A stretch of DNA of 64,000 nt from NCBI GenBank assembly GCA_040217195.1, contig JAVJNR010000004.1, positions 96,001-160,000 of the forward strand. The letters run 5' to 3'. How positions within the stretch are numbered: the stretch's first letter is position 1; every line of letters starts with the position of its first letter. This DNA is from Leptospiraceae bacterium. GTDB lineage: Bacteria; Spirochaetota; Leptospiria; Leptospirales; Leptonemataceae. The notes beneath the pieces were generated by a model. It did no database searches. It was not told the origin of the DNA and was given only the letters and a program-made list of their open reading frames with translations. Positions 1 through 64,000 of the stretch are shown here, one piece after another. The position numbers and the translations under genes are program-made.

Positions 1-120
1 TGAAAAGAGACCTGACTCCGGTAGCTGCCAGATCCATTTTCTTTCTTACAATCTTCCATAATATTCTCTGGCACGGCTCACTCACTGCAGAATTGCTTTT
101 GCAACACTGGTAGTATGTGA

Positions 121-1581
121 TTGCAATGGCCTGTGGAATGGCTCCGGCACTACGCTAAGTTTATCATCCTTACGGTAGGAGTATCTGGCTTTTTGCTGTT
201 TCATTTTCTGCCGGATTCCGGGGATGCTAATCTAGCGGCCTATCATACCCTGGGATTCATCTGCTTTCTGGCATCTCTCTGGATTTCTGAAATCATTCCT
301 CTGGGGGCGGCCAGCCTACTGCCTCTAATCTATTTTCCCATGGCCGGAATCCTGGGTCCTGAAGATCTGGGAGAGTCCTATTTCAACTCCACAATATTTC
401 TATTTCTTGGAGGCTTCTTACTGGCTGCCTCCATGGAAAAGTGGAATCTGCATAAACGAATCGCTCTTTGGATTCTAACCATAACTGGAAAGCAGATTGT
501 GGCCGGATTCATGCTGGCCAGTGCATTTCTCTCAATGTGGATTTCTAATACGGCCACAGCGATGATGATGCTTCCCATAGCAGGTGCAGTGCTCAGCCGA
601 CTGTCCGGACCAGGTTGGAACCGGCCGGTCTATCTCGGTGTAGCTTATGGATGCTCCATCGGGGGCGTCGCTACGCTGATTGGAACACCTCCCAACCTGG
701 CATTCAGCAGAATATATAAACAAAACTTCGGCGAAGAGAGCTTTCCCAATTTTGCAGAATGGATACTTACTGCTCTGCCGCTGGCCATTATCTTGCTATT
801 TATTGCATACATTGTTCTGGATAAAGTTCTATTTCGAGCAGGCCGGGAAGACTCACTGGGTCGTTTACACTGGAAGGCTCAGCTGGCTGGACTTGGCAAG
901 GCCACTAAAGAAGAGAAATTGGCCGGTGCAATCTTTGCAGCCACAGCACTGCTCTGGATCTTCAGAAGTCCTCTGGATTTGCAGGCATTCAGTATTCCAG
1001 GATGGATTCAGCTGCTGGACGGACTTCCGGGACAGAATAAAATAAACGATGGAACGGTGGCCTTGACCATGGCACTGATCTGTTTTGCAATCCCTGCCCC
1101 TTCTATAAAAGGTAGCCGATTGCTGGAAGCCGAAGATCTGAACCGGGTGCCCTGGTCTATACTACTGCTCTTTGGCGCGGGCTTCGCACTGGCTTCTGCG
1201 TTCGAAAGTAGTGGACTTTCACACATGGCTGGAACGTTTCTTCAATCGGTTCGACCGGAAAGCATCTTCCTGATGATTTTTATCATCAATCTATCCATGA
1301 ATATGATGACCGAGTTTACATCCAACACTGCCACGGCACAGATCATACTTCCGGTTATGGCAGCACTGGCCCGAGAATCGGATCTTCCCGCTTTTGGACT
1401 CATGGCTGGAGTGACTTTCTCTGTAAGTATGGCCTTTATGATGCCTGTTGCAACACCGCCCAATGCAATTGTATTTGGTAGCGGCAAGCTAAAGATATGG
1501 GATATGGTTCGCACCGGCCTGATACTCAACCCGATCACTGCTCTTGTGGTAAGTATCTATTGCTATTTTTTGTATTTCTAA
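121..1581 (+). CDS. DASS/SLC13 family sodium-coupled di-/tricarboxylate or sulfate transporter
   Basis: Multi-TM protein with two SNT motifs (WISNTAT, FTSNTAT), GTPPN and PVATPPNAIV. Confidence 0.92.
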   Translation: MQWPVEWLRHYAKFIILTVGVSGFLLFHFLPDSGDANLAAYHTLGFICFLASLWISEIIPLGAASLLPLIYFPMAGILGPEDLGESYFNSTIFLFLGGFLLAASMEKWNLHKRIALWILTITGKQIVAGFMLASAFLSMWISNTATAMMMLPIAGAVLSRLSGPGWNRPVYLGVAYGCSIGGVATLIGTPPNLAFSRIYKQNFGEESFPNFAEWILTALPLAIILLFIAYIVLDKVLFRAGREDSLGRLHWKAQLAGLGKATKEEKLAGAIFAATALLWIFRSPLDLQAFSIPGWIQLLDGLPGQNKINDGTVALTMALICFAIPAPSIKGSRLLEAEDLNRVPWSILLLFGAGFALASAFESSGLSHMAGTFLQSVRPESIFLMIFIINLSMNMMTEFTSNTATAQIILPVMAALARESDLPAFGLMAGVTFSVSMAFMMPVATPPNAIVFGSGKLKIWDMVRTGLILNPITALVVSIYCYFLYF

Positions 1582-1650
1582 GAACCGGTAACCGTTGGAT
1601 TCGTGGCGCGAATCTGAATTAACCGGAACGACTGTAAAGATAAGAGTTTA

Positions 1651-2205
1651 ATGAAAAAGAAGATATTGGCCATTTCCGGAAGCACTCGAAAGTCCTCCAC
1701 CAATTATAGGATCCTGGAATTCTTACAGGATTCCATATCGCAAGATTCACAGTATGAAGTGGAGATCTTTGAAGGCGTGGATACTATTCCACATTTCAGC
1801 GAAGATCAGGACCGAACCCCGCCAGATGAAGTGATTTCTTTTCAACGCAAATTGATCCAATGCCCGGGAGTCCTGATCTGTTCTCCGGAATATGTATTTA
1901 GCCTACCAGGAAGTTTCAAGAATTCTCTGGACTGGCTGGTCTCCACCACGGTTCTATTGAATAAGCCTCTGGCCATGATAGTTGCTGCTGCCAGTGGCGA
2001 AGAAGCTTTTCGCTCACTAAGAAAGATATGCGAAACCCTGGGCGCTTCCATAAATGATGAATGCGCATTACTGGTTCAGGGGGCCCGGGGCAAAATGGAT
2101 CCGGAAGGAAAACCGATCCCAGAACTACGCAGTCAATTGATTGACCTTCAAGATTCGTTTCTAGAACAGCTGGCCGCTACAGAGTCTGCACTACAAAGTT
2201 CATAA
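1651..2205 (+). CDS. NAD(P)H-dependent FMN reductase (flavodoxin-like)
   Basis: ISGSTRKSSTN FMN-binding loop; SPEYVFSLPGSFKNSLDW motif. Confidence 0.9.
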   Translation: MKKKILAISGSTRKSSTNYRILEFLQDSISQDSQYEVEIFEGVDTIPHFSEDQDRTPPDEVISFQRKLIQCPGVLICSPEYVFSLPGSFKNSLDWLVSTTVLLNKPLAMIVAAASGEEAFRSLRKICETLGASINDECALLVQGARGKMDPEGKPIPELRSQLIDLQDSFLEQLAATESALQSS

Positions 2206-4341
2206 TCCATTACTTTGATATCGTAACATGGTCACATTCGTAATGATTCCATCCACGAAATTACCGGCTGGCACCAGTGGTCCATGCCCCTGGTATGGAC
2301 CGATATTCGGAGTAAATATGCAAGTTTCGTTGGATTCGCATAGACCGTTTTCATTTCCTATACCATCGTTGATCCTTTCATAGGCTCGTCGCAAGAATGT
2401 AGTGCTGCACAAACCTGTGGACCAGGTTCCTCCACTGGCCGTGCAGGAGGGAGAATCAAAGTATCCTGGATTGGAGCATACCTGGTCCTGCCACACAGCA
2501 CCCGGGATCCTTTCGCAGTTTAGCTGAGTGGCTTCATTCCATAAATGGTAGAATACATTGTTTCCATTGGGCATACCCCAGCGGTTGCGAAGCACTGTGT
2601 CTGTTGCCCTTAAACGAAAGTCCCAGATCCTGCAAGGAGGTGCCGTGCAAGGTCCAATGTTGGGAATCGCAGCCACGTCTCCGTTGTCACGGCCCATGAG
2701 CCGCAGCCAGTGATCATAGTTTAGCCGATCCGCAGGAAACGCTGAAATAGTACCATTTGTATCCGAGGTATTGGCTAAATCTTCAGTGCTGATTCTTTCC
2801 ACAAAGCTGGAAAGTGCACTCTGACCTGGAATGTAGTTAAAATCGGAAGCGAGATCCTGGGTACATCCAGTTAATATTCCATTTCCGGCCACACCTTCGC
2901 AGTCATTCATATTGGCTCCGGTGATAAGCTGTCCGGTGATGTAGTTATTACTGGAAGCTGGATCTCTGTTTTCGAATCCAAATCCTAACGGATCCTGATG
3001 ATGCATTGTAGCAATGTCTGCGATTTGATTTCTATGCGATGGTCCAGAGTTTCCACCACCGGTAGTGCTCTGACCCAGACCGCTTCGTCGATGATTGATC
3101 AAATATAGATTGGACACCAGGTTATGCAGCGGATTACCAAAACCAATACTGTAGCCTGCAAAGGTACCGTTTGCCCAAAGAGTACCACCGTTCAAAGATA
3201 CATTTCCATCGCTATCCCAGTAAACCATAGATACACTTGGATTCCCCAGAATAATATAGTTCAATAGTACATTGTTGTTGCACTGAGCCGCGGCCTGATC
3301 CCCAAAATAAAAACCATAGTTGGGTCCCATTACATTGATTCTGTAAAATGTATTGTATCTGTTTCCGTTTCCATTTTCGATTCCTCGAATAATAGCTTCA
3401 CCGTTAATGCGAATATGCGATAGCATATTATTAGAGCTATTACCATTCAAAACGATGGCATTTAGCAATCCCGCTCCACTCTGCTGGATTCTGACGTTTC
3501 GCATCACGCTAAAATACACATTGTTATAGTTTAGTCCGGAGTCGTCAGCGATATCAAAGTCCCCTTCGATCCACAGAAAGTTCTGAGTGAGTCCACGAAC
3601 CAGAACCTCTCCAGGAGCGGCACTGCCAGTTAATAATACTCCAGGCCTGCCTACGAAGGCAATATTGTTGGCATTGATATCGAAAGTGGCAGCCGGATTG
3701 GCTGTAAAAACGTACACCGTTCCCGCTGCGGCAAGAGTACCTGGAGCTGGATTGGCTACCACGGGATTGGCCCACCATGTGGACGCAGCAGTGGTACTGC
3801 TCTTCTGGTTATTGGTAAATGTAACCGTAACCTGGACGGGAAGAAAGGCCGGTGCAGTCCAATCGATAAGATCGGATAGATGCCTACCATCTCGCAATCC
3901 CCCGGTGATCATGCGAACCCTTCCCGAGCTATCGTCGCAGGTCCAGACGAAGGCATTTAGACTATCGGTGGCCCGGATATTGCCACAACTGGTTTTGTTC
4001 AGTACTTCTACGAATCTCTTCTCGCCGCCATGAATGCATTTTCTGTAACTGCCCATCTCGGTGCCGGCGCAGGGTGTGTCCGTGGCATTGAAGAAATTCG
4101 TTCCATCGGCCAGAACATAATCGTTCCAGTTACTTCCACTGGCAGGATACAATGCTTGAACGGAGCCCAATTCCGGAGCCGGTCCATTTCCCAGGAGTGT
4201 AGCCAGAAGGCTAGAATCATCTGGATACTCACCTACACAGGACCCAGCCAGGTACAGGATTGAGAGTACCACAACAATGATACGGGCCCGAACTGCCAGA
4301 GGGCCGCGGGCCAGGCGATGCAATTGAAGGCTTCTGCCCAT
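2200..4341 (-). CDS. Large Cys-rich putative lipoprotein with central parallel beta-helix-like region
   Basis: Hydrophobic signal ending LAGSC; Asn/Gly-rich repeats (SSNNMLSHIRI, NRYNTFYRINV, CNNNVLLNYII); Cys-rich N- and C-terminal parts. Confidence 0.75.
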   Translation of the reverse strand: MGRSLQLHRLARGPLAVRARIIVVVLSILYLAGSCVGEYPDDSSLLATLLGNGPAPELGSVQALYPASGSNWNDYVLADGTNFFNATDTPCAGTEMGSYRKCIHGGEKRFVEVLNKTSCGNIRATDSLNAFVWTCDDSSGRVRMITGGLRDGRHLSDLIDWTAPAFLPVQVTVTFTNNQKSSTTAASTWWANPVVANPAPGTLAAAGTVYVFTANPAATFDINANNIAFVGRPGVLLTGSAAPGEVLVRGLTQNFLWIEGDFDIADDSGLNYNNVYFSVMRNVRIQQSGAGLLNAIVLNGNSSNNMLSHIRINGEAIIRGIENGNGNRYNTFYRINVMGPNYGFYFGDQAAAQCNNNVLLNYIILGNPSVSMVYWDSDGNVSLNGGTLWANGTFAGYSIGFGNPLHNLVSNLYLINHRRSGLGQSTTGGGNSGPSHRNQIADIATMHHQDPLGFGFENRDPASSNNYITGQLITGANMNDCEGVAGNGILTGCTQDLASDFNYIPGQSALSSFVERISTEDLANTSDTNGTISAFPADRLNYDHWLRLMGRDNGDVAAIPNIGPCTAPPCRIWDFRLRATDTVLRNRWGMPNGNNVFYHLWNEATQLNCERIPGAVWQDQVCSNPGYFDSPSCTASGGTWSTGLCSTTFLRRAYERINDGIGNENGLCESNETCIFTPNIGPYQGHGPLVPAGNFVDGIITNVTMLRYQSNGL

Positions 4342-4516
4342 TCTATTATAACCGAGGAATCCAGGGAAATTGCATTTCTAATTCTCTGCGAATTAGACCT
4401 GGATTCTTTCAATTCCCCTGGCAGAAACTACCGTAAATCCGTGGATTGTCCAGACAAATCACAGGAAAACGAGTTCCTGTAACGCTTGAATCGATGAATC
4501 GAATCAATACAAACTA

Positions 4517-5218
4517 TTATTTTGGATATCCAAGGTAAATATTCTGGTATTGTAAGAATCCATCCACGGTAACTTCAAATCCTGCATCGCTCAATTCGCT
4601 TTTCACTTTTTGCTCTGAGAGTTTGATATGCTCCGGCGGTCCTACCGGTATATCTCCCTTCTTGAAATCAACAATAACCAGCAATCCCTGATCGCGAATA
4701 GACTTCCTGGCTTCTTTGAAATACTGTACTCGATCATCAATGTGATGGTAAACATTCACCGAGAAAATCAAATCTACCTCTTCGGAAGCCAGACCTATGG
4801 AATCCGGTTCAATCTTTCTGGTTTCTATTCGATTTGAAAAGCGATTGAACGAGGGATGTACCTCGATATATCTTAGAAATCGTTCATCAATGTCCAGAGC
4901 GATTACGCTGGCTCCTTTCTCCGCCATACGAAATGCAAAATATCCGGTACCTGCTCCCAGATCAGCCACCTTCAGGCCTTTCCATCCTTGCGAAAACTGA
5001 GAAGCCCTGGATCCGTGCTTGCGAAAGATCTTGTCCAGGTGATTCATTAACTCATCGGGCTTCTGGTAAGAATTCCTTTCTTCGCTTTCGAATCTTTGCA
5101 CCAGAACGTCGAAATCCGTCTTATGCATATGCTCCTGAGCGGACTGATGACTGCCCTTCTGGCAAAAGGAAAAGAAGCTGCAAATCGCAGCCAGACCGGA
5201 TATACCTATACGTCGCAT
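4517..5218 (-). CDS. Class I SAM-dependent methyltransferase with N-terminal signal/lipoprotein-like peptide
   Basis: VADLGAGTGYF motif I, ALDID, VNVYHH; likely start at ATG 5218 (MRRIGISG...FFSFC) within ORF 4517..5314. Confidence 0.85.
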   Translation of the reverse strand: MRRIGISGLAAICSFFSFCQKGSHQSAQEHMHKTDFDVLVQRFESEERNSYQKPDELMNHLDKIFRKHGSRASQFSQGWKGLKVADLGAGTGYFAFRMAEKGASVIALDIDERFLRYIEVHPSFNRFSNRIETRKIEPDSIGLASEEVDLIFSVNVYHHIDDRVQYFKEARKSIRDQGLLVIVDFKKGDIPVGPPEHIKLSEQKVKSELSDAGFEVTVDGFLQYQNIYLGYPK

Positions 5219-5531
5219 ATGTACCAGAATAGCGAATACAGGGGATAGTTCCAGTAGAAAGCAAATGGAATTGCCCAATAGACGACTTTCCCGGAGCCGA
5301 ACTACACAGTTCAATTGGCAATAAATCGGACCAAATCCATTCCATGCATGGGCTTCTCAATCAATGTCAGAAAAGTGCACTTACGGTGAATCCTCCAGGC
5401 TTCGCACTTCACGATCAATTCCTGATACACCCATTCTCCCGAGCCACGCTGTGTCTGGCCCGGTCCGTTCCCTTGCAGAAAAAACGCACTTTCCCGTCTC
5501 GGTTCTCTTCTATTCTATAACCGCACCATCC

Positions 5532-6311
5532 ATGAGCTTCCTCCGTAAATCCATTCTTTGTTTAGTAGCCCTGGTAACATTCAGTCCTTCGCTGGCCGCA
5601 GAGGATGGACCGGTAATTATAGAAATTCTTGGTGGTGTGGGCGAGGGCAGCGGACCAGCAGTGGACCGTATTGAATCCACGGATCATACCTATTTCCTAC
5701 TGGAGGACTATCTAAACACAACCAATGAAGATATCCGTAATGTTCAGCTCTTCCAGCAATTAAGGGGGTTTGAACCGAAAGTAAAAACATCATCTCAGAG
5801 ATTCAGTATTATGGTCCAGGGAAGCGAATACATTGAAATTGGCTCCTCTCTGCAAATGTCTAATTTTAAAGCAGCCAATCTTTACCCCAGGTATTTGAAG
5901 CCTTTGTTCCCGCAGCCATTACCATTTTATTCTCCTTCTTGGAATGAAAGCCCGTTTCGAGAATTGGCCCGCACGGATTTGAACAGTGCACTTTATCTTT
6001 ATAACCTGAGACAGGAGCAATACCTGGAGCCTTCCTTTTTTCTTTCCTTTGATTTACGTTTGGTACTGCCCATGGGGCCAGCGGCCGTATATCTCACAGG
6101 ATCACTGCCTCTGGGGGAGAACTCCGGCAATGGAAGGTCTGCCTTTGCTCTTGGATTCAGACTGCGAATTATGCCCGGTCTCATCCTGTATGCAGAAGGC
6201 CATCGTAGTTACTCCAGCGTTTCCTGGACTGACCAGTACGGATCCAATTTTACAGACATTGCCTATGACACAGGAGTGCGCTTTGGGATTGGAGTGGGCG
6301 GGGCACACTGA
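5532..6311 (+). CDS. Hypothetical exported protein, possible outer-membrane beta-barrel
   Basis: Signal peptide MSFLRKSILCLVALVTFSPSLAA; alternating amphipathic C-terminal strands (TGVRFGIGVG). Confidence 0.6.
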   Translation: MSFLRKSILCLVALVTFSPSLAAEDGPVIIEILGGVGEGSGPAVDRIESTDHTYFLLEDYLNTTNEDIRNVQLFQQLRGFEPKVKTSSQRFSIMVQGSEYIEIGSSLQMSNFKAANLYPRYLKPLFPQPLPFYSPSWNESPFRELARTDLNSALYLYNLRQEQYLEPSFFLSFDLRLVLPMGPAAVYLTGSLPLGENSGNGRSAFALGFRLRIMPGLILYAEGHRSYSSVSWTDQYGSNFTDIAYDTGVRFGIGVGGAH

Positions 6312-6362
6312 TTGATTTGTCAGTCAAAAAATTGATGACAGAGTCTGGATTCCCTATTTGCT

Positions 6363-7553
6363 ATGGGAATGGCCCGCTCAACAAGAACCAACAATCATTA
6401 TTCCACCACCTACGAGCTGTCTGAGGCACGCAATTCCCACACACCTCAGGTGCGACTGGATGAAGTCCGTCGCGGCTCCCTGAAACTCAGGGATAAGCTA
6501 CTTTCTATGGATCAGGTAGTTTTTTATAAAACCTGCGATCTAATTCGTGCGCCCTATCCAACTAAATATGGGCTACTCAATGCCTATTCCATGCCCACTC
6601 CATTTATGCATATTCTGAACCGATTATTCATAGTTCAGTACAAGACAAAATCCGGTCTTCGCACCCTTCTGTTTTCGCCATCTGATATTTATGGCAACCG
6701 CCTGACGCCCTTCTTTCATCGCCTGGGAAAATCCTTTGGTCCATTCGAAGAATTGGGAGCCAGACTAATGGCTCCGGTGATTGGTACGGTGGAACACTGG
6801 CTGGAGAAGACCGGCATCTCTCCAGAGCAGGTAGATTACATTTCCTATGATCATTTGCATACACAGGATTTGAAGAAGTGGCTCGGAAATAAAGACCAAC
6901 CTGGCTTCTTTCCCAATGCGAAGCTACTTGTGACACGGCAGGAATGGGAATCTGCGAAGGGATTGCTACCACCCCAGGCGGATTGGTACTGCCCAGGAGG
7001 TCTGGATGGAGTTCCGGAAGATAGAGTAATTTTTTTCGATCAGGATATTATCCTTGGTCAGGGAGTAGCTCTGGTTCGCACTCCAGGGCATACAGAAGGA
7101 AATCATTCTCTGGTTGCGCATACTCCGGAAGGTCTCATGGTATCTTCCGAAAATGGTGTGAGCGCCGATAGCTACAGCCCCATGCATTCGCGTATTCCAG
7201 GGGTTCGCTCCTATGCAAAAAAAACCGGTATGGAAGTTATCCTGAACGGCAATACCCTGGAAGGAGGCCTGGATCAGTATATTTCCATGGTTCAGGAGAA
7301 GACTCTGGCAGGACCGGCCCGGCGAAATCCTGATTATTTCAATGTGGTGCCCTCCTCAGAAATGACTTCCTACTGGGCCTTTCCGTTTATTAAACCCACG
7401 TTTTCCTTTGGTCCTCTGGAGTTTGGTCAGCCGGTAACTTCGGCCGCAGAATTGAATGCACCGGAAAATCGAATATCTTACAGAAACAATCCAGGACAGG
7501 TGAGCAAAAAAGGAAGGACCACCGGCCGGACTAGAGCGAAGGGGCGGAAATGA
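6363..7553 (+). CDS. Metallo-beta-lactamase-fold hydrolase-like protein
   Basis: SYDHLHTQD and TPGHTEG motifs; overlaps SDR start (ATGA). Confidence 0.75.
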   Translation: MGMARSTRTNNHYSTTYELSEARNSHTPQVRLDEVRRGSLKLRDKLLSMDQVVFYKTCDLIRAPYPTKYGLLNAYSMPTPFMHILNRLFIVQYKTKSGLRTLLFSPSDIYGNRLTPFFHRLGKSFGPFEELGARLMAPVIGTVEHWLEKTGISPEQVDYISYDHLHTQDLKKWLGNKDQPGFFPNAKLLVTRQEWESAKGLLPPQADWYCPGGLDGVPEDRVIFFDQDIILGQGVALVRTPGHTEGNHSLVAHTPEGLMVSSENGVSADSYSPMHSRIPGVRSYAKKTGMEVILNGNTLEGGLDQYISMVQEKTLAGPARRNPDYFNVVPSSEMTSYWAFPFIKPTFSFGPLEFGQPVTSAAELNAPENRISYRNNPGQVSKKGRTTGRTRAKGRK

Positions 7554-8392
7554 AAAGCCTGTCCATCTTTATGACTGGAGCGGCCGGCGGTGTTGGTCGA
7601 GTTCTGGCAGCCGATCTTCTGGAAGCCGGCCATAGACTGATGGTCACGGATCGGGATCTCAAGCAGCTCAAGGGTTTTTACGAAGAGGCAGCTCAGAGGT
7701 TTGGCCCATCCCTCTCGTTGCAGAAGCTGGACATTACATCGCACGGTTCCTGGAAGAAAAGCCTGGAGGGTTTTGCACGAAAGCAGGGAAACCTGGATGT
7801 TGTTTTGAATATTGCAGGATTCCTGCAGCCAGGTTATAGCTATGATGTGAAAGAGTCAGACATAGACCGGCACATGGACATTAATGCCAGAGGCACTATG
7901 TACGGAATTGCTCTGGCTGCAAGAATCATGAAAGAACAAAGTAGCGGACATATAATTAGCATCGCTTCCCTTGCCGGTGTTGCGCCCATACCCGGCATAT
8001 CTCTTTATTCCGCTTCTAAATTTGCAGTTCGAGGCTACAGCCTGGCCGTAGCCCAGGAAATGCAGCCGCATAATGTTCAGGTTACAGTGCTCTGTCCGGA
8101 TGCCATTCGCACGGCCATGCTGGATCTGCAGAAGGATTACGAGGAAGCGGCACTAACCTTTAGCGGCTCCAGATTCTTAACTGCCAACGATGTGAGTCAG
8201 GCCATGCAAAAGCTCATTTTAAAGGGACAGCAAGGAAAAGCGCCGGTAGAGCAAACCCTTCCCGGCAGTCGAGGCTTTCTGGCAAAAATTGCCAGCTTTG
8301 CACCGGCCACAAATATGAAACTGGCAGGACTGCTGCGAAAGAAAGGAATCAAGAAACAAAGCCAGTACAGAGTACAACCGGAAGAAGAATAA
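7550..8392 (+). CDS. Short-chain dehydrogenase/reductase
   Basis: TGAAGGVG, NIAG, S...YSASK catalytic motifs. Confidence 0.93.
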   Translation: MKSLSIFMTGAAGGVGRVLAADLLEAGHRLMVTDRDLKQLKGFYEEAAQRFGPSLSLQKLDITSHGSWKKSLEGFARKQGNLDVVLNIAGFLQPGYSYDVKESDIDRHMDINARGTMYGIALAARIMKEQSSGHIISIASLAGVAPIPGISLYSASKFAVRGYSLAVAQEMQPHNVQVTVLCPDAIRTAMLDLQKDYEEAALTFSGSRFLTANDVSQAMQKLILKGQQGKAPVEQTLPGSRGFLAKIASFAPATNMKLAGLLRKKGIKKQSQYRVQPEEE

Positions 8393-8505
8393 TTTTTCCG
8401 GTACATCGTATACTGGCCTGCATTCCTACATGTCCGGCTGAGAAACTGCAACGTTCTATGCTCCGGAGCATTTGGTAGCCTGCCTGGAACAAAGATACAA
8501 TTCAT

Positions 8506-10062
8506 TTAGATGTACATTCGTAAGAGCGGCCAGAGGTCCTGTAACCGAATCCTGGGGTGCCCTGCAAGGATCAATGTAGTCTGCCTGCGATAACTCATAC
8601 ATTCCTCACAGAGTACCTGACCCACAACCTGAATCTCAGAAAAATGATTGGCCAAATCCTCAAGCTGAAATCCAACAAAGATGATTTTTCGCACCGGCCC
8701 CACCTCGGGCCTGGGCAACCCCCATAGATAGAAACTATTGTGACCGGAACCTACGGCGGGCAGTTTATCTCGCAAGCTTAGAAAGTCCAGAGCGCCGGCC
8801 AGACCATAATTCCTGGCCACAATAATTGTATGCTTTCGTTCATTCGGCGAAAGTTTATCGTAAATGCCCTGGACTTCTTGCTGCAATTCGTTCCAGCCAA
8901 ACATACCTGCAAAGTGCTGCGGCATGCTCCCTCTTGAATGTTTTTCGAATCTGGGCGGCTGCAGGCCCAGAAACTCCTCATAGGCGATGTAGCGTTTAGG
9001 CGAAAGCAAAGGAAGGCTAAGTGGAGCCAGGGCCATACCAGAAATTCCGATTCCAATGCAATAGACAGGCAACCATGTTCCGGAGAGCCATTTCATTGTA
9101 TTTCTGTTTCGCATCCAATCCTGCATAGATTCCTGCCACTGAAACAGAAGGATTGAACCGGCTGGAATAAGTATGAATATAAGTGGGGCGATGTAATAGC
9201 TCTTTCCCCGACCAAGCAGTGCTACGACAACTGCAGTTACCACGCATAGGCCCAGAGCCCTCCAGGAAGAATCATTGCGAAACCATAGTAGGCCCACCAG
9301 TCCGGCAAACCAGAGAGGAAGTGTCATTGGATTCCATTCCAGAATCAATCCAGACATGAAGGCTCCTGGCTGAAAATAGTTCTTAAAAAGGGAAGCATTC
9401 TTCATGAACTCCAGGGATGGCCAGTCCTGCTCAATCTGCCAGAGCAAATGTGGAAGAAAAATCAAGACGCTTAGAAAAGCTGTAATGTATGGGCCCGGCG
9501 AAAGGAATTTAATTCTATGATGCGTAAATATCATTCCCAGGAAGAATCCAGCTCCCAGCATAAGGATTCCATATTTGTTCAGCAAAGCGAATCCCAGAAC
9601 CAATCCCAGACCGGTCCAATGATACCATCGATTCTTTTCCAGACAATCCAGGTAGAGATAAATGGCAACCGCCCAGAAAAGCAAGTCCAGGGAATTCATG
9701 GAATAAAACTTTGTAAGCCCCAGCATCACTGGTATTAACCCCACTGTGAAACTGGCCAGAACCACAGATGCAGCACCTCCTCGTAGCCGATTCGTAATCA
9801 TTGCAGAAAGAACAATGCTTATCTGAGCCGCCAGAAAAGGGATGAATCGAATGGATAAAAGGGAATCACCAAATAGATCTATTTGCAATCGCATGAGCCA
9901 GATAGAAAAAGGAGGATGATCCACATAGCCAGCACCCGGGCGATGAGCACCGGACAAATAATAGAACTCATCCAGAAAATACCCGTAATTGGAATACGAA
10001 AAAAGGAATAGAAGGGATCGTAGTATTAGAACTCCGGCCACTCCGTAGATCTTAAGTTTCAT
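8506..10062 (-). CDS. GT-C fold glycosyltransferase family 39 (ArnT/PMT-like)
   Basis: FLDEFYY, GYVDHPP, LLNKY, PHLLWQ motifs; many TM helices. Confidence 0.88.
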   Translation of the reverse strand: MKLKIYGVAGVLILRSLLFLFSYSNYGYFLDEFYYLSGAHRPGAGYVDHPPFSIWLMRLQIDLFGDSLLSIRFIPFLAAQISIVLSAMITNRLRGGAASVVLASFTVGLIPVMLGLTKFYSMNSLDLLFWAVAIYLYLDCLEKNRWYHWTGLGLVLGFALLNKYGILMLGAGFFLGMIFTHHRIKFLSPGPYITAFLSVLIFLPHLLWQIEQDWPSLEFMKNASLFKNYFQPGAFMSGLILEWNPMTLPLWFAGLVGLLWFRNDSSWRALGLCVVTAVVVALLGRGKSYYIAPLIFILIPAGSILLFQWQESMQDWMRNRNTMKWLSGTWLPVYCIGIGISGMALAPLSLPLLSPKRYIAYEEFLGLQPPRFEKHSRGSMPQHFAGMFGWNELQQEVQGIYDKLSPNERKHTIIVARNYGLAGALDFLSLRDKLPAVGSGHNSFYLWGLPRPEVGPVRKIIFVGFQLEDLANHFSEIQVVGQVLCEECMSYRRQTTLILAGHPRIRLQDLWPLLRMYI

Positions 10063-10068
10063 TGCAGC

Positions 10069-10152
10069 ACTATAGCATTTGTCTGCGCTGACTTCCTATG
10101 GATCCTGAAATAAGTTCGATGGATTCTAGAATTCTTTGATGGATTTCAAAAT
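10069..10152 (-). promoter_or_regulatory. Three direct repeats (ATGGATyynraAAT on + strand) plus extended -10; putative AraC-activated promoter of the GT39 gene
   Basis: Repeats start at 10098, 10119, 10139; minus-strand TG-C-TATAGT at 10077-10069, 6 nt before ATG 10062. Confidence 0.6.
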
Positions 10153-10155
10153 CAA

Positions 10156-11211
10156 TCACCCCCTCAGATGGCGGTTACGATATTCAGTAGGCGTTTCGCC
10201 GGTAAGCTTGCGAAAGGCAAGGTTGAATGGAGCCAGAGACTGATATCCCAGGTCAAAGGCAACTTCCAGGATGTTCTTTTTTCGTAGATTCGGATCTTTC
10301 AATACTTCCTGAGCATCCTGAATTCGATGTGCATTCAGGAATTGATTGAAGTTTGCATATCTTAGTTCGCCATTAATCAATCGCCTCAAACGGTACTCCT
10401 GGCAGCCCAGAAATGATGCCAGTTGTCCAATGGTAAGTCCCTCTCTGTGGTGAACCTTATCCAATAAAATTGACTTCTGGAGCGCCCCAAGCAAATCTTT
10501 TTCTGCATTGGAGGTTGTGGGTAGATCCTTCAAGGTTCTGGGCCCGGCCGAGGGAAAAAGATCGGCTCTGGGGCTGAGAAGCCATAGCATCAATCCGGTG
10601 GTTAGCAGAAGTATCAGTGCTACCTTCAGGGCTTCCAGACTCAACGGAACCTTTTGCCCGGCGAAGAATATTTCTGTAACTGCAACACCAAGAGAAAGAA
10701 TGCCGATTCCTCCAAAGATCCAGAATCGCAGTCGGTATCTCCAGGGGATTAGATCCGAGGGCAACCCTCTTAGAATCGTATAAAAGGCAGCCAGAACAAA
10801 CCCGGAAAGGAGCGATTGCGGCATAGAGGAAATGAATTGCAGCAGGATTGAATCAAGTTGCCCTGCATTACCCGCGGCCATAAGAGCAGGCTTAATCTGC
10901 ACCAGCAAAAAAGCCGCAGGAGCAGCCACAAGGATCAGTCCCACCGATTTCCAGGAAGGCCGAAACCCATCATTAAAGACTGCCAGACAGAGTAGATAGA
11001 AGGCAGGCATGGGTAGTAAAGCCACTATGTGAATTAGATGCGCCACCGGCGGCGGAAAGACCTGGCTGCCGGCCAGTAGATGCCCGGTAATGGAAAGTGC
11101 AAATAGTGCCATAAATCGAGACACCATTGCACCATGGTAAATCATAATGCCAGCCAGAGTGAGTAGCTGGACTATACTCATCCAGGTCAGGTTCTCCAGC
11201 ACATTTCCCAT
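10156..11211 (-). CDS. AraC-family regulator with N-terminal multi-TM sensor domain
   Basis: About 7 hydrophobic helices then LTIGQLA...LRRLIN...NFNQFLNAHRI...ILEVAFDLGYQSLAPFNLAFRKLTGETPTEYR. Confidence 0.92.
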   Translation of the reverse strand: MGNVLENLTWMSIVQLLTLAGIMIYHGAMVSRFMALFALSITGHLLAGSQVFPPPVAHLIHIVALLPMPAFYLLCLAVFNDGFRPSWKSVGLILVAAPAAFLLVQIKPALMAAGNAGQLDSILLQFISSMPQSLLSGFVLAAFYTILRGLPSDLIPWRYRLRFWIFGGIGILSLGVAVTEIFFAGQKVPLSLEALKVALILLLTTGLMLWLLSPRADLFPSAGPRTLKDLPTTSNAEKDLLGALQKSILLDKVHHREGLTIGQLASFLGCQEYRLRRLINGELRYANFNQFLNAHRIQDAQEVLKDPNLRKKNILEVAFDLGYQSLAPFNLAFRKLTGETPTEYRNRHLRG

Positions 11212-11396
11212 TACAGAGCCAGCTAAAGTCCGGCCAGGAGGAAAATCAATTGAATCCCGTTCATTGCGCAGCGTTTCGCAACCATGAGTCCAGAGCTAAT
11301 GCCTGGACTTTCCTGCCGCCGGGCGCTCTGGACCGGTTTTTTTACTTCACCTGGTTGGATGCAAATCCATATTAACGTTTGGAAGATTCATGCGTT

Positions 11397-14051
11397 ATGA
11401 AAAAAAAGAAAATCCCTCTGCTCTTTCTGGCAGCACTTTTCATTACTCCTACATTAAAGGCAGAAACTGTCTATCTGGATGGGCCCTGGTTTATTCGCCA
11501 GGGGTTTGAACTGGAATACGTGGACCCGGAGCATGCACCGGAAAAGCTGGGACCTGAAGGAAATACCATTCCTCACTTTTTTACGGATACACCGCAGCGG
11601 CCTATCCAGGCGGTGTGGCGCAAAACCAACTATCCCATTGATCTAAGCCATTGGAATAACTCCGATTACAGAGGCTGGATTACGCTAAAGTATTCTGTTC
11701 CAGTTAACAATGTACTTGCGGCCCCCAACGACGAAATTCAGTCCCAGCGAAAGAATCATAGAAGCCTGGCAATCCTGGCCGGCGTAATGTCCGATGTATC
11801 TAGAGTTTACATCAACGGTCATTTCATTGGAGGCCTGGGACAGGTAGAGCCATATGAAAATGGCAGCTACTTAACATTCCTGGAAAGCTTTCCAGAGGAT
11901 TTGCTCCAGGGCAGCCAGCAATTAGATATTACCATCGCTCTATTCAGAAATGAGGATTACAATCTGTATCTTTCGGATAGCAGAATTCAGATTGGACCGG
12001 CCGAGGAAGTTTTTGGGTATTACTATGCAGAGGAAATCATTGGATTTGCATTGCTGAGTATTTATGGAGCTGTAGGGTTCTACCATCTACTCTTATTTTC
12101 GCGACGCAGGAATGAACTGCACAATCTTTATTTCGGACTCTTTTGTCTTGGTGTCACTCTTTACTGGTTTTTTCGCACAGGCAGCCGGGATCTGGTATTC
12201 TCTAACCACGCTCTGGCGCGAACCACTGTAGAATATAGTCTGCTCTTTACCCTGGGCCCCACGCTGTTACTATTTCTATCACAGTTCTTCTATCAAAGGC
12301 ACAGTAAGATTGGAGTTGGCTATGCAATCTTTTGCGGAGTCCTGATTGCTGGAACCATTGTATCTCCCTACTCCATCAAGGCAAAACTATTAACTCTGTG
12401 GCAGCTCAGCGCTCTGCCATTCTTGATCTATTTTATGTTTTATGTTATTCGAGAAGTCATACGCAAGAATAGAGATGCCACCTGGTTGCTGGCTGGATTC
12501 CTATTTCTTTCCGTTGCGGCCATTCATGATATTCTGGCCGCCAGAGGAATTCTAAATACACCGCACCTTGGTCGCTATTCTTTTGTGATCTTTATTCTTG
12601 GCATAGCAGGCATACTGGCCAATCGATTTGTGCGAGTGCATAATCAGGTAGAAGAGCTCAATCAGAACCTGGAAAAGAAGGTAGAAAAGCGAACAGAGGA
12701 ATTACAGAAAACTCTGCAGGAAATTAGAACTCTTAAGGTACAGCAGGATGGAGATTATTACCTTACTTCGCTTTTGATCAAACCACTGGGCGGTAACTTT
12801 GTGGATAGCCGTTTTGTGGATATTGATATCCTAATGCGTCAAAAAAAGCAATTTCAGTTTCGCCGCTGGGAAGCAGAGATTGGCGGGGATCTGGTGGCTT
12901 CCCATTCCATAGAGCTCCAGGGAAAGCGCTACGCTGCATTCGTAAATGGGGATGCGATGGGAAAGTCCATACAGGGCGCAGGCGGCGCTCTGGTTCTGGG
13001 AGTTGTTTTCAAAGCAATAATATCCAGGACCCAGCAGTCCGCAGAGATGCAAAGCCAGAGTCCAGAAAAGTGGCTACGAATTTGCTTCGAGGAGCTTCAA
13101 AACATCTTTGTTTCCTTTGATGGTACGATGATGATTTCTGCAGTTCTGGGTCTGGTAGACGAATCCACGGGCCTCCTCTATTTCGTAAACGCGGAGCATC
13201 CCTGGACTGTTTTGTATCGAGATCAAAAGGCAACCTTCATCGAAGATGGGCTGCAGCTGCGAAAGATTGGCATTGATGCACTGGCCGGGAAGCTCCAGGT
13301 CCAGATTTTTGACATGCAACCTAATGATGTAATTTTTGTAGGCTCCGATGGCAGAGATGACATTCAGATTGGAGAAGATGGCTCCGGATACCGCATTATC
13401 AACGAAGATGAAAACCAGTTTCTGCGCCGGGTGGAGGAAGGCCAGGGTCAACTGGACCTAATCGAAGAGCGTATCCTTGCCCGTGGACTACTCACCGATG
13501 ATTTTACTTTGATCCGTATTGCCTATAAAGAAGATGCTCCTATTCAGGAGGATCCAGACCCCGGTCTCAAGCTTCGTTGGGATGCACTTAAGCCGCAATA
13601 CATAAGCCAATCCGCCGATGCAGGAGCTCGGGGATTAATTGAGCTTCTAAATCATGTTTCCGGGCTCAGCATTTTCCCGACTCAGAAAGAGGTACTGCGC
13701 GAAATGGCTCAGGCGGCCGGTCGTCAGAAGGATCATCATCTGTGTACAAAGATCTATGAAGTACTGCTGGACCGATTTCCCAACGAGACAGATGCTTTGT
13801 TCAAGCTATCCTATCACTTGAAATTGGCCGGGAAGTATTCCAGGGCAGCAGATGTAGGAGAGCAACTGAGGCTCAGGGACCGGGATATGATAAACAATCT
13901 GGTGAACCTCTCGGACAGCCATCGATTGTCCGGCAACATGGATCGAGCCAGAAAGATATTGCAGGAACTGAAAGTTCTGGATCCAGGCAATGAGCATCTA
14001 TCCCTTCTGGAAACCAAAGTAATGGAAAACCAAAAAGCCAGCTCCAGCTAA
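11397..14051 (+). CDS. 7TM-DISM-type sensor / SpoIIE (PP2C) phosphatase with C-terminal TPR
   Basis: Signal peptide, periplasmic domain, 7 TM, coiled coil, IGGD / GDAMGK / GSDG / TDD PP2C motifs, TPR-like helices; ATG 11397 within ORF from 11379. Confidence 0.88.
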   Translation: MKKKKIPLLFLAALFITPTLKAETVYLDGPWFIRQGFELEYVDPEHAPEKLGPEGNTIPHFFTDTPQRPIQAVWRKTNYPIDLSHWNNSDYRGWITLKYSVPVNNVLAAPNDEIQSQRKNHRSLAILAGVMSDVSRVYINGHFIGGLGQVEPYENGSYLTFLESFPEDLLQGSQQLDITIALFRNEDYNLYLSDSRIQIGPAEEVFGYYYAEEIIGFALLSIYGAVGFYHLLLFSRRRNELHNLYFGLFCLGVTLYWFFRTGSRDLVFSNHALARTTVEYSLLFTLGPTLLLFLSQFFYQRHSKIGVGYAIFCGVLIAGTIVSPYSIKAKLLTLWQLSALPFLIYFMFYVIREVIRKNRDATWLLAGFLFLSVAAIHDILAARGILNTPHLGRYSFVIFILGIAGILANRFVRVHNQVEELNQNLEKKVEKRTEELQKTLQEIRTLKVQQDGDYYLTSLLIKPLGGNFVDSRFVDIDILMRQKKQFQFRRWEAEIGGDLVASHSIELQGKRYAAFVNGDAMGKSIQGAGGALVLGVVFKAIISRTQQSAEMQSQSPEKWLRICFEELQNIFVSFDGTMMISAVLGLVDESTGLLYFVNAEHPWTVLYRDQKATFIEDGLQLRKIGIDALAGKLQVQIFDMQPNDVIFVGSDGRDDIQIGEDGSGYRIINEDENQFLRRVEEGQGQLDLIEERILARGLLTDDFTLIRIAYKEDAPIQEDPDPGLKLRWDALKPQYISQSADAGARGLIELLNHVSGLSIFPTQKEVLREMAQAAGRQKDHHLCTKIYEVLLDRFPNETDALFKLSYHLKLAGKYSRAADVGEQLRLRDRDMINNLVNLSDSHRLSGNMDRARKILQELKVLDPGNEHLSLLETKVMENQKASSS

Positions 14052-14079
14052 ACAGGTATTTCACAAAGAGAGAATCACA

Positions 14080-14502
14080 ATGACTGTAACTCAATATTTG
14101 AAACAATTACAGCATCCGCAGAAGGGCGATATTCTTAGATTGCATAAATTCATGCGAAAGGAATTTCCGCACCACAGGGCTGCCCTCTGGGGACCCTCGG
14201 AAGACATCCTGGGTTACGGCTCCTACGATTATGTTTATGATAGTGGTCGAAAGGGATCCTGGTTTCTGTTTGGATTTGCAGCCAGAAAAGGTTTTGTTAG
14301 CGTCTATTGTATGGCTTCTTGCAAGGACGGCTATTTGACCGATGAATTCAGTAAAAAGCTGGGTCCTGTAAAAACCGGAAAATGCTGCATCAATATAAAG
14401 GATTTCTCAAAAGTCGATGAGAATCAATTACAATCCTTGATGCGCCAGGGAGTGGCTGGAATCAAAGAAGATGCGAAGTCAAAAGGTTGGTCTTTTCGCT
14501 AG
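14080..14502 (+). CDS. DUF1801 (YdhG-like) protein
   Basis: ILGYGSYDYVYDSGR.GSWF..GFAARK...GKCCINIK pattern. Confidence 0.75.
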   Translation: MTVTQYLKQLQHPQKGDILRLHKFMRKEFPHHRAALWGPSEDILGYGSYDYVYDSGRKGSWFLFGFAARKGFVSVYCMASCKDGYLTDEFSKKLGPVKTGKCCINIKDFSKVDENQLQSLMRQGVAGIKEDAKSKGWSFR

Positions 14503-14660
14503 AACAAAAAAGATCCAGCCCCTGCAAATGCAGGAATTTAAGACCATCCATGACCGGGCAGAAGCCAATCCCGAAATTATTATAAGCGTCAGACTTTGTT
14601 ACGATCCTCAAGCAATCATAAAACCGAGCGAAAGTACCGCCACCCTGAAATTTCAAAGAA

Positions 14661-15401
14661 TTAGTTCATTACCTCGGTAATTAATGTATCATCGTATTTC
14701 GAACCTTTGTATACCGATACGATCTCAATTGCAATAAAACTACCGTAAGTGTCCGAGGGCTTATGCCCGGGTAGCTGTATGGATTGCCAGGAATTGGAAT
14801 CCTTTAATTCAAACTCCTTCTGAGTAAGTACCTTCCAGTCACTGTAGAGCAGTCCCATCTGTGTTACATCACCTTTATGAGGACTGATAGCATAGACACG
14901 AATCTTTCTGGGCCGATTGTTGGCTTTGAACAGTGCATCGGTCATAGCAAAGCCAGGCCGAATTCGTATGGACTGCCTGGAATCCTCCAGCTTTACAATC
15001 AGCACTTCTCCAATGCCAGGGCCTTCCACTCCTTCAGCCCAGGCTGTATCTTCATTCTTATCAAAAGCTCGAAATGCGGCAAACATACAGGTCCAATCAT
15101 GGATATCCATATCGCCATCGAGCTCAACGTCATAATCAGGCATTCTTTCCGGAGGCTTGCCCTCCGCTTTCAGGAAGGAAGTGGCCCAGCGATCGGCATC
15201 GCCGGTAATTCCAAAATGCAATGGCACTCCATCCAGGGATCCTTTCTGTAGCAGAGTCTTTAAACTGGAGTTACCCGTTTCACAGGCCTGCCCCTCGTAG
15301 GCCTGGGCCTGAATGCCGGAGGTTCCCATCAGGCCAGCCAGCACGACCAGAGACAGAAGGGAGCGGCTCGAAAGTCCCCGGGCGGCATAAATCAAACTCA
15401 T
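14661..15401 (-). CDS. Exported discoidin / NADase-type glycan-binding domain protein
   Basis: AFDKNEDTAWAEG..G.GIGE, NNRPRKI, IEIVSVYKGSKYDDTLITEV; signal peptide from ATG 15401 (ORF extends to 15587). Confidence 0.7.
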   Translation of the reverse strand: MSLIYAARGLSSRSLLSLVVLAGLMGTSGIQAQAYEGQACETGNSSLKTLLQKGSLDGVPLHFGITGDADRWATSFLKAEGKPPERMPDYDVELDGDMDIHDWTCMFAAFRAFDKNEDTAWAEGVEGPGIGEVLIVKLEDSRQSIRIRPGFAMTDALFKANNRPRKIRVYAISPHKGDVTQMGLLYSDWKVLTQKEFELKDSNSWQSIQLPGHKPSDTYGSFIAIEIVSVYKGSKYDDTLITEVMN

Positions 15402-15576
15402 CCATCCATTTCGAATAGACCGGATGTGCGGGGCGCTGGCTTTTCTGTAAGTCTTGATTCTAAGGAGCTTCAGGAATCGATTAACTGCGTATGCCATGCA
15501 TTGATAGACGAATTCTACCGGCCAGGGGCAATCATTTTTCGTTGAGTCTTGAGATAGCCTGTGGGCGAATGCAATT

Positions 15577-16566
15577 GTGAAGAGCACTCTGGACTGGACC
15601 TACTGCAAATATGCGAATCGAAACCCATTCTTTCCAGAAGGCTGGGGTGATCCGGAGCTTCTACGGTACCTGTTAAGAAAAGATGTAGGTGTGGTAGAAA
15701 ACCGAAAGGTAAAACCGATTAAGGTTAGCCATGAAATAAAACGCAGAGTACCGGGCGGCACCGCAAAGGAAGGAAGTTTTGAAAGTCCCTATGAGTTTCG
15801 TTGGAAAAGAAAGGAATATCTACCAGACTATGCACGGACGGCTCGGTATCTCTTACTGGAACCGGAGCAGGGTTCCAGCTCCTTAATAATACATTTTGCT
15901 GCCACCGGTGATGAAGGATACTCTCGACGTAGACGTATTGCGCTACCATTATTGAAAAAAGGTATTTCGCAACTCATTCTTGAAAATCCTTACTATGGTA
16001 GTAGACGGCATCCAGAACAGAAAAAGGCCGTTCTACCCACAGTGTTAAGTCTAATGCGAATGTCCCGGGCAGCCCAGGATGAAGGGATGGCTCTGGCACG
16101 GTACTTTCGCAAACAGGGTTATGAGAGAATCATGATGACCGGTATCAGTATGGGCGGTTACGTAGCTGCGGCCGCAGGAAGAGAGCTGAATTTTCCGGTG
16201 CGCATTTGCTGCCTGGTTCCATCCCACAGTGCAGCGCCGGTGTACACCGAGGCTGCGCTGCAAACAGCCTGCGATTGGCCCACACTGTACAGAACCAATC
16301 CACTTCCGGAAGAACATCCACTGCTGGTAATGCGCCGTTTATTTGGTATCTCCGATTTGCATCGCCATAAGGCCAGAAGAAAGAACTTTCAGGCAAGTAT
16401 TATTGGTGGGCGCAAAGATGCCTACATACCGGAGTATTCGGTTGAGATTGTGCATCGCGCTTTACCAGGATCTACTCTGGAATGGATTCGCACAGGCCAT
16501 GTGGGTGCTTTTATTCTGGGTACCGGTCTTTATAGGAGGAGAATGTTAGAATTGATGCAGAACTAG
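15577..16566 (+). CDS. Alpha/beta hydrolase (ABHD18/DUF2048-like)
   Basis: FFPEGWG, AATGDEG, LENPYYG, nucleophile GISMGG, DAYIP, GHV. Confidence 0.85.
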   Translation: MKSTLDWTYCKYANRNPFFPEGWGDPELLRYLLRKDVGVVENRKVKPIKVSHEIKRRVPGGTAKEGSFESPYEFRWKRKEYLPDYARTARYLLLEPEQGSSSLIIHFAATGDEGYSRRRRIALPLLKKGISQLILENPYYGSRRHPEQKKAVLPTVLSLMRMSRAAQDEGMALARYFRKQGYERIMMTGISMGGYVAAAAGRELNFPVRICCLVPSHSAAPVYTEAALQTACDWPTLYRTNPLPEEHPLLVMRRLFGISDLHRHKARRKNFQASIIGGRKDAYIPEYSVEIVHRALPGSTLEWIRTGHVGAFILGTGLYRRRMLELMQN

Positions 16567-16712
16567 TTCAACCTGTGCGCGCCAGAGTACATTTCCGTGC
16601 AAATCCGCCCAGCACTGGCTGAGCCTGAGGAATTGAGAGTTTCTGGTAGCCAGATATGAATACACTGGATTCTTAAAAGAGCGGATAAAAGCGCCGCCGG
16701 GACCTTCCTGAA

Positions 16713-17525
16713 TCAGGAACCGGGAAGTGCAATTCGCTCAATTGTACTTCGATCGATAGAGATTCGCCTGGTTTCCACCTCTGCATCCTCTGCAGAAATG
16801 CCAAATTGAACCTGAGCAATATCGGATTTTGAAATAGTCTTTGTAGGTTCTCCATCCGGTTTTTTCAGACGAATGGTCATGGATGTACGGTTCTGGTCCA
16901 CCACTCGACCATCCAGAACATCTCCGTTTTTCATGCGAACCCGGTCAACAGTGCCCGAGGACTCTTCGCCTTCCGGAGTACCCTCCGGCCTGACTTCAAC
17001 CTCAATTTCAATAACATCTTTCTGGATTTCCACCAGTCGCCCCTGGTGCGAAGATCCATCCTTTAGAATGAATATTGGCTGCAGCCTATTGGATCTGGAT
17101 TTTCCTTCATCCTTTAAATGCTGTGCGATGGTATCGTCTACCTGCTTCTGGATTTGCTCCGGTGTGCGAATTACCACCTCCTGATTGCACTCCTGAAGTA
17201 TAACCGTATGTCTGGTTACGGTGGTAAAAAAGCCCAGGCTGACATTGACTACCCAGTCCAGCCATTGATCTTCCATCATATAGTTATAAGTACGATTGGC
17301 CTGAAACTCATGCTTGCTAAAGTCTGCATCCCAGATTCGATACATATCCCAGAGAGCCTGCCACTGCCCATCCGTTTGAACGGCTTTGCAGCTCACTTCC
17401 GAAGCTCCCAGCGCAACCGGAGACTGGGATCGATGGACCAGAGATCGTGAAGTGCAATCCGTGAATACCAGCATGGATAGACCCAGAAATGAAATGAAAA
17501 AGAAAGACGTTACGGTTCGCTTCAT
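16713..17525 (-). CDS. Putative lipoprotein with nested small beta-barrel (Sm/SH3-like) repeats
   Basis: Signal MKRTVTSFFFISFLGLSMLVFTDC; two LKDG/MKNG...GR modules. Confidence 0.7.
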   Translation of the reverse strand: MKRTVTSFFFISFLGLSMLVFTDCTSRSLVHRSQSPVALGASEVSCKAVQTDGQWQALWDMYRIWDADFSKHEFQANRTYNYMMEDQWLDWVVNVSLGFFTTVTRHTVILQECNQEVVIRTPEQIQKQVDDTIAQHLKDEGKSRSNRLQPIFILKDGSSHQGRLVEIQKDVIEIEVEVRPEGTPEGEESSGTVDRVRMKNGDVLDGRVVDQNRTSMTIRLKKPDGEPTKTISKSDIAQVQFGISAEDAEVETRRISIDRSTIERIALPGS

Positions 17526-17647
17526 AATGTATCCTCTGGAAAACTTCCATTGGCAACCCGGAAAAACCCGAATCAGGAAGTACTGAATTGACTGTCCGTT
17601 TAACAGGAATATAGTCAAGTAAATGGTTTTTTCCTCGCAGTATGGTT

Positions 17648-18439
17648 TCAGAGTTTCTCGCAGTCCACAGAGCCTGCAAAATAGACTCCACCGATTCCGT
17701 AGCGAAATCGCAATGGAAAGATTTTAAGCCCTTGATCCGCAGAATGTTTCAATGCCTTTTCAAATGCTGGATCAATCTCGGCTGCAGGTCTAAATTTCTG
17801 TCCTTCCGGTCGGGACAGAGCGAAGATTACGCCACAGGCAAAGCCACTCTTCGAAAGTTTGCCCAGATGTACAATATGTCTGGCTCCTCTTTCTGAAATG
17901 GCATCCGGGAATTGAATATAGGAACCGCGAATCTGGGTCACATTCTTCACTTCCAGAATCCAGCCATGCCAGTACAGATCCGGACGAAAATCCAGGTCCT
18001 TTAGCACCGGCTCGGTGAGTACCGAGGCGCCGGTTTTTTCAAGCCTTCGAATGGCCGATGCAGACAAAAGGCTCCTGGCATCCTTCTTTCCCATTGAAGC
18101 GGTATCCGGCAATGTGAGCGCTCCTTTTTCCAGTGCAGCCAGAACAATTCCATTGGTTCGCATGGTATTTACACCAATCCACCCTCTTTTGCTTCGAAGT
18201 AGCTCCAGGGTGGCAGGGAGCTTTGCACCGGTCTTTTTGATCTGTTCTGCGGATTTCCAGGAGATAATTGCCCTTCCCCCTTCCTGAAGACAGCTTTTCA
18301 TGGATCCGGTATTGGGATTATGGACCGTCAAAACTTCCCCGTTATCCCGCCGAACATCCACCAGGAAGCGCTTGTAGCGCTTGAGGAAAGTGACCTCTTC
18401 CAGATCCTGATCCGGTACCAATTCTTTCAAAATTTTCAT
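17648..18439 (-). CDS. sfsA: DNA/RNA nuclease SfsA (sugar fermentation stimulation protein)
   Basis: KRYKRFLVDV, HNPNTGSM, EVKNVT, FPDAISERG..H. Confidence 0.93.
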   Translation of the reverse strand: MKILKELVPDQDLEEVTFLKRYKRFLVDVRRDNGEVLTVHNPNTGSMKSCLQEGGRAIISWKSAEQIKKTGAKLPATLELLRSKRGWIGVNTMRTNGIVLAALEKGALTLPDTASMGKKDARSLLSASAIRRLEKTGASVLTEPVLKDLDFRPDLYWHGWILEVKNVTQIRGSYIQFPDAISERGARHIVHLGKLSKSGFACGVIFALSRPEGQKFRPAAEIDPAFEKALKHSADQGLKIFPLRFRYGIGGVYFAGSVDCEKL

Positions 18440-18499
18440 TCGCAGTCCAGAAAGGCCAAAAAATCGTGGCCATAGGTGAAGGGGAGACGTTTTCCTCTC

Positions 18500-18525
18500 T
18501 ATAGTGGAAAATGATTCCCATTATT
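18500..18525 (+). promoter_or_regulatory. -10 (TATAGT) followed by Fur-box-like site upstream of korA
   Basis: GAAAATGATTCCCATTATT (18507-18525) matches 14/19 of GATAATGATAATCATTATC. Confidence 0.45.
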
Positions 18526-18628
18526 CCCATCAAGATAGCAGGAACCCTCGGGTTCGCTGCAACGAAAGATTCATCTCAAGAAATTGTCCAAAATATAATT
18601 CAGACTCAGTCAGATCCAAGGAAGCCCA

Positions 18629-20494
18629 ATGTCCACTTTACAGTCGGAAACTAAAACCAGTCGAGTAACTACAGCCATTGTTCGATTCGCCGGAGATTCC
18701 GGTGATGGAATGCAGCTGGCAGGAATGCAATTCACCAAAGCCACAGGAATCGCAGGAAACGATCTAATGACCTTTCCCGATTTCCCGGCTGAAATCCGTG
18801 CTCCCCAGGGAACCATGGCCGGAGTATCCGGATTTCAAATTCACTTTGGTAGCGATCATATTCATACTCCCGGAGATCGGGTGGATGTGCTGGTGGCCAT
18901 GAACCCTGCCGCCTTAAAAGCCAACCTCAAGGATCTGCGCCATGGAGGAACCCTCATTGTCAATACCAACGCTTTTGATGAACGGGCTCTTGCAAAGGTG
19001 CAGTATGATTCCAATCCGCTGGAAGATCCCCAGCTTCGCAGTGATTATAACGTGGTGGAAGCTCCCATTTCGGACCTGAACAAAACCGCTCTGGAAGATT
19101 TGAATCTTACGGCCAAAGAGGTGGATCGATCCAAGAATTTTTTTGCTCTGGGCATTACCTTCTGGTTATTCCAGAGAGATATGCAACCTACCATGGACTG
19201 GATTGCCAGTAAATTTCGCAATCATCCCAAGATCCAGCAAGCCAATGAAAGAGTGCTGAAAGCCGGTTATAACTTCGCAGAAACCTGTGAGTTGTTTCAA
19301 AATCGATACGAATTGACCCGTGCCGAATTTGATCCAGGCACCTACAGAAACATTACCGGGAATACGGCGATGGCCATTGGCCTTGCAGCGGCGGCTCACC
19401 TGGCAGATCTACCCATGTTGTATGCAGGCTATCCGATTACTCCTGCATCGGACATCCTCCATGAGATGGCCCGATATAAGAACTATGGAGTAAAGACATT
19501 CCAGGCCGAAGATGAAATCGCCGCTGTATGCGCTGCCATCGGTGCCTCATACGGTGGCACCATTGGAGTCACTGCCTCCTCCGGACCTGGAATCGCACTG
19601 AAGTCAGAAGCCATTAACCTGGCAGTGATGACAGAACTGCCATTGGTCGTCATCAATGTTCAGAGAGCCGGTCCATCCACTGGAATGCCTACCAAGACCG
19701 AGCAGGCAGATCTACTCCAGGTAATGTATGGCAGAAATGGCGAAAGCCCGGTAGCGATTCTGGCTCCATCGCGCCCCTCGGATTGCTTCTCCATAGCCAT
19801 TGAGGCGGTTCGATTGGCTCTTCTCTATATGACTCCGGTATTTATCCTGAGCGATGGCTACCTTGCAAACGGCTCAGAGCCCTGGAAGTTACCTCATCTG
19901 GCTGATCTACCCAAAATCAAAAAGCACTTTGTGCCCGAAGATGCAGATCCGGCCACCTTCCATGCATATGATCGAGATCCAGAAACCCTATCAAGGTTCT
20001 GGCCCGTTCCAGGCAGACCGGGCTTTGAGCATCGTATTGGAGGAATTGAGAAGGATTCCATTACCGGCAACATTAGCTATGATCCGGACAACCACCATAG
20101 AATGGTTGAAATTCGGCATAAAAGAATTGAAGGAATTGCTCAGAGCATTCCAGAACAGGAAGTTTTTGGAGATGAATCCGGAGATGTACTGATGCTTGGT
20201 TGGGGCTCCACCTACGGTTCTATTCGAACAGCCGTAGAGCATATGCGCGACCAGGGACATTCTGTATCCCATGCCCATCTGCAGTATATCAACCCGCTTC
20301 CGCGAAACCTGGAGAGCATTCTACGAAAATTTAAGAAAGTCATAATGCCAGAAATCAATACCGGACAACTGGCCATGATTCTACGTTCCAAATACTTGCT
20401 GGATATAGAACCATTCAGTAAGGTAAGAGGAAGGCCCATTAGCGTGGCGGACCTGGAAGATAAGATTGAAAGCACCATTAAAGGGCTGAGCTAA
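18629..20494 (+). CDS. korA: 2-oxoacid:ferredoxin oxidoreductase alpha subunit (with fused gamma domain)
   Basis: AGDSGDGMQ, PAEIRAP, YPITP, QAEDE, QRAGPSTG motifs. Confidence 0.93.
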   Translation: MSTLQSETKTSRVTTAIVRFAGDSGDGMQLAGMQFTKATGIAGNDLMTFPDFPAEIRAPQGTMAGVSGFQIHFGSDHIHTPGDRVDVLVAMNPAALKANLKDLRHGGTLIVNTNAFDERALAKVQYDSNPLEDPQLRSDYNVVEAPISDLNKTALEDLNLTAKEVDRSKNFFALGITFWLFQRDMQPTMDWIASKFRNHPKIQQANERVLKAGYNFAETCELFQNRYELTRAEFDPGTYRNITGNTAMAIGLAAAAHLADLPMLYAGYPITPASDILHEMARYKNYGVKTFQAEDEIAAVCAAIGASYGGTIGVTASSGPGIALKSEAINLAVMTELPLVVINVQRAGPSTGMPTKTEQADLLQVMYGRNGESPVAILAPSRPSDCFSIAIEAVRLALLYMTPVFILSDGYLANGSEPWKLPHLADLPKIKKHFVPEDADPATFHAYDRDPETLSRFWPVPGRPGFEHRIGGIEKDSITGNISYDPDNHHRMVEIRHKRIEGIAQSIPEQEVFGDESGDVLMLGWGSTYGSIRTAVEHMRDQGHSVSHAHLQYINPLPRNLESILRKFKKVIMPEINTGQLAMILRSKYLLDIEPFSKVRGRPISVADLEDKIESTIKGLS

Positions 20495-20506
20495 GGAGAA
20501 ATACCA

Positions 20507-21517
20507 GTGAGTAATCCAACTACATTAACAAAAAAAGATTTCACTTCGGACCAGGAAGTCCGCTGGTGCCCTGGCTGCGGTGACTACGCCATTCTTTCTG
20601 CAATTCAGAAAACCATGCCCGAGCTGGGACTGCCCAGAGAAGACATTGTTTTCGTTTCGGGTATTGGCTGTTCCTCTCGGTTTCCTTACTACATGAACAC
20701 CTATGGCTTTCATACAATTCATGGTAGGGCACCGGCCATTGCCAGTGGCCTGAAACTGATGCGACCAGAACTTAGCGTATGGATGATTACCGGCGATGGG
20801 GATGCACTTTCCATCGGTGGAAATCATTTGATCCACATTCTGCGTCGTAATCTGGACATCAATATTCTGCTCTTTAACAATCAGATCTATGGTCTGACCA
20901 AAGGTCAGTACTCCCCTACCAGCAAGGCAGGGACGGTTGCCAAGTCCACACCGGAAGGTTCTCTGGATCATCCATTTTCGGCTCTGTCTCTGGCCATCGG
21001 GGCCGGAGCAACCTTTGCGGCCAGAGTACATGATAAGGACATGAAAATGATGACCGATGTGTTCAAAGCTGCCTACGAACACAAAGGAACCTCATTCGTT
21101 GAAATCTATCAGAATTGCGTAATCTTTAACGATGGAGTTTTCGACGAGTCTGTATCCAAGGATACCCGGCAGGAACATACCATTTATCTGCAGGACAAGA
21201 AGCCCATGCTTTTTGGCCAGGAGCAGGACAAAGGTCTGTTGCTGGAAGGGTATCAGGCCAGGGTAGTTCCTTCAGAGGATGCCACGGATGCAGTAACCAT
21301 CCACGATGCATCCCGGGAAGACCCATCCTTCGCTTTCGCTCTGGCTCAACTTGATCGTCCCCACTTCCCGGTTCCCATGGGCATCCTTCGACAGGTTGAA
21401 AGACCTGTGTATGAGGAGCTGGTTCAGCATCAGGTTGATACAGTCGTGGACAAAAAAGGTAAGGGAGATCTGGAAGCCTTGATACATTCCGGAGATACCT
21501 GGGAAATTAAGAACTAA
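20507..21517 (+). CDS. korB: 2-oxoacid:ferredoxin oxidoreductase beta subunit
   Basis: WCPGCGD, SGIGCSS, IHGR, GDGD...NNQIYGLTKGQ; SD AAGGAG before GTG. Confidence 0.94.
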   Translation: MSNPTTLTKKDFTSDQEVRWCPGCGDYAILSAIQKTMPELGLPREDIVFVSGIGCSSRFPYYMNTYGFHTIHGRAPAIASGLKLMRPELSVWMITGDGDALSIGGNHLIHILRRNLDINILLFNNQIYGLTKGQYSPTSKAGTVAKSTPEGSLDHPFSALSLAIGAGATFAARVHDKDMKMMTDVFKAAYEHKGTSFVEIYQNCVIFNDGVFDESVSKDTRQEHTIYLQDKKPMLFGQEQDKGLLLEGYQARVVPSEDATDAVTIHDASREDPSFAFALAQLDRPHFPVPMGILRQVERPVYEELVQHQVDTVVDKKGKGDLEALIHSGDTWEIKN

Positions 21518-21527
21518 CCTCGCCCTC

Positions 21528-21550
21528 CAGGGCCTCAAAGGCCCTGTTTT
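21528..21550 (+). terminator. Rho-independent terminator after korB
   Basis: CAGGGCCT-caa-AGGCCCTG followed by TTTT. Confidence 0.7.
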
Positions 21551-21666
21551 CCCATTTTTTTTATCTGTGGAGCCCCGCTCTCTGATTTTTTACTATGCAA
21601 GCAAAAGTTGCTTGCTTACTTGCACTGAAATTCGCGCATGCGAAATTCCATTTGGAGGGAGGTGAA

Positions 21667-22083
21667 ATGGAAGATCCGCTCGGTGAACACTACATCATTG
21701 AACTATACGAGTGCAGTCATGAAGTACTGGATAATCTCGAACAGGTTCAAACAACCCTGCTGGATGCAGCAGATATATCGGGAGCTACGATCGTAGATCA
21801 AAGGTTCCACAAATTCAGTCCGCAGGGAGTTTCAGGAGTGGTGGTTATCGCCGAATCCCACCTGAGCATCCACACCTGGCCAGAGCTCGGCTATGCAGCT
21901 CTGGATCTATTTACTTGCAGTAAGGATATGGACATCCAGAAGGCACTGGATCTGCTCAAGCAGGTCTTTAAGCCAGGAGACATGGTCGTTGAATACATTC
22001 AGCGCGGTCTAATGGATCCAACCTATCGCAAGAATCAAAGACTACACCAATACAGGCAGGCCCTGGCGGCCGGTCGACAGTAA
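21667..22083 (+). CDS. speD: S-adenosylmethionine decarboxylase proenzyme (class 1B)
   Basis: LGEHYIIELY, FSPQGVSGVVVIAE|SHLSIHTWPELGYAALDLFTC; SD GGAGGT before ATG 21667. Confidence 0.93.
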   Translation: MEDPLGEHYIIELYECSHEVLDNLEQVQTTLLDAADISGATIVDQRFHKFSPQGVSGVVVIAESHLSIHTWPELGYAALDLFTCSKDMDIQKALDLLKQVFKPGDMVVEYIQRGLMDPTYRKNQRLHQYRQALAAGRQ

Positions 22084-22094
22084 GGAGGGCAGAC

Positions 22095-22997
22095 ATGCTT
22101 GTTGCTACCAAGAAAGTACAATCTCATCTGTCCGATGCTGCCGAAATGCGGCAATCAGCGGTTTCTGGAAGTGGTGTGTTTGCCACAAGGTCCATCAAGA
22201 AAGATGAGCTTGTGGCCCTATGGGGTGGTACCATCTACCGAGAGGATCAACTGGAATCACTTCCTTCCGAGCTTCGTCATTACCTGTTGCAGGTAGACGA
22301 AACTCTATACATTGGCCCGTCCGACCTTGAGAATGTGGACGATTCAGAGTTCTTCAATCATTCCTGCGAACCCAATCTGGGCTTCAAAGGACAGGTGGCC
22401 CTGGTTGCCATGCGAGACATTGAAGCAGGCGAAGAGCTGACTTTCGACTATGCAATGGCCGAAACCTACGATCAGGAATTTTTCTGTGGTTGTGGTTCGG
22501 ATCTGTGTCGAGGTAACATTCGTGGAACGGACCCGCATCTGCCACAACTCCAGAAGCGGTATCAGGGATACTTCAGTTCATGGCTGGAGAAAAAACTGAA
22601 TGTAAAACCAGAAGACCTGGCAGGAAATCTTCAATTCGAAGAAACCGGAGCCTGGGGTCTGGTAACAGCTCTGGATTTGCACGATTGCGACGGAGACACG
22701 ATTCGTAGCCGGGAAAAGATCTACGAGTTCACTATTGAGCTATGCGATCGAATCCAGGTAAAAAGATTTGGTGAGCCTACAATTGTTCATTTTGGCGAAG
22801 ATGAGCGAGTGGCGGGTTACTCTCTGGTTCAGCTAATTGAAACATCTCTGGTAAGCGGTCACTTTGCCAATGCAACGAACCGAGTCTATCTGGATGTGTT
22901 CAGCTGTGCCTGGTACAATCCAACGGAAATTGTTAAGTTTGCGGCGGACTATTTTGGCGCTCGCGACTATAACGTAAATATCTATCTGCGTCACTGA
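22095..22997 (+). CDS. SET/post-SET methyltransferase fused to a SpeD-like (AdoMetDC-fold) pyruvoyl domain
   Basis: SGSGVFA, FFNHSCEPN, GEELTFDY, CGCGSDLC; then WGLVTALDLHDC...GYSLVQLIETSLVSGH...YLDVFSC; SD AAGGAGG. Confidence 0.88.
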   Translation: MLVATKKVQSHLSDAAEMRQSAVSGSGVFATRSIKKDELVALWGGTIYREDQLESLPSELRHYLLQVDETLYIGPSDLENVDDSEFFNHSCEPNLGFKGQVALVAMRDIEAGEELTFDYAMAETYDQEFFCGCGSDLCRGNIRGTDPHLPQLQKRYQGYFSSWLEKKLNVKPEDLAGNLQFEETGAWGLVTALDLHDCDGDTIRSREKIYEFTIELCDRIQVKRFGEPTIVHFGEDERVAGYSLVQLIETSLVSGHFANATNRVYLDVFSCAWYNPTEIVKFAADYFGARDYNVNIYLRH

Positions 22998-23028
22998 TTG
23001 CCCTGGCATATCGGAGACTTTTAATCGT

Positions 23029-23050
23029 GGGCCCTGTTCAGGGCCCTTTT
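23029..23050 (+). terminator. Rho-independent terminator closing the speD / SET-SpeD operon
   Basis: GGGCCCTG-tt-CAGGGCCC then TTTT. Confidence 0.75.
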
Positions 23051-23097
23051 CATTTTCGATCAGTTCTGTCTTTCATTCAAATTCTGCAATTCTAAGC

Positions 23098-25533
23098 CTA
23101 TTTTCGAATGTAGGCACCTTCAATGGCTTCAGCATTCATGGGACGACCAAATAGAAATCCCTGTCCTTCATTACAGCCTGAATCCACCAGATGCATTCTC
23201 TGGTCCTCGTTTTCGATTCCTTCCGCTATAACTGAAAAGCCCAGGTTCTTCCCCAGGGCAACAATCGCTGCTGAAATCGCCGACAGACTTGAGTCATCGG
23301 GTAATCCCTGAATAAAGGATCGGTCGATTTTCAGCCTGTCGACCGGCAAATCCCTTAAATAGCTTAGCGAAGAGTAGCCCACTCCAAAGTCATCAATGGC
23401 AATTCTTACTCCCTGACTGCGTAATAGATGCAGCTGTTCCAAAATCGAGGATTCCAGGCCAATCAATGAATTCTCGGTGATTTCAATCTCTAGCTTTTCC
23501 GGTGGCAGTCCAGTTTCCTTTAAGATTGCCATTACCCGGGAGGAAAAATCTCCGTTCTGAATCTGCACAGGCGAAGCGTTAACAGCAATGCAGTCGATGT
23601 GCATTCCCATGGACAACCAGGTCCGGGTTTGTCTGCAGGCCTCTTCCAGTACCCATTCTCCCAGCGGAATAATGAGGCCCAGTTGCTCGGCCACTGGAAT
23701 AAACTCATCTGGAGGAATCAGTGTATCTTCAGTTTTCCATCGAACCAGTGCTTCCAGTCCTAGAAGAGCGCCATTCACAAGATCTATTTGCGGTTGATAG
23801 TGCAAAATGAATTCATTGTGCTGCAATGCCTTTCGCAGTTCCGAACCCAGGTGAATTCTGCGCATTGCTTCATCGGTGAGATCCTGACTGAAGAATCTGT
23901 ATCGCATGGAGTCTTTTTTGGCACGATACATGGCAGTATCTGCCTGCTGAATCAATTCCTCAACGGTTGATCCATGATCCGGATACATGCTCATACCCAG
24001 ACTGGCCGATATGGCCACTTTTCGATCTCCAAGAGTAAATGGCTCCTCCATGGCCTGCACCAGATCATCGGCCACAAGAGCCACTTCACCGGCGGACTGA
24101 GGTCCGGGCACCAGAACCAGAAATTCATCGCCTCCGAACCGGGCCAGAGTCTGATCCGAACGTATGGCCTCGCTCAGCCTGGCGCCCACATCTCGCAGCA
24201 GTCGATCTCCGGTGGGATGGCCCAGGCTATCATTCACATCCTTGAAGTTATTCAGATCTAGAAAAATGATGCCTACCTTATCGCCCATTTTGTCTGCCAG
24301 GGTCATCGCCTGCCCAAGACGCTCTTCGAATAGAAGCCGATTGGACAGACCTGTTAGCGGATCTGAATGGGCCATTCGCTCCAATTTATGCTGATAATCT
24401 TTGATGCTTGAAATATCTGAAAAGATAGCCAGATACTGGATCACGTCTCCCTGGCTGTTTCGTACTTCTGTGACTGTAGATAGTTCAGGAAAGATACTTC
24501 CATCCTTTCTGCGATTCCAGATTTCTCCGCTCCAGTAGCCTTTACTGGAAAGCGCAGCCCACATGGATTCATAAAAGGCTTTACTGTGAAAACCGCTGGC
24601 CAGCAGTCTAGGGTTTCGTCCCAGAACGTCCTGCTCGGAATAGCCAGTAATTCTGGTAAATGCACGATTCACGGCAACAATGCGAACATCCGCATCAGTA
24701 ATCAGTATTCCTTCCTGGGTATGCTCGAAAACGGCTGCTGCCTGTCTTAACTGGCTTTCCTGCTTCTTGAGATCAGAGATATCTTCAACAATACCATCGA
24801 ATACTTGTCTGCCATCGCTGGTTAATCGAGTACTGGCCGTTATCGCAATCCAGATTGCTCTTCCCCTCAATGTCCTTAGTTTTAGCTCACTACGTCTCAC
24901 AGATCCATGGGCCAGAACTTCTTCTGAGAATTTGGCCCGATCGTCCGGATCCTCATAAAGCTCGAATGGACTGTGCTTCAAAAAATCTTCAACCGAATCT
25001 GCTTCAAAGATCCGTGCCATGGCAGGATTGGCTTCTAAAAATCTTCCATGAACTCCCGGTTCATTACGATACACTCCCACGGGCAATGCATCGAATAGGT
25101 CTTTGTACTCTATAAGGCTTTGCTGTAGAATCTTAGGTTCGGTATAATCATGTATAATAGAATGAAGATAGCGCTTACCCAGAATCTCGACCGGACCTGA
25201 ATAGACCTTCACGAAACGTATATCGCCCGATGAAGTTCGATGCTTGAATTCAAAATAGCGACGCTCCTCCAGGTGAGCCCGTTGCATTTCCGCAGCTACC
25301 TCTTCTGGAGGTAATTGATTGATATCCTGAATTCGCATGGACCGGAATTCATCCAGGCTGTAGCCGTAGAAATCCTGAGCGGCCGGGTTCGCATCCACGA
25401 TGCTGCCAGTCTCTGGATCAATCAGTAGTTTGGGAGCTGTATTCCTTGTGAACATTTCATGGTAAATGAACACAAAGTCCTGCCGGGACTCATCGGCACC
25501 ATTAAGAAAATCTGGCGAATTATCAAGATTCAT
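23098..25533 (-). CDS. PAS(x3)-GGDEF-EAL c-di-GMP enzyme
   Basis: Three PAS/PAC repeats, [36 protein letters not shown]. Confidence 0.95.
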
Positions 25534-25671
25534 GATAGAGAGGCACTCCGAGACATAGCATCCAGTTCAGTCTTCGCAGGCATATAGAAAACACAGACCG
25601 AAATCCAATCTCCCACGGTCAGTCCAGCACCGGTGAAGTAAATGTCCAGAGGATCTGCAGAATTTTGCCCG

Positions 25672-26124
25672 CTAAATGAGCTCAAGCACTACCTGGTCGC
25701 GTAACTGAATCCCGTTCTCAAAGAGGGGGTAGTCATAGTTACTAGAAAAATAATCTGGCACAATTTGAACCATGCGAAATCCAAGCTTCTGGTATAGAGC
25801 CAGGGCAGCAAAGGAAGTGCTTCCGGTACGCACAATGATTGGACGGGCAGCCTGTTGTAGTAAAAATTCCAGCATACGAAGCGCCAATCCGCGACGACAA
25901 TACTCCGTCTTCACCGCAAGATTATAGATCTCCTGCTTTGAACCCTCCGACGCTCCAAAGACACAGAGACCCACCGGCTCATCCTGCTCATAGGAACAGA
26001 CAGCCATGCAGTGAGGTACGTAGGTGCGAATGGACTCCTCCGAAGGATCGGCTGTAAGCAATAGATCAAGATACGGAGGGCTAAGAAGAACAGATCCGTT
26101 AATCAATTCCATCATTTGACCCAA
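25672..26124 (-). CDS. GNAT family N-acetyltransferase
   Basis: LLLTADPS, NLAV...RRGLA, ALALYQKLGF. Confidence 0.85.
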   Translation of the reverse strand: MGQMMELINGSVLLSPPYLDLLLTADPSEESIRTYVPHCMAVCSYEQDEPVGLCVFGASEGSKQEIYNLAVKTEYCRRGLALRMLEFLLQQAARPIIVRTGSTSFAALALYQKLGFRMVQIVPDYFSSNYDYPLFENGIQLRDQVVLELI

Positions 26125-26801
26125 CTTCGCAGATCTGCCAGAGAAGCAAAGAGAGCATCCAACCTGGCTGGATCCTTTCTGCCCGGGACTCCTGTTTCCA
26201 GCCCAGATGCAATATCTACACCCATGGCATGACTGTTCAGAAGCCTATGTCGAGCATTCTCTGGATTGATTCCTCCGGCCAGCATATAGGGCAGTTGAAC
26301 ATCCTGTATCCAGGATTCCGGAATCTCCTTTCCCGTTCCTCCCAGGGCTCCGGTAACCTTTCGATCCAGAAGATAGAGTTGAGCTGAGGCCAGAGACTTA
26401 AGATCTTCGTCTGTAACAGGGGCCCCAACATGTACCACCGGCCACATTGGCAGTTCAATCCCCTGGCCACGCAAGAATTGCTCCATGCGATAAATGTCCT
26501 GGGAGCTGCCAATAATCTGGATGGCATCCAGATCCAGAGAAGGCCTATCCTCCAAATAACGTACCAGAAGCAATTTGAGCAGCCGGACCATTTCATCCAG
26601 GCCCATTCCGCCCATTACAGCCACATGCTGGATTCCAGGGTGATTCAGCCGAATACTACGTATGATCCGGATCGCTTTGTCTGGAGAGATCCGTCTTCGG
26701 CTGGAAGGAACAAAGATCCAGCCCATGTAATCCGGCTCATAGGAGGCCACCATATGGGCATCCATAGCATATAGATTTCCACAGACCTTTATCCGAGCCA
26801 T
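26112..26801 (-). CDS. trpF: Phosphoribosylanthranilate isomerase
   Basis: IKVCG, GWIFVPSSRR, GGTG, LAGGINPEN, GVDIASGLE. Confidence 0.9.
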   Translation of the reverse strand: MARIKVCGNLYAMDAHMVASYEPDYMGWIFVPSSRRRISPDKAIRIIRSIRLNHPGIQHVAVMGGMGLDEMVRLLKLLLVRYLEDRPSLDLDAIQIIGSSQDIYRMEQFLRGQGIELPMWPVVHVGAPVTDEDLKSLASAQLYLLDRKVTGALGGTGKEIPESWIQDVQLPYMLAGGINPENARHRLLNSHAMGVDIASGLETGVPGRKDPARLDALFASLADLRSWVK

Positions 26802-26880
26802 GGCCCAGCCTCCCCCGACCGAAAGAAGTGGGAATCACTTTCCTCCTTGCAATTGTATCGCCAGAAAAAATCCTGCAAGT

Positions 26881-27546
26881 ATGTACTCCGGGGGTGAGGA
26901 AGAATACATCGATTCACTGGAAGATGAGATTCTAGAAAAGATGACCTGGCTCAGTGCGCCATCCAGAACGCATCTGGCTGAAAGTCAGATACTGAGGGCC
27001 GGACCTTTTCGAAAATCTCCTATCTGGATCCATTCGCCTGTTAGAACTCAGGATCCTGGCATCTATCAATTCAGACCGGCAGGACTGTGCAATTATCTCA
27101 CCGTACGCCGCCTGGTGCCGGACTTTAACCTGAAAGCTATCTGGCTATTACCAGAATTTGTGGGCGGGGCCGGTCACAGCCTCACCCATCTGTGGATCCC
27201 CGAACGCCAGATGCTGGTATTTTATCTATGCCCATTGCGCATTTATGGTTCCTCTACGAAGGAACAGGAACTGGAAAAACCGGCAGGAAGCTATTCTGCA
27301 GGCAACATCCCAATGCAGAGACTGGAAACCCTTCGGTCTGGCCAGTTACCTGCAGGAAGAATGAAGCAACCACGGCCACTGCTGGACTCTGTTTTAGAGA
27401 GCATCGCAGAAAATCCAGGGGCGGAAGCCGGACTGAGCAAGTTCCTTATATCCGACTCCGCTCTCACCGATCGAGAACTGGCCGATATGGAACGAATTAG
27501 CTATAGCTGGAAACGAGCCCTGATTGAAAGAAGGAACAGATATTGA
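26881..27546 (+). CDS. Hypothetical protein
   Basis: Open ORF (26800..27546, likely ATG 26881) coupled to the downstream pgeF-like gene; no motif recognised. Confidence 0.55.
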   Translation: MYSGGEEEYIDSLEDEILEKMTWLSAPSRTHLAESQILRAGPFRKSPIWIHSPVRTQDPGIYQFRPAGLCNYLTVRRLVPDFNLKAIWLLPEFVGGAGHSLTHLWIPERQMLVFYLCPLRIYGSSTKEQELEKPAGSYSAGNIPMQRLETLRSGQLPAGRMKQPRPLLDSVLESIAENPGAEAGLSKFLISDSALTDRELADMERISYSWKRALIERRNRY

Positions 27547-28388
27547 TGCAAACAAAAAGTTCCCATACCTATACCAGTGGAAGAATTGAGGCCCAGGTGT
27601 TTGGCATGGAAGCTCTGAGACACCTGGAGCATCAGTTTCCTTCTGGAACGCCGGAAGATTCGGAGCACAGAAACCTCAGACCGGATGCCAGCGGACATGG
27701 AATTCAGGACGCTGCACTTGCAAGAAAACAAATCGAAAGAGATTTTCTATCAGGAGCCCTGGAATTGCCTGCGGAGCGAATCTTCTTCCTGAAACAAATT
27801 CATGGACCGGATGTGATTCGCATAACGGAGCATGATTTTATTTCAGCCAATCTGCCTATTGCAGTGGCCGACGGAATGATTACTCAGGAAACGGATGTAG
27901 CTCTAGTCATTCGCACAGCAGATTGCCTTCCTCTATTCTTTCATTCAGGAACACAGGCAGATTCCACGCTGGCCGGGGTGATACATTGCGGTTGGCGAGG
28001 GCTTTCCAGGGGAATTATTCCCAGAGCTCTGGACCTAATTACATTCCTGGTGGAACAGATGAAGAGGGAAAAGAAAGATGTAGATCCGAACATCACAGTG
28101 TTTCCCGGTCCCTACATCTGCCCCTCTACCTATGAAGTGGGTCATGAAGTAGCTGCTCAATTTCCAATTATCCAGGAGAAGCGATCCGCACGCGGAAGGC
28201 CCCTGCTGGATTTATACAAGAATGCAGCCCTTCAACTTGAAAAGGCTGCACCCTCTGCAAAAGCACAGTTCCATCTGGAAGATCCATTACAGGCCCAGGA
28301 TGAAAGCAGATTTAAATATTTCTATTCTCATCGACGGGGCGACCGGGCAAGAAATCTGAACGTAATTCGTGTGAAGGGGGCCAGGTGA
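27543..28388 (+). CDS. pgeF: PgeF/YfiH laccase-domain (purine nucleoside phosphorylase-like) protein
   Basis: QIHG, TADCLP, HCGWRG, YEVG, FYSHRR. Confidence 0.88.
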   Translation: MMQTKSSHTYTSGRIEAQVFGMEALRHLEHQFPSGTPEDSEHRNLRPDASGHGIQDAALARKQIERDFLSGALELPAERIFFLKQIHGPDVIRITEHDFISANLPIAVADGMITQETDVALVIRTADCLPLFFHSGTQADSTLAGVIHCGWRGLSRGIIPRALDLITFLVEQMKREKKDVDPNITVFPGPYICPSTYEVGHEVAAQFPIIQEKRSARGRPLLDLYKNAALQLEKAAPSAKAQFHLEDPLQAQDESRFKYFYSHRRGDRARNLNVIRVKGAR

Positions 28389-28960
28389 GCTTTACTACGG
28401 AAGAAATGCGCAACCTTCGCAAGTTCAAGAAAGGAATACTGGATGTATTGTTCATTCATTGCGAGACATTCTACATTCACTGTATGCCCCATGAGCATCT
28501 TGTACTGGGTAAACGAGGGCTGCTGAAGAAGGAACAAACGGAAGGATTAATTCTAGTTTTTGGTCCTTACAGCACCAGAAAGCTTACCTGGGATGATGAC
28601 TCTCTAGAATGCGAAATGCAATTCTCTCGCTGGGAATATGTGCGAATTCCCTTTGATTGCATTGTCAGAATGTTCGATAAGTCCGGTCAGGTCATTATGC
28701 AATGGGCCATGCCTGAACTTGAAGAAGTAACCGGTCCGGATCTTAAGCTACATGTTACAGACTCTGATAGCCAGGAAGAAGTAAGCGGCGAAAAATCCAA
28801 CAGCCAGGAAGTCGACTCATCAGGCTCTCCTGAGACCAATAAGGGCACTTCGAAAAAAAGTGGAGCTAAAAGAGCTACCAAGAAGTCTGCAAAGAAAAGC
28901 CGAAAGAGCGCGGACGACAATGTAATCGAAGTAGACTTTACAAGAAAAAAGAAACCCTGA
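28385..28960 (+). CDS. SspB-like ClpXP adaptor
   Basis: Compact N-domain (LTWDDDSLECEMQFS...VRIPFDCI), disordered linker, C-terminal NVIEVDFTRKKK tail. Confidence 0.65.
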   Translation: MSFTTEEMRNLRKFKKGILDVLFIHCETFYIHCMPHEHLVLGKRGLLKKEQTEGLILVFGPYSTRKLTWDDDSLECEMQFSRWEYVRIPFDCIVRMFDKSGQVIMQWAMPELEEVTGPDLKLHVTDSDSQEEVSGEKSNSQEVDSSGSPETNKGTSKKSGAKRATKKSAKKSRKSADDNVIEVDFTRKKKP

Positions 28961-29134
28961 GAAAACCTAAGAAAACGAATTCTAATTAGAATTGCTTTGC
29001 CACTACCATTGGACTTCTGTTATAGACTGTAGCTTACCGGCTTTCACCCCTTCGCCGATTTCTATGTAATCTGCCTTGTCTGGCGTTCATCATGGTCCCC
29101 AGGAGGCCAGGGAAACTGCAAAAACTCTCAGCTC

Positions 29135-30061
29135 TCAGGATCCGAATAGAGTTTTCCAGCCATCTTCGATTGAATTCGATCTCATCAGAGATGTACCAAT
29201 CAAGAATGCATCCGCAAATTCACTCATTTCGTTCAGTGTTTGCCCCTTCTCAATGCCCGATTCTGCAATAAGTACAGCCTCTGGATTCAGTTTTCGCAAT
29301 TCCGGAGCGAGCCTGGCAGAAAGACCTAAATCCATTTCAAGAGTATCCAGGTCTCGGTGGTTAATCCCAATAATTCTTGCACCACATTCGCAGGCCCGTC
29401 GAAGCTCGGATTCGCAATGCACTTCGACCAGAGGTTCCATATTCAGTGATCGAGCATGGGCTAACAGGTCGGATAGATCCTCATCGCTCAGCAATCGAAC
29501 AATTAGAAGTATTGAGTCTGCGCCGGCTGCTCGGGCCTGATTTATCTGCAATCTGTGGATCAAAAAATCCTTTCTCAGAACTGGAATTCCAGCCGTTCGA
29601 GCCGCAGCCAGATGGCTAATATGCCCCTGAAAAAAATCTTCATCGGTGAGTACGGAAAGACAACTGGCTCCCAGGCTGGCATAGGTTTCGGCAATCCTGG
29701 CCGGATCATAGTCCGGACGAATGAGACCCATGGATGGACTGGCTTTCTTGCACTCTGAGATGATAGCTCTCTTCAAAGGAAGATATTGTGCCAGATTATC
29801 AGATTCTAATGAGGCTGAGGCTGGATTTGAATCCGAAAACGTTCCAGATGAGGCAGGATCGGAATCGCCGGCAAATGCAGAGTGGTTGGCATTGGCGGCA
29901 CCATGCCTGAGCCGGCCTCCCGGATTTTTCAGATGAAAATAGAAATCCCTGGGAGACTCCAGACCTTCCAGAGATGGCTCTCCGGTGCGCTGCAGCTCTT
30001 CGATTTCCTTTCTCTTTCTGGAAACTATGCGATCCAGTAAAGAGGATCCCGGTCCGGTCAT
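29135..30061 (-). CDS. trpC: Indole-3-glycerol phosphate synthase (with low-complexity insertion)
   Basis: ISECKKASPS.G, LSVLTD, LRKDF, GINHRDL, IAESG, LIGTSLM. Confidence 0.93.
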   Translation of the reverse strand: MTGPGSSLLDRIVSRKRKEIEELQRTGEPSLEGLESPRDFYFHLKNPGGRLRHGAANANHSAFAGDSDPASSGTFSDSNPASASLESDNLAQYLPLKRAIISECKKASPSMGLIRPDYDPARIAETYASLGASCLSVLTDEDFFQGHISHLAAARTAGIPVLRKDFLIHRLQINQARAAGADSILLIVRLLSDEDLSDLLAHARSLNMEPLVEVHCESELRRACECGARIIGINHRDLDTLEMDLGLSARLAPELRKLNPEAVLIAESGIEKGQTLNEMSEFADAFLIGTSLMRSNSIEDGWKTLFGS

Positions 30062-30062
30062 A

Positions 30063-30392
30063 TCAGGCTTTCAGGGCTTCTTCTTCAGATTCAAAAATAT
30101 CAAAAAGGCTGGTCAATTCGATGACATCGAAAATGCGCTTAACAGAGGGACGAATGTTGGTGAGCTTCAGGCTCCCGTCTCGCGCATTCAATTTTCGAAG
30201 CGTGGCGATACAGGCCCGAAATCCGGAGGAACTCATATATTCCACCTTATCCATATTCAGAATGATATGCTTCTGATTTTCCTGATCGATAAGTCGACTC
30301 AGTTCTTCTTCCACCTCATTGGCAACCGATACATCCAGTCTGCCTTCAAGGTATACTATTAGCTTATCATCTACCTGTTTGGTCTGGAGCAA
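30063..30392 (-). CDS. STAS-domain anti-sigma factor antagonist
   Basis: LEGRLD, VEYMSSSG phospho-Ser motif; TTG start. Confidence 0.9.
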   Translation of the reverse strand: MLQTKQVDDKLIVYLEGRLDVSVANEVEEELSRLIDQENQKHIILNMDKVEYMSSSGFRACIATLRKLNARDGSLKLTNIRPSVKRIFDVIELTSLFDIFESEEEALKA

Positions 30393-30507
30393 AACGAACC
30401 CCCTGCTTATCTACAACAATCTGGGCCGATCCGGCCCGGTGTCAATGAAATCTATTGACGGAACCAAATTTTACTGACAGGGCCGGGGCTGCGAGCATTT
30501 CTACAGC

Positions 30508-33285
30508 ATGGCCAAACGTCCTACCCTACTCGTTGTTGATGCCCATGCAATGGCTTACAGGGCCTATTTTGCTCTCCAGAATCAAAATCTCACCAATGCT
30601 TCCGGTCAGGTTGTAACTGCAATTTTTGGTTTTTTTCGCATGCTCTTCAAGGTTCTCCGCGATCTGCAGCCAGAAATGACAGCCATTACCTGGGATGCCT
30701 CTGGAGGATCTTTCCGAAATAGAATGTACGATCAGTACAAGGCCCAGAGAAAACCCATGCCAGATGACCTTAGATTTCAGATTGATGAGATCAAAGAGAT
30801 GCTGGATAAGTCCGGATTCCAGAATCTTCTAGTCCAGGATTTTGAGGCTGACGACCTCATGGGCAGTCTGGCAAAGCGATACGGAAGTAAGCAAAACGTA
30901 GTGCTTCTAACTGGAGACAAGGATTGTTACCAGTTACTAAATAGGAACGTAAAGATGCTTCGCGGCTCCAAGGGAGTCACCGAATTTATTGAAATTGATC
31001 CGGACTGGGTAAAACAGGAACTGGGAGTTACTGTCAGCCAGATTCCAGATTACATGGCACTCATCGGAGATAGCTCGGACAATATTCCCGGGGCAAAAGG
31101 CATTGGTCCCAAGTCTGCAGAAAAACTCATTCAAGAGTATGGCACAATTGATAAGATCTATAAAAAGCTCGATGAGATAAAGCCAGATGGAATTCGCAAG
31201 AAACTGGAAGACTCCAGAGATGAGGTAGTACTATCCAGGGAACTGGCAACAATCAAACTGGATGTTTCAGAAATCCAGGCTCTCAAAGATGAATCCATTT
31301 CTACTCCAAATTATCTGAGCGATGATGTTCTGAAGTTCTTCTTAAACCAGGGATACAATGCAATCTATAAGGATTTGCAGAGGGACCGCGCAGCTGCCGG
31401 TGAATCCAGCAAGACTGGAACCAAAAACAAATCTGATAAGAACGATAGTGCTACTTCTAAGGCATCTGCCGGACGAAAGTATTCTCTGATAAACAATGAA
31501 GCAGACCTCAAGAAATTGGCGGCCAAACTGAAGAAAGTCAAGGTCCTGGCTGTAGATACGGAAACTACCAGTCTGTCGCCCATGTTTGCATCCCTGGTGG
31601 GAGTTTCTGTATGTACCAAAAAGGAAGAAGCCTACTACATTGCCATCAAAGCCGGAGATGATCTATTCTCGGCCGAAGGTGGTCAGGCCCTGGACCTGGA
31701 AAAGGCACTGCCCCATCTAAAGGAAATCCTGGAAAATCCTCAGTGTAAATACCTGGGACAAAACATAAAATACGATTTTCTTGTATTACGCCGGCATGGA
31801 ATCCACCTTCCCTCCATCTATTTCGATACTATGATCGCCTCCTACCTGGCCAATCCAAACGTACGGCGTCATAATCTGGATGATCTGGCCTTTGATCATC
31901 TGGGCATAGAAACCATTAAATATTCAGAAATCGCCGGCAGTGGTAAGAAGCAGGTTACCCTGGATCAGGTTAATCCGGAAAGTATTCGAGACTATGCCTG
32001 CGAAGATGCTGATGTTACTTTTCAGCTATATCAAATCCTCGAAAAAGATTTAAAGAATAGTGCTCTGAGAAAGGTCCACGATGAAATCGAATGTAAGTTG
32101 ATTCCGGTTCTGGCCAGGATGGAAGAAGCTGGAGTAGCCATCGATGAGAAGTATTTCAGCAAGTTAAGCAAAGATTATGCGAAGAAACTGGAAGGCTTTG
32201 AGCAAAGCATCTACAAGGAGGCTGGATACGAATTCAATATCAATTCTACGAAAGAGCTTCAGGCCCTGCTATTCGAAAAGTTAAACCTGCCCAGGGGAAA
32301 GAAGACAAAAACTGGCTATAGCACTGACCAGTCAGTTCTTGAAGAGCTTCGTGGTCTGCATCCAATCATCGATGCTTTGCTGGAACATAGAAAATACTCC
32401 AAACTGAAATCTACCTATGTTGATACACTGCCGCGTCTGATCCATCCGGAAACAGAAAGGATTCATACCAGCTTTCAGCAAACCATTGCGGCCACAGGTA
32501 GGCTTTCGAGCACAGATCCGAACCTTCAAAACATCCCCATACGCGAGGAAACCGGTCGGGCCATTCGTAGAGGATTTGTACCTGCAAAAGGGAATATCCT
32601 TCTGGCCCTGGACTATTCGCAAATTGAGCTGCGAATCCTGGCACACTATGCGAAAGATGAAGCGCTGCTTGATGCATTTCAGAATGATAAGGATATTCAT
32701 GCAATGACGGCTGCCTCATTGTTTGGCGTAAAAGAAAAGGATGTTAGTCCGGATCAGAGATCCCAGGCAAAAACAGTCAATTTCTCCATTGTCTACGGGG
32801 TTACAGATTATGGCTTAAGCCGCAACCTGGGCATCGCAAGAAAAGAAGCCCAGGAGTTAATCGATCTATTCTTTGAGACCTATCCGGGGGTGCGAAGATA
32901 CATGGATGAGACTATTGTTTTTGCAGAGAAGAACGGATACGTGGAAACCATGTCCGGCCGTCGCAGACAGATACCGGAGATCAATGCATCCAATCGATTC
33001 AGAAAAGAAGGGGCCCGACGGACTGCAATCAATACTCCGATCCAGGGAACTAGCGCAGACATTATCAAGATGGCCATGATTTCTCTTCAAGAGAAGTTAG
33101 ATAAGAAAAAGTATATGTCCCAGATGATTCTGCAGGTGCATGATGAACTGCTGTTTGACACCGTTCCCACAGAAAAGGATGATCTGATCAAGCTGGCCAG
33201 AAGCGAAATGGAATCTGCCATTAAGCTGGATGTTCCATTACGAGTCGATGCAGGGGAAGGTAAGAACTGGGATGAAGCGCATTAG
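30508..33285 (+). CDS. polA: DNA polymerase I
   Basis: 5'-3' exo (EADD, GDKD, GDSSDNIPG), intact 3'-5' exo (DTET, NIKYD, YACED), DYSQIELR, QVHDEL. Confidence 0.98.
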   Translation: MAKRPTLLVVDAHAMAYRAYFALQNQNLTNASGQVVTAIFGFFRMLFKVLRDLQPEMTAITWDASGGSFRNRMYDQYKAQRKPMPDDLRFQIDEIKEMLDKSGFQNLLVQDFEADDLMGSLAKRYGSKQNVVLLTGDKDCYQLLNRNVKMLRGSKGVTEFIEIDPDWVKQELGVTVSQIPDYMALIGDSSDNIPGAKGIGPKSAEKLIQEYGTIDKIYKKLDEIKPDGIRKKLEDSRDEVVLSRELATIKLDVSEIQALKDESISTPNYLSDDVLKFFLNQGYNAIYKDLQRDRAAAGESSKTGTKNKSDKNDSATSKASAGRKYSLINNEADLKKLAAKLKKVKVLAVDTETTSLSPMFASLVGVSVCTKKEEAYYIAIKAGDDLFSAEGGQALDLEKALPHLKEILENPQCKYLGQNIKYDFLVLRRHGIHLPSIYFDTMIASYLANPNVRRHNLDDLAFDHLGIETIKYSEIAGSGKKQVTLDQVNPESIRDYACEDADVTFQLYQILEKDLKNSALRKVHDEIECKLIPVLARMEEAGVAIDEKYFSKLSKDYAKKLEGFEQSIYKEAGYEFNINSTKELQALLFEKLNLPRGKKTKTGYSTDQSVLEELRGLHPIIDALLEHRKYSKLKSTYVDTLPRLIHPETERIHTSFQQTIAATGRLSSTDPNLQNIPIREETGRAIRRGFVPAKGNILLALDYSQIELRILAHYAKDEALLDAFQNDKDIHAMTAASLFGVKEKDVSPDQRSQAKTVNFSIVYGVTDYGLSRNLGIARKEAQELIDLFFETYPGVRRYMDETIVFAEKNGYVETMSGRRRQIPEINASNRFRKEGARRTAINTPIQGTSADIIKMAMISLQEKLDKKKYMSQMILQVHDELLFDTVPTEKDDLIKLARSEMESAIKLDVPLRVDAGEGKNWDEAH

Positions 33286-33564
33286 ATAAGAGTCCGGATT
33301 AAAGGGCTTGAGGAAAGGGTCTTATTGGAGCATTTGATTAAGCCACCTTGAGCTCATTGGCTAATTCCAACAAGGACAAGAACTATAGCAACAGGGATTG
33401 TAAACCTGTTTCCTGACGAAGATTTTCTTCTGTTCTAACCCGGAACGGCTAACGCATAGCTTCACTGTCCCAATCTATGATCGCGCCAGATTTTCTATAG
33501 CCAGTGCATCGCTTCGGTATGACCGCTGTCTGCTCTATTGAAAAGCCTGCTTTCTGCGTTTAAA

Positions 33565-34173
33565 CTATCGAAGGATTATATCGCCGGCATCGTAGATCTG
33601 GCTGGCATCCTGGTTAAGCTGAAATGTCTGGGCCGATCCAGTATTGGAGTTAATGGTAGAAGATGGTCCGGTGTAATAACCCGGCGAAAAGCTACTGGGA
33701 TTCTGAAAGCAGTCTATATGAGTATCGATTCGACCATCGTAGGTTGAATCGATGGGTTCCACGGAGATTCTGTATTGATCTGTGATATTGGGTAACCCCG
33801 CCATATAAAAGCTACCATCACCGTTTAGACCGGTAAACGTGGAAACAAAGCGCTTTCCCGGGCCATCCGATGCCCCGTCTGTATCCGAATCCTGAACAAT
33901 AACCAGAGCCGCAATAGCCGGATCCCCGTTGGCCTGCAAGACCCTACCTTGAACAGTGGGCCATACATTGGCCACGGAAGGACGCACCGCTGAAAGCTGG
34001 GGCGCTGATTGAAAGTTGCATGGATTGGAAGCATATAGGACAATCAGAGCAGAAAGCAAAATATCATCGTTACCTTTCCTGGGCTGGCACGCTGTTGCTA
34101 GAAAGCCAAAACCGGCCAGAAGAGCCAGCGTTTGAACCATGTATTGAACGGGTTTCGCTTTATTGATAAACAT
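33565..34173 (-). CDS. Lipoprotein with carboxypeptidase-regulatory-like (transthyretin-type) domain
   Basis: Signal ending LATAC; VQGRV...GDP...ALVIV; DGSFYMAGLP...YRISVEPID. Confidence 0.7.
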   Translation of the reverse strand: MFINKAKPVQYMVQTLALLAGFGFLATACQPRKGNDDILLSALIVLYASNPCNFQSAPQLSAVRPSVANVWPTVQGRVLQANGDPAIAALVIVQDSDTDGASDGPGKRFVSTFTGLNGDGSFYMAGLPNITDQYRISVEPIDSTYDGRIDTHIDCFQNPSSFSPGYYTGPSSTINSNTGSAQTFQLNQDASQIYDAGDIILR

Positions 34174-34306
34174 TTCTTATAATCACCGGAAGGACATCGT
34201 CCTGGTTCCATCCATCACCCGTTGCTCCTCGAATCAGATAGCGAGACAAAGAAGTCTCCTGGGTGCTTTAATGTTGCTCTACCTCTAAGGAATTGCATAA
34301 ACATAC

Positions 34307-35176
34307 CTACTGGCCGTATACCGTAATCAGGCCTGCTTTTTCATCGTCTGTTAAAGTTTTGCTTACCGAGGGTGGGTTGGGTGCAAATGGATGCATTACC
34401 GGAACAAAATCCGAAGTGGAGGCTACAACTCCAGCTGAGTCAATATTGTCCCCTGCCACAGAATGGGCGAAACCCAGTACATGCCCCAATTCATGTAATA
34501 GAGTGTATCTATAGTACTGTTGTTGCTGAAGAGCTGAAAGACTACCGATGAGTTCGCCGTTCAATATCATCAGCCCCGAACAAACCTCGTTCGGGCGAGA
34601 ATTGTCAATGGCCAGAGGTACCCCGATTCCCAGAACACTGTCTGGATCAACTCCCAGATTCCTCAGCACGGCGCCATCTGCATCCCAGACCACGCGGATC
34701 ACCCCGGCCGTAGGATTTCGCAAGAAGGCATTCACCGAATTTGCATCCATGGCAAAGTAGGTAATGTTTGCACCGTTGGTGGTAATATCAGTGAGTATAT
34801 TCACATTGGCGCCACCATCCTGATTCCACTCATCGTGTACTGATTTAATCAAGTTTCCGTAGGTAATATTTCCGTTGGATGGATCGTCTGTATCATAGGT
34901 AACTGAAATGGGCCGACTGCTGGAATTGCAGCCAGAACCAAACACCCATTGCTGCCTCAATCCATTTTGAGCTATAAAGAAAAACCAGGAATGCACTGTT
35001 CCGGGTGCATATATGGCGGCGCCAGACAGTAGTACAATGCCAAGAGCAAGCACCCCTGCCAGGATCTGAATAGGCCTGCGAAACCCGGGTTGAGCCATTC
35101 CTGATTGAACTGAATTTCCCGCCATTGCTGTGGCCTGTAGCTTTCGCCACTGCGAATTGGAAGCATCAGACTTCAT
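34307..35176 (-). CDS. Exported metzincin (matrixin/M10-like) zinc metalloprotease
   Basis: HELGHVLGFAH zinc motif, Met-turn PVMHP, hydrophobic anchor; ATG 35176 with SD GGAGG just after upstream stop. Confidence 0.85.
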   Translation of the reverse strand: MKSDASNSQWRKLQATAMAGNSVQSGMAQPGFRRPIQILAGVLALGIVLLSGAAIYAPGTVHSWFFFIAQNGLRQQWVFGSGCNSSSRPISVTYDTDDPSNGNITYGNLIKSVHDEWNQDGGANVNILTDITTNGANITYFAMDANSVNAFLRNPTAGVIRVVWDADGAVLRNLGVDPDSVLGIGVPLAIDNSRPNEVCSGLMILNGELIGSLSALQQQQYYRYTLLHELGHVLGFAHSVAGDNIDSAGVVASTSDFVPVMHPFAPNPPSVSKTLTDDEKAGLITVYGQ

Positions 35177-35177
35177 C

Positions 35178-35660
35178 TCAAGGGCCTCCTTTAACCAGGG
35201 AACGAAACTCATGGAGAGAAAGCCTTCTTCCATGAAAGGATTTACCGAAACCGGTGATGGGCCGGGCCAGCCAGTAGTTTCCGCTGGAATCCTCCAGAAG
35301 CTCAATTTTGCCCCAGTGCAGAGATTTTAACGGATAATACCCCTCGTTGGTCCGAGAACCCAGAAAAACGATCCACCTGGATCCAGCGCCCTCCAGCACC
35401 GGTGATGGTTGAATGACCCGCGAAGCGGAAAAAATACGAATATCAATGACGGCAGGCAGATTGCCCTTCCATACTTCCAGCACCTGTAAGCGATACTGGA
35501 CCAGATTGGCTCCGCCCGGTGCAGCCACAATGTTTTCCACTTCCACCACTGCAATGTGCTGAGCATTTCCCACGTAATCCCGGGTTGTTCGGGGAAACTC
35601 AATTGCCATTGCTGGACTTACAAGAAGTAGGATGATTAGCAGGAGAGCATTTCGGTACAT
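35178..35660 (-). CDS. Secreted hypothetical protein (possible OB/NTR-like fold)
   Basis: Signal peptide ...PAMA; AQHIAVVEV...YRLQVLEVWKG...G.RWIVFL. Confidence 0.7.
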   Translation of the reverse strand: MYRNALLLIILLLVSPAMAIEFPRTTRDYVGNAQHIAVVEVENIVAAPGGANLVQYRLQVLEVWKGNLPAVIDIRIFSASRVIQPSPVLEGAGSRWIVFLGSRTNEGYYPLKSLHWGKIELLEDSSGNYWLARPITGFGKSFHGRRLSLHEFRSLVKGGP

Positions 35661-35761
35661 GGTGGTTTCTATAATTAGACAACACCGGGCGGATCCTGGT
35701 TTGCAGGAATTGCGCTTGACCCTGGCCCTGGTGGAGCACTATTTCAAGCTCTCAGGGAGCG

Positions 35762-37510
35762 GTGTCTTTGGCCACAAAAAAAGGTGTTAGTAAAGCCAGT
35801 CCAGAACCACAGGAAACAGAAAAACGTGACCTGGCCCAGGAGCTGGAACGGGCTGGAGGTAGATTACACAGCCTATTTGTTCAATTACCCCATATGCTGG
35901 GAGTTAGTAGATCTGATGCAATCCTGATGCATTCTCAGATCGACGATGGCTCCAGGATCAAATCCTTACCATACTGGATGTTTGTCATTTCTTCCTGCGG
36001 CATTGCCACCCTTGGTTTGATAATCAATAGTCCGGCGGTGATCATTGGAGCCATGCTGGTTTCACCTTTGATGGCCCCCATAATCGGTCTGGGAATGAGT
36101 GTTGCTATCAGCGATGTGTATCTTGGTTTAAAATCCGGTGTAAACATCATTCTTTCCAGCATTGTAGCAGTTTTAACCGCAGCCGCAATAACTTACATAG
36201 TACCCATCAATGAATTAACGCCAGAGATTCTTTCGCGTACCAGCCCAACTTTTCTAGATCTATTTATCGCCCTTTTCTGTGGTCTGGTGGCTGCACTGAG
36301 TTCGGTTCGTAGCGAAGGAGATGCAATCATGAGTTCCGTGGCTCCAGGCGCTGCCATTGGAGTGGCCTTGATGCCTCCAATTTGTGTGGTGGGCTATGGT
36401 CTGGGCACCGGTTTCACCGCCAGCATCATGTGGGGAGCCTTTCTGTTATTTGTAACCAACCTGTCTGCCATTATCATGGTATCTTCGGTCTTCTACTATT
36501 TTGTCTATGAAGGTTACAACATCCATAAGTTGATTAAGCTTCTTACCGGCCGTAGAGAAAAATCCGAGCCTCTGTTTCGACTTCTGGGCAGACAGCAATG
36601 GTGGATTCGCCTGAATGAATCTATTGGTTCAGGGAAGCGATTCCTGTTTCCTGTATTGCTATTGCTTCTGATTAGTTATCCGTTGATCAGTTCTCTATCT
36701 TATCTAAAAGAAAAAATCGACATTCGAAATTTCATCTCCACGGAGCTGAGTTCTGTTCAGGGCATGAGCTTGATTCGCGGAATCGATGGGCTGGTATTCG
36801 ACCGAAACGATGTAAAAGGCACCATTGTCTATTCTTCGTCTGAGCTTCCCGGCGCGGATTTTCAGGATAGATTAAATCAGGACATAGAAACCAGATTTCC
36901 AGATTACAGTGCGGCGATTACACTTGTAAGAGTGGCCCGGGAATCGGACCTTTCCAGTCTTCGCAAGACCCAGGAACTTACCCTGGATACTTCGCCGGAG
37001 ACCTTTCATGATGCCATTCGCAATCGGCATGCAACTGAACTTGTAGAAAGAGCCCAGTCTTTACTCAATGCAAGGTTTCCTCAAAATGCAGGCATCATTC
37101 TAGAAACCAGACTGATTTATAGTACGGATGGTATGGACCGAGTTCTGGTAGAATTTGCAGGCCCTCCCATGCCCAGAGAAACCCGCGAAATTCTGGAAGA
37201 AACTCTTACCAGAGCACTCCAGGCCCTGAAAGGTGATCTGAGAACCGTTGAATTGAACCGTCAGGGAAGAGTCCAGGCCACGTATGCCTGCGATACCGCT
37301 GCTCAAAAAGAGAACTGGGACCGGATCTGGTCCATAGAATTGCAGAGATTGAGAAACAATCCTTTTTTGAAAATTCAGATAACAACCGGTGGATATGAAA
37401 AACAAATCCAGAATTCTTTAAAAGACGTTTCTGATTCGATAACAAAGCGAATCCAGTTAAAGCAATCCAATGAGCGTCCATGTAAAATAGATCGATTGTA
37501 TCTTCCTTAA
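35762..37510 (+). CDS. DUF389 membrane protein
   Basis: IATLGL..NSPAVIIGAMLVSPLMAPI, EILSRTSP, GAAIGVALMPP. Confidence 0.9.
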   Translation: MSLATKKGVSKASPEPQETEKRDLAQELERAGGRLHSLFVQLPHMLGVSRSDAILMHSQIDDGSRIKSLPYWMFVISSCGIATLGLIINSPAVIIGAMLVSPLMAPIIGLGMSVAISDVYLGLKSGVNIILSSIVAVLTAAAITYIVPINELTPEILSRTSPTFLDLFIALFCGLVAALSSVRSEGDAIMSSVAPGAAIGVALMPPICVVGYGLGTGFTASIMWGAFLLFVTNLSAIIMVSSVFYYFVYEGYNIHKLIKLLTGRREKSEPLFRLLGRQQWWIRLNESIGSGKRFLFPVLLLLLISYPLISSLSYLKEKIDIRNFISTELSSVQGMSLIRGIDGLVFDRNDVKGTIVYSSSELPGADFQDRLNQDIETRFPDYSAAITLVRVARESDLSSLRKTQELTLDTSPETFHDAIRNRHATELVERAQSLLNARFPQNAGIILETRLIYSTDGMDRVLVEFAGPPMPRETREILEETLTRALQALKGDLRTVELNRQGRVQATYACDTAAQKENWDRIWSIELQRLRNNPFLKIQITTGGYEKQIQNSLKDVSDSITKRIQLKQSNERPCKIDRLYLP

Positions 37511-37522
37511 AACGAAGGTCTC

Positions 37523-39031
37523 TTATTTGCCCGTTGGAACCTTTTTAACCCTCCTCTGTAATTCCTGGTAAGATGTCTTCCGGCACTGCCTGGAAAATAG
37601 TCTGTTCCAGACATAGGAATCCCCTTCTCTGGTTCCATAATCCTTTCTGTGCAATGCCACAAACAAATCTCTGGCCCGGGTAAGGGCAACATAGGCTATG
37701 CGAACCTCTTCGCTATCCGAGTCCTCGGCGGCGCCACTCCAGCCCCCAAGAACATCCAGAATCACAACAGAAAATTCCAGGCCTTTAGAACGATGAATGG
37801 TAATGCAGGAGTCTTCACTCAATCCTGCTTCCAGCCAGATTCTTCGGCGGTAATTACTTCTACATAGAATGGTCCAGTCTCTGGAACAACTTTGCATCAG
37901 TGCTACTACATCTGCTTCCTGACCGGTTTCCAGGCTCAGCGAAAGAACTGATTTCTCTCTTTCCCTGCGATGAGCCCTAACTTGCTTTTTGATTTGACCG
38001 GGACTGGCTTTAATTAAGCGATTTCCTGCATTCACAATATCAGGTACACTGCGATAGTTTACGGAAAGAAAATGTTTCTCTACACCGCCAAAATGATCCG
38101 TAAAGTTCAGGAATGGTTTAACGTCAGCTCCTCTAAACGAATAGATCGCCTGCCAGTCATCGCCCACAACTACCATCTCCGAAGCGGACATCCGCTGAAG
38201 AAACTCTACCTGCGCTGGATCGGTATCCTGAAATTCATCCACTATTATGGTCTGGTAACTCCCTGGAATTCCAGCGGCCCAATTCCCGGCAATTCGGGCC
38301 TTTCTTAATCCTCCAAGAACAATTCGGATTAAATCCGAGTATTCCAGTAACTGATTTCTCTCTTTGTATTGATTCCAGTATCTATGTATGCGAAAAGCCA
38401 CTCGGGGAAACTCCTGCCGAAATCGTCGGGGATTCGAAAGCAGCAGACCAATGGGAATTCCGCCAACTGTGTACCTGTATCTGTAGAAAAGAGGCTTCAG
38501 GATGCGTATTTTTTCTTCTTCATCCACTACCTGCATTTCTTCGCCTCCAGGATACCACTGGCGAATTAGCTGAAAACAAAATCCATGGAATGTATGAATC
38601 TGAATCTGTTTTTGATACTCTTCAGGAATTCTTTCCAGCATTTCCCGGGCCGCTTTACGGCTGAAGGTCAGCAACAGCAAAGGGTTTCGCTTAGTGCCAA
38701 AGAACTGTTCTGGATGCTCCCCGGAATTAAGATGGTGCGTTTCAGACTGGAATTCGTTCAGGACCTGGACTGCAAGTTGAATTACCGTGCGAGTTTTTCC
38801 GCTTCCGGCAGCTGCAATGACTTGCTTAATCGCAGCGCTGGAATCCAGAACTCTTTGCTGCTCCAATGAGAGGATGTTGGCCTTCTTGACTACAGTATTC
38901 GTTGATTCTTCGTCCAGGCTCACTGGAAAAGGACTGCCCCTTGAGTTGTTTTTCAGAATCTTATCTTCGCCCGACTTCTGGTATGTATCACTTCTCTTTG
39001 TTTTTGGCGCACTTTTCAGAAGTTTCTTCAT
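37523..39031 (-). CDS. Compact UvrD/Rep-family SF1 helicase
   Basis: AAAGSGKT, TFSRKAA, TFH, DEFQD, VGDDWQAIYSFRGA, NYRS, TIHRSKGLEF, YVALTRA. Confidence 0.9.
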   Translation of the reverse strand: MKKLLKSAPKTKRSDTYQKSGEDKILKNNSRGSPFPVSLDEESTNTVVKKANILSLEQQRVLDSSAAIKQVIAAAGSGKTRTVIQLAVQVLNEFQSETHHLNSGEHPEQFFGTKRNPLLLLTFSRKAAREMLERIPEEYQKQIQIHTFHGFCFQLIRQWYPGGEEMQVVDEEEKIRILKPLFYRYRYTVGGIPIGLLLSNPRRFRQEFPRVAFRIHRYWNQYKERNQLLEYSDLIRIVLGGLRKARIAGNWAAGIPGSYQTIIVDEFQDTDPAQVEFLQRMSASEMVVVGDDWQAIYSFRGADVKPFLNFTDHFGGVEKHFLSVNYRSVPDIVNAGNRLIKASPGQIKKQVRAHRREREKSVLSLSLETGQEADVVALMQSCSRDWTILCRSNYRRRIWLEAGLSEDSCITIHRSKGLEFSVVILDVLGGWSGAAEDSDSEEVRIAYVALTRARDLFVALHRKDYGTREGDSYVWNRLFSRQCRKTSYQELQRRVKKVPTGK

Positions 39032-39140
39032 ATAGTCAGAGGTGTGCAATAAACGTTACGTCTCGAAAAAATGTGAACGATCTCTTTTGCCAGCACAAAC
39101 TGGGTATAGAGACGGGCCTTCATGGCCCCCAGGAGGAAGT

Positions 39141-39500
39141 ATGAACAATCTCTCTTTAGTGATTCTAGACGGAAATCTGGTGCAGGATCCAGAACTCAAG
39201 GAACTCGGAAATGAACGTAAGGTCGTCAACTTTACAGTAGCGGCCAACCATGGCTTTAGATCGAAGGAGGACAATTCCAGGGAATTCGTAAGCTATTTCA
39301 ATGTAGAAGCATGGGATAAACAGGCTGGGCCTATCGCTCAATATCTAAAGAAAGGATCCCGGGTCACCATAGAAGGCAACCTTCGGCAGGATCGCTGGAA
39401 AGACGATGAAGGTTTTAACAGAAACAAGGTAAAGATCGTAGCAAGAAATGTTCGGTTTGACTGGGTCCAGAAACCAGAAGCTGCCGGACGAGCAGCCTGA
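39141..39500 (+). CDS. ssb: Single-stranded DNA-binding protein lacking acidic tail
   Basis: GNLVQDPEL, FTVAAN, YLKKGSRVTIEG.L; SD AGGAGG. Confidence 0.88.
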   Translation: MNNLSLVILDGNLVQDPELKELGNERKVVNFTVAANHGFRSKEDNSREFVSYFNVEAWDKQAGPIAQYLKKGSRVTIEGNLRQDRWKDDEGFNRNKVKIVARNVRFDWVQKPEAAGRAA

Positions 39501-39530
39501 TCAAAACTCCCCAATACCTACACCTGGATA

Positions 39531-39564
39531 CCGGTAGCAAGAATGGCTACCGGGCTTTTTTTTT
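39531..39564 (+). terminator. Rho-independent terminator after ssb
   Basis: CCGGTAGC-7nt-GCTACCGG then T9 run. Confidence 0.8.
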
Positions 39565-39589
39565 GAATCTATTCGAAATATGCATCCGA

Positions 39590-42247
39590 TCAGAGACTCT
39601 TCCAGACCTGAAGACGTACATTCCAGTGCTCTCTGGGGATCTGAAGATACCGATCCAGTAGATCAACTATGGACAGCCCGCCAGATCCAGGTAATGACAG
39701 CTTAAAGGAAAGTGTATTATCCTGACGTTCCAGTTCCTGGATGCTGGAGCGTAATGGCTTTTCGTGCATTCGCATGGCAGATTTATGCCTGGGCAGGTTT
39801 CGGACTCTTTTCTTCTTTCTGTCTCTTTTTTCAAAGGATACGGTTTCCGGCGCATTTTTGAGCATCTCCTCAAAACGATCCGCATCTTCCGGATGGAAGA
39901 ATTTGAGTTTGTATCGCTGTTGTTCTTTGCTCTCTTTTTGACGATTCTCTGAAAATTCCACTCCCTTCAATTCCAGGCCCTGCGGTAACTGTTCAGAAAT
40001 TGCCTGAAACCAATCGTCGGCATCTATGGCCCTGTACAGGGACACATCTGCCAATTCCTGCTCACTATGCATATAGATAGGTAGCGAATCCCCGAAATAG
40101 AACTTCTCATGCTTATTGAAGCCACGGGTAAAGGTCATGGGTAGGCCGGCCCTGCGAAGAGCTTTTCGCAAGGCATCCATCATATCGAGATGACTTACAT
40201 AGGCAAAATTACCTGTCTTGGAGAATTTCAGTCGGAGAAAACCAGCCCTCTTTTGTTTTTCTTCTGGAATGGTAACCGGCTTTAAAAGCTCCGGAGGAAA
40301 ATCAGATTCCTTCAGAGCCTGCTTATGCGGCGGATTCATGTTCTCTTCGGTGATGGATTCAAACTTTTCAAAATCCTTTATCAACCTGTCTCGAGGAAAA
40401 CCCTCTACGATGTCTTCGAAAGCAAGAGGAGTGCCGCCTGCTTTCTTTCCCATCCAGTGATGCTGCAGTTCCGGCGGTAGCTCGGTCATCACTGATTCCC
40501 ATACATCCTGCTGAAACCCATCGTCCCAGGAGTCAAAGCTGGCTCCTTCTCGAAAAGCCTTCTCCAGATAATAGGACACTCGATGGTCGGATCGACTAAG
40601 CAATCCCTCTACCCAGCTCATCCACGGTGTTGGATGTCTTACATGAACGCGATTCGTTGTTAAACCGGACTTGATCCTTTCAATGCTTTCGTTAAAGAAA
40701 TCCGGGCCTTTCTGTTCTTCCCATTGAAATGTAGTAAATGGCTTGGGAACGAATAGCGATACAGTAACGTTTACTTTTTTACGAGGACCGCATTCTCTGG
40801 CCAGATCGCCCAGAGCATTTAATGACTTGATCAAATCTTCTACTTCACGGCCATCCCTGTCTGGCAGGCCCAGCATGAAATAAACTTTCACCAGGTCCCA
40901 GCCCCGGCCGTAGATTTCACGGATTAAATAATGCAAGTTATCTTCCGAGGATTTTTTTCGAATCCTCTCTCTCATCAGCTCTGAACCCGCTTCCAGCGCA
41001 AAGGTAACATTGGATTTTCGAATACCGGACGTCATCTCCAGAACAGGAATCGTTTTTACCTGAACTCGCAAACTGGGCAGAGAAAGAGAGACTCCTTCCG
41101 GACCATAGGCATGGGCCATATCCACAACAAGCTCTTCCAGCCAGGGGTAATCAGCTATGGATAGACTATGCAAGGTAATAGTATCATTGCCGGTACGCTT
41201 GAGTAAGTCTCCGGCTATTCGCACAAGATTACTTACTTCTGCATTTCTAACCGGTCGTTTCCAGAAACCGGCATGACAGAAGCGACATCCCTGACCACAG
41301 CCGCGATTCACTTCCACCACCACTCGATCTTGAGTAATGGAAATACTGGGTACTATCACATGCTCAAGAGCCGCAAATTCTTTGGCTCGATAAGTCCTCT
41401 TCGCTTCCACCGGTCCCTGATAATGGGCTTCACCGTTTTCATGTATGGTGGCAGTATAATGATCCGGAAGAATCAAACCTTCCACGGATTGCAGCTCGGC
41501 CAGTAAAGCTTTTCTGCTCAGTCCTCTTTCTTTGGCGCTGGCCACAATATCCATCACTTCCATGATGGCTTCTTCACCATCGCCCATGAAGATTCCATCC
41601 AGAAAATCAAATAGGGGCAATGGGTTAGAAACCGCCGTTCCACCGGTGATGATAATTGGATGATCGCCGGTCCTGTCCTGCCTGCGCACTGGAATTCCAG
41701 CCAGGTCAAGAGCATATAGAAGATTCGTATAATGCAATTCATGGGCCGTATTGAAGGCCCATACATCGAAAGACCGAACGGCAAAATGCTGATCCAGGCT
41801 GTACAGAGGGATCCCTTCCTCCTTCATCAAGCCACGAAAATCCGGCCATGGCAAAAACGTGCGATCTGCATACAGATCCGGCCTTCTCTGCACACAGTCA
41901 TACAGGATCTTGAGGCCCTCATTGGACATACCCAGCTCATATGTGTCTGGATAAGAAAAAACTATCCTGGCCCTGGTAGAGGAGACATCCTTATTGGGTA
42001 CTCCAAATTCGCCACCCGTATATCGTCCCGGCTTCTCTACCTTTTGCAGGAGCGGAAGGATGAGATCCCGGTTCATAAGCTCCGGTTCGGTGCCAAATGG
42101 TACATCTCCATCGTATTTTCCGGAGAACTGAACCTTTTCGATCACCGGTGATTCCGTAGCAGGAGCGGATTCCGGGATTTCCGCATTTAGAGTAATAGTA
42201 TTACCCTGGTTGGTTTCTTCCGATGTTGGGGACTGATTTAATGACAT
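39590..42247 (-). CDS. Radical SAM protein (TIGR03960-like) fused to radical-SAM-linked (DUF2344/TIGR03936-like) domain
   Basis: KPGRYTGGE, PDTYELGMSN, RGCGQGCRFC, FVPKPFT; C-terminal YVSHLD...RRAGLP...GFN; ATG 42247. Confidence 0.88.
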   Translation of the reverse strand: MSLNQSPTSEETNQGNTITLNAEIPESAPATESPVIEKVQFSGKYDGDVPFGTEPELMNRDLILPLLQKVEKPGRYTGGEFGVPNKDVSSTRARIVFSYPDTYELGMSNEGLKILYDCVQRRPDLYADRTFLPWPDFRGLMKEEGIPLYSLDQHFAVRSFDVWAFNTAHELHYTNLLYALDLAGIPVRRQDRTGDHPIIITGGTAVSNPLPLFDFLDGIFMGDGEEAIMEVMDIVASAKERGLSRKALLAELQSVEGLILPDHYTATIHENGEAHYQGPVEAKRTYRAKEFAALEHVIVPSISITQDRVVVEVNRGCGQGCRFCHAGFWKRPVRNAEVSNLVRIAGDLLKRTGNDTITLHSLSIADYPWLEELVVDMAHAYGPEGVSLSLPSLRVQVKTIPVLEMTSGIRKSNVTFALEAGSELMRERIRKKSSEDNLHYLIREIYGRGWDLVKVYFMLGLPDRDGREVEDLIKSLNALGDLARECGPRKKVNVTVSLFVPKPFTTFQWEEQKGPDFFNESIERIKSGLTTNRVHVRHPTPWMSWVEGLLSRSDHRVSYYLEKAFREGASFDSWDDGFQQDVWESVMTELPPELQHHWMGKKAGGTPLAFEDIVEGFPRDRLIKDFEKFESITEENMNPPHKQALKESDFPPELLKPVTIPEEKQKRAGFLRLKFSKTGNFAYVSHLDMMDALRKALRRAGLPMTFTRGFNKHEKFYFGDSLPIYMHSEQELADVSLYRAIDADDWFQAISEQLPQGLELKGVEFSENRQKESKEQQRYKLKFFHPEDADRFEEMLKNAPETVSFEKRDRKKKRVRNLPRHKSAMRMHEKPLRSSIQELERQDNTLSFKLSLPGSGGLSIVDLLDRYLQIPREHWNVRLQVWKSL

Positions 42248-42357
42248 GTTGAATCTCGATTGGGTCGGGACAGAATAGATAAGATTTCGGGCAGAAAGGC
42301 CGTTCAGACAATTTAGCAAAGCAGTGGCAAGTGTCCACTGAAAGCCTGTGGAGGAAG

Positions 42358-42732
42358 TCAGGTTCGTTCCAGAGCCTTGATTACGCGTTCGGCCAGAACA
42401 TCCCGCTTCACAGGGCGGGTAATGAAGTCAAGAGCTCCCATGCCAAGCACAGTCTTAATTAGAGGGGCACTATTCTCTACAGATACAAAGATGACCTTTA
42501 TTTCGGGGGCCATCTGTTTTAACTCGTAGAAGGCTGCATAACCGTCCACCACCGGCATTATGATGTCCATAATGACTACGTCTGCACTCCTGGGATTATT
42601 GCGAACCCAGTCCAGGAGTTCTTTTCCATTCTTGCATACCTGGAGCACTTTGAATTTTCTGGACTCCAGTATTTGGCGGAATTCCAGAGCCTCAAAATTC
42701 TTATCGTCACATATTAAGATTCTGGGATTCAT
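42358..42732 (-). CDS. Single-domain response regulator
   Basis: ILICDD, IMDIIMP..DG; FITRP in place of the usual KP. Confidence 0.85.
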   Translation of the reverse strand: MNPRILICDDKNFEALEFRQILESRKFKVLQVCKNGKELLDWVRNNPRSADVVIMDIIMPVVDGYAAFYELKQMAPEIKVIFVSVENSAPLIKTVLGMGALDFITRPVKRDVLAERVIKALERT

Positions 42733-42759
42733 AGGACGTTATATCTTCTCTTCCGGGGG

Positions 42760-43854
42760 CTACAGATGGTCCATAATGGCATCGGTCATTTCCCGGGTAT
42801 TGATGATTTTTTCGCCTGGACCGGCCAGATCTCCGGTACGGGCTCCGGATTCTATAGCTTTACGAACTGCAGTATCAATACGGTCAGCAACCCCGGTTTC
42901 TTCAAAACTGTATCGTAACATTAGAGAGGCGCTCAATATTTGAGCTATCGGATTTGCCACACCCTTGCCTGCAATATCGGGCGCTGTACCACCACTGGGC
43001 TCATAAAGACCGAAACCCCTTTCCGTTGATAGAGAAGCAGAAGCCAGCATTCCCAGACTTCCGCCCAGTACCGATGCTTCATCACTTAAAATATCACCGA
43101 ACATATTTCCGCACAATAATACGTCAAAGCTAGTGGGACGCAGGATCAACTGCATGGCCCCATTGTCCACGTACATGTGGTCCAGTTCGATTTTCTTTTC
43201 CTGCTCTTGATTGTATTTCTCTGCGAATTCAGTAACTACTTCACGCCATAGCACCATGCTACTTAGAACGTTGGCTTTATCAATGCTTGTAACTCGTCTC
43301 TTTCGCTGACTGGCAGAATCAAACGCTACCTTTGCGATTCGCTCGATCTCATATCGATGATAGACCATTGTATCAAAGGCTTTTTCCTGGTCTCCGTCTC
43401 CCTCTCGACCTTTGGGCTGGCCAAAATAGACATCTCCTGTGAGCTCCCTTACAATGAGCATGTCCACACCATCTCCTATCCTTTCCTGCTTTAACGGAGA
43501 GGATGCAGATAATTCCGGAAATAGCCTGACTGGTCTGAGATTGGCGAATAAGGAAAAATGCTTTCTTAGAGGTAGTAATGCACCTCTTTCAGGCTGACGC
43601 TCGGGAGGTAGATTCTCCCATTTTGGTCCACCCACCGAGCCAAACAGGATGGCATCGGACTGCTCGCAGAGTTTTAGAGTTTCGTCCGGTAGAGGAACTC
43701 CGGTTAAATCAATGGCTGCGCCGCCCACCGGGGCCTCGGCCAGAGAATAGTTGGACCAATCATTGCCCAGGGCCTTTTCCAGCACCTCAATGGCGGAATT
43801 CATAACCTCCGGACCAATTCCATCTCCGGGCAGAACAGCAATCTTTCGAGCCAT
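42760..43854 (-). CDS. leuB: 3-isopropylmalate dehydrogenase
   Basis: [41 protein letters not shown]. Confidence 0.96.
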
Positions 43855-43910
43855 GCCGCAATAAATTGGCAGGCTACAGTAGTGTCAAGGTTGACTTGGC
43901 GAAGGAAGCT

Positions 43911-44342
43911 CTATCGGTGATATTCGAGGTAAGCTTTTAGCGGACCCAGGAAATACTCGCCCCATCCTTCTCTATGAGCTTCTCGAACTTTTCTTCCGGG
44001 CAAACCGGAATGGCAGAGGATTAATTCTGTGCCGCGATCCACTTCACGAAATGTCCAGGTTACCATGGAATCCTTCCAGTCTGGATCCCACCATTGCTCT
44101 CGAAGGGTATACATCATTCGCACAGGCGGCTGGATTTCGCAGACCATTCCGGTCATTTCACCGTCCCAGAAAAAGAATTTTCCGCCTGGCCGAGCCTGGA
44201 ACCGGGAAGGTCCTGCTCCCCACTCATCAATGATACGAGCCGTGGTCATGGCATCGAATACTTCACGTATCGGGGCTCGAATTACTTCGATCTCGTAGAT
44301 CTCCGCTTTAACTTCTTCTTTTGTGCGATCCAGTAATGGCAT
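43911..44342 (-). CDS. SRPBCC/AHSA1-like domain protein
   Basis: IRAPIREVFDAMT...W, RPGG, GTELILCH, GWGEY. Confidence 0.82.
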   Translation of the reverse strand: MPLLDRTKEEVKAEIYEIEVIRAPIREVFDAMTTARIIDEWGAGPSRFQARPGGKFFFWDGEMTGMVCEIQPPVRMMYTLREQWWDPDWKDSMVTWTFREVDRGTELILCHSGLPGRKVREAHREGWGEYFLGPLKAYLEYHR

Positions 44343-44469
44343 TATTCTATCCCCTCTTCAGTACCGTCGGATAAATACCTGGATTCACTTAGCTTTTTTT
44401 GGAAGGATGGAGGATAATTGATCTCGGGTTATACCCCTGTACGGTTTTTTTCAACCAACTCGGTATCTC

Positions 44470-45642
44470 TCAGCTGTGCGAGTCACCGGAAAGATAGCGG
44501 AATTCCTTTTCTGCAAACCGATCTGTCATACCTGAAATATAATCTGCGATTACCCGTTCCAGGCCCACTTCTGGCACACGTATCTGAACATGTGAGGGCA
44601 TTAAATCCGGACGATTACAATAGGTTTGAAACAGGTACTCGATCATTTTTTCCCCGCGGTAAGACATTCGCTTCACCGAAGGGTCCATATACAGCTTTTC
44701 TTTCATGAATGTATGCATGGACTGAAGTCTGGATTTGACTCCGGAACTGTTTCTAACCGGCAATTCCGCTGGTTGAAGGGTAAACACATCCTGAAGAGAT
44801 AAAAACTTCGCATCCTCAATGGCTTCGCTGGAACTCTGGATTAAATCGTTCAGACACTCATTGAGCAGGGAGCGCACAACTGTGCGAATCTGAAGCGGTA
44901 GTCTGGCCTCTCTAAATTCCAATCCGTTCGTATCCATGCATTCTTCAAAAGCATGGACCCAGAACGTCTCTTTTGAAAGATCTTCCATGGTTAAATAGCC
45001 GCTGTCCAGGCCGTCTTCCAGATCATGATGCAGATATGCGATACGATCACATAGATCCACAAGTCTTGCCTCCAGAGAAACGCCGGTGCGCATTTCCCGA
45101 ATTCCTTCCAGATGTTCGTCGCAGCTATAAATTCTGCCATGCTTCATCATTCCTGCCAGAGTAATTCGAGTCAGGTTGAGCCCGGGCCAGGATGGATACC
45201 TGGATTCCAGAGCACTTACAATGCGAAGACTCTGGCAATTGTGTTCAAATCCGCCGTGTCCCTGCATCAGTCGATGAAGGGCGTCCTGACCTGCATGTCC
45301 AAAAGGAGTGTGACCCAGGTCATGCGCCAGAGATAGTGTTTCTGCATAATCTGCATTGAGCGACAGAGAGCGAGCTACGGAACGGGAAATCTGAGCCACC
45401 TCCAGGCTGTGAGTGAGCCTGGTGCGATAATTATCGCCTTCTGAATTTACAAAAACCTGTGTTTTGTAACCCAGTCTTCGAAACGCCTTGGAATGAAGCA
45501 CTCGATCCCGGTCCCGATGGAGCGCAGTGCGGAAGGGATGCTCTGGTTCTTCATGCAGCCGACCTGCATGCTCACCGTGTCTTACTGCATAGGCCGCCAG
45601 GTGACGGTCTTCCATATTTTCCAGATTTTCCAGGGTCTTCAT
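44470..45642 (-). CDS. dgt: Deoxyguanosinetriphosphate triphosphohydrolase
   Basis: RDRDRVLHS, FRRL..KTQV, RTRLTHSLEV, HDLGHTPFGH, DYISGMTD. Confidence 0.94.
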   Translation of the reverse strand: MKTLENLENMEDRHLAAYAVRHGEHAGRLHEEPEHPFRTALHRDRDRVLHSKAFRRLGYKTQVFVNSEGDNYRTRLTHSLEVAQISRSVARSLSLNADYAETLSLAHDLGHTPFGHAGQDALHRLMQGHGGFEHNCQSLRIVSALESRYPSWPGLNLTRITLAGMMKHGRIYSCDEHLEGIREMRTGVSLEARLVDLCDRIAYLHHDLEDGLDSGYLTMEDLSKETFWVHAFEECMDTNGLEFREARLPLQIRTVVRSLLNECLNDLIQSSSEAIEDAKFLSLQDVFTLQPAELPVRNSSGVKSRLQSMHTFMKEKLYMDPSVKRMSYRGEKMIEYLFQTYCNRPDLMPSHVQIRVPEVGLERVIADYISGMTDRFAEKEFRYLSGDSHS

Positions 45643-45732
45643 GATTGGTTCTCGTTCAGACTAACATTGTGGCAGAGCACTGCGACATCTTTTTTTGCTT
45701 CCCTTCCTGTCCTCCGCTGGGATCTATCCATT

Positions 45733-46167
45733 ATGCAAACTGGTCCGGGAATCGCCGCAGCATTGGCTGTACTCATACTGTTTCAAGTGAACTGTGCTTC
45801 CAATAGTCGTCCCGGATATACAGAACCAGATGATGTATCCGGCGCTGTGAGCTATTATGATTCCATTCCCGAGCAATGCAATGAAGTTCGAGGACTGAAA
45901 CAGAAGGTTGTGAAATCTGCAGATTCGGAAGCAGAGCTGATCAACCACTATGGGATTACATTTCTGGTCCGATTCCAGGACAGGGAAAGCCCGGCGCTCT
46001 ATGGGACTCTGTATTATCAGAATCCGCGCAAGAATCTTTACTGCATGGCTCTGGCCGATGGTAGATTCGCCAGCTTTAGCGATAGTCAGATAGATGCCAC
46101 CCGAAGGAACTTCGTCCAGGAAGTCTGTCATCCGCTGAAGAAATGTGAGCGGATTAAGCTGGATTGA
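45733..46167 (+). CDS. Putative Leptospiraceae-type lipoprotein
   Basis: Signal ...ILFQVNC from ATG 45733; several Cys. Confidence 0.65.
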   Translation: MQTGPGIAAALAVLILFQVNCASNSRPGYTEPDDVSGAVSYYDSIPEQCNEVRGLKQKVVKSADSEAELINHYGITFLVRFQDRESPALYGTLYYQNPRKNLYCMALADGRFASFSDSQIDATRRNFVQEVCHPLKKCERIKLD

Positions 46168-46389
46168 TTGTAGTCCATATTATCCAGGCTCTCTGGATAA
46201 CCGCTGCTGCAGACTTGTGGGTAAACAGAGTTATCCCCTTGCGAAAAGAAAAGCCTGAAGTTCTTCAACCGAAGAGTCCAGGAAGTAATCCGCACGGAAA
46301 TATATCTCAAATTGAATCGATGCACTGCCCGGATTCGGGCTATCCTGTATCATGAGGACACCTCAATACGAAATCTTTAGAGTCCAAAG

Positions 46390-46878
46390 CTACAGGTTCG
46401 CAAAATGGTTTTTCCAGACAGCAAGCTGGCCCGCATGATATGATTCATGTAGCAACAAAAGGTACACCAGCAAAGAGCCTACATTACCAAAAGCCCTGGC
46501 CCAACGGTCCAGTCCCGGGGTGGCCGACAGTTGTTCCACAGGCATGGCCAGCAAAGCTGACTCGATTCTGGCATGGCTATCAGTATAGATACTCACCAAT
46601 TCTGACCGCCCCGGATATAGTTCTGGTTTATCAACGGGTTTAGATCCAGCATCAAATATTCCGGCATCCGATCGGGTAGAAGGGTCAATAACCACTTCGC
46701 CTTGAATCAATTGAAGAATGGCAGGATGATAGTGCAGCAGATGAGAAACGATCCAGGCTGGATGATTGGCAATTCCATTACTCTGAGCCGTAATCTGGTC
46801 CGGAATACTATCAAGCAAGGATAGCACTTGCTCCTTGTTCCTGACCTGACCCTCCAATAATAATTCTTTCTGGTTCAT
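46390..46878 (-). CDS. DinB/YfiT-like protein
   Basis: NHPAWIVSHL, HESYHAGQL; SD GGAGG before ATG 46878 (true gene is the 3' part of ORF 46390..47700). Confidence 0.85.
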   Translation of the reverse strand: MNQKELLLEGQVRNKEQVLSLLDSIPDQITAQSNGIANHPAWIVSHLLHYHPAILQLIQGEVVIDPSTRSDAGIFDAGSKPVDKPELYPGRSELVSIYTDSHARIESALLAMPVEQLSATPGLDRWARAFGNVGSLLVYLLLLHESYHAGQLAVWKNHFANL

Positions 46879-47155
46879 AAAACAAATCCTCCGATCCTGC
46901 CCGCGCAATAATCCAATACCCATTGCCCGAAACGCAATTGGAACGAGCAGGCGCAGGCCCATAACAAGAATAACGAATTCAATTACCAGAAGAATCCAGG
47001 CGACGAACCAATCTTTCGCAAAAGCGTACTTCCAGATGCCCGGTGCGCAGGCAGGGGTAATATTCTTCCAGAAATGACGATTGCAGCCAAGATCCTCTAT
47101 ACAGAGGCTGGTTTTCAGGGGCCCGCCGGAAAAATGATTCTGGTTAGGTATCAAA

Positions 47156-48376
47156 ATGGAATTTCTCAAGAAGTCTTCGAATTTTAACCCGTTTACTTTT
47201 AACCGAATGATTCTTGTTTGGCTGGGCATTGGCATCCTGGGTGGGACACTTGCCAGCCTATACTGGATCTTACTGGAACATGTAATATCGATATTTACGC
47301 TATTGCAGGGTTGGTTAGTAATACCCGGTATGGCTCTGGCCGGACTGTTGGCCGGAATCGCAATCAAAGCCCTGGGAGATCCAGGGGAAATGTCCATGAT
47401 CGTCGATAACATCCGATTCAGAAATGGAAAACTAAATCCAAAGAACAATATATCGATGATGATCTCCTCTCTCCTCTGTGTAGGTTCGGGAGGTAGCCTC
47501 GGGCCGGAAGCGCCTCTGGTGCAGATAACCGGCTCATTCAGTTCCTTAATCGGGCGATTTCTTCGACTGAGTAGAAGTGAAAGACGCTCTATAACTATAT
47601 CTGGAATGGCTGCCGGGTTTACGGCACTATTTGGGGCCCCCATAGGGGGAAGCCTCTTTGCCGTGGAGATACTCCACCATAAACAAGTGGTCGAATACAA
47701 GGAAGCTCTGCTTCCTGCCTTCGTATCCAGCTGCGCGAGCTATCTGGTATTTGCCACATTATTGCACATCGGTGTTGGCCCTACGTGGGTCTTCCCTCGA
47801 GCGGATCTTTCCCTTTCCGATTCCCTTATATCTCTTGGTCTGGCTCCACTTGGAGCAATGGCCGGATGGATCTTTATAGGATTAACCTACTATTTTCGGG
47901 ATCTCTGGAAAAGTATTGGAGCGCCAATTTATGTCCAAATGGCCTGCGGAGGGATAATCCTGGGACTTTTGGCCTTCTACATTCCTGTGACCAGATACTT
48001 TGGTCACCAGGAGATTAACCATCTTCTCAATGGCGAATACTCAAGGATGAGTCTAGCGACCATCGTTGTTGTAAAGTTAATCGCTATTTCTGTGACCGTA
48101 ACTTCAGGTTGGCGGGGAGGTTTCATCATCCCGCTACTCTTTGTGGGTACGGCTCTGGGGCTGCTGGTCCATGCCGTATATCCTGACATCTCCGTATCGG
48201 TAGCTTGCATTAGCTGCATGGCCTCTATCAACGCTTGCGTCACCCGAACCCCTTTAAGCACCGCCATCCTCCTATCAACCATGACTGGTTTTGGGTCTCT
48301 GGTTCCGATCCTGTGCGCCAGCTTCGGAGGCTTCTTCCTGGCTCCGCGGAAGGCATTTATTGAGGCTCAGCGATAG
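47156..48376 (+). CDS. ClC-family chloride channel/transporter
   Basis: GGSLGPEAP, GMAAGFTALFGAP, GWRGGFIIP. Confidence 0.9.
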   Translation: MEFLKKSSNFNPFTFNRMILVWLGIGILGGTLASLYWILLEHVISIFTLLQGWLVIPGMALAGLLAGIAIKALGDPGEMSMIVDNIRFRNGKLNPKNNISMMISSLLCVGSGGSLGPEAPLVQITGSFSSLIGRFLRLSRSERRSITISGMAAGFTALFGAPIGGSLFAVEILHHKQVVEYKEALLPAFVSSCASYLVFATLLHIGVGPTWVFPRADLSLSDSLISLGLAPLGAMAGWIFIGLTYYFRDLWKSIGAPIYVQMACGGIILGLLAFYIPVTRYFGHQEINHLLNGEYSRMSLATIVVVKLIAISVTVTSGWRGGFIIPLLFVGTALGLLVHAVYPDISVSVACISCMASINACVTRTPLSTAILLSTMTGFGSLVPILCASFGGFFLAPRKAFIEAQR

Positions 48377-48455
48377 AGAGTTCCGGCAGGATCTGGAACC
48401 TATCGCTACCGAAAAATACCCCCAGTAGAGTTTTTTCAATAGAATGCGCGGATAG

Positions 48456-50129
48456 TTGATCGAAATCAAGGATCTTATCTATGAAAACGCATACCATTCC
48501 TTTGAAATGTACTCTTTCGCGTCAGACGTTACTGTGGTGGGTGGAGGATTGGCCGGGCTGGCTGCTGCCCTGGAATTGATCGAACGAAAGAAAAGAGTCC
48601 TGCTGCTGGAGAAGTCTGGGCCAGATCGCCTGGGCGGGCTCGCAAGGGAGTCTTTTGGTGGCATTTGTCTCGTTAATACCCCGGAGCAAAGGCGGCTGGG
48701 GATCTGCGATCGCCCCTCACTGGCCTTGCAAGACTGGCTGAACTTTGCAGAATTCGAGAACGAGGATTGGCCCAGGCAATGGGCTGAGCAATACGTTTGT
48801 CGTAGTATCCCGGAAATCTATGAATGGCTGCAAAGACTCAAAGTAACCTTCTTACCCATCGTTAATTGGCCCGAGCGAGGTTTATTCGTTCCGGGCAACT
48901 CCGTTCCCAGGTGGCATATCGTATGGGGAACCGGGCAATACCTAATCCAGCAGCTACTGTCCTACATCGGAAACCATCGCAATAGAGAATTATTGGAGAT
49001 CCGGTACAATTGTGATGTTCAATCCCTGGAAGTTTCGAACGGGGAAGTGACCGGCTGCTCGGGAAAGATATATCTGGATGATCAAAGACCAGACGTAGAG
49101 TTTCGGTCCAGTTCAGAAGCGGTCCTTCTGGCGGCAGGCGGAATATGCGGAAACCTGAATCTAGTGCGAAGCCACTGGCCTTCAAGCTGGGGTAATCCAC
49201 CAAAACAAATGCTTAACGGTTCTCATGAGAATGCAAACGGAACGGTGCATGACATGGCAGCCAGGGCAGGTGCCTCCATTACTCATCTGGACTTACAATT
49301 TCACTATGCAGCTGGCATTGCTCATCCTAGTCCAAGAAGGCCCGATCATGGATTGAGCCTGGTTCCCCCTCGTTCTGCACTCTGGGTGAATGCAATAGGG
49401 GAAAGAATCGGACCGGTACCACTGGTAGGTGGCTTTGATACACGAGCCCTGGTAGAAGCTATTTGCGGCGAGCCCGGGCAGTATTCCTGGCAAATCTTGA
49501 ACTGGCAAATAGCGATCCATGAATTGGCCGTATCGGGCTCTGAATACATGACAGATTTCAGAGATCGAAAAAAGCTTCGTATGTTAAAACACCTGCTCTT
49601 TGGAAATAGAAAACTGGTGCGTCGTCTATTGAGCGAAAGCGATGATTTCGTGCAGGCGCAGTCACTTCCGGAACTGGTTAACAATATGAACCAACTGAAC
49701 ACAGAATACAAAGTGGATGAAGAGATTCTGCGCAAGAGTATTGAAAGATACGATGAGAACCTGAAAAGAAAGGAGTGCTACCGAAATGACGACCAGATTA
49801 GGCGCATCTCAGCAGTTCGGGCCTATCGCGGCGATAGACTCAGAACAGCGAAGTTTATACCAATCCTGAGTTCATCCGCCAGACCCCTGATTGCAATCAG
49901 GGAGAGAATCATCAGTCGAAAAAGCCTGGGCGGCATACGGACCAATTTGCAAAGCCAAGTACTGAATGATCAGGATACAGTCATTTCCGGCCTGTACGCA
50001 GCCGGGGAGATGGCTGGTTTTGGAGGCGGTGGAATACATGGAAAAAGGTCTCTGGAAGGAACTTTCCTGGGCAGCTGCATACTCACGGGTAGGGCCGCGG
50101 GCAAATCCATAGCAGGAGAACTATTATGA
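48456..50129 (+). CDS. FAD-binding oxidoreductase (FAD_binding_2, ketosteroid-dehydrogenase-like)
   Basis: VVGGGLAG, SFGG, GNSVPRWH, RKSLGG, GLYAAGE, LEGTFLGSC; start could be ATG 48507. Confidence 0.88.
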   Translation: MIEIKDLIYENAYHSFEMYSFASDVTVVGGGLAGLAAALELIERKKRVLLLEKSGPDRLGGLARESFGGICLVNTPEQRRLGICDRPSLALQDWLNFAEFENEDWPRQWAEQYVCRSIPEIYEWLQRLKVTFLPIVNWPERGLFVPGNSVPRWHIVWGTGQYLIQQLLSYIGNHRNRELLEIRYNCDVQSLEVSNGEVTGCSGKIYLDDQRPDVEFRSSSEAVLLAAGGICGNLNLVRSHWPSSWGNPPKQMLNGSHENANGTVHDMAARAGASITHLDLQFHYAAGIAHPSPRRPDHGLSLVPPRSALWVNAIGERIGPVPLVGGFDTRALVEAICGEPGQYSWQILNWQIAIHELAVSGSEYMTDFRDRKKLRMLKHLLFGNRKLVRRLLSESDDFVQAQSLPELVNNMNQLNTEYKVDEEILRKSIERYDENLKRKECYRNDDQIRRISAVRAYRGDRLRTAKFIPILSSSARPLIAIRERIISRKSLGGIRTNLQSQVLNDQDTVISGLYAAGEMAGFGGGGIHGKRSLEGTFLGSCILTGRAAGKSIAGELL

Positions 50130-51949
50130 AAAGCACTGGAGCTCAACTCGCTGTAAAGGCCCTGGAAGACCTGGGCATTCGATTTACCTTTGGAATACCT
50201 GGAGTACATAATACGGAACTTTATGACGAACTAAATGCTTCGTCTGCCATCTGTCCGGTGCTCGTTTCGCATGAAATGGGCGCCGCATTCATGGCCGATG
50301 GACTGAGCCGTACCTCCGACTCAATTGGAACTCTGGTCATAGTACCTGCTGCCGGAGCCACCCATGCAATGAGCGGAATTGGAGAAGCATACCTGGCAGG
50401 TATTCCAATGCTCATTATTTCTGGCGGCATTCGAATCGATACAGGAAAGCATTATCAATTGCATGATGTTGACCAGCTTGCACTTATGGAACCTCTTACC
50501 AGGGCAGCCTTTCGCATTAGAGCTCAAAACGAAGTAAGAAAGACGATCTTTCTGGCCCATCAGATAGCTCACTCTGGTCAACCTGGACCGGTTTTTGTAG
50601 AAATCCCTGTCAACGTCCAACTTTTCCGTGGACCTGCTGCACCGGAGTCCGTGGCTTCTGAATTCCGGATAAAGCCAGCCTATCTTCCTCTTTATAATAG
50701 CTTCAAAGATGACCTGCTGCAAAAGCATTCCTCGAACACCGACCAGCCAGTAGATATAAATAAGCGAAGGGGCCTGGTCGAACAGGCAGCCGATTTGCTA
50801 CTGGCCGCCAGTCATCCTGGTCTGTTCGTTGGCTGGGGCGCCCGTAGTGCCGCAGCAGAGTTACTTGATCTAAGCGAAAAACTGGGGATTCCCGTAGCCA
50901 CCACCCTGCAGGGTAAAAGCGTTTTCCCGGCTGACCATCCAATGCATTGCGGTATGGGCGCCGGCAATTACTCTGTACCGGCCGCGCAAGCAGCCTTTCA
51001 CGATTGTGATTGTTTGCTCGCCGTGGGATTGAGATTCGCCGAAATTCCCACAGGTAGTTTTGGTATGTCTGTTCCGGAGAATCTAATTCATGTTGATATT
51101 GAGCCAGAAGTATTCAATAAGAATTATCCTGCAGCAGTGGCCATTGAAGGAGATGCCACGGAAATCTTGCAATTGCTCACCCAGGAGATAAAAAGCAGAC
51201 AGCTTGAAGAAAGGCTTCATGCCAGCCGTAGATCGAATTTGCAGAGTCTAATCCAAAACCACAAAGAGCAGTATCTGCAAAGCTGGTTGAATGAGGAAAT
51301 GCGCCGAGTAAATCCGGCAATTCTATTTCAATCCTTAAGGAAGTCGATTAACCCCACTGATATTGTTGTATTGGATGATGGCAATCATACCTTCCTGGCT
51401 GCTGAGCTATTCGATGTCTATCAGCCTGGAACCTTTATTTCCCCCACAGACTTCAACAGTATGGGCTACGCCATCCCAGCCAGCATTGGAGCCGCATTTG
51501 CCAATCCCAACAAACTGGTTACCGCAATCGTAGGCGATGGAGCTTTCTTAATGACAGGATTGGAGGCGATAACGGCAGTAAGCTATGAAGTGGGCCTACT
51601 CATACTGGTCTTTCATGATGGAGAGCTGTCTCAAATCTCTCAGGGGCAGTCCATCCCCTACAACAGGAAGACCTGTACTGTCCTGGGAGACTATGATGTG
51701 TCCTCGATAGCCCGTGGAATTGGTGCCAGTACGCTCGCGATTCGGAGCAACACTGAAGTGGCAAGTGTAATCCTGGAAGCAACCAGAAGAGCCCGAGATG
51801 GTGAAGTTATGATTGTTGATGTGGAAATCGACTATTCGCGTAAGACCCAGTTTACAAAAGGCATTGTAGAGACCAATCTTTCGCGTTTTGCCCTGACTGA
51901 AAAGGTTCGCTTTATAGGACGCGCCATAAAGAGGAAGATTACCGGTTAA
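50126..51949 (+). CDS. Thiamine-diphosphate-dependent enzyme (acetolactate-synthase-like)
   Basis: FGIPG, HE..AAFMADG, PGPVFVEIP, SMGYAIP, GDGAF; ATGA overlap with upstream gene. Confidence 0.9.
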   Translation: MKSTGAQLAVKALEDLGIRFTFGIPGVHNTELYDELNASSAICPVLVSHEMGAAFMADGLSRTSDSIGTLVIVPAAGATHAMSGIGEAYLAGIPMLIISGGIRIDTGKHYQLHDVDQLALMEPLTRAAFRIRAQNEVRKTIFLAHQIAHSGQPGPVFVEIPVNVQLFRGPAAPESVASEFRIKPAYLPLYNSFKDDLLQKHSSNTDQPVDINKRRGLVEQAADLLLAASHPGLFVGWGARSAAAELLDLSEKLGIPVATTLQGKSVFPADHPMHCGMGAGNYSVPAAQAAFHDCDCLLAVGLRFAEIPTGSFGMSVPENLIHVDIEPEVFNKNYPAAVAIEGDATEILQLLTQEIKSRQLEERLHASRRSNLQSLIQNHKEQYLQSWLNEEMRRVNPAILFQSLRKSINPTDIVVLDDGNHTFLAAELFDVYQPGTFISPTDFNSMGYAIPASIGAAFANPNKLVTAIVGDGAFLMTGLEAITAVSYEVGLLILVFHDGELSQISQGQSIPYNRKTCTVLGDYDVSSIARGIGASTLAIRSNTEVASVILEATRRARDGEVMIVDVEIDYSRKTQFTKGIVETNLSRFALTEKVRFIGRAIKRKITG

Positions 51950-52162
51950 GCGTTGCTTGAAAGCCCACGATTTAAACAGAGATTCGCGATGCTGTACCGA
52001 GAATGACCCCCGGTCCGTCCATGATCTTCATCTTGAGGGTCGTTACGCGAAGCCAATTGCGGGGGCAGAGTTCTTCGAACCAGAAAGACTCTGTTTTCAG
52101 TTCTAGGAAGCCGCTTAAAGTGCAATGCCTGACAAAGGCCATCCCGTTCGCGGCTCAAAGCC

Positions 52163-52762
52163 TTATTCCATCAAAATTTGTTTTAAAGTCTTCCGAAACC
52201 CTTCCATTTCATCTGGACCTGGTTTCTGCCCCAAATTGTACACCATAGTGGATGAGAGTATAGCTCCCAGAATCATATGTGCCATCACATTTGTATCCAG
52301 CTTTCGGAACATTCCGCGCTCCGTTCCTTCCTGCAGGATTTCCTGTATCCCGGACCGGTAGCCCATTATCGTACTACGCAATAGGCTTTTCAAAGAAGTG
52401 GATGCAGCATATATGGCATCGGAAAGCACAATACCGGGCAAGGCAGGATAGTTTCGGACCATTTCAAAATGAGCGGCGAACAATAGATCCAGCTGTGCTG
52501 CCGGATCGCTTCCTTTTTTCGCCTCTGTCATAATACCGCCAAGCCGATCAGACAGTACTTCTACAAAGAAATACAGCATCTGATCGCGACTCTTGAAGTG
52601 ACGATATATGGCTGGTTGAGTGATCCCCATTCGTCTGGCCACCTCGGCCGTAGAAACTCCAGTTACCCCGCTGTCGGTGACAATCTCCAGGATAACCTGG
52701 AAAAACTCTGCTTTTCGACCCTCGAGAGGAGCTACCACCCGCTCATGGTTCCTGTCTGACAT
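52163..52762 (-). CDS. TetR/AcrR family regulator
   Basis: VSTAEVARRMGITQPAIYRHFKSR HTH. Confidence 0.92.
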   Translation of the reverse strand: MSDRNHERVVAPLEGRKAEFFQVILEIVTDSGVTGVSTAEVARRMGITQPAIYRHFKSRDQMLYFFVEVLSDRLGGIMTEAKKGSDPAAQLDLLFAAHFEMVRNYPALPGIVLSDAIYAASTSLKSLLRSTIMGYRSGIQEILQEGTERGMFRKLDTNVMAHMILGAILSSTMVYNLGQKPGPDEMEGFRKTLKQILME

Positions 52763-52842
52763 TTTTTATTCCTCCGGTCGGCTTCCAACCCGCTTCAGTC
52801 CATGGACATCTTGCCAACCAGGAGAGGCAACCGGAATGAATC

Positions 52843-52887
52843 TTGACTTTTACTTGATCTTGTTTACACTGGTTATAGCCCTATAAC
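52843..52887 (+). promoter_or_regulatory. Sigma70 promoter and palindromic (TetR) operator upstream of RND gene
   Basis: TTGACT-N16-TACACT then perfect inverted repeat GTTATAG-CC-CTATAAC (52872-52887). Confidence 0.7.
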
Positions 52888-52906
52888 ATCCACAGAGGAT
52901 TCTACA

Positions 52907-55900
52907 CTGGAACAATTAACGCGATATTTCCTGCATCGGCCTACTCTGGTTCATCTCATTGTGGTGGCGGTAATCTTTTACGGTCTTTTGGCGATCGCGC
53001 AAATACGGAAGGAAGGCTTTCCCACTGTAAGCATGAATAGAATTCTAATTACTACCGTTTACCCTGGCTCTTCCCCCCGTGATGTGGAATTGAACGTAAC
53101 AAGGCCCATCGAGGCGGAGATGGCCGCCACGGAAGGAGTAAAGGAGTACCTGTCTCTATCTCGAGAGGGGCTTTCTCTTGTGGATATCAGAATTGATGAC
53201 GATGCAACTCCCGACCGAGTGCGCCAGATATACAATGATATTCAGCAAGGTATTGATGGCATCGATGAGTTTCCAGAGGACCTGGAGCGGCCGCCTGTTC
53301 TGGATCTGATAAGTTCAGGGGATGCCCCCATTGTTGAAGTGGCATTAAGAAATCAGGCCGGAATGAACCGGGATCATGTTGATGACCTGGTCAAGAAACT
53401 GGAAAAGGTGGCCGGCGTCGCCCGCTGCGAGGTAAGTGGGATGAGCGATACAGAGATCCAGGTTCTGGTAGAACCCGATAGAGCCCTGGAAAACCAGGTG
53501 GGGCTTCGATCGATCGCTGAATCCATACAGAGGCGAAACCGGCAGGGGTCTGGTGGCGATCTGGAATCCTTTGTAGGGGAGAAGAAAATCGTTTCCTATT
53601 CCCGCTATACGAGCAGGGAGGAAATCCGGGAGACGATCATTCGCATGGGGTTTGGGGGGAATGGGGTTCGGCTCAAGGATATCGCTGAAGTGGAAGAGCG
53701 TAGCGAGGATACTGGCCTAATTGTAAGAAACGATGGTAATCCTGGTGTTTCAATTTCAATCATAATGAAGGAAGGAGCGGATATCCTTGATACTGTGGAG
53801 GGGGTTCATCAGGTTCTGGCCGCTGCTATTCATCCAGCTGGCCTGGAATATTCATTTCTCAACGACCAATCACGTCTAACCAGGGATCGCCTTAGTCTGG
53901 TCATAAGCAATGCTATCATGGGATTTATTCTGGTAGTTCTGGTTCTTTTTTCCATATTCAATCTTCGCACATCTCTCTGGACCGCATTTGGAATCCCTTT
54001 TTCTCTGCTGGGGGTATTCATCCTGCTTTATTGGCTTGGTTATACTTTAAATGTTTTGACCCTGGGTGGATTTATAATCGTTCTTGGTATGCTGGTTGAT
54101 GATGCCATTGTGGTAGCGGAGGAAATAAACAGTCAGCGAGAAACAGGAAAGCCCCCGATGGAGGCCGCCCTTACCGCGGTTCAGAATGTCTGGAAGCCAG
54201 TATTCGCGTCCGCGCTAACTACCATGATCGCTTTCACTCCGCTTCTTTCATTGGGTGGTCTTCCTGGTAAATTTATATGGCTGATCCCCTTGGTTGTTAT
54301 CCTTGCCCTGGTCGTTTCCCTGTTCGAAAGCTATTTTATTCTTCCGGCGCATTTGAGCCATGGTAAAACTTCGAAGTTACATAAATCTGAGGTGATTCGT
54401 AAAGTGGAGGTCTTTTATACCAGAACTTTGCATTTTGCCCTGGGTAATCGGTACTCGGTGATAATCTTAGCGTTCATTGTACTGCTCCTCACGGTTGGCC
54501 TTTCGTTCAATTATCTGAAAAAGGATCCATTCCCCCAGGAAGCCGCAGAAGGCCTTACTCTTCGTCTCACCTTTCCTCTGGGATCCAGTCTTGCTTTTAC
54601 ATCGGAGCAGGTCGAGAAAGCAGAAAGGATTCTTCTGTCTCTTCCGGATACAGAAATCGCGGGCATTAGTAGTAGAATTGGAACCCACAGCTCATCCCCG
54701 ACGGAAGACCTGGGAAGTATGGATAACGGAGCTATCATATTTGTACATCTTGCCCCCTATGGAGAACGATCTCGTACCGCTGCCCAGATTGGCGACGATA
54801 TACGAAGTCAAATCGAAAATGCCTTTCAGGCACAGGAATTCGAATACCTGGTTGAGCTCATGCGAATAGGTCCCCCTCTCGGACGACCGTTCGAAATTCG
54901 GCTGGCTTCCAATGAAGAGGAGGTCAGAGCCGCGGAAAGCCTTCGTCTACAGAAATACCTGAGAAAGATTCCCGGAGTTCTGGAAGTCGAGGATGATACC
55001 ATTGCCGGTAAGAATGAACTCAACCTGGTTCCCGACCATCAATTGCTTGCGCAGGCAGGTCTTACGGTTGAAGATATTCTTACGGTTCTGCGCATTTCCT
55101 TCGACGGAATGGTTGTCAGTTCTATGACAGATGTCGAAGGGTCAAAAAACATTCGTCTGAGACTGGATCAACCAGCTCGGGCCGACCCAGAGTTTCTTAA
55201 GAGGCTACCTATTTCCAACAAAACCGGGCAAATGGTGCGGGCCAATCGACTCATGACGCTCCATGAGCGAGAGGCTCCCGGAGAAATCAGACATGTGGAC
55301 GGAGTTCGAACTACAACTATCTTCGGCAATTTGGATGCCGAAATCATATCTCCGGAAGAGCTAATGGAAATGGTGAGGTCGGACTATGAGCCGATTTCGA
55401 AAGTTCATATGGATTTTTCCGGCCAACCGGAAGAAACACGCATCATTTTTAAGAATCTACAGTCGGCCGCATTGTTCGCAGGCCTGGGCATTTATCTGGT
55501 TATCGCGCTGATCTTCCAGTCATTCTTTCGACCGCTAGTAGTATTGCTGGCGTTGCCATTTGTACTGCCAGGGGTCCTTGGCGCCCTGGTCGCTCACGGG
55601 TTGCCTGTTTCCATTTTTACTGGTCTAGCGGTTATCGGTCTTATGGGAGTGGTGGTGAATGGATCAATCGTTATGGTATACACAGTTCTGAATGGTGGTT
55701 CCGGGAATGAAGCACCGGACAGGGATACAATCATCTCTGGAGCGGTTTCGAGACTTCGTCCACTTCTCCTGACAACTTTCACCACGGTTCTGGGCCTATT
55801 TCCAACGGCGTATTCCCTGGGAGGGTACGATCCATTCATTACACCCATGTGTTTGGCTCTCGCCTACGGACTGTTACTGGGTACTTTTGTGATTCTGGTT

Positions 55901-55996
55901 ATGGTGCCAGTATTTCTGGCAGTGGAAAGCGATATAAGAAAAATTATAAGTGGGAGAAACTCATTATGGGTATCAGAAGAATCACGGGAATTGTAA
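52907..55996 (+). CDS. RND efflux transporter permease (AcrB-like)
   Basis: YPGSSP..VE, GMLVDDAIVV, SRLRPLLLT; in-frame CTG at 52907 with SD AGAGGA restores the typical N-terminus (RYFLHRP); track start GTG 52961. Confidence 0.9.
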   Translation: MEQLTRYFLHRPTLVHLIVVAVIFYGLLAIAQIRKEGFPTVSMNRILITTVYPGSSPRDVELNVTRPIEAEMAATEGVKEYLSLSREGLSLVDIRIDDDATPDRVRQIYNDIQQGIDGIDEFPEDLERPPVLDLISSGDAPIVEVALRNQAGMNRDHVDDLVKKLEKVAGVARCEVSGMSDTEIQVLVEPDRALENQVGLRSIAESIQRRNRQGSGGDLESFVGEKKIVSYSRYTSREEIRETIIRMGFGGNGVRLKDIAEVEERSEDTGLIVRNDGNPGVSISIIMKEGADILDTVEGVHQVLAAAIHPAGLEYSFLNDQSRLTRDRLSLVISNAIMGFILVVLVLFSIFNLRTSLWTAFGIPFSLLGVFILLYWLGYTLNVLTLGGFIIVLGMLVDDAIVVAEEINSQRETGKPPMEAALTAVQNVWKPVFASALTTMIAFTPLLSLGGLPGKFIWLIPLVVILALVVSLFESYFILPAHLSHGKTSKLHKSEVIRKVEVFYTRTLHFALGNRYSVIILAFIVLLLTVGLSFNYLKKDPFPQEAAEGLTLRLTFPLGSSLAFTSEQVEKAERILLSLPDTEIAGISSRIGTHSSSPTEDLGSMDNGAIIFVHLAPYGERSRTAAQIGDDIRSQIENAFQAQEFEYLVELMRIGPPLGRPFEIRLASNEEEVRAAESLRLQKYLRKIPGVLEVEDDTIAGKNELNLVPDHQLLAQAGLTVEDILTVLRISFDGMVVSSMTDVEGSKNIRLRLDQPARADPEFLKRLPISNKTGQMVRANRLMTLHEREAPGEIRHVDGVRTTTIFGNLDAEIISPEELMEMVRSDYEPISKVHMDFSGQPEETRIIFKNLQSAALFAGLGIYLVIALIFQSFFRPLVVLLALPFVLPGVLGALVAHGLPVSIFTGLAVIGLMGVVVNGSIVMVYTVLNGGSGNEAPDRDTIISGAVSRLRPLLLTTFTTVLGLFPTAYSLGGYDPFITPMCLALAYGLLLGTFVILVMVPVFLAVESDIRKIISGRNSLWVSEESREL

Positions 55997-56367
55997 CAGG
56001 TGTGCTGGGCATCGTATTTGGCCTAATGACTCTGAAAAGCGGAGGCTCAGTTCTCTTTCTTGGAGGAGCCGCCCGGGAAGCAGCAGGTAATTACGTTCCA
56101 TTCGTTTTATGGTTCAACTTTCTGGCCGGTTTTGCCTACATCGGGGTGGGAGGACTTCTTTTAACACAGAATCGTCTGGGGGCACCGCTTGGATTCGTAA
56201 TAGCTGGATCCTCGATACTAATTCTGGGCGGTCTCGGTCTACACATTGCAATGGGGGGTCAGTACGAAAATCGCACCGTGTATGCCATGGTTTTTCGAAT
56301 CATTTTCTGGGTGAGCGTGTCCGGCGCCATGCTTGTTGTGAAACGAAAGTTTCCTGCAGCGGAGTAG
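55966..56367 (+). CDS. Small 4-TM membrane protein
   Basis: FGLMTL.SGG, GNYVPFVLWFNFLAGFAY, YENRTVYAM; ATG 55966. Confidence 0.75.
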   Translation: MGIRRITGIVTGVLGIVFGLMTLKSGGSVLFLGGAAREAAGNYVPFVLWFNFLAGFAYIGVGGLLLTQNRLGAPLGFVIAGSSILILGGLGLHIAMGGQYENRTVYAMVFRIIFWVSVSGAMLVVKRKFPAAE

Positions 56368-56501
56368 CTACTCTGCATTTCAGCACCATTGACACTATCC
56401 TGAGTTCAATATCTAACTCCGCTCTGAGCCAACCGGGCACAATTACTTCAGCGAACCGTGTAGTCCCGTGGCGCCTACAGATTGGATAGATTTATTTCTC
56501 A

Positions 56502-56545
56502 CCTTGATCTGAAGCAAGGCAGTTTGCCAGCCAACTTGATACTAT
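56502..56545 (+). promoter_or_regulatory. FNR/CRP-family class II promoter
   Basis: ccTTGAT-CTGA-AGCAAgg (1 mismatch to TTGAT-N4-ATCAA) and -10 TACTAT at 56540-56545. Confidence 0.6.
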
Positions 56546-56548
56546 TGA

Positions 56549-57103
56549 GTGATGGAAACTGATTCTAGCTTAGAAATGCGTTCTCCCTCAGCATTCAAAG
56601 GGATGACTCTTAGCCAGGTATGCGATTTTGTAGAATCCAGACACCATGCCTACGCTCAAAAGGAACTGCCCGGCCTCATCCAGCTTACAGAAAGAGTAGC
56701 CATTGTCCATGGAAAGCACGACCCAAGACTCATGGATGTCCGAGATTACTTCCTTGAAGCCGCCAACGCTTTCTCTGCACATATACAGAAGGAAGGAGGA
56801 GTTCTTTTTCCCATGATCCGGTCTCTTGAAACAGATGCAAGCTACGGCGATTCTCGTTGGGATTATATCATCGACCCAATAGAGCAAATGCGGTTGGAAC
56901 ATGAGGGGGTGGAATTGAGTCTAAAAAAAATAAGAAAACTAACGGATTCATTCCTTGTTCCAGCTCATGCTTGCAATACCTACCGTTCCATGCTCTATGG
57001 GCTACAGGCTTTTTACGCAAACTTTCATCAGCATTCAGATGTTGAGAACAACGTATTGTTTCCACGAGCCCTCAGAAAGGTAGACAGAATTGATCCGGAA
57101 TAA
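56549..57103 (+). CDS. Hemerythrin-domain di-iron protein, RIC/YtfE-like without N-terminal ScdA domain
   Basis: RHHAY..KELP, VAIVHG, HIQKE..VLFP, MRLEH, HSDVENNVLFP. Confidence 0.85.
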   Translation: MMETDSSLEMRSPSAFKGMTLSQVCDFVESRHHAYAQKELPGLIQLTERVAIVHGKHDPRLMDVRDYFLEAANAFSAHIQKEGGVLFPMIRSLETDASYGDSRWDYIIDPIEQMRLEHEGVELSLKKIRKLTDSFLVPAHACNTYRSMLYGLQAFYANFHQHSDVENNVLFPRALRKVDRIDPE

Positions 57104-57353
57104 TTTACACTGCCAAAACATCGCTGGCGCTCACTTCCAGATATTCTGCATTATCTTTTTTAATTGCCTCTGGATAAGCCGTCTGCCAGGTTTTTTCAGT
57201 TGCTTTCCCTCCGGAAAGACCAGAGGAACCTAGAAGAGCTATGATTCAGATGGAAGCGTAACCAAAAAGAGTCATCCATTAATGCGGCATTCAGGATACT
57301 TCCCCTCTGAAGACATTTGACTTGCAAAGGGACGAATACACGATCAAGGTAAA

Positions 57354-57740
57354 ATGATGAACCATAGAATAGACGCTGACGCCAGGCCCGCAGATATATC
57401 AAACGATGCGGTATCCTTCTCTAATTCCGATTTGATAACCTTCTTACGAAAAGATGAATTGTATGCGAAAGAAGGTAAGACAGCCCGTACACTGGTTCGA
57501 TCAAACAATCTGACTATAATCCTTACTGTGCTCAAGGAAGGGAACGGTCTGCAACCGCATAAGGCTCCTGGCCCCATACATGTCATTGTGCTGGACGGCC
57601 AGCTGTCATTTCGGGTCTCCAGCCAGGAAGGCGAAACCCTGAGTGCGAAGGATTCAATAGTTGTGCCTTCGGGCCATTCTCACTCGGTACAGGCCATAAC
57701 TGATTGTGCTTTTATGATCACTATCGGCGGTAAGGAATAA
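57354..57740 (+). CDS. Cupin domain protein
   Basis: ARTLV, LQPHKAPGPI.V.VL.G, HSHSVQA. Confidence 0.85.
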   Translation: MMNHRIDADARPADISNDAVSFSNSDLITFLRKDELYAKEGKTARTLVRSNNLTIILTVLKEGNGLQPHKAPGPIHVIVLDGQLSFRVSSQEGETLSAKDSIVVPSGHSHSVQAITDCAFMITIGGKE

Positions 57741-57958
57741 TCGACTGGTCCGAATCTTTGAAGGCCTGGGTATTACTCCCCAGGCAGCGCTTCTGTGCGC
57801 AGACCATGGCCAAAAGAGGAGAACAGGCGACATTCTACACCGGGAAAAAGCTTGGGTAAGATTCATTTCGCGGAAACCAGGCAGTGATCCGGAATTCCAT
57901 AGCTGGACCTCCGAATGAGTTTTTCAAAACGCTGTAGGCAAGCTAAAAGAAAAAGTGA

Positions 57959-59038
57959 TTAGTAGCCTTCTTTGGCCATTCGATCTTTTTCTTTTTGAAA
58001 CAAAGTCCAGACGTATCGCTTATCGTCCATCCAGCCTGGTTCAGCGGCACGCATGGCCCGGTCAAAGTAATCCTGGGCCAAATCCATGTCACCACTGTAC
58101 CAATGATAGGCACCCAGGTTCCACAGAGCCGAAGAAGAGGTCCCTCCGGATTCATCCAGGGCCCGCTCCCATTGTCGAGCGGCCATGTCAAAGTTTCCTT
58201 CTTCGGCCCATTTAATGCCCTCTTCCAGAAAGGCCTGCACTCTGGATGGATCTCCGCCTCTTAGCCCATCGGTGTCGTCGGAAAGGGGAATGTAAAAGGT
58301 TACTACTTCAGGGGAAAGATTTCGAGCAATCTCGGTTCCCACCATCTGCATGGCTTCATCGAAAGCCTTGAGCTGCGAAGGACATTGTGTATTTCCCACA
58401 TCGTTTTCCAGTCTGTGCGGCTTGGTATTGGAAAAGCTCATGGATCGACCGGTTTCCGTATTAACCAGAGTGGCTTCCACAAATACAGTCAGATACGTTA
58501 CGCCTGTAGGTTTCTTGTACTGAGCATCGCCACTGTTCTGTCCTTTGGATGCTGCAGCCATGGCCAGCTGCAGAGCTGCAGTACTCAGATCCGTAACATC
58601 TTCAATTTTGCATTCCACCCTGGGAAGTGCTGTCATCCGGACGAATAGGATGCTTTCCACAGCCAGTTCCCGCCCGATCTGCAATTGGTTACGGGTCATT
58701 CCGCTCTGTGCATGAGCCAGCTCCTGATACCGCCGATCCCGGCTATCCAGATCCACAATAGAGTAGAATCCTCGTCCCTGCATGGCGCTTTGAACGGATC
58801 CACGTATGGTATCCTGCCATTCAGTGGCCAATCCAAGACGATTCAAGTTTGTGCTAAAGCCTGCAGGGAGTTCACGAGCTACCACAGCCAGCTTGCGCTT
58901 TCCATCCAGCACCCTCTGTAGCTGCTGACCTTGATGGCCTGCAGGATACTGAGGGAATTTCACCGGAATGCCGGAAGCGCAACCTGCCAGAGAAAGCAAG
59001 AGCAGATAGCTTGATATGCGGGCCCAATTGGAGTTCAT
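57959..59038 (-). CDS. LipL41-like outer-membrane lipoprotein with C-terminal TPR
   Basis: Lipobox LAGC; recalled similarity to leptospiral LipL41 (KPTGV, ATLV..ETG, VGN..CPS, LSP, TPR helices). Confidence 0.75.
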   Translation of the reverse strand: MNSNWARISSYLLLLSLAGCASGIPVKFPQYPAGHQGQQLQRVLDGKRKLAVVARELPAGFSTNLNRLGLATEWQDTIRGSVQSAMQGRGFYSIVDLDSRDRRYQELAHAQSGMTRNQLQIGRELAVESILFVRMTALPRVECKIEDVTDLSTAALQLAMAAASKGQNSGDAQYKKPTGVTYLTVFVEATLVNTETGRSMSFSNTKPHRLENDVGNTQCPSQLKAFDEAMQMVGTEIARNLSPEVVTFYIPLSDDTDGLRGGDPSRVQAFLEEGIKWAEEGNFDMAARQWERALDESGGTSSSALWNLGAYHWYSGDMDLAQDYFDRAMRAAEPGWMDDKRYVWTLFQKEKDRMAKEGY

Positions 59039-59092
59039 CAGTTACGACTTTTAGACGAGGCTTCCCTGTTTTGGTTTACATCAAAGAAAATT

Positions 59093-59527
59093 TCAAGCTA
59101 TTTTGTGTTGAGTTTCTATTTCCCGGAAATCCATCAGCGGTTTGCCAAACAGTGCCATGGGATAGAATTCCAGTTTACCGGATAAGACCGTGGTCTTGGG
59201 TACCAGGTAGTCAATTCCCATACCGCCCAGAAAAGCTTTGGTTAGCGGACGGGCCAGAGGGACATCAAAGCCTGTGCTGGCCACAACCACTGTACCACGA
59301 TACCCCTCTTTGTAGAGCCTCTTGAGCATGGTAATTCCAGCCATCTGAGTTTCCATGGTAATGTCGGTAACAATTACCTGATAGTGCTCCATTCCCTTCT
59401 CTTTCACTGCATTATAGCCACTGGCTCCGTCCACAGCTCGGTCGATGGAGTATCCCAGATCAACATAGTATTCGTCCAAGATTCTGGCGTATTTGTCGTT
59501 ATCGTCTACGATCAATAGATGCTTCAT
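59093..59527 (-). CDS. Single-domain response regulator (atypical C-terminus)
   Basis: LLIVDDN, IVTDITME...G. Confidence 0.8.
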   Translation of the reverse strand: MKHLLIVDDNDKYARILDEYYVDLGYSIDRAVDGASGYNAVKEKGMEHYQVIVTDITMETQMAGITMLKRLYKEGYRGTVVVASTGFDVPLARPLTKAFLGGMGIDYLVPKTTVLSGKLEFYPMALFGKPLMDFREIETQHKIA

Positions 59528-59610
59528 GGATTTCCTTTCTTAAGTATTCGGCTGGAGCCCCGTCTTTCGCTGCCATCCCTGACAGTTCTGGAACGATTTT
59601 CCATTGAATG

Positions 59611-61674
59611 CTATTCCTCTTTGTTGTCCTGTTCAGAGTTGTCCTCTGGAGGCTGCGTGGCCTCTCGGCTGATCTGTTGCAGTCTGGCATACAGCCCGGA
59701 TCGATTCATTAGATCCTTATGTGTTCCGGCATCTTCAATCTTGCCGCCGGACACGACCACAATGATATCTGCCTTTTCTATGGTAGAAAGTCGGTGGGCA
59801 ATCACAAAAGTAGTTCGATTCCTGAAAAGGCGCTCCAGGGCATCCTGGACCAGACGCTCGCTTTCTGTATCCAGAGCGGATGTTGCCTCATCTAAAATCA
59901 TGATCTCTGGATCGTGCAGCAGGGCCCGGGCAATAGAGATTCGCTGTCGCTGACCGCCAGAAAGGGTGACTCCTCGCTCGCCCACCATTGTATCATATCC
60001 TTCGGATAGTTCGCTAATGAAATCATGGGCATAGGCCAGTCTGGCAGCCTTTTCCACTTCCTGCGGATCGTGCTCCGGGCTTCCATAAGCAATGTTTTCT
60101 CGTATACTTCCATGAAACAGGAACGTATCCTGCTGAACGATTCCAATGTGACTGCGATACTCCGTCAGATTGAAATTGCGAATATCCACACCGTCCACGG
60201 TGATTCGTCCTTGATCCGGGTCAAAGAAGCGAGCCAGCAAATCCATCAAGGTAGATTTACCTCCTCCACTTTCGCCCACCAGAGCCACTGTGCTTCCTGC
60301 GGGTACTTCCAGGTCAATCCCCTGAATTACCTGGGCTTCCGATTCAGGATAGGTAAACTGAACATTCTCAAATCGAATTGCATCATTCACTTCCGGCACA
60401 GGTTGGGGACTATCTGGATCCGTAATGTCCGGCTTTCGATCTGCGATGGAAAAGATCCTCTCCGCAGCAGCAGAGGCCTGAGAAATTTTGCCGATCATAG
60501 AAGAAAGCTGAATGATCGGACGAATAATAAACATCAGTGCCATCAGAAACGTGATAAACTCTCCAATGGTAAAGTTTGTGCCATCCAGATAAGCAGCCCC
60601 CAGTGCGATGATAGCAAGGGTCATCAATGCAGAACTCAATTCTACCAAATTTGGTCCCATCTTCAGATAGAACTGCTCTTTGAAGCTTCTCCAGCTCAGG
60701 CGCTGATTTACTCTTTCGAATCGCTCCGCCTGCTGGTCTTCCATTACAAAGGAGCGAATTACTCGGACTCCCTGTATATCCTCCTGAAGGCTTGCATTTA
60801 GATCCGCCAGTAGTTCCTGACTCTTTCGAGTGGACCTGGATATCTTTCGGGTAAAAAGGGCCACAGGAGCCAGGATTAAAGGCAACGTTATCGTAGAAAC
60901 AATAAGCAACTCAAGATTTAAATAGGCCAGAAGGAATAAGTGAGTGGTGAGATAAAAGAAATTGGTGATTGAGTCACGCATGTTAGATGAAATTACCGCG
61001 GCAACGATCTCTACATCGTTGATCAATCGGCTCATCAACAGACCGGTTTTTTCCTGATAAAAATAAGTCAATGGAAGATTTTGCGCAGCACCGTACAGGT
61101 CGGAACGCAGATCTCGCACAGCACGATAACCGGTCCTTGCAATCAACTGGACCGAGATCAAATGAAAGACCAGTTTCAAGAAGTAGAGAGGAAAGACCAC
61201 CATCAGGGCGGTGTAAATCACTTTCAGAGGATCGAATGCCGCCTGGTTAATCTTCAACTTCCAGCGAATCATGGTTCGCAGATTCAGCTGCTGAGCACGG
61301 TTCAACCCGTAATCCTTTTCGTATCGCGTATAATGAAGCAGCCGCTCTGCTAGATCTTTTCGAATCTTTTCTGGAGCATCCGGAGCAACAGGCAGAGTCC
61401 TGTCACCTGACAGGAGCCCGGCTTTTTCAGCAGGCTCTATATAATGTATGGCACTGTGCTGAACAGCTTTGTTTAGAATCTTGCGGTCTGTCTCTGAGAA
61501 CTGAATTACAAAAGGTGCACCACCGCCTTTGTCACCCAGGGCATCAAATAGCGGATAAAATGTAGTAAGGCTAACGCCGTTTAGAATTGCTACAAAGAAC
61601 GACACCAGCACCCCCATAAGGAAGGGGGTGCGGTAGTGAAATGAATACCCGAGTAGTCGGAGAAAGTGCCGCAC
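59611..61674 (-). CDS. ABC exporter, fused permease/ATPase (MsbA-like)
   Basis: 6-TM domain, GESGGGKS, LSGGQRQR, ILDEATSALD, IAHRLST. Confidence 0.93.
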   Translation of the reverse strand: MRHFLRLLGYSFHYRTPFLMGVLVSFFVAILNGVSLTTFYPLFDALGDKGGGAPFVIQFSETDRKILNKAVQHSAIHYIEPAEKAGLLSGDRTLPVAPDAPEKIRKDLAERLLHYTRYEKDYGLNRAQQLNLRTMIRWKLKINQAAFDPLKVIYTALMVVFPLYFLKLVFHLISVQLIARTGYRAVRDLRSDLYGAAQNLPLTYFYQEKTGLLMSRLINDVEIVAAVISSNMRDSITNFFYLTTHLFLLAYLNLELLIVSTITLPLILAPVALFTRKISRSTRKSQELLADLNASLQEDIQGVRVIRSFVMEDQQAERFERVNQRLSWRSFKEQFYLKMGPNLVELSSALMTLAIIALGAAYLDGTNFTIGEFITFLMALMFIIRPIIQLSSMIGKISQASAAAERIFSIADRKPDITDPDSPQPVPEVNDAIRFENVQFTYPESEAQVIQGIDLEVPAGSTVALVGESGGGKSTLMDLLARFFDPDQGRITVDGVDIRNFNLTEYRSHIGIVQQDTFLFHGSIRENIAYGSPEHDPQEVEKAARLAYAHDFISELSEGYDTMVGERGVTLSGGQRQRISIARALLHDPEIMILDEATSALDTESERLVQDALERLFRNRTTFVIAHRLSTIEKADIIVVVSGGKIEDAGTHKDLMNRSGLYARLQQISREATQPPEDNSEQDNKEE

Positions 61675-61680
61675 AGGCGA

Positions 61681-62937
61681 TCACTTCGCTCCCAGTCCTT
61701 CCTTCTCGGCTCCCACCAGGATGGACATATTTCCAGCGGGATGCTTGTTGTCCTTCATCAACTGATGGCAGTCGCCGGTTTCCTCAAACTTGAAAGTTTT
61801 GGACAACACCGGATCGACTTTCTTTGCAATGACCAGATCATTCAGGCCTTTCGCATTGTCATCGTTGGCAAAATGGGAGCCCTGGAATCGCTTTTGACGC
61901 ATCCAGAGATAACGAAGATCCACAGTTGCATTGAAGCCGGTGGTTCCGGCACAGATCACAACCATACCTCCCGTATCGCATACAAAAGCAGATGTGGGAA
62001 CTGTGCTTTCTCCTGGGTGTTCAAATACAATTCCAGGATTCTTTTTACCAGTGATTTCCCAGATGGCTTTTCCAAATTCGCGAGCCTTTTTGGTCCATTC
62101 TATAAAATGCTTTGGATCGTTGATTTCGGAAGTCAGGGCTCCCCAGTGATCGTAGTTCTTTCTATTTATGACTCCGTCTGCTCCTAATTTCTTGCAGAAA
62201 TCGAATTTGTCTTCGCTACTAACCACAGCTACAGCTATGCCACCGGCAGCTTTTACGATCTGAATCGCCATTGCTCCCAGTCCTCCAGAACCGCCCCAGA
62301 TAAGAACCGGCATTCCTGGTTTTACATCGTTGGGCTTCCAGTGGTGGAGCATTCGATAAGCAGTGGCACCTACCAGCATATAAGCGGCCGCCTCTTCCCA
62401 GTTTAGATGGGGAGGTTTGGGTAAACACTGATGGTCCTGAACCCTGGTGAACTGAGCGAAAGAACCCCAGTTGGATTCGTATCCCCAGATGATTTGAGAA
62501 GGTGCGAACATTGGGTCTCCGCCTTCTTTGATAAAAGGATCATCGTGGTCCCACATTCCGCAATGGACTACAACTTCATCCCCTACCTTAACATTCTTTA
62601 CCTCGGAACCTGCAGCATAGACAATCCCAGAGGCATCCGAACCACCAATGTGGAAATCTTCGGTCTCGCCTTTCTTCTGACGAGCAGCAATTACATTTAC
62701 GGGATAGCCGAGGGCACCCCAAACGTTATTATAGTTCACACCGGCTGCCATGACAGCAACCAGGACCTCACGAGGTCCTACTTCTGGCACCGGGATCTGC
62801 TCCACTTTGAAAGCATCCTTCGGATCTCCGAACCGCTCCGGTCGAATAAGCTGAGCGTGCATTTTTTCGGGAACCACGCCCACCGGAGGGAGGGTTCCAA
62901 TAGGTACTATTTCTGGGCGATCTGACATGGCGGACAC
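61681..62937 (-). CDS. ccr: Crotonyl-CoA carboxylase/reductase
   Basis: [62 protein letters not shown]. Confidence 0.92.
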
Positions 62938-63021
62938 AATCCGGAAACCTGTTAATATTTCCAGTCAAATTCTCCTTTTCATTCATCCCGGTTCGTCGAA
63001 TATTGGGAGAGGGAGACCATT

Positions 63022-64000
63022 GTGAGCAAGTTCGAACTATTCGACTTCACCCCTGAAATCGTTGAATCCTTTCGTGAGAACCACGAAATACCTGTGCATT
63101 TCTATAATAAGGATGGGCAGGTGCTTATCCACAGGAAGGAAAATGCTTCCGAAGCTGAAATTGATCGTCTTCTACGATTTATTAAGCAAGGAATCTACTA
63201 CGATATAGAGGATTCGGAAAAGCTGGGCCTTCAGGACAAGGGGCGGGATGTCCCGGAAGGCCTTACAGACACAAAACTCATTTCTGAGACTATCACCACC
63301 GAGCTTAACGATGGTGCGAAAGAGCTTTTTAGCAGCTTGAAGCGAACTTCCATCACTTCTGTCCAGGCTCGTAAAACATCGGAACGACTGGCCAATGCAT
63401 TTGATGCTTTTGAGTCCCAGCCCGACATGAGCGTAGGTCTGGTTAACATTCTGGATTTGATGCAGGGGCGCGAAAACAGCTACGAAGTGGAGCTGGCTGT
63501 AAAAAGAACCGTGGTAGCCATGGCCATGAAGACCCGGGGAGCTGCTGCTATTGGAGCAAGAGATCGAGCCAGACTGGAAGAAGCCGCCAATGTCACAATG
63601 ATGTCCGCCCTGCTGTGCGATATAGGGTACAGCCGAATGACCCTGCCCGACCAGGAAGGGTTATCCGACCAGCAGATGAACTATATTCGAAATCATCCCA
63701 TCATGAGCTATTTAATGATAGCCCACGAGAGATCCATCGATCCTAGAATAAAAAGAAATGTATTATCCCATCACCGTCCCATGAAAGCAGGGACTCCTGG
63801 AAATAATTATCCGTCGATCAAAAGCATTACCACCAGGTTAACGGCCCTGCGAGAGAAGTACAGTCAGGATCCAGCCAGAAAGCATATTGCCGAAGACATT
63901 GATATGCAGCTAAAACTGCTGATGCGAGATATACCGTACGATGAAGATGCTTCCATCCTCGCCGTGGCCTCTGAATTCGCATCACTTACTTCCAATGTTC
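63022..64000 (+). CDS. Degenerate HD-GYP-like protein (partial, runs off window)
   Basis: Own translation from GTG 63022 (SD GGAG): MSKFELFDFTPE...ALLCDIGY...IRNHP...SHHRP...NNYP...ILAVASEFASLTS; no stop before the window end. Confidence 0.8.
   Translation, partial: MSKFELFDFTPEIVESFRENHEIPVHFYNKDGQVLIHRKENASEAEIDRLLRFIKQGIYYDIEDSEKLGLQDKGRDVPEGLTDTKLISETITTELNDGAKELFSSLKRTSITSVQARKTSERLANAFDAFESQPDMSVGLVNILDLMQGRENSYEVELAVKRTVVAMAMKTRGAAAIGARDRARLEEAANVTMMSALLCDIGYSRMTLPDQEGLSDQQMNYIRNHPIMSYLMIAHERSIDPRIKRNVLSHHRPMKAGTPGNNYPSIKSITTRLTALREKYSQDPARKHIAEDIDMQLKLLMRDIPYDEDASILAVASEFASLTSNV

Follow-up and report, generated by a model that had tools for sequence, protein, structure and literature searches.

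A SET-domain module fused to a predicted pyruvoyl-dependent ornithine decarboxylase is encoded next to speD in Leptospirales

Introduction

Protein-lysine methylation is the default activity of SET domains. In 2011 Michael reportedly described fusions of S-adenosylmethionine decarboxylase (AdoMetDC) and aminopropyltransferase in diatoms, some of them with a histone N-methyltransferase domain, for which a role in both the synthesis and the N-methylation of long-chain polyamines was proposed. The proposal concerning these AdoMetDC-aminopropyltransferase-methyltransferase proteins is quoted in PMC3820600. A SET domain with a free amino acid as substrate is that of BurB from Burkholderia thailandensis (PDB 9l4t; PMC12542666), a methionine S-methyltransferase of DMSP methylation in whose pathway a decarboxylase is the next enzyme.

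SpeDC is an L-ornithine decarboxylase with a pyruvoyl cofactor that arose by neofunctionalisation of a class 1b AdoMetDC (Li, Liang, Phillips and Michael, JBC 2023, PMC10407285). According to that paper, its hallmarks are S63, H68 and C83 (T. maritima numbering) together with diagnostic Gln, Thr, Phe and Tyr residues in the central region. Ornithine decarboxylase activity was validated there for nine proteins, seven of them stand-alone SpeDCs and two SpeD-SpeDC fusions, none of which acted on arginine or lysine; an E. coli speD mutant did not regain spermidine when given validated SpeDCs, and a SpeD-SpeDC fusion bearing an Ala substitution at S229 had no ornithine decarboxylase activity. The paper notes "a large number of homologs" of SpeDC in Spirochaetota, and neither its text nor the supplement examined makes mention of SET, Leptospira or Leptonema.

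Here we describe a locus of Leptospirales in which speD is followed by a gene encoding a SET module joined to a SpeDC-type domain. The locus lies in a window of 64,000 nucleotides, the whole stretch of DNA analysed (C1:96001-160000). What is new is the fusion of SET to SpeDC in this order, SpeDC itself having been described already; as the initial annotation had supposed, our literature searches found no description of a SET::SpeDC fusion.

Results

The gene pair and its flanking signals

The initial annotation had recorded two co-directional genes 11 nt apart, speD and then a fusion of a SET domain with an AdoMetDC-fold domain, and the coordinates and Pfam matches confirmed this anatomy. All features given here are on the + strand. 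Gene 1 (speD, 21667-22083) encodes 138 amino acids; its start was taken at 21667, directly 3' of the ribosome-binding site GGAGGGAGG (21654-21662), and the first ATG in frame is at 21595. An 11-nt spacer carrying the AGGAGG ribosome-binding site of gene 2 (22084-22094) separates it from gene 2 (22095-22997), a gene of 300 codons made up of a SET methyltransferase module (aa 1-170, 22095-22604), a linker (aa 171-184, 22605-22646) and a SpeDC-type domain (aa 185-300 and the stop codon, 22647-22997).

Between gene 1 and gene 2 the terminator scan found nothing on the + strand, and the two genes are probably co-transcribed, judging from their arrangement. The pair had been annotated as bounded by terminators on both sides. 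On the downstream side this was borne out by the same scan, which called an intrinsic terminator, GGGCCCTGTTCAGGGCCC with a T run (23029-23056; hairpin 23029-23046), at the end of the two-gene operon; the upstream terminator-like hairpin (21528-21562) is present in the sequence, where it was seen by eye, but absent from the consensus scan. It has a 7-bp stem (CAGGGCC/GGCCCTG, 21528-21534 and 21540-21546), a TCAAA loop and a T-rich tail, and closes the genes for a 2-oxoacid:ferredoxin oxidoreductase. An Rfam scan of 21300-23300 returned no riboswitch, the only matches being two sub-threshold chance hits to eukaryotic families. The RNA runs covered little of the stretch (shares of 0.05-0.09).

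Metagenome contigs of runs X1 (22409-23060) and X5 (22385-22805), from two studies, span the junction between SET and SpeDC and show no indels there; run X1 may come from the source sample itself. Since such contigs bridge the junction and the fusion recurs in relatives, an assembly artefact or a singleton, either of which had been named as an outcome that would undo the proposal, can be set aside. The source organism is present in marine metagenomes.

Gene 1 is a class 1b AdoMetDC by sequence

The gene 1 product matched PF02675 at 140.8 bits and the AdoMetDC equivalog TIGR03330 at 144.1 bits, well above the cut-off of 75.65. It carries the processing serine in an AE|SH motif, with His at +5, Pro at +8 and Cys at +20, a residue pattern identical to that of 30/30 SpeD rows of our alignment, and its position in the tree is within the SpeD clade. 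The equivalog score, the E|S-H motif, the His, Pro and Cys residues and the occurrence of speE in the genome are all those of a bona fide class 1b AdoMetDC. By these features gene 1 is a class 1b AdoMetDC, in agreement with its earlier designation as a canonical one.

The C-terminal domain of gene 2 has the residues of SpeDC

The C-terminal domain of gene 2 had been taken for a second AdoMetDC of unexplained role. It matched PF02675 over aa 193-299 (67.5 bits), and its model superimposed on T. maritima AdoMetDC (1tmi) with a TM score of 0.85 and an rmsd of 2.0, indicating the class 1b AdoMetDC fold; TIGR03330, however, scored just 17.6 bits against the cut-off of 75.65. Relative to the processing serine, all 27 fusion rows of the alignment have Q(-5), T(-1), S, H(+5), F(+6), Y(+14) and C(+20), the counterparts of Q246, T250, S251, H256, F257, Y265 and C271 in gene 2. 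At the diagnostic positions, which were inferred from the text of Li et al. (2023), the 47 SpeDC rows have Gln in 47, Thr in 47, Phe in 46 and Tyr in 45, and the SpeD rows (n=30) have E(-1), T/A(+6), P(+8) and A(+14), none of the 30 carrying the SpeDC diagnostic residues there. Among 86 fusion representatives S251, H256 and C271 are invariant (86/86), and the SpeDC key residues as a whole are essentially so, two positions varying in a few rows and one row being incomplete.

A quick maximum-likelihood tree of 105 rows, which covered relatives from Desulfotignum, Kaiserbacteria and Methanomicrobia in place of the experimentally validated SpeDC proteins themselves, separated SpeD (31 rows) from SpeDC together with the fusion domains (74 rows) with 100% SH-aLRT support. 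We also compared the domain with a SpeD-SpeDC fusion of Desulfotignum sp., MAG records of which served as stand-ins for the D. phosphitoxidans protein: identity to the SpeDC half was 46% (62/136, E 2e-44), but the domain's own SpeD, encoded by gene 1, matched it over 11/32 residues only. In 10/10 Desulfotignum fusions of 278 aa, the serine of "ESH" is residue 79 and that of "ETS" is residue 229, equal to the published S79 and S229, which supports the SpeDC identity. Stand-alone SpeDCs from Kaiserbacteria, Methanomicrobia and others are 51-63% identical to the gene 2 domain. These comparisons indicate that the domain is most likely a SpeDC, that is, a pyruvoyl-dependent L-ornithine decarboxylase, instead of a second AdoMetDC; on homology, it is predicted to be specific for ornithine and to cleave itself at codons T250-S251 (22842-22847).

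Polyamine genes of the genome and order of the spe genes

As the initial annotation had noted, speE is missing from both the operon and the window: no PF01564 match lies within the window, and the three matches in the genome (C5:36150, C1:244981 and C1:189289) are all outside it. The whole-genome search for speE that had been proposed was carried out and found a bona fide speE on contig C5 (329.5 bits; cut-off 260). With speE in the genome, and downstream of the fusion in Leptospira, the use of decarboxylated SAM (dcSAM) is largely accounted for as far as the decarboxylase half is concerned, an outcome that the initial annotation had named as evidence against a new system.

Among the fusion loci, speD is directly upstream in 17/17, and in five Leptospira loci speE is directly downstream, giving the order speD, SET::speDC, speE. 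A further 19 loci have the order speD-speDC-speE with a stand-alone SpeDC. In the source genome, which is 93.7% complete so that absences are provisional, there was no match to the arginase/agmatinase, agmatine deiminase or PvlArgDC families, and lysA is the sole PF02784 protein. A further decarboxylase, of 500 aa and of the OKR_DC_1 family, is encoded at C1:492461, and SpeDC is therefore not necessarily the only diamine route.

The SET module of gene 2

A complete SET domain with a zinc-binding post-SET segment had been reported in gene 2, and every motif named was found. PF00856 matched aa 25-119 with 62.3 bits, and G25-x-G27, N88-H-S-C-E-P-N94, E113-E-L-T-F-D-Y119 and the post-SET C131-x-C133-x4-C138 are all present; the module ends in a conserved helical tail, LPxLQxRYxGYFS. 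Its fold, the GxG, NHSCxPN and ELxFDY motifs and the CxCx4C zinc site together identify a SET domain (class V). The model of the module has a pLDDT mostly above 90, but the linker is the lowest-confidence stretch, with a block mean pLDDT of 56, and the whole gene 2 model reached a pTM of 0.70 despite its two confident domains. When the SET module (aa 1-172) and the SpeDC domain (aa 183-300) were modelled as a complex, the prediction scored 0.05 against a mark of 0.32, a value that bears on neither side of the question.

Fold matches of the module were ASH1L, NSD1, MLL1 and BurB, down to E 2.5e-10, and the top sequence matches among solved structures were histone lysine methyltransferases, to E 2.8e-12. 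BurB aligned by sequence only in part (aa 84-145, 31.5 bits, E 9.3e-7) and scored below the histone methyltransferases; with relatedness confined to that segment, we rejected membership in the BurB-type methionine S-methyltransferases. About 50% identity was seen to stand-alone bacterial SET proteins.

The motifs are intact in 45 of the 86 fusion representatives, gene 2 included; the fusion of Leptonema illini (P0021) likewise has intact SET motifs. In 31/86, the Leptospira-type proteins, the SET domain is degenerate: it has lost the residues for SAM binding and catalysis as well as the cysteines of the post-SET motif, but not its full length. Mean pairwise identity of the SET domain is 0.49 in the degenerate group versus 0.47 in the intact group. 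At that 47% mean identity, N88, H89, Y119 and the three cysteines are at least 90% conserved among the 45 intact proteins, which argues for selection for catalysis in that lineage; the degenerate SET of the other 31 argues that methyl transfer is dispensable for the decarboxylase.

Distribution of the fusion and of its SET relatives

Database entries name the fusion gene either "S-adenosylmethionine decarboxylase" or "SET domain protein-lysine N-methyltransferase". The fusion, for which a search had been suggested together with an inspection of neighbourhoods for speD, is present in 84/151 sampled genomes of Leptospirales, in two families; the loci with an adjoining speD are the 17 described above. 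A search at the 50% cluster level returned three full-length SET::SpeDC representatives (P0006, P0051 and P0125), and in this search and a Pfam scan of its 14 odd-length matches no further Pfam-named domain was found fused to SpeDC. In a quick SpeDC tree the intact-SET group (16 rows) stood apart from the Leptospira group (11 rows) with a branch support of 96%; a quick SET tree was poorly resolved, and some of its "stand-alone" rows may be fusion fragments.

Around the genes for stand-alone SET proteins, SpeD- or SpeE-like genes were near in only 2 of 70 loci (L128 and L163). In Anaerolineales the SET genes repeatedly have a YdcS/PotB-like ABC transporter nearby, which we read as synteny within one lineage and do not count as evidence. 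At one Chitinophagaceae locus (L076), speDC, a SET gene and an EamA-like gene are overlapping neighbours; SpeDC adjoins none of the 20 closest relatives of that SET protein (L169-L188), and the locus is thus a singleton.

Discussion

Based on the domain identities, the catalytic and diagnostic residues, the clade, the gene order and the genome inventory, it is very probable that the two-gene operon makes both substrates of spermidine synthase, putrescine and dcSAM. SpeD would process itself at E|S and decarboxylate SAM to dcSAM, and the gene 2 proenzyme would cleave itself between T250 and S251, S251 becoming the pyruvoyl group, to give a beta chain of aa 1-250 (SET and the N-terminal part of SpeDC) and an alpha chain of 50 aa. 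The SpeDC domain would then convert L-ornithine to putrescine, from which, with dcSAM, SpeE encoded on contig C5 would form spermidine. The ancestral order was very probably speD-speDC-speE, which persists with a stand-alone SpeDC in other Spirochaetota and in other phyla, and in Leptospirales a SET domain would have been added N-terminally to SpeDC. The re-annotated fusion gene likely supplies the ornithine decarboxylase step of spermidine synthesis in Leptospirales, pathogenic Leptospira included, and would close an apparent gap in polyamine synthesis of the order.

As for the SET module, our leading guess, which we put forward as a possibility, is that it is a small-molecule N-methyltransferase for an amine of the polyamine pathway (putrescine, ornithine or spermidine). 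In the source organism the module would be catalytically competent, sit on a flexible linker and stay with the beta chain after cleavage, and it would transfer methyl groups from SAM to the nitrogen of a primary amine belonging to this pathway. The acceptor would be putrescine, which the fused domain is predicted to produce and which resembles the side chain of lysine, or else ornithine or spermidine; in the Leptospira-type proteins the methyltransferase function would have been lost and the domain retained, presumably for a structural role. The intact motifs in 45/86 fusions, the occurrence of the fusion in 84/151 genomes, the precedent of BurB and the Chitinophagaceae locus count in favour of this guess. 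Against it count the degenerate SET in 31/86 fusions, the scarcity of polyamine genes near stand-alone SET loci (2/70), the absence of an adjoining SpeDC in the 20 Chitinophagaceae relatives, and the fact that histone lysine methyltransferases are the best matches among known structures, BurB matching only in part. Our literature search on Leptospira polyamines returned nothing relevant. We know of no report of N-methylated polyamines from spirochaetes.

If the SET module does methylate polyamines, this would be new chemistry for the SET fold, and basal Leptospirales (such as the source marine lineage and Leptonema) would make N-methylated polyamines. As far as we know, no SET domain has previously been shown to methylate the nitrogen of a free amine and no bacterial enzyme for N-methyl polyamines has been described, so that this would be the first of either kind, and the diatom long-chain-polyamine proposal would gain weight.

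We consider two other roles for the SET module, both rather unlikely. With the SpeDC half an ornithine decarboxylase as above, the module might be a protein-lysine methyltransferase directed at SpeD, at SpeE, at an unrelated protein or, in auto-regulation by the SAM level, at the SpeDC domain itself; fusion would then serve co-expression or regulation and not polyamine chemistry. The matches to MLL1, ASH1L and NSD lysine methyltransferases, at the top in both sequence and fold, and the full lysine-methyltransferase motif set with its post-SET zinc site are as expected of such an enzyme, and the 68/70 stand-alone SET loci without polyamine genes suggest a general target outside the polyamines. 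However, a fusion to a small-molecule enzyme that is stable in two families is rather what one sees with steps of a single pathway, we identified no lysine as a candidate target, and BurB illustrates that an enzyme with SET motifs need not act on a protein.

The second of these roles is a mainly non-catalytic one, structural or regulatory (folding, oligomerisation, self-processing, or a SAM/SAH sensor tuning putrescine), with vestigial methyl transfer. It fits with the 31/86 fusions that have no SAM-binding or catalytic residues and nevertheless keep a full-length and equally conserved domain, and with SpeDC key residues that hardly vary across the 86 fusions. It is hard to reconcile with the conservation of N88, H89, Y119 and the three cysteines in the intact proteins, with the function of stand-alone SpeDCs of about 130 aa that have no SET, and with a model in which a low-confidence linker, not a fixed interface, joins the domains. 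The intact-SET lineage and its degenerate-SET sister lineage provide a natural experiment on the role of a SET domain in a metabolic enzyme.

The remaining readings concern the C-terminal domain, and each is very improbable. The initial annotation had suggested that this domain, as an AdoMetDC-like module acting on SAM or dcSAM, belongs with a SET domain that uses dcSAM or is regulated by it, the two forming a new aminopropyl or methyl modification system; both domains have SAM-related folds and the operon contains no speE, but the TIGR03330 score, the SpeDC residues and clade, the failure of validated SpeDCs to restore spermidine in the E. coli speD mutant, and the speE elsewhere in the genome and adjacent in Leptospira speak against it, and we found no support for either use of dcSAM, rejecting the first on the residues of the C-terminal domain. 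Hardly more credible is a route like DMSP methylation, in which SET would S-methylate methionine and the fused domain would decarboxylate S-methylmethionine, a SAM analogue: a decarboxylase acts after BurB, the organism occurs in marine metagenomes, and S-methylmethionine is not among the substrates that the SpeDC paper gives as tested (L-Arg, L-Orn and L-Lys), but the similarity of the SET module to BurB is weak and partial, the C-terminal domain keeps every SpeDC residue of proven ornithine decarboxylases, the linkage to speD and speE is strict, and the fusion persists in Leptospira although SET is dead there. Lastly, the domain might be a prozyme-like paralogue without catalytic activity that, as known from trypanosomatids, activates SpeD by forming a heterodimer with it; this would suit a paralogous domain encoded beside speD and the existence of SpeD-SpeDC fusions, but the domain does not look dead, Ser, His and Cys being retained in all the fusions, and we rejected this reading as well.

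How, then, does a predicted ornithine decarboxylase joined to SET compare with the systems described to date? The stand-alone relatives of the SET module, proteins of about 165-200 aa from Anaerolineales, Methanoregula and Patescibacteria, share about 50% identity, the post-SET motif and a tail of the form LPxLWxKYxGYFSPYL with it, but they are unfused, with polyamine genes near 2/70 loci, and we found no published function for these bacterial and archaeal proteins. BurB has a matching fold (TM 0.62, normalised to BurB; 28% identity), yet it is an S-methyltransferase, unfused and without a link to polyamines, and its sequence similarity to the module is weak and partial. The diatom fusions join a SET-type methyltransferase to a polyamine enzyme of bacterial origin, as gene 2 does, and are a precedent for the N-methylation idea; they differ in being eukaryotic, in consisting of AdoMetDC and aminopropyltransferase, and in resting on a proposal, whereas gene 2 encodes a predicted ornithine decarboxylase. 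We rejected the diatom-type architecture for gene 2, which has no PF01564 match and whose decarboxylase domain is of the SpeDC type.

SpeDC itself is also among the closest known systems. The C-terminal domain of gene 2 resembles it in fold, in the spacing of Ser, His and Cys, in the residues of the diagnostic set (at the inferred positions), in clade and in the logic of an operon with speD and speE. The validated SpeDCs either stand alone, with a length of about 130 aa, or follow SpeD in a fusion, whereas in gene 2 SpeDC follows a SET module of 170 aa. The SpeD-SpeDC fusions (Desulfotignum phosphitoxidans WP_006968726 and Ca. Omnitrophica), which have two pyruvoyl cofactors, likewise carry SpeDC as the C-terminal half, but their N-terminal partner is SpeD; in gene 2 the partner is SET, and SpeD is encoded by the separate upstream gene. 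SET::SpeDC is thus a third SpeDC architecture beside the stand-alone protein and SpeD::SpeDC.

The speD and SET::speDC genes form a linked pair

Gene 1 (speD; 21667-22083, + strand, 138 aa) and gene 2 (SET::speDC; 22095-22997, + strand, 300 aa) run in the same direction, are each preceded by a strong ribosome-binding site and, as the initial annotation described, have 11 nt between them. The identification of gene 1 as a canonical AdoMetDC, here of class 1b, is borne out by its matches to PF02675 (140.8 bits) and to the NCBIfam equivalog TIGR03330 (144.1 bits; cut-off 75.65). In the gene 2 protein, which source databases name either AdoMetDC or SET lysine methyltransferase, aa 25-119 match the Pfam SET profile (62.3 bits) and aa 193-299 the AdoMet_dc profile (67.5 bits), and the full set of motifs reported for this protein (GxG, NHSCEPN, EELTFDY and CxCx4C) was found. 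In the AlphaFold model (mean pLDDT 92.5, pTM 0.70), a low-confidence linker (aa 171-184) lies between two confident domains.

Terminators had been proposed on both sides of the pair; the downstream one (23029-23046) was recovered in a scan, whereas the upstream hairpin (21528-21546) is seen in the sequence but was not called by the scan. A 2-oxoacid:ferredoxin oxidoreductase pair (alpha and beta, Pfam; 18629-21517) flanks the operon upstream, and a gene for an 811-aa PAS-GGDEF-EAL protein (23098-25533, - strand) converges on the operon terminator. The oxidoreductase genes also lie directly 5' of speD-SET::speDC in five of the eight other loci outside the Leptospira group (L015, L016, L018, L092 and L097); this adjacency may be plain synteny, and a metabolic tie to polyamines is not obvious.

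The concern that the fusion might be an assembly artefact or a singleton was dispelled on both counts: contigs from two coded studies, one possibly the source sample, span the domain junction without indels, and the fusion is widely recurrent among relatives. Three broken copies were observed in MAGs: in one from Leptonemataceae the fusion falls into two ORFs (L099:5001-5773), in a genome from the window's genus an in-frame TGA interrupts it (G079:C3:9167-10023), and at L013:123-530 speD is broken in two. Either sequencing errors or decay could account for them.

The C-terminal domain of gene 2 belongs to the SpeDC family

SpeDC, a pyruvoyl-dependent L-ornithine decarboxylase, is described as having arisen once from class 1b AdoMetDC (Li, Liang, Phillips and Michael, JBC 2023, PMC10407285). 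Seven stand-alone SpeDCs and two SpeD-SpeDC fusions were reported active on L-ornithine and inactive on L-arginine and L-lysine, and stand-alone SpeDC genes did not restore spermidine to an E. coli speD mutant (PMC10407285). The same text gives the equivalents of T. maritima S63, H68 and C83 as processing and catalytic residues, and four residues (Gln, Thr, Phe and Tyr) as diagnostic of SpeDC (PMC10407285). Counting positions relative to the processing Ser in our own rows, we found Q(-5), T(-1), H(+5), F(+6), Y(+14) and C(+20) in 27 of 27 fusion C-domains; together with the Ser, the window protein has Q246, T250, S251, H256, F257, Y265 and C271. Rows of stand-alone or SpeD-fused SpeDC (n=47) carried Q in 47, T in 47, F in 46 and Y in 45 at the positions taken here as diagnostic, whereas SpeD rows of the same spacing (n=30) have E(-1), T or A at +6, P(+8) and A(+14) instead. 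In a quick maximum-likelihood tree built from 105 domains, SpeD (31 rows) separated from SpeDC and the fusion domains (74 rows) with 100% SH-aLRT support.

Desulfotignum sp. fusions of 278 aa, the published length, served as stand-ins for the validated D. phosphitoxidans protein. In 10 of 10, the Ser of 'ESH' falls at residue 79 and that of 'ETS' at residue 229, matching the published S79 and S229; the S229A substitution is reported to have abolished the ornithine decarboxylase activity of the SpeD-SpeDC fusion (PMC10407285). The gene 2 C-domain is 46% identical to the Desulfotignum sp. SpeDC half (62/136, E 2e-44), its alignment with the neighbouring SpeD spans 32 residues only, and on the AdoMetDC equivalog it reaches 17.6 bits, well under the cut-off. 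Superposition of the model on T. maritima AdoMetDC (1tmi) gave a TM of 0.85. Across an alignment of 24 full-length relatives, conservation is much higher in the AdoMetDC-like half, which contains an invariant block (QLIETS..S.HFAN.TN..Y.D.FSC), than in the SET half. We conclude that the decarboxylase half of gene 2 is a new member of the family described in 2023. On this basis S251 is read as the predicted pyruvoyl-forming serine, and self-cleavage between T250 and S251 would, by homology, yield a 250-aa beta chain retaining the SET module and a 50-aa alpha chain.

Three matches from the first protein search (P0091, P0095 and P0099; 276-283 aa) are fusions of SpeD with a domain almost identical to the gene 2 C-domain. 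P0099 (281 aa) pairs an intact SpeDC half with an N-terminal SpeD half that looks degenerate (QSH for ESH and no Cys at +20); Li et al. describe the opposite case, fusions in which SpeDC is the degraded partner (PMC10407285).

Probable place of the operon in the polyamine pathway

Conservation of the fusion beside speD, which the initial annotation proposed to check, is complete in the loci retrieved with the full-length alignment, speD lying directly upstream in 17 of 17; it is also upstream in eight further fusion loci (two on contigs already counted). In five Leptospira loci speE directly follows the fusion, and in two more it lies within a few kb. The order speD-speDC-speE with a stand-alone SpeDC (~130-140 aa) occurs at 19 loci (other Spirochaetota, Acidobacteriota, Aminicenantes and delta-proteobacteria) and probably represents the ancestral operon.

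The window's own genome (4.6 Mb, 93.7% complete) holds no PF02675 genes other than the pair. The initial annotation had noted that speE is missing from the window and proposed a genome-wide search; contig C5 proved to carry a bona fide speE (329.5 bits; cut-off 260). Directly after argH lies another aminopropyltransferase-like gene (G000 C1:244981-245499; L004:1285-2238), which scored 197 bits, under the speE cut-off, and may make a different polyamine. Arginase/agmatinase, agmatine deiminase and PvlArgDC families had no match in this 93.7% complete genome; lysA is its sole PF02784 protein, and its one OKR_DC_1 decarboxylase (500 aa) may be a further source of diamine. In the simplest reading, SpeDC would form putrescine, SpeD dcSAM, and SpeE spermidine. 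Very probably the operon feeds the unlinked SpeE with both precursors of spermidine, a self-processing SpeDC providing the putrescine and SpeD the dcSAM.

Distribution of the fusion and state of the SET motifs

The fusion is a trait of the lineage: of the 151 sampled genomes of the order, 84 had a single match covering both domains, with one further copy split by an in-frame TGA, and both families are represented. One well-sampled genus is mostly without it (a match in 5 of 39 genomes), and a search at the 50% cluster level showed only three full-length representatives. Many SpeDC homologues in Spirochaetota have been remarked on (PMC10407285). We found no description of the SET::SpeDC architecture in the literature searched, which included the text and one supplement of the SpeDC paper and few subscription journals, and the SET fusion is the part left unexplained by existing knowledge.

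We sorted 86 fusion representatives by motif (the window protein and 85 of the 120 matches listed, picked for covering both domains). The SET domain was intact in 45, which keep NHSC, DY and the three post-SET cysteines; degenerate in 31 Leptospira-type proteins of ~285 aa, which lack the post-SET segment as well as most residues for SAM binding and catalysis; and intermediate or truncated in 10. Among themselves the degenerate SET regions are no less conserved than the intact ones (mean pairwise identity 0.49 versus 0.47). The SpeDC key residues are essentially invariant across the 86, two positions varying in a few rows and one row being cut short. Methyl transfer is therefore dispensable for the decarboxylase, yet the SET domain is retained, and in the window's lineage the alignments indicate selection on its catalytic residues. 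In family f2, many genomes whose fused SET is degenerate have a stand-alone SET gene besides (178-190 aa, ~42% identical to the window's SET).

Relatives of the SET module

The SET module shares ~50% identity with a type of stand-alone SET protein (165-200 aa) found commonly in Anaerolineales, Methanoregula and Patescibacteria, and polyamine genes lie near such genes in only 2 of 70 loci. At ~29-35 of the 70 (Anaerolineales, L100-L168), a polyamine-type ABC transporter, with a YdcS-type substrate-binding protein and PotB-like permeases, lies within a few kb, which is probably lineage synteny. In a Chitinophagaceae MAG (L076:4914-6198), a stand-alone speDC, a SET gene (overlapping stop/start) and a gene for a 123-aa EamA-like membrane protein stand in a row, with neither speD nor speE beside them. 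This trio, a singleton among the loci examined, is possibly a mini-cluster for a modified diamine; no SpeDC was found beside the 20 closest relatives of its SET gene. Tandem SET-SET proteins (P0055, P0060, P0121 and ~30 matches of 290-420 aa) are common among relatives of the window's SET, and proteins of ~1050-1265 aa from Pirellulales, Planctomycetaceae and one Chitinophagaceae MAG (L226-L241) carry a related C-terminal SET module.

Possible roles of the SET module and comparison with known systems

Our leading guess, a tentative one, is that the SET module N-methylates an amine of the polyamine pathway. The specific case, methylation of putrescine (or ornithine or spermidine) from the fused partner, is somewhat doubtful; putrescine would be the first candidate acceptor because it mimics the lysine side chain. 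The evidence against a pathway amine is substantial: methyltransferase residues are lost in Leptospira, stand-alone SET relatives are rarely linked to polyamine genes, and the nearest solved structures by sequence are histone methyltransferases. These structures would suit a protein-lysine methyltransferase, a role that we consider unlikely. A mainly structural or SAM-sensing module, consistent with retention of the degenerate SET and at odds with the selection apparent in the window's lineage, seems just as unlikely. The use or sensing of dcSAM by the SET domain, as first suggested, a DMSP-like route, and a prozyme-like dead C-domain, which the conserved SpeDC residues oppose, are all very improbable.

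In sequence and fold, the SET module resembles the lysine methyltransferases MLL1, ASH1L and NSD. Possible N-methylation of long-chain polyamines by diatom fusions was reportedly proposed by Michael in 2011. The diatom proteins are AdoMetDC-aminopropyltransferase fusions with a histone-methyltransferase domain, and the proposal is relayed second-hand in PMC3820600. The SET module also matches BurB (9l4t; TM 0.62 normalised to BurB), a bacterial SET enzyme described as S-methylating free methionine, and the enzyme that follows BurB in its pathway is a decarboxylase (PMC12542666).
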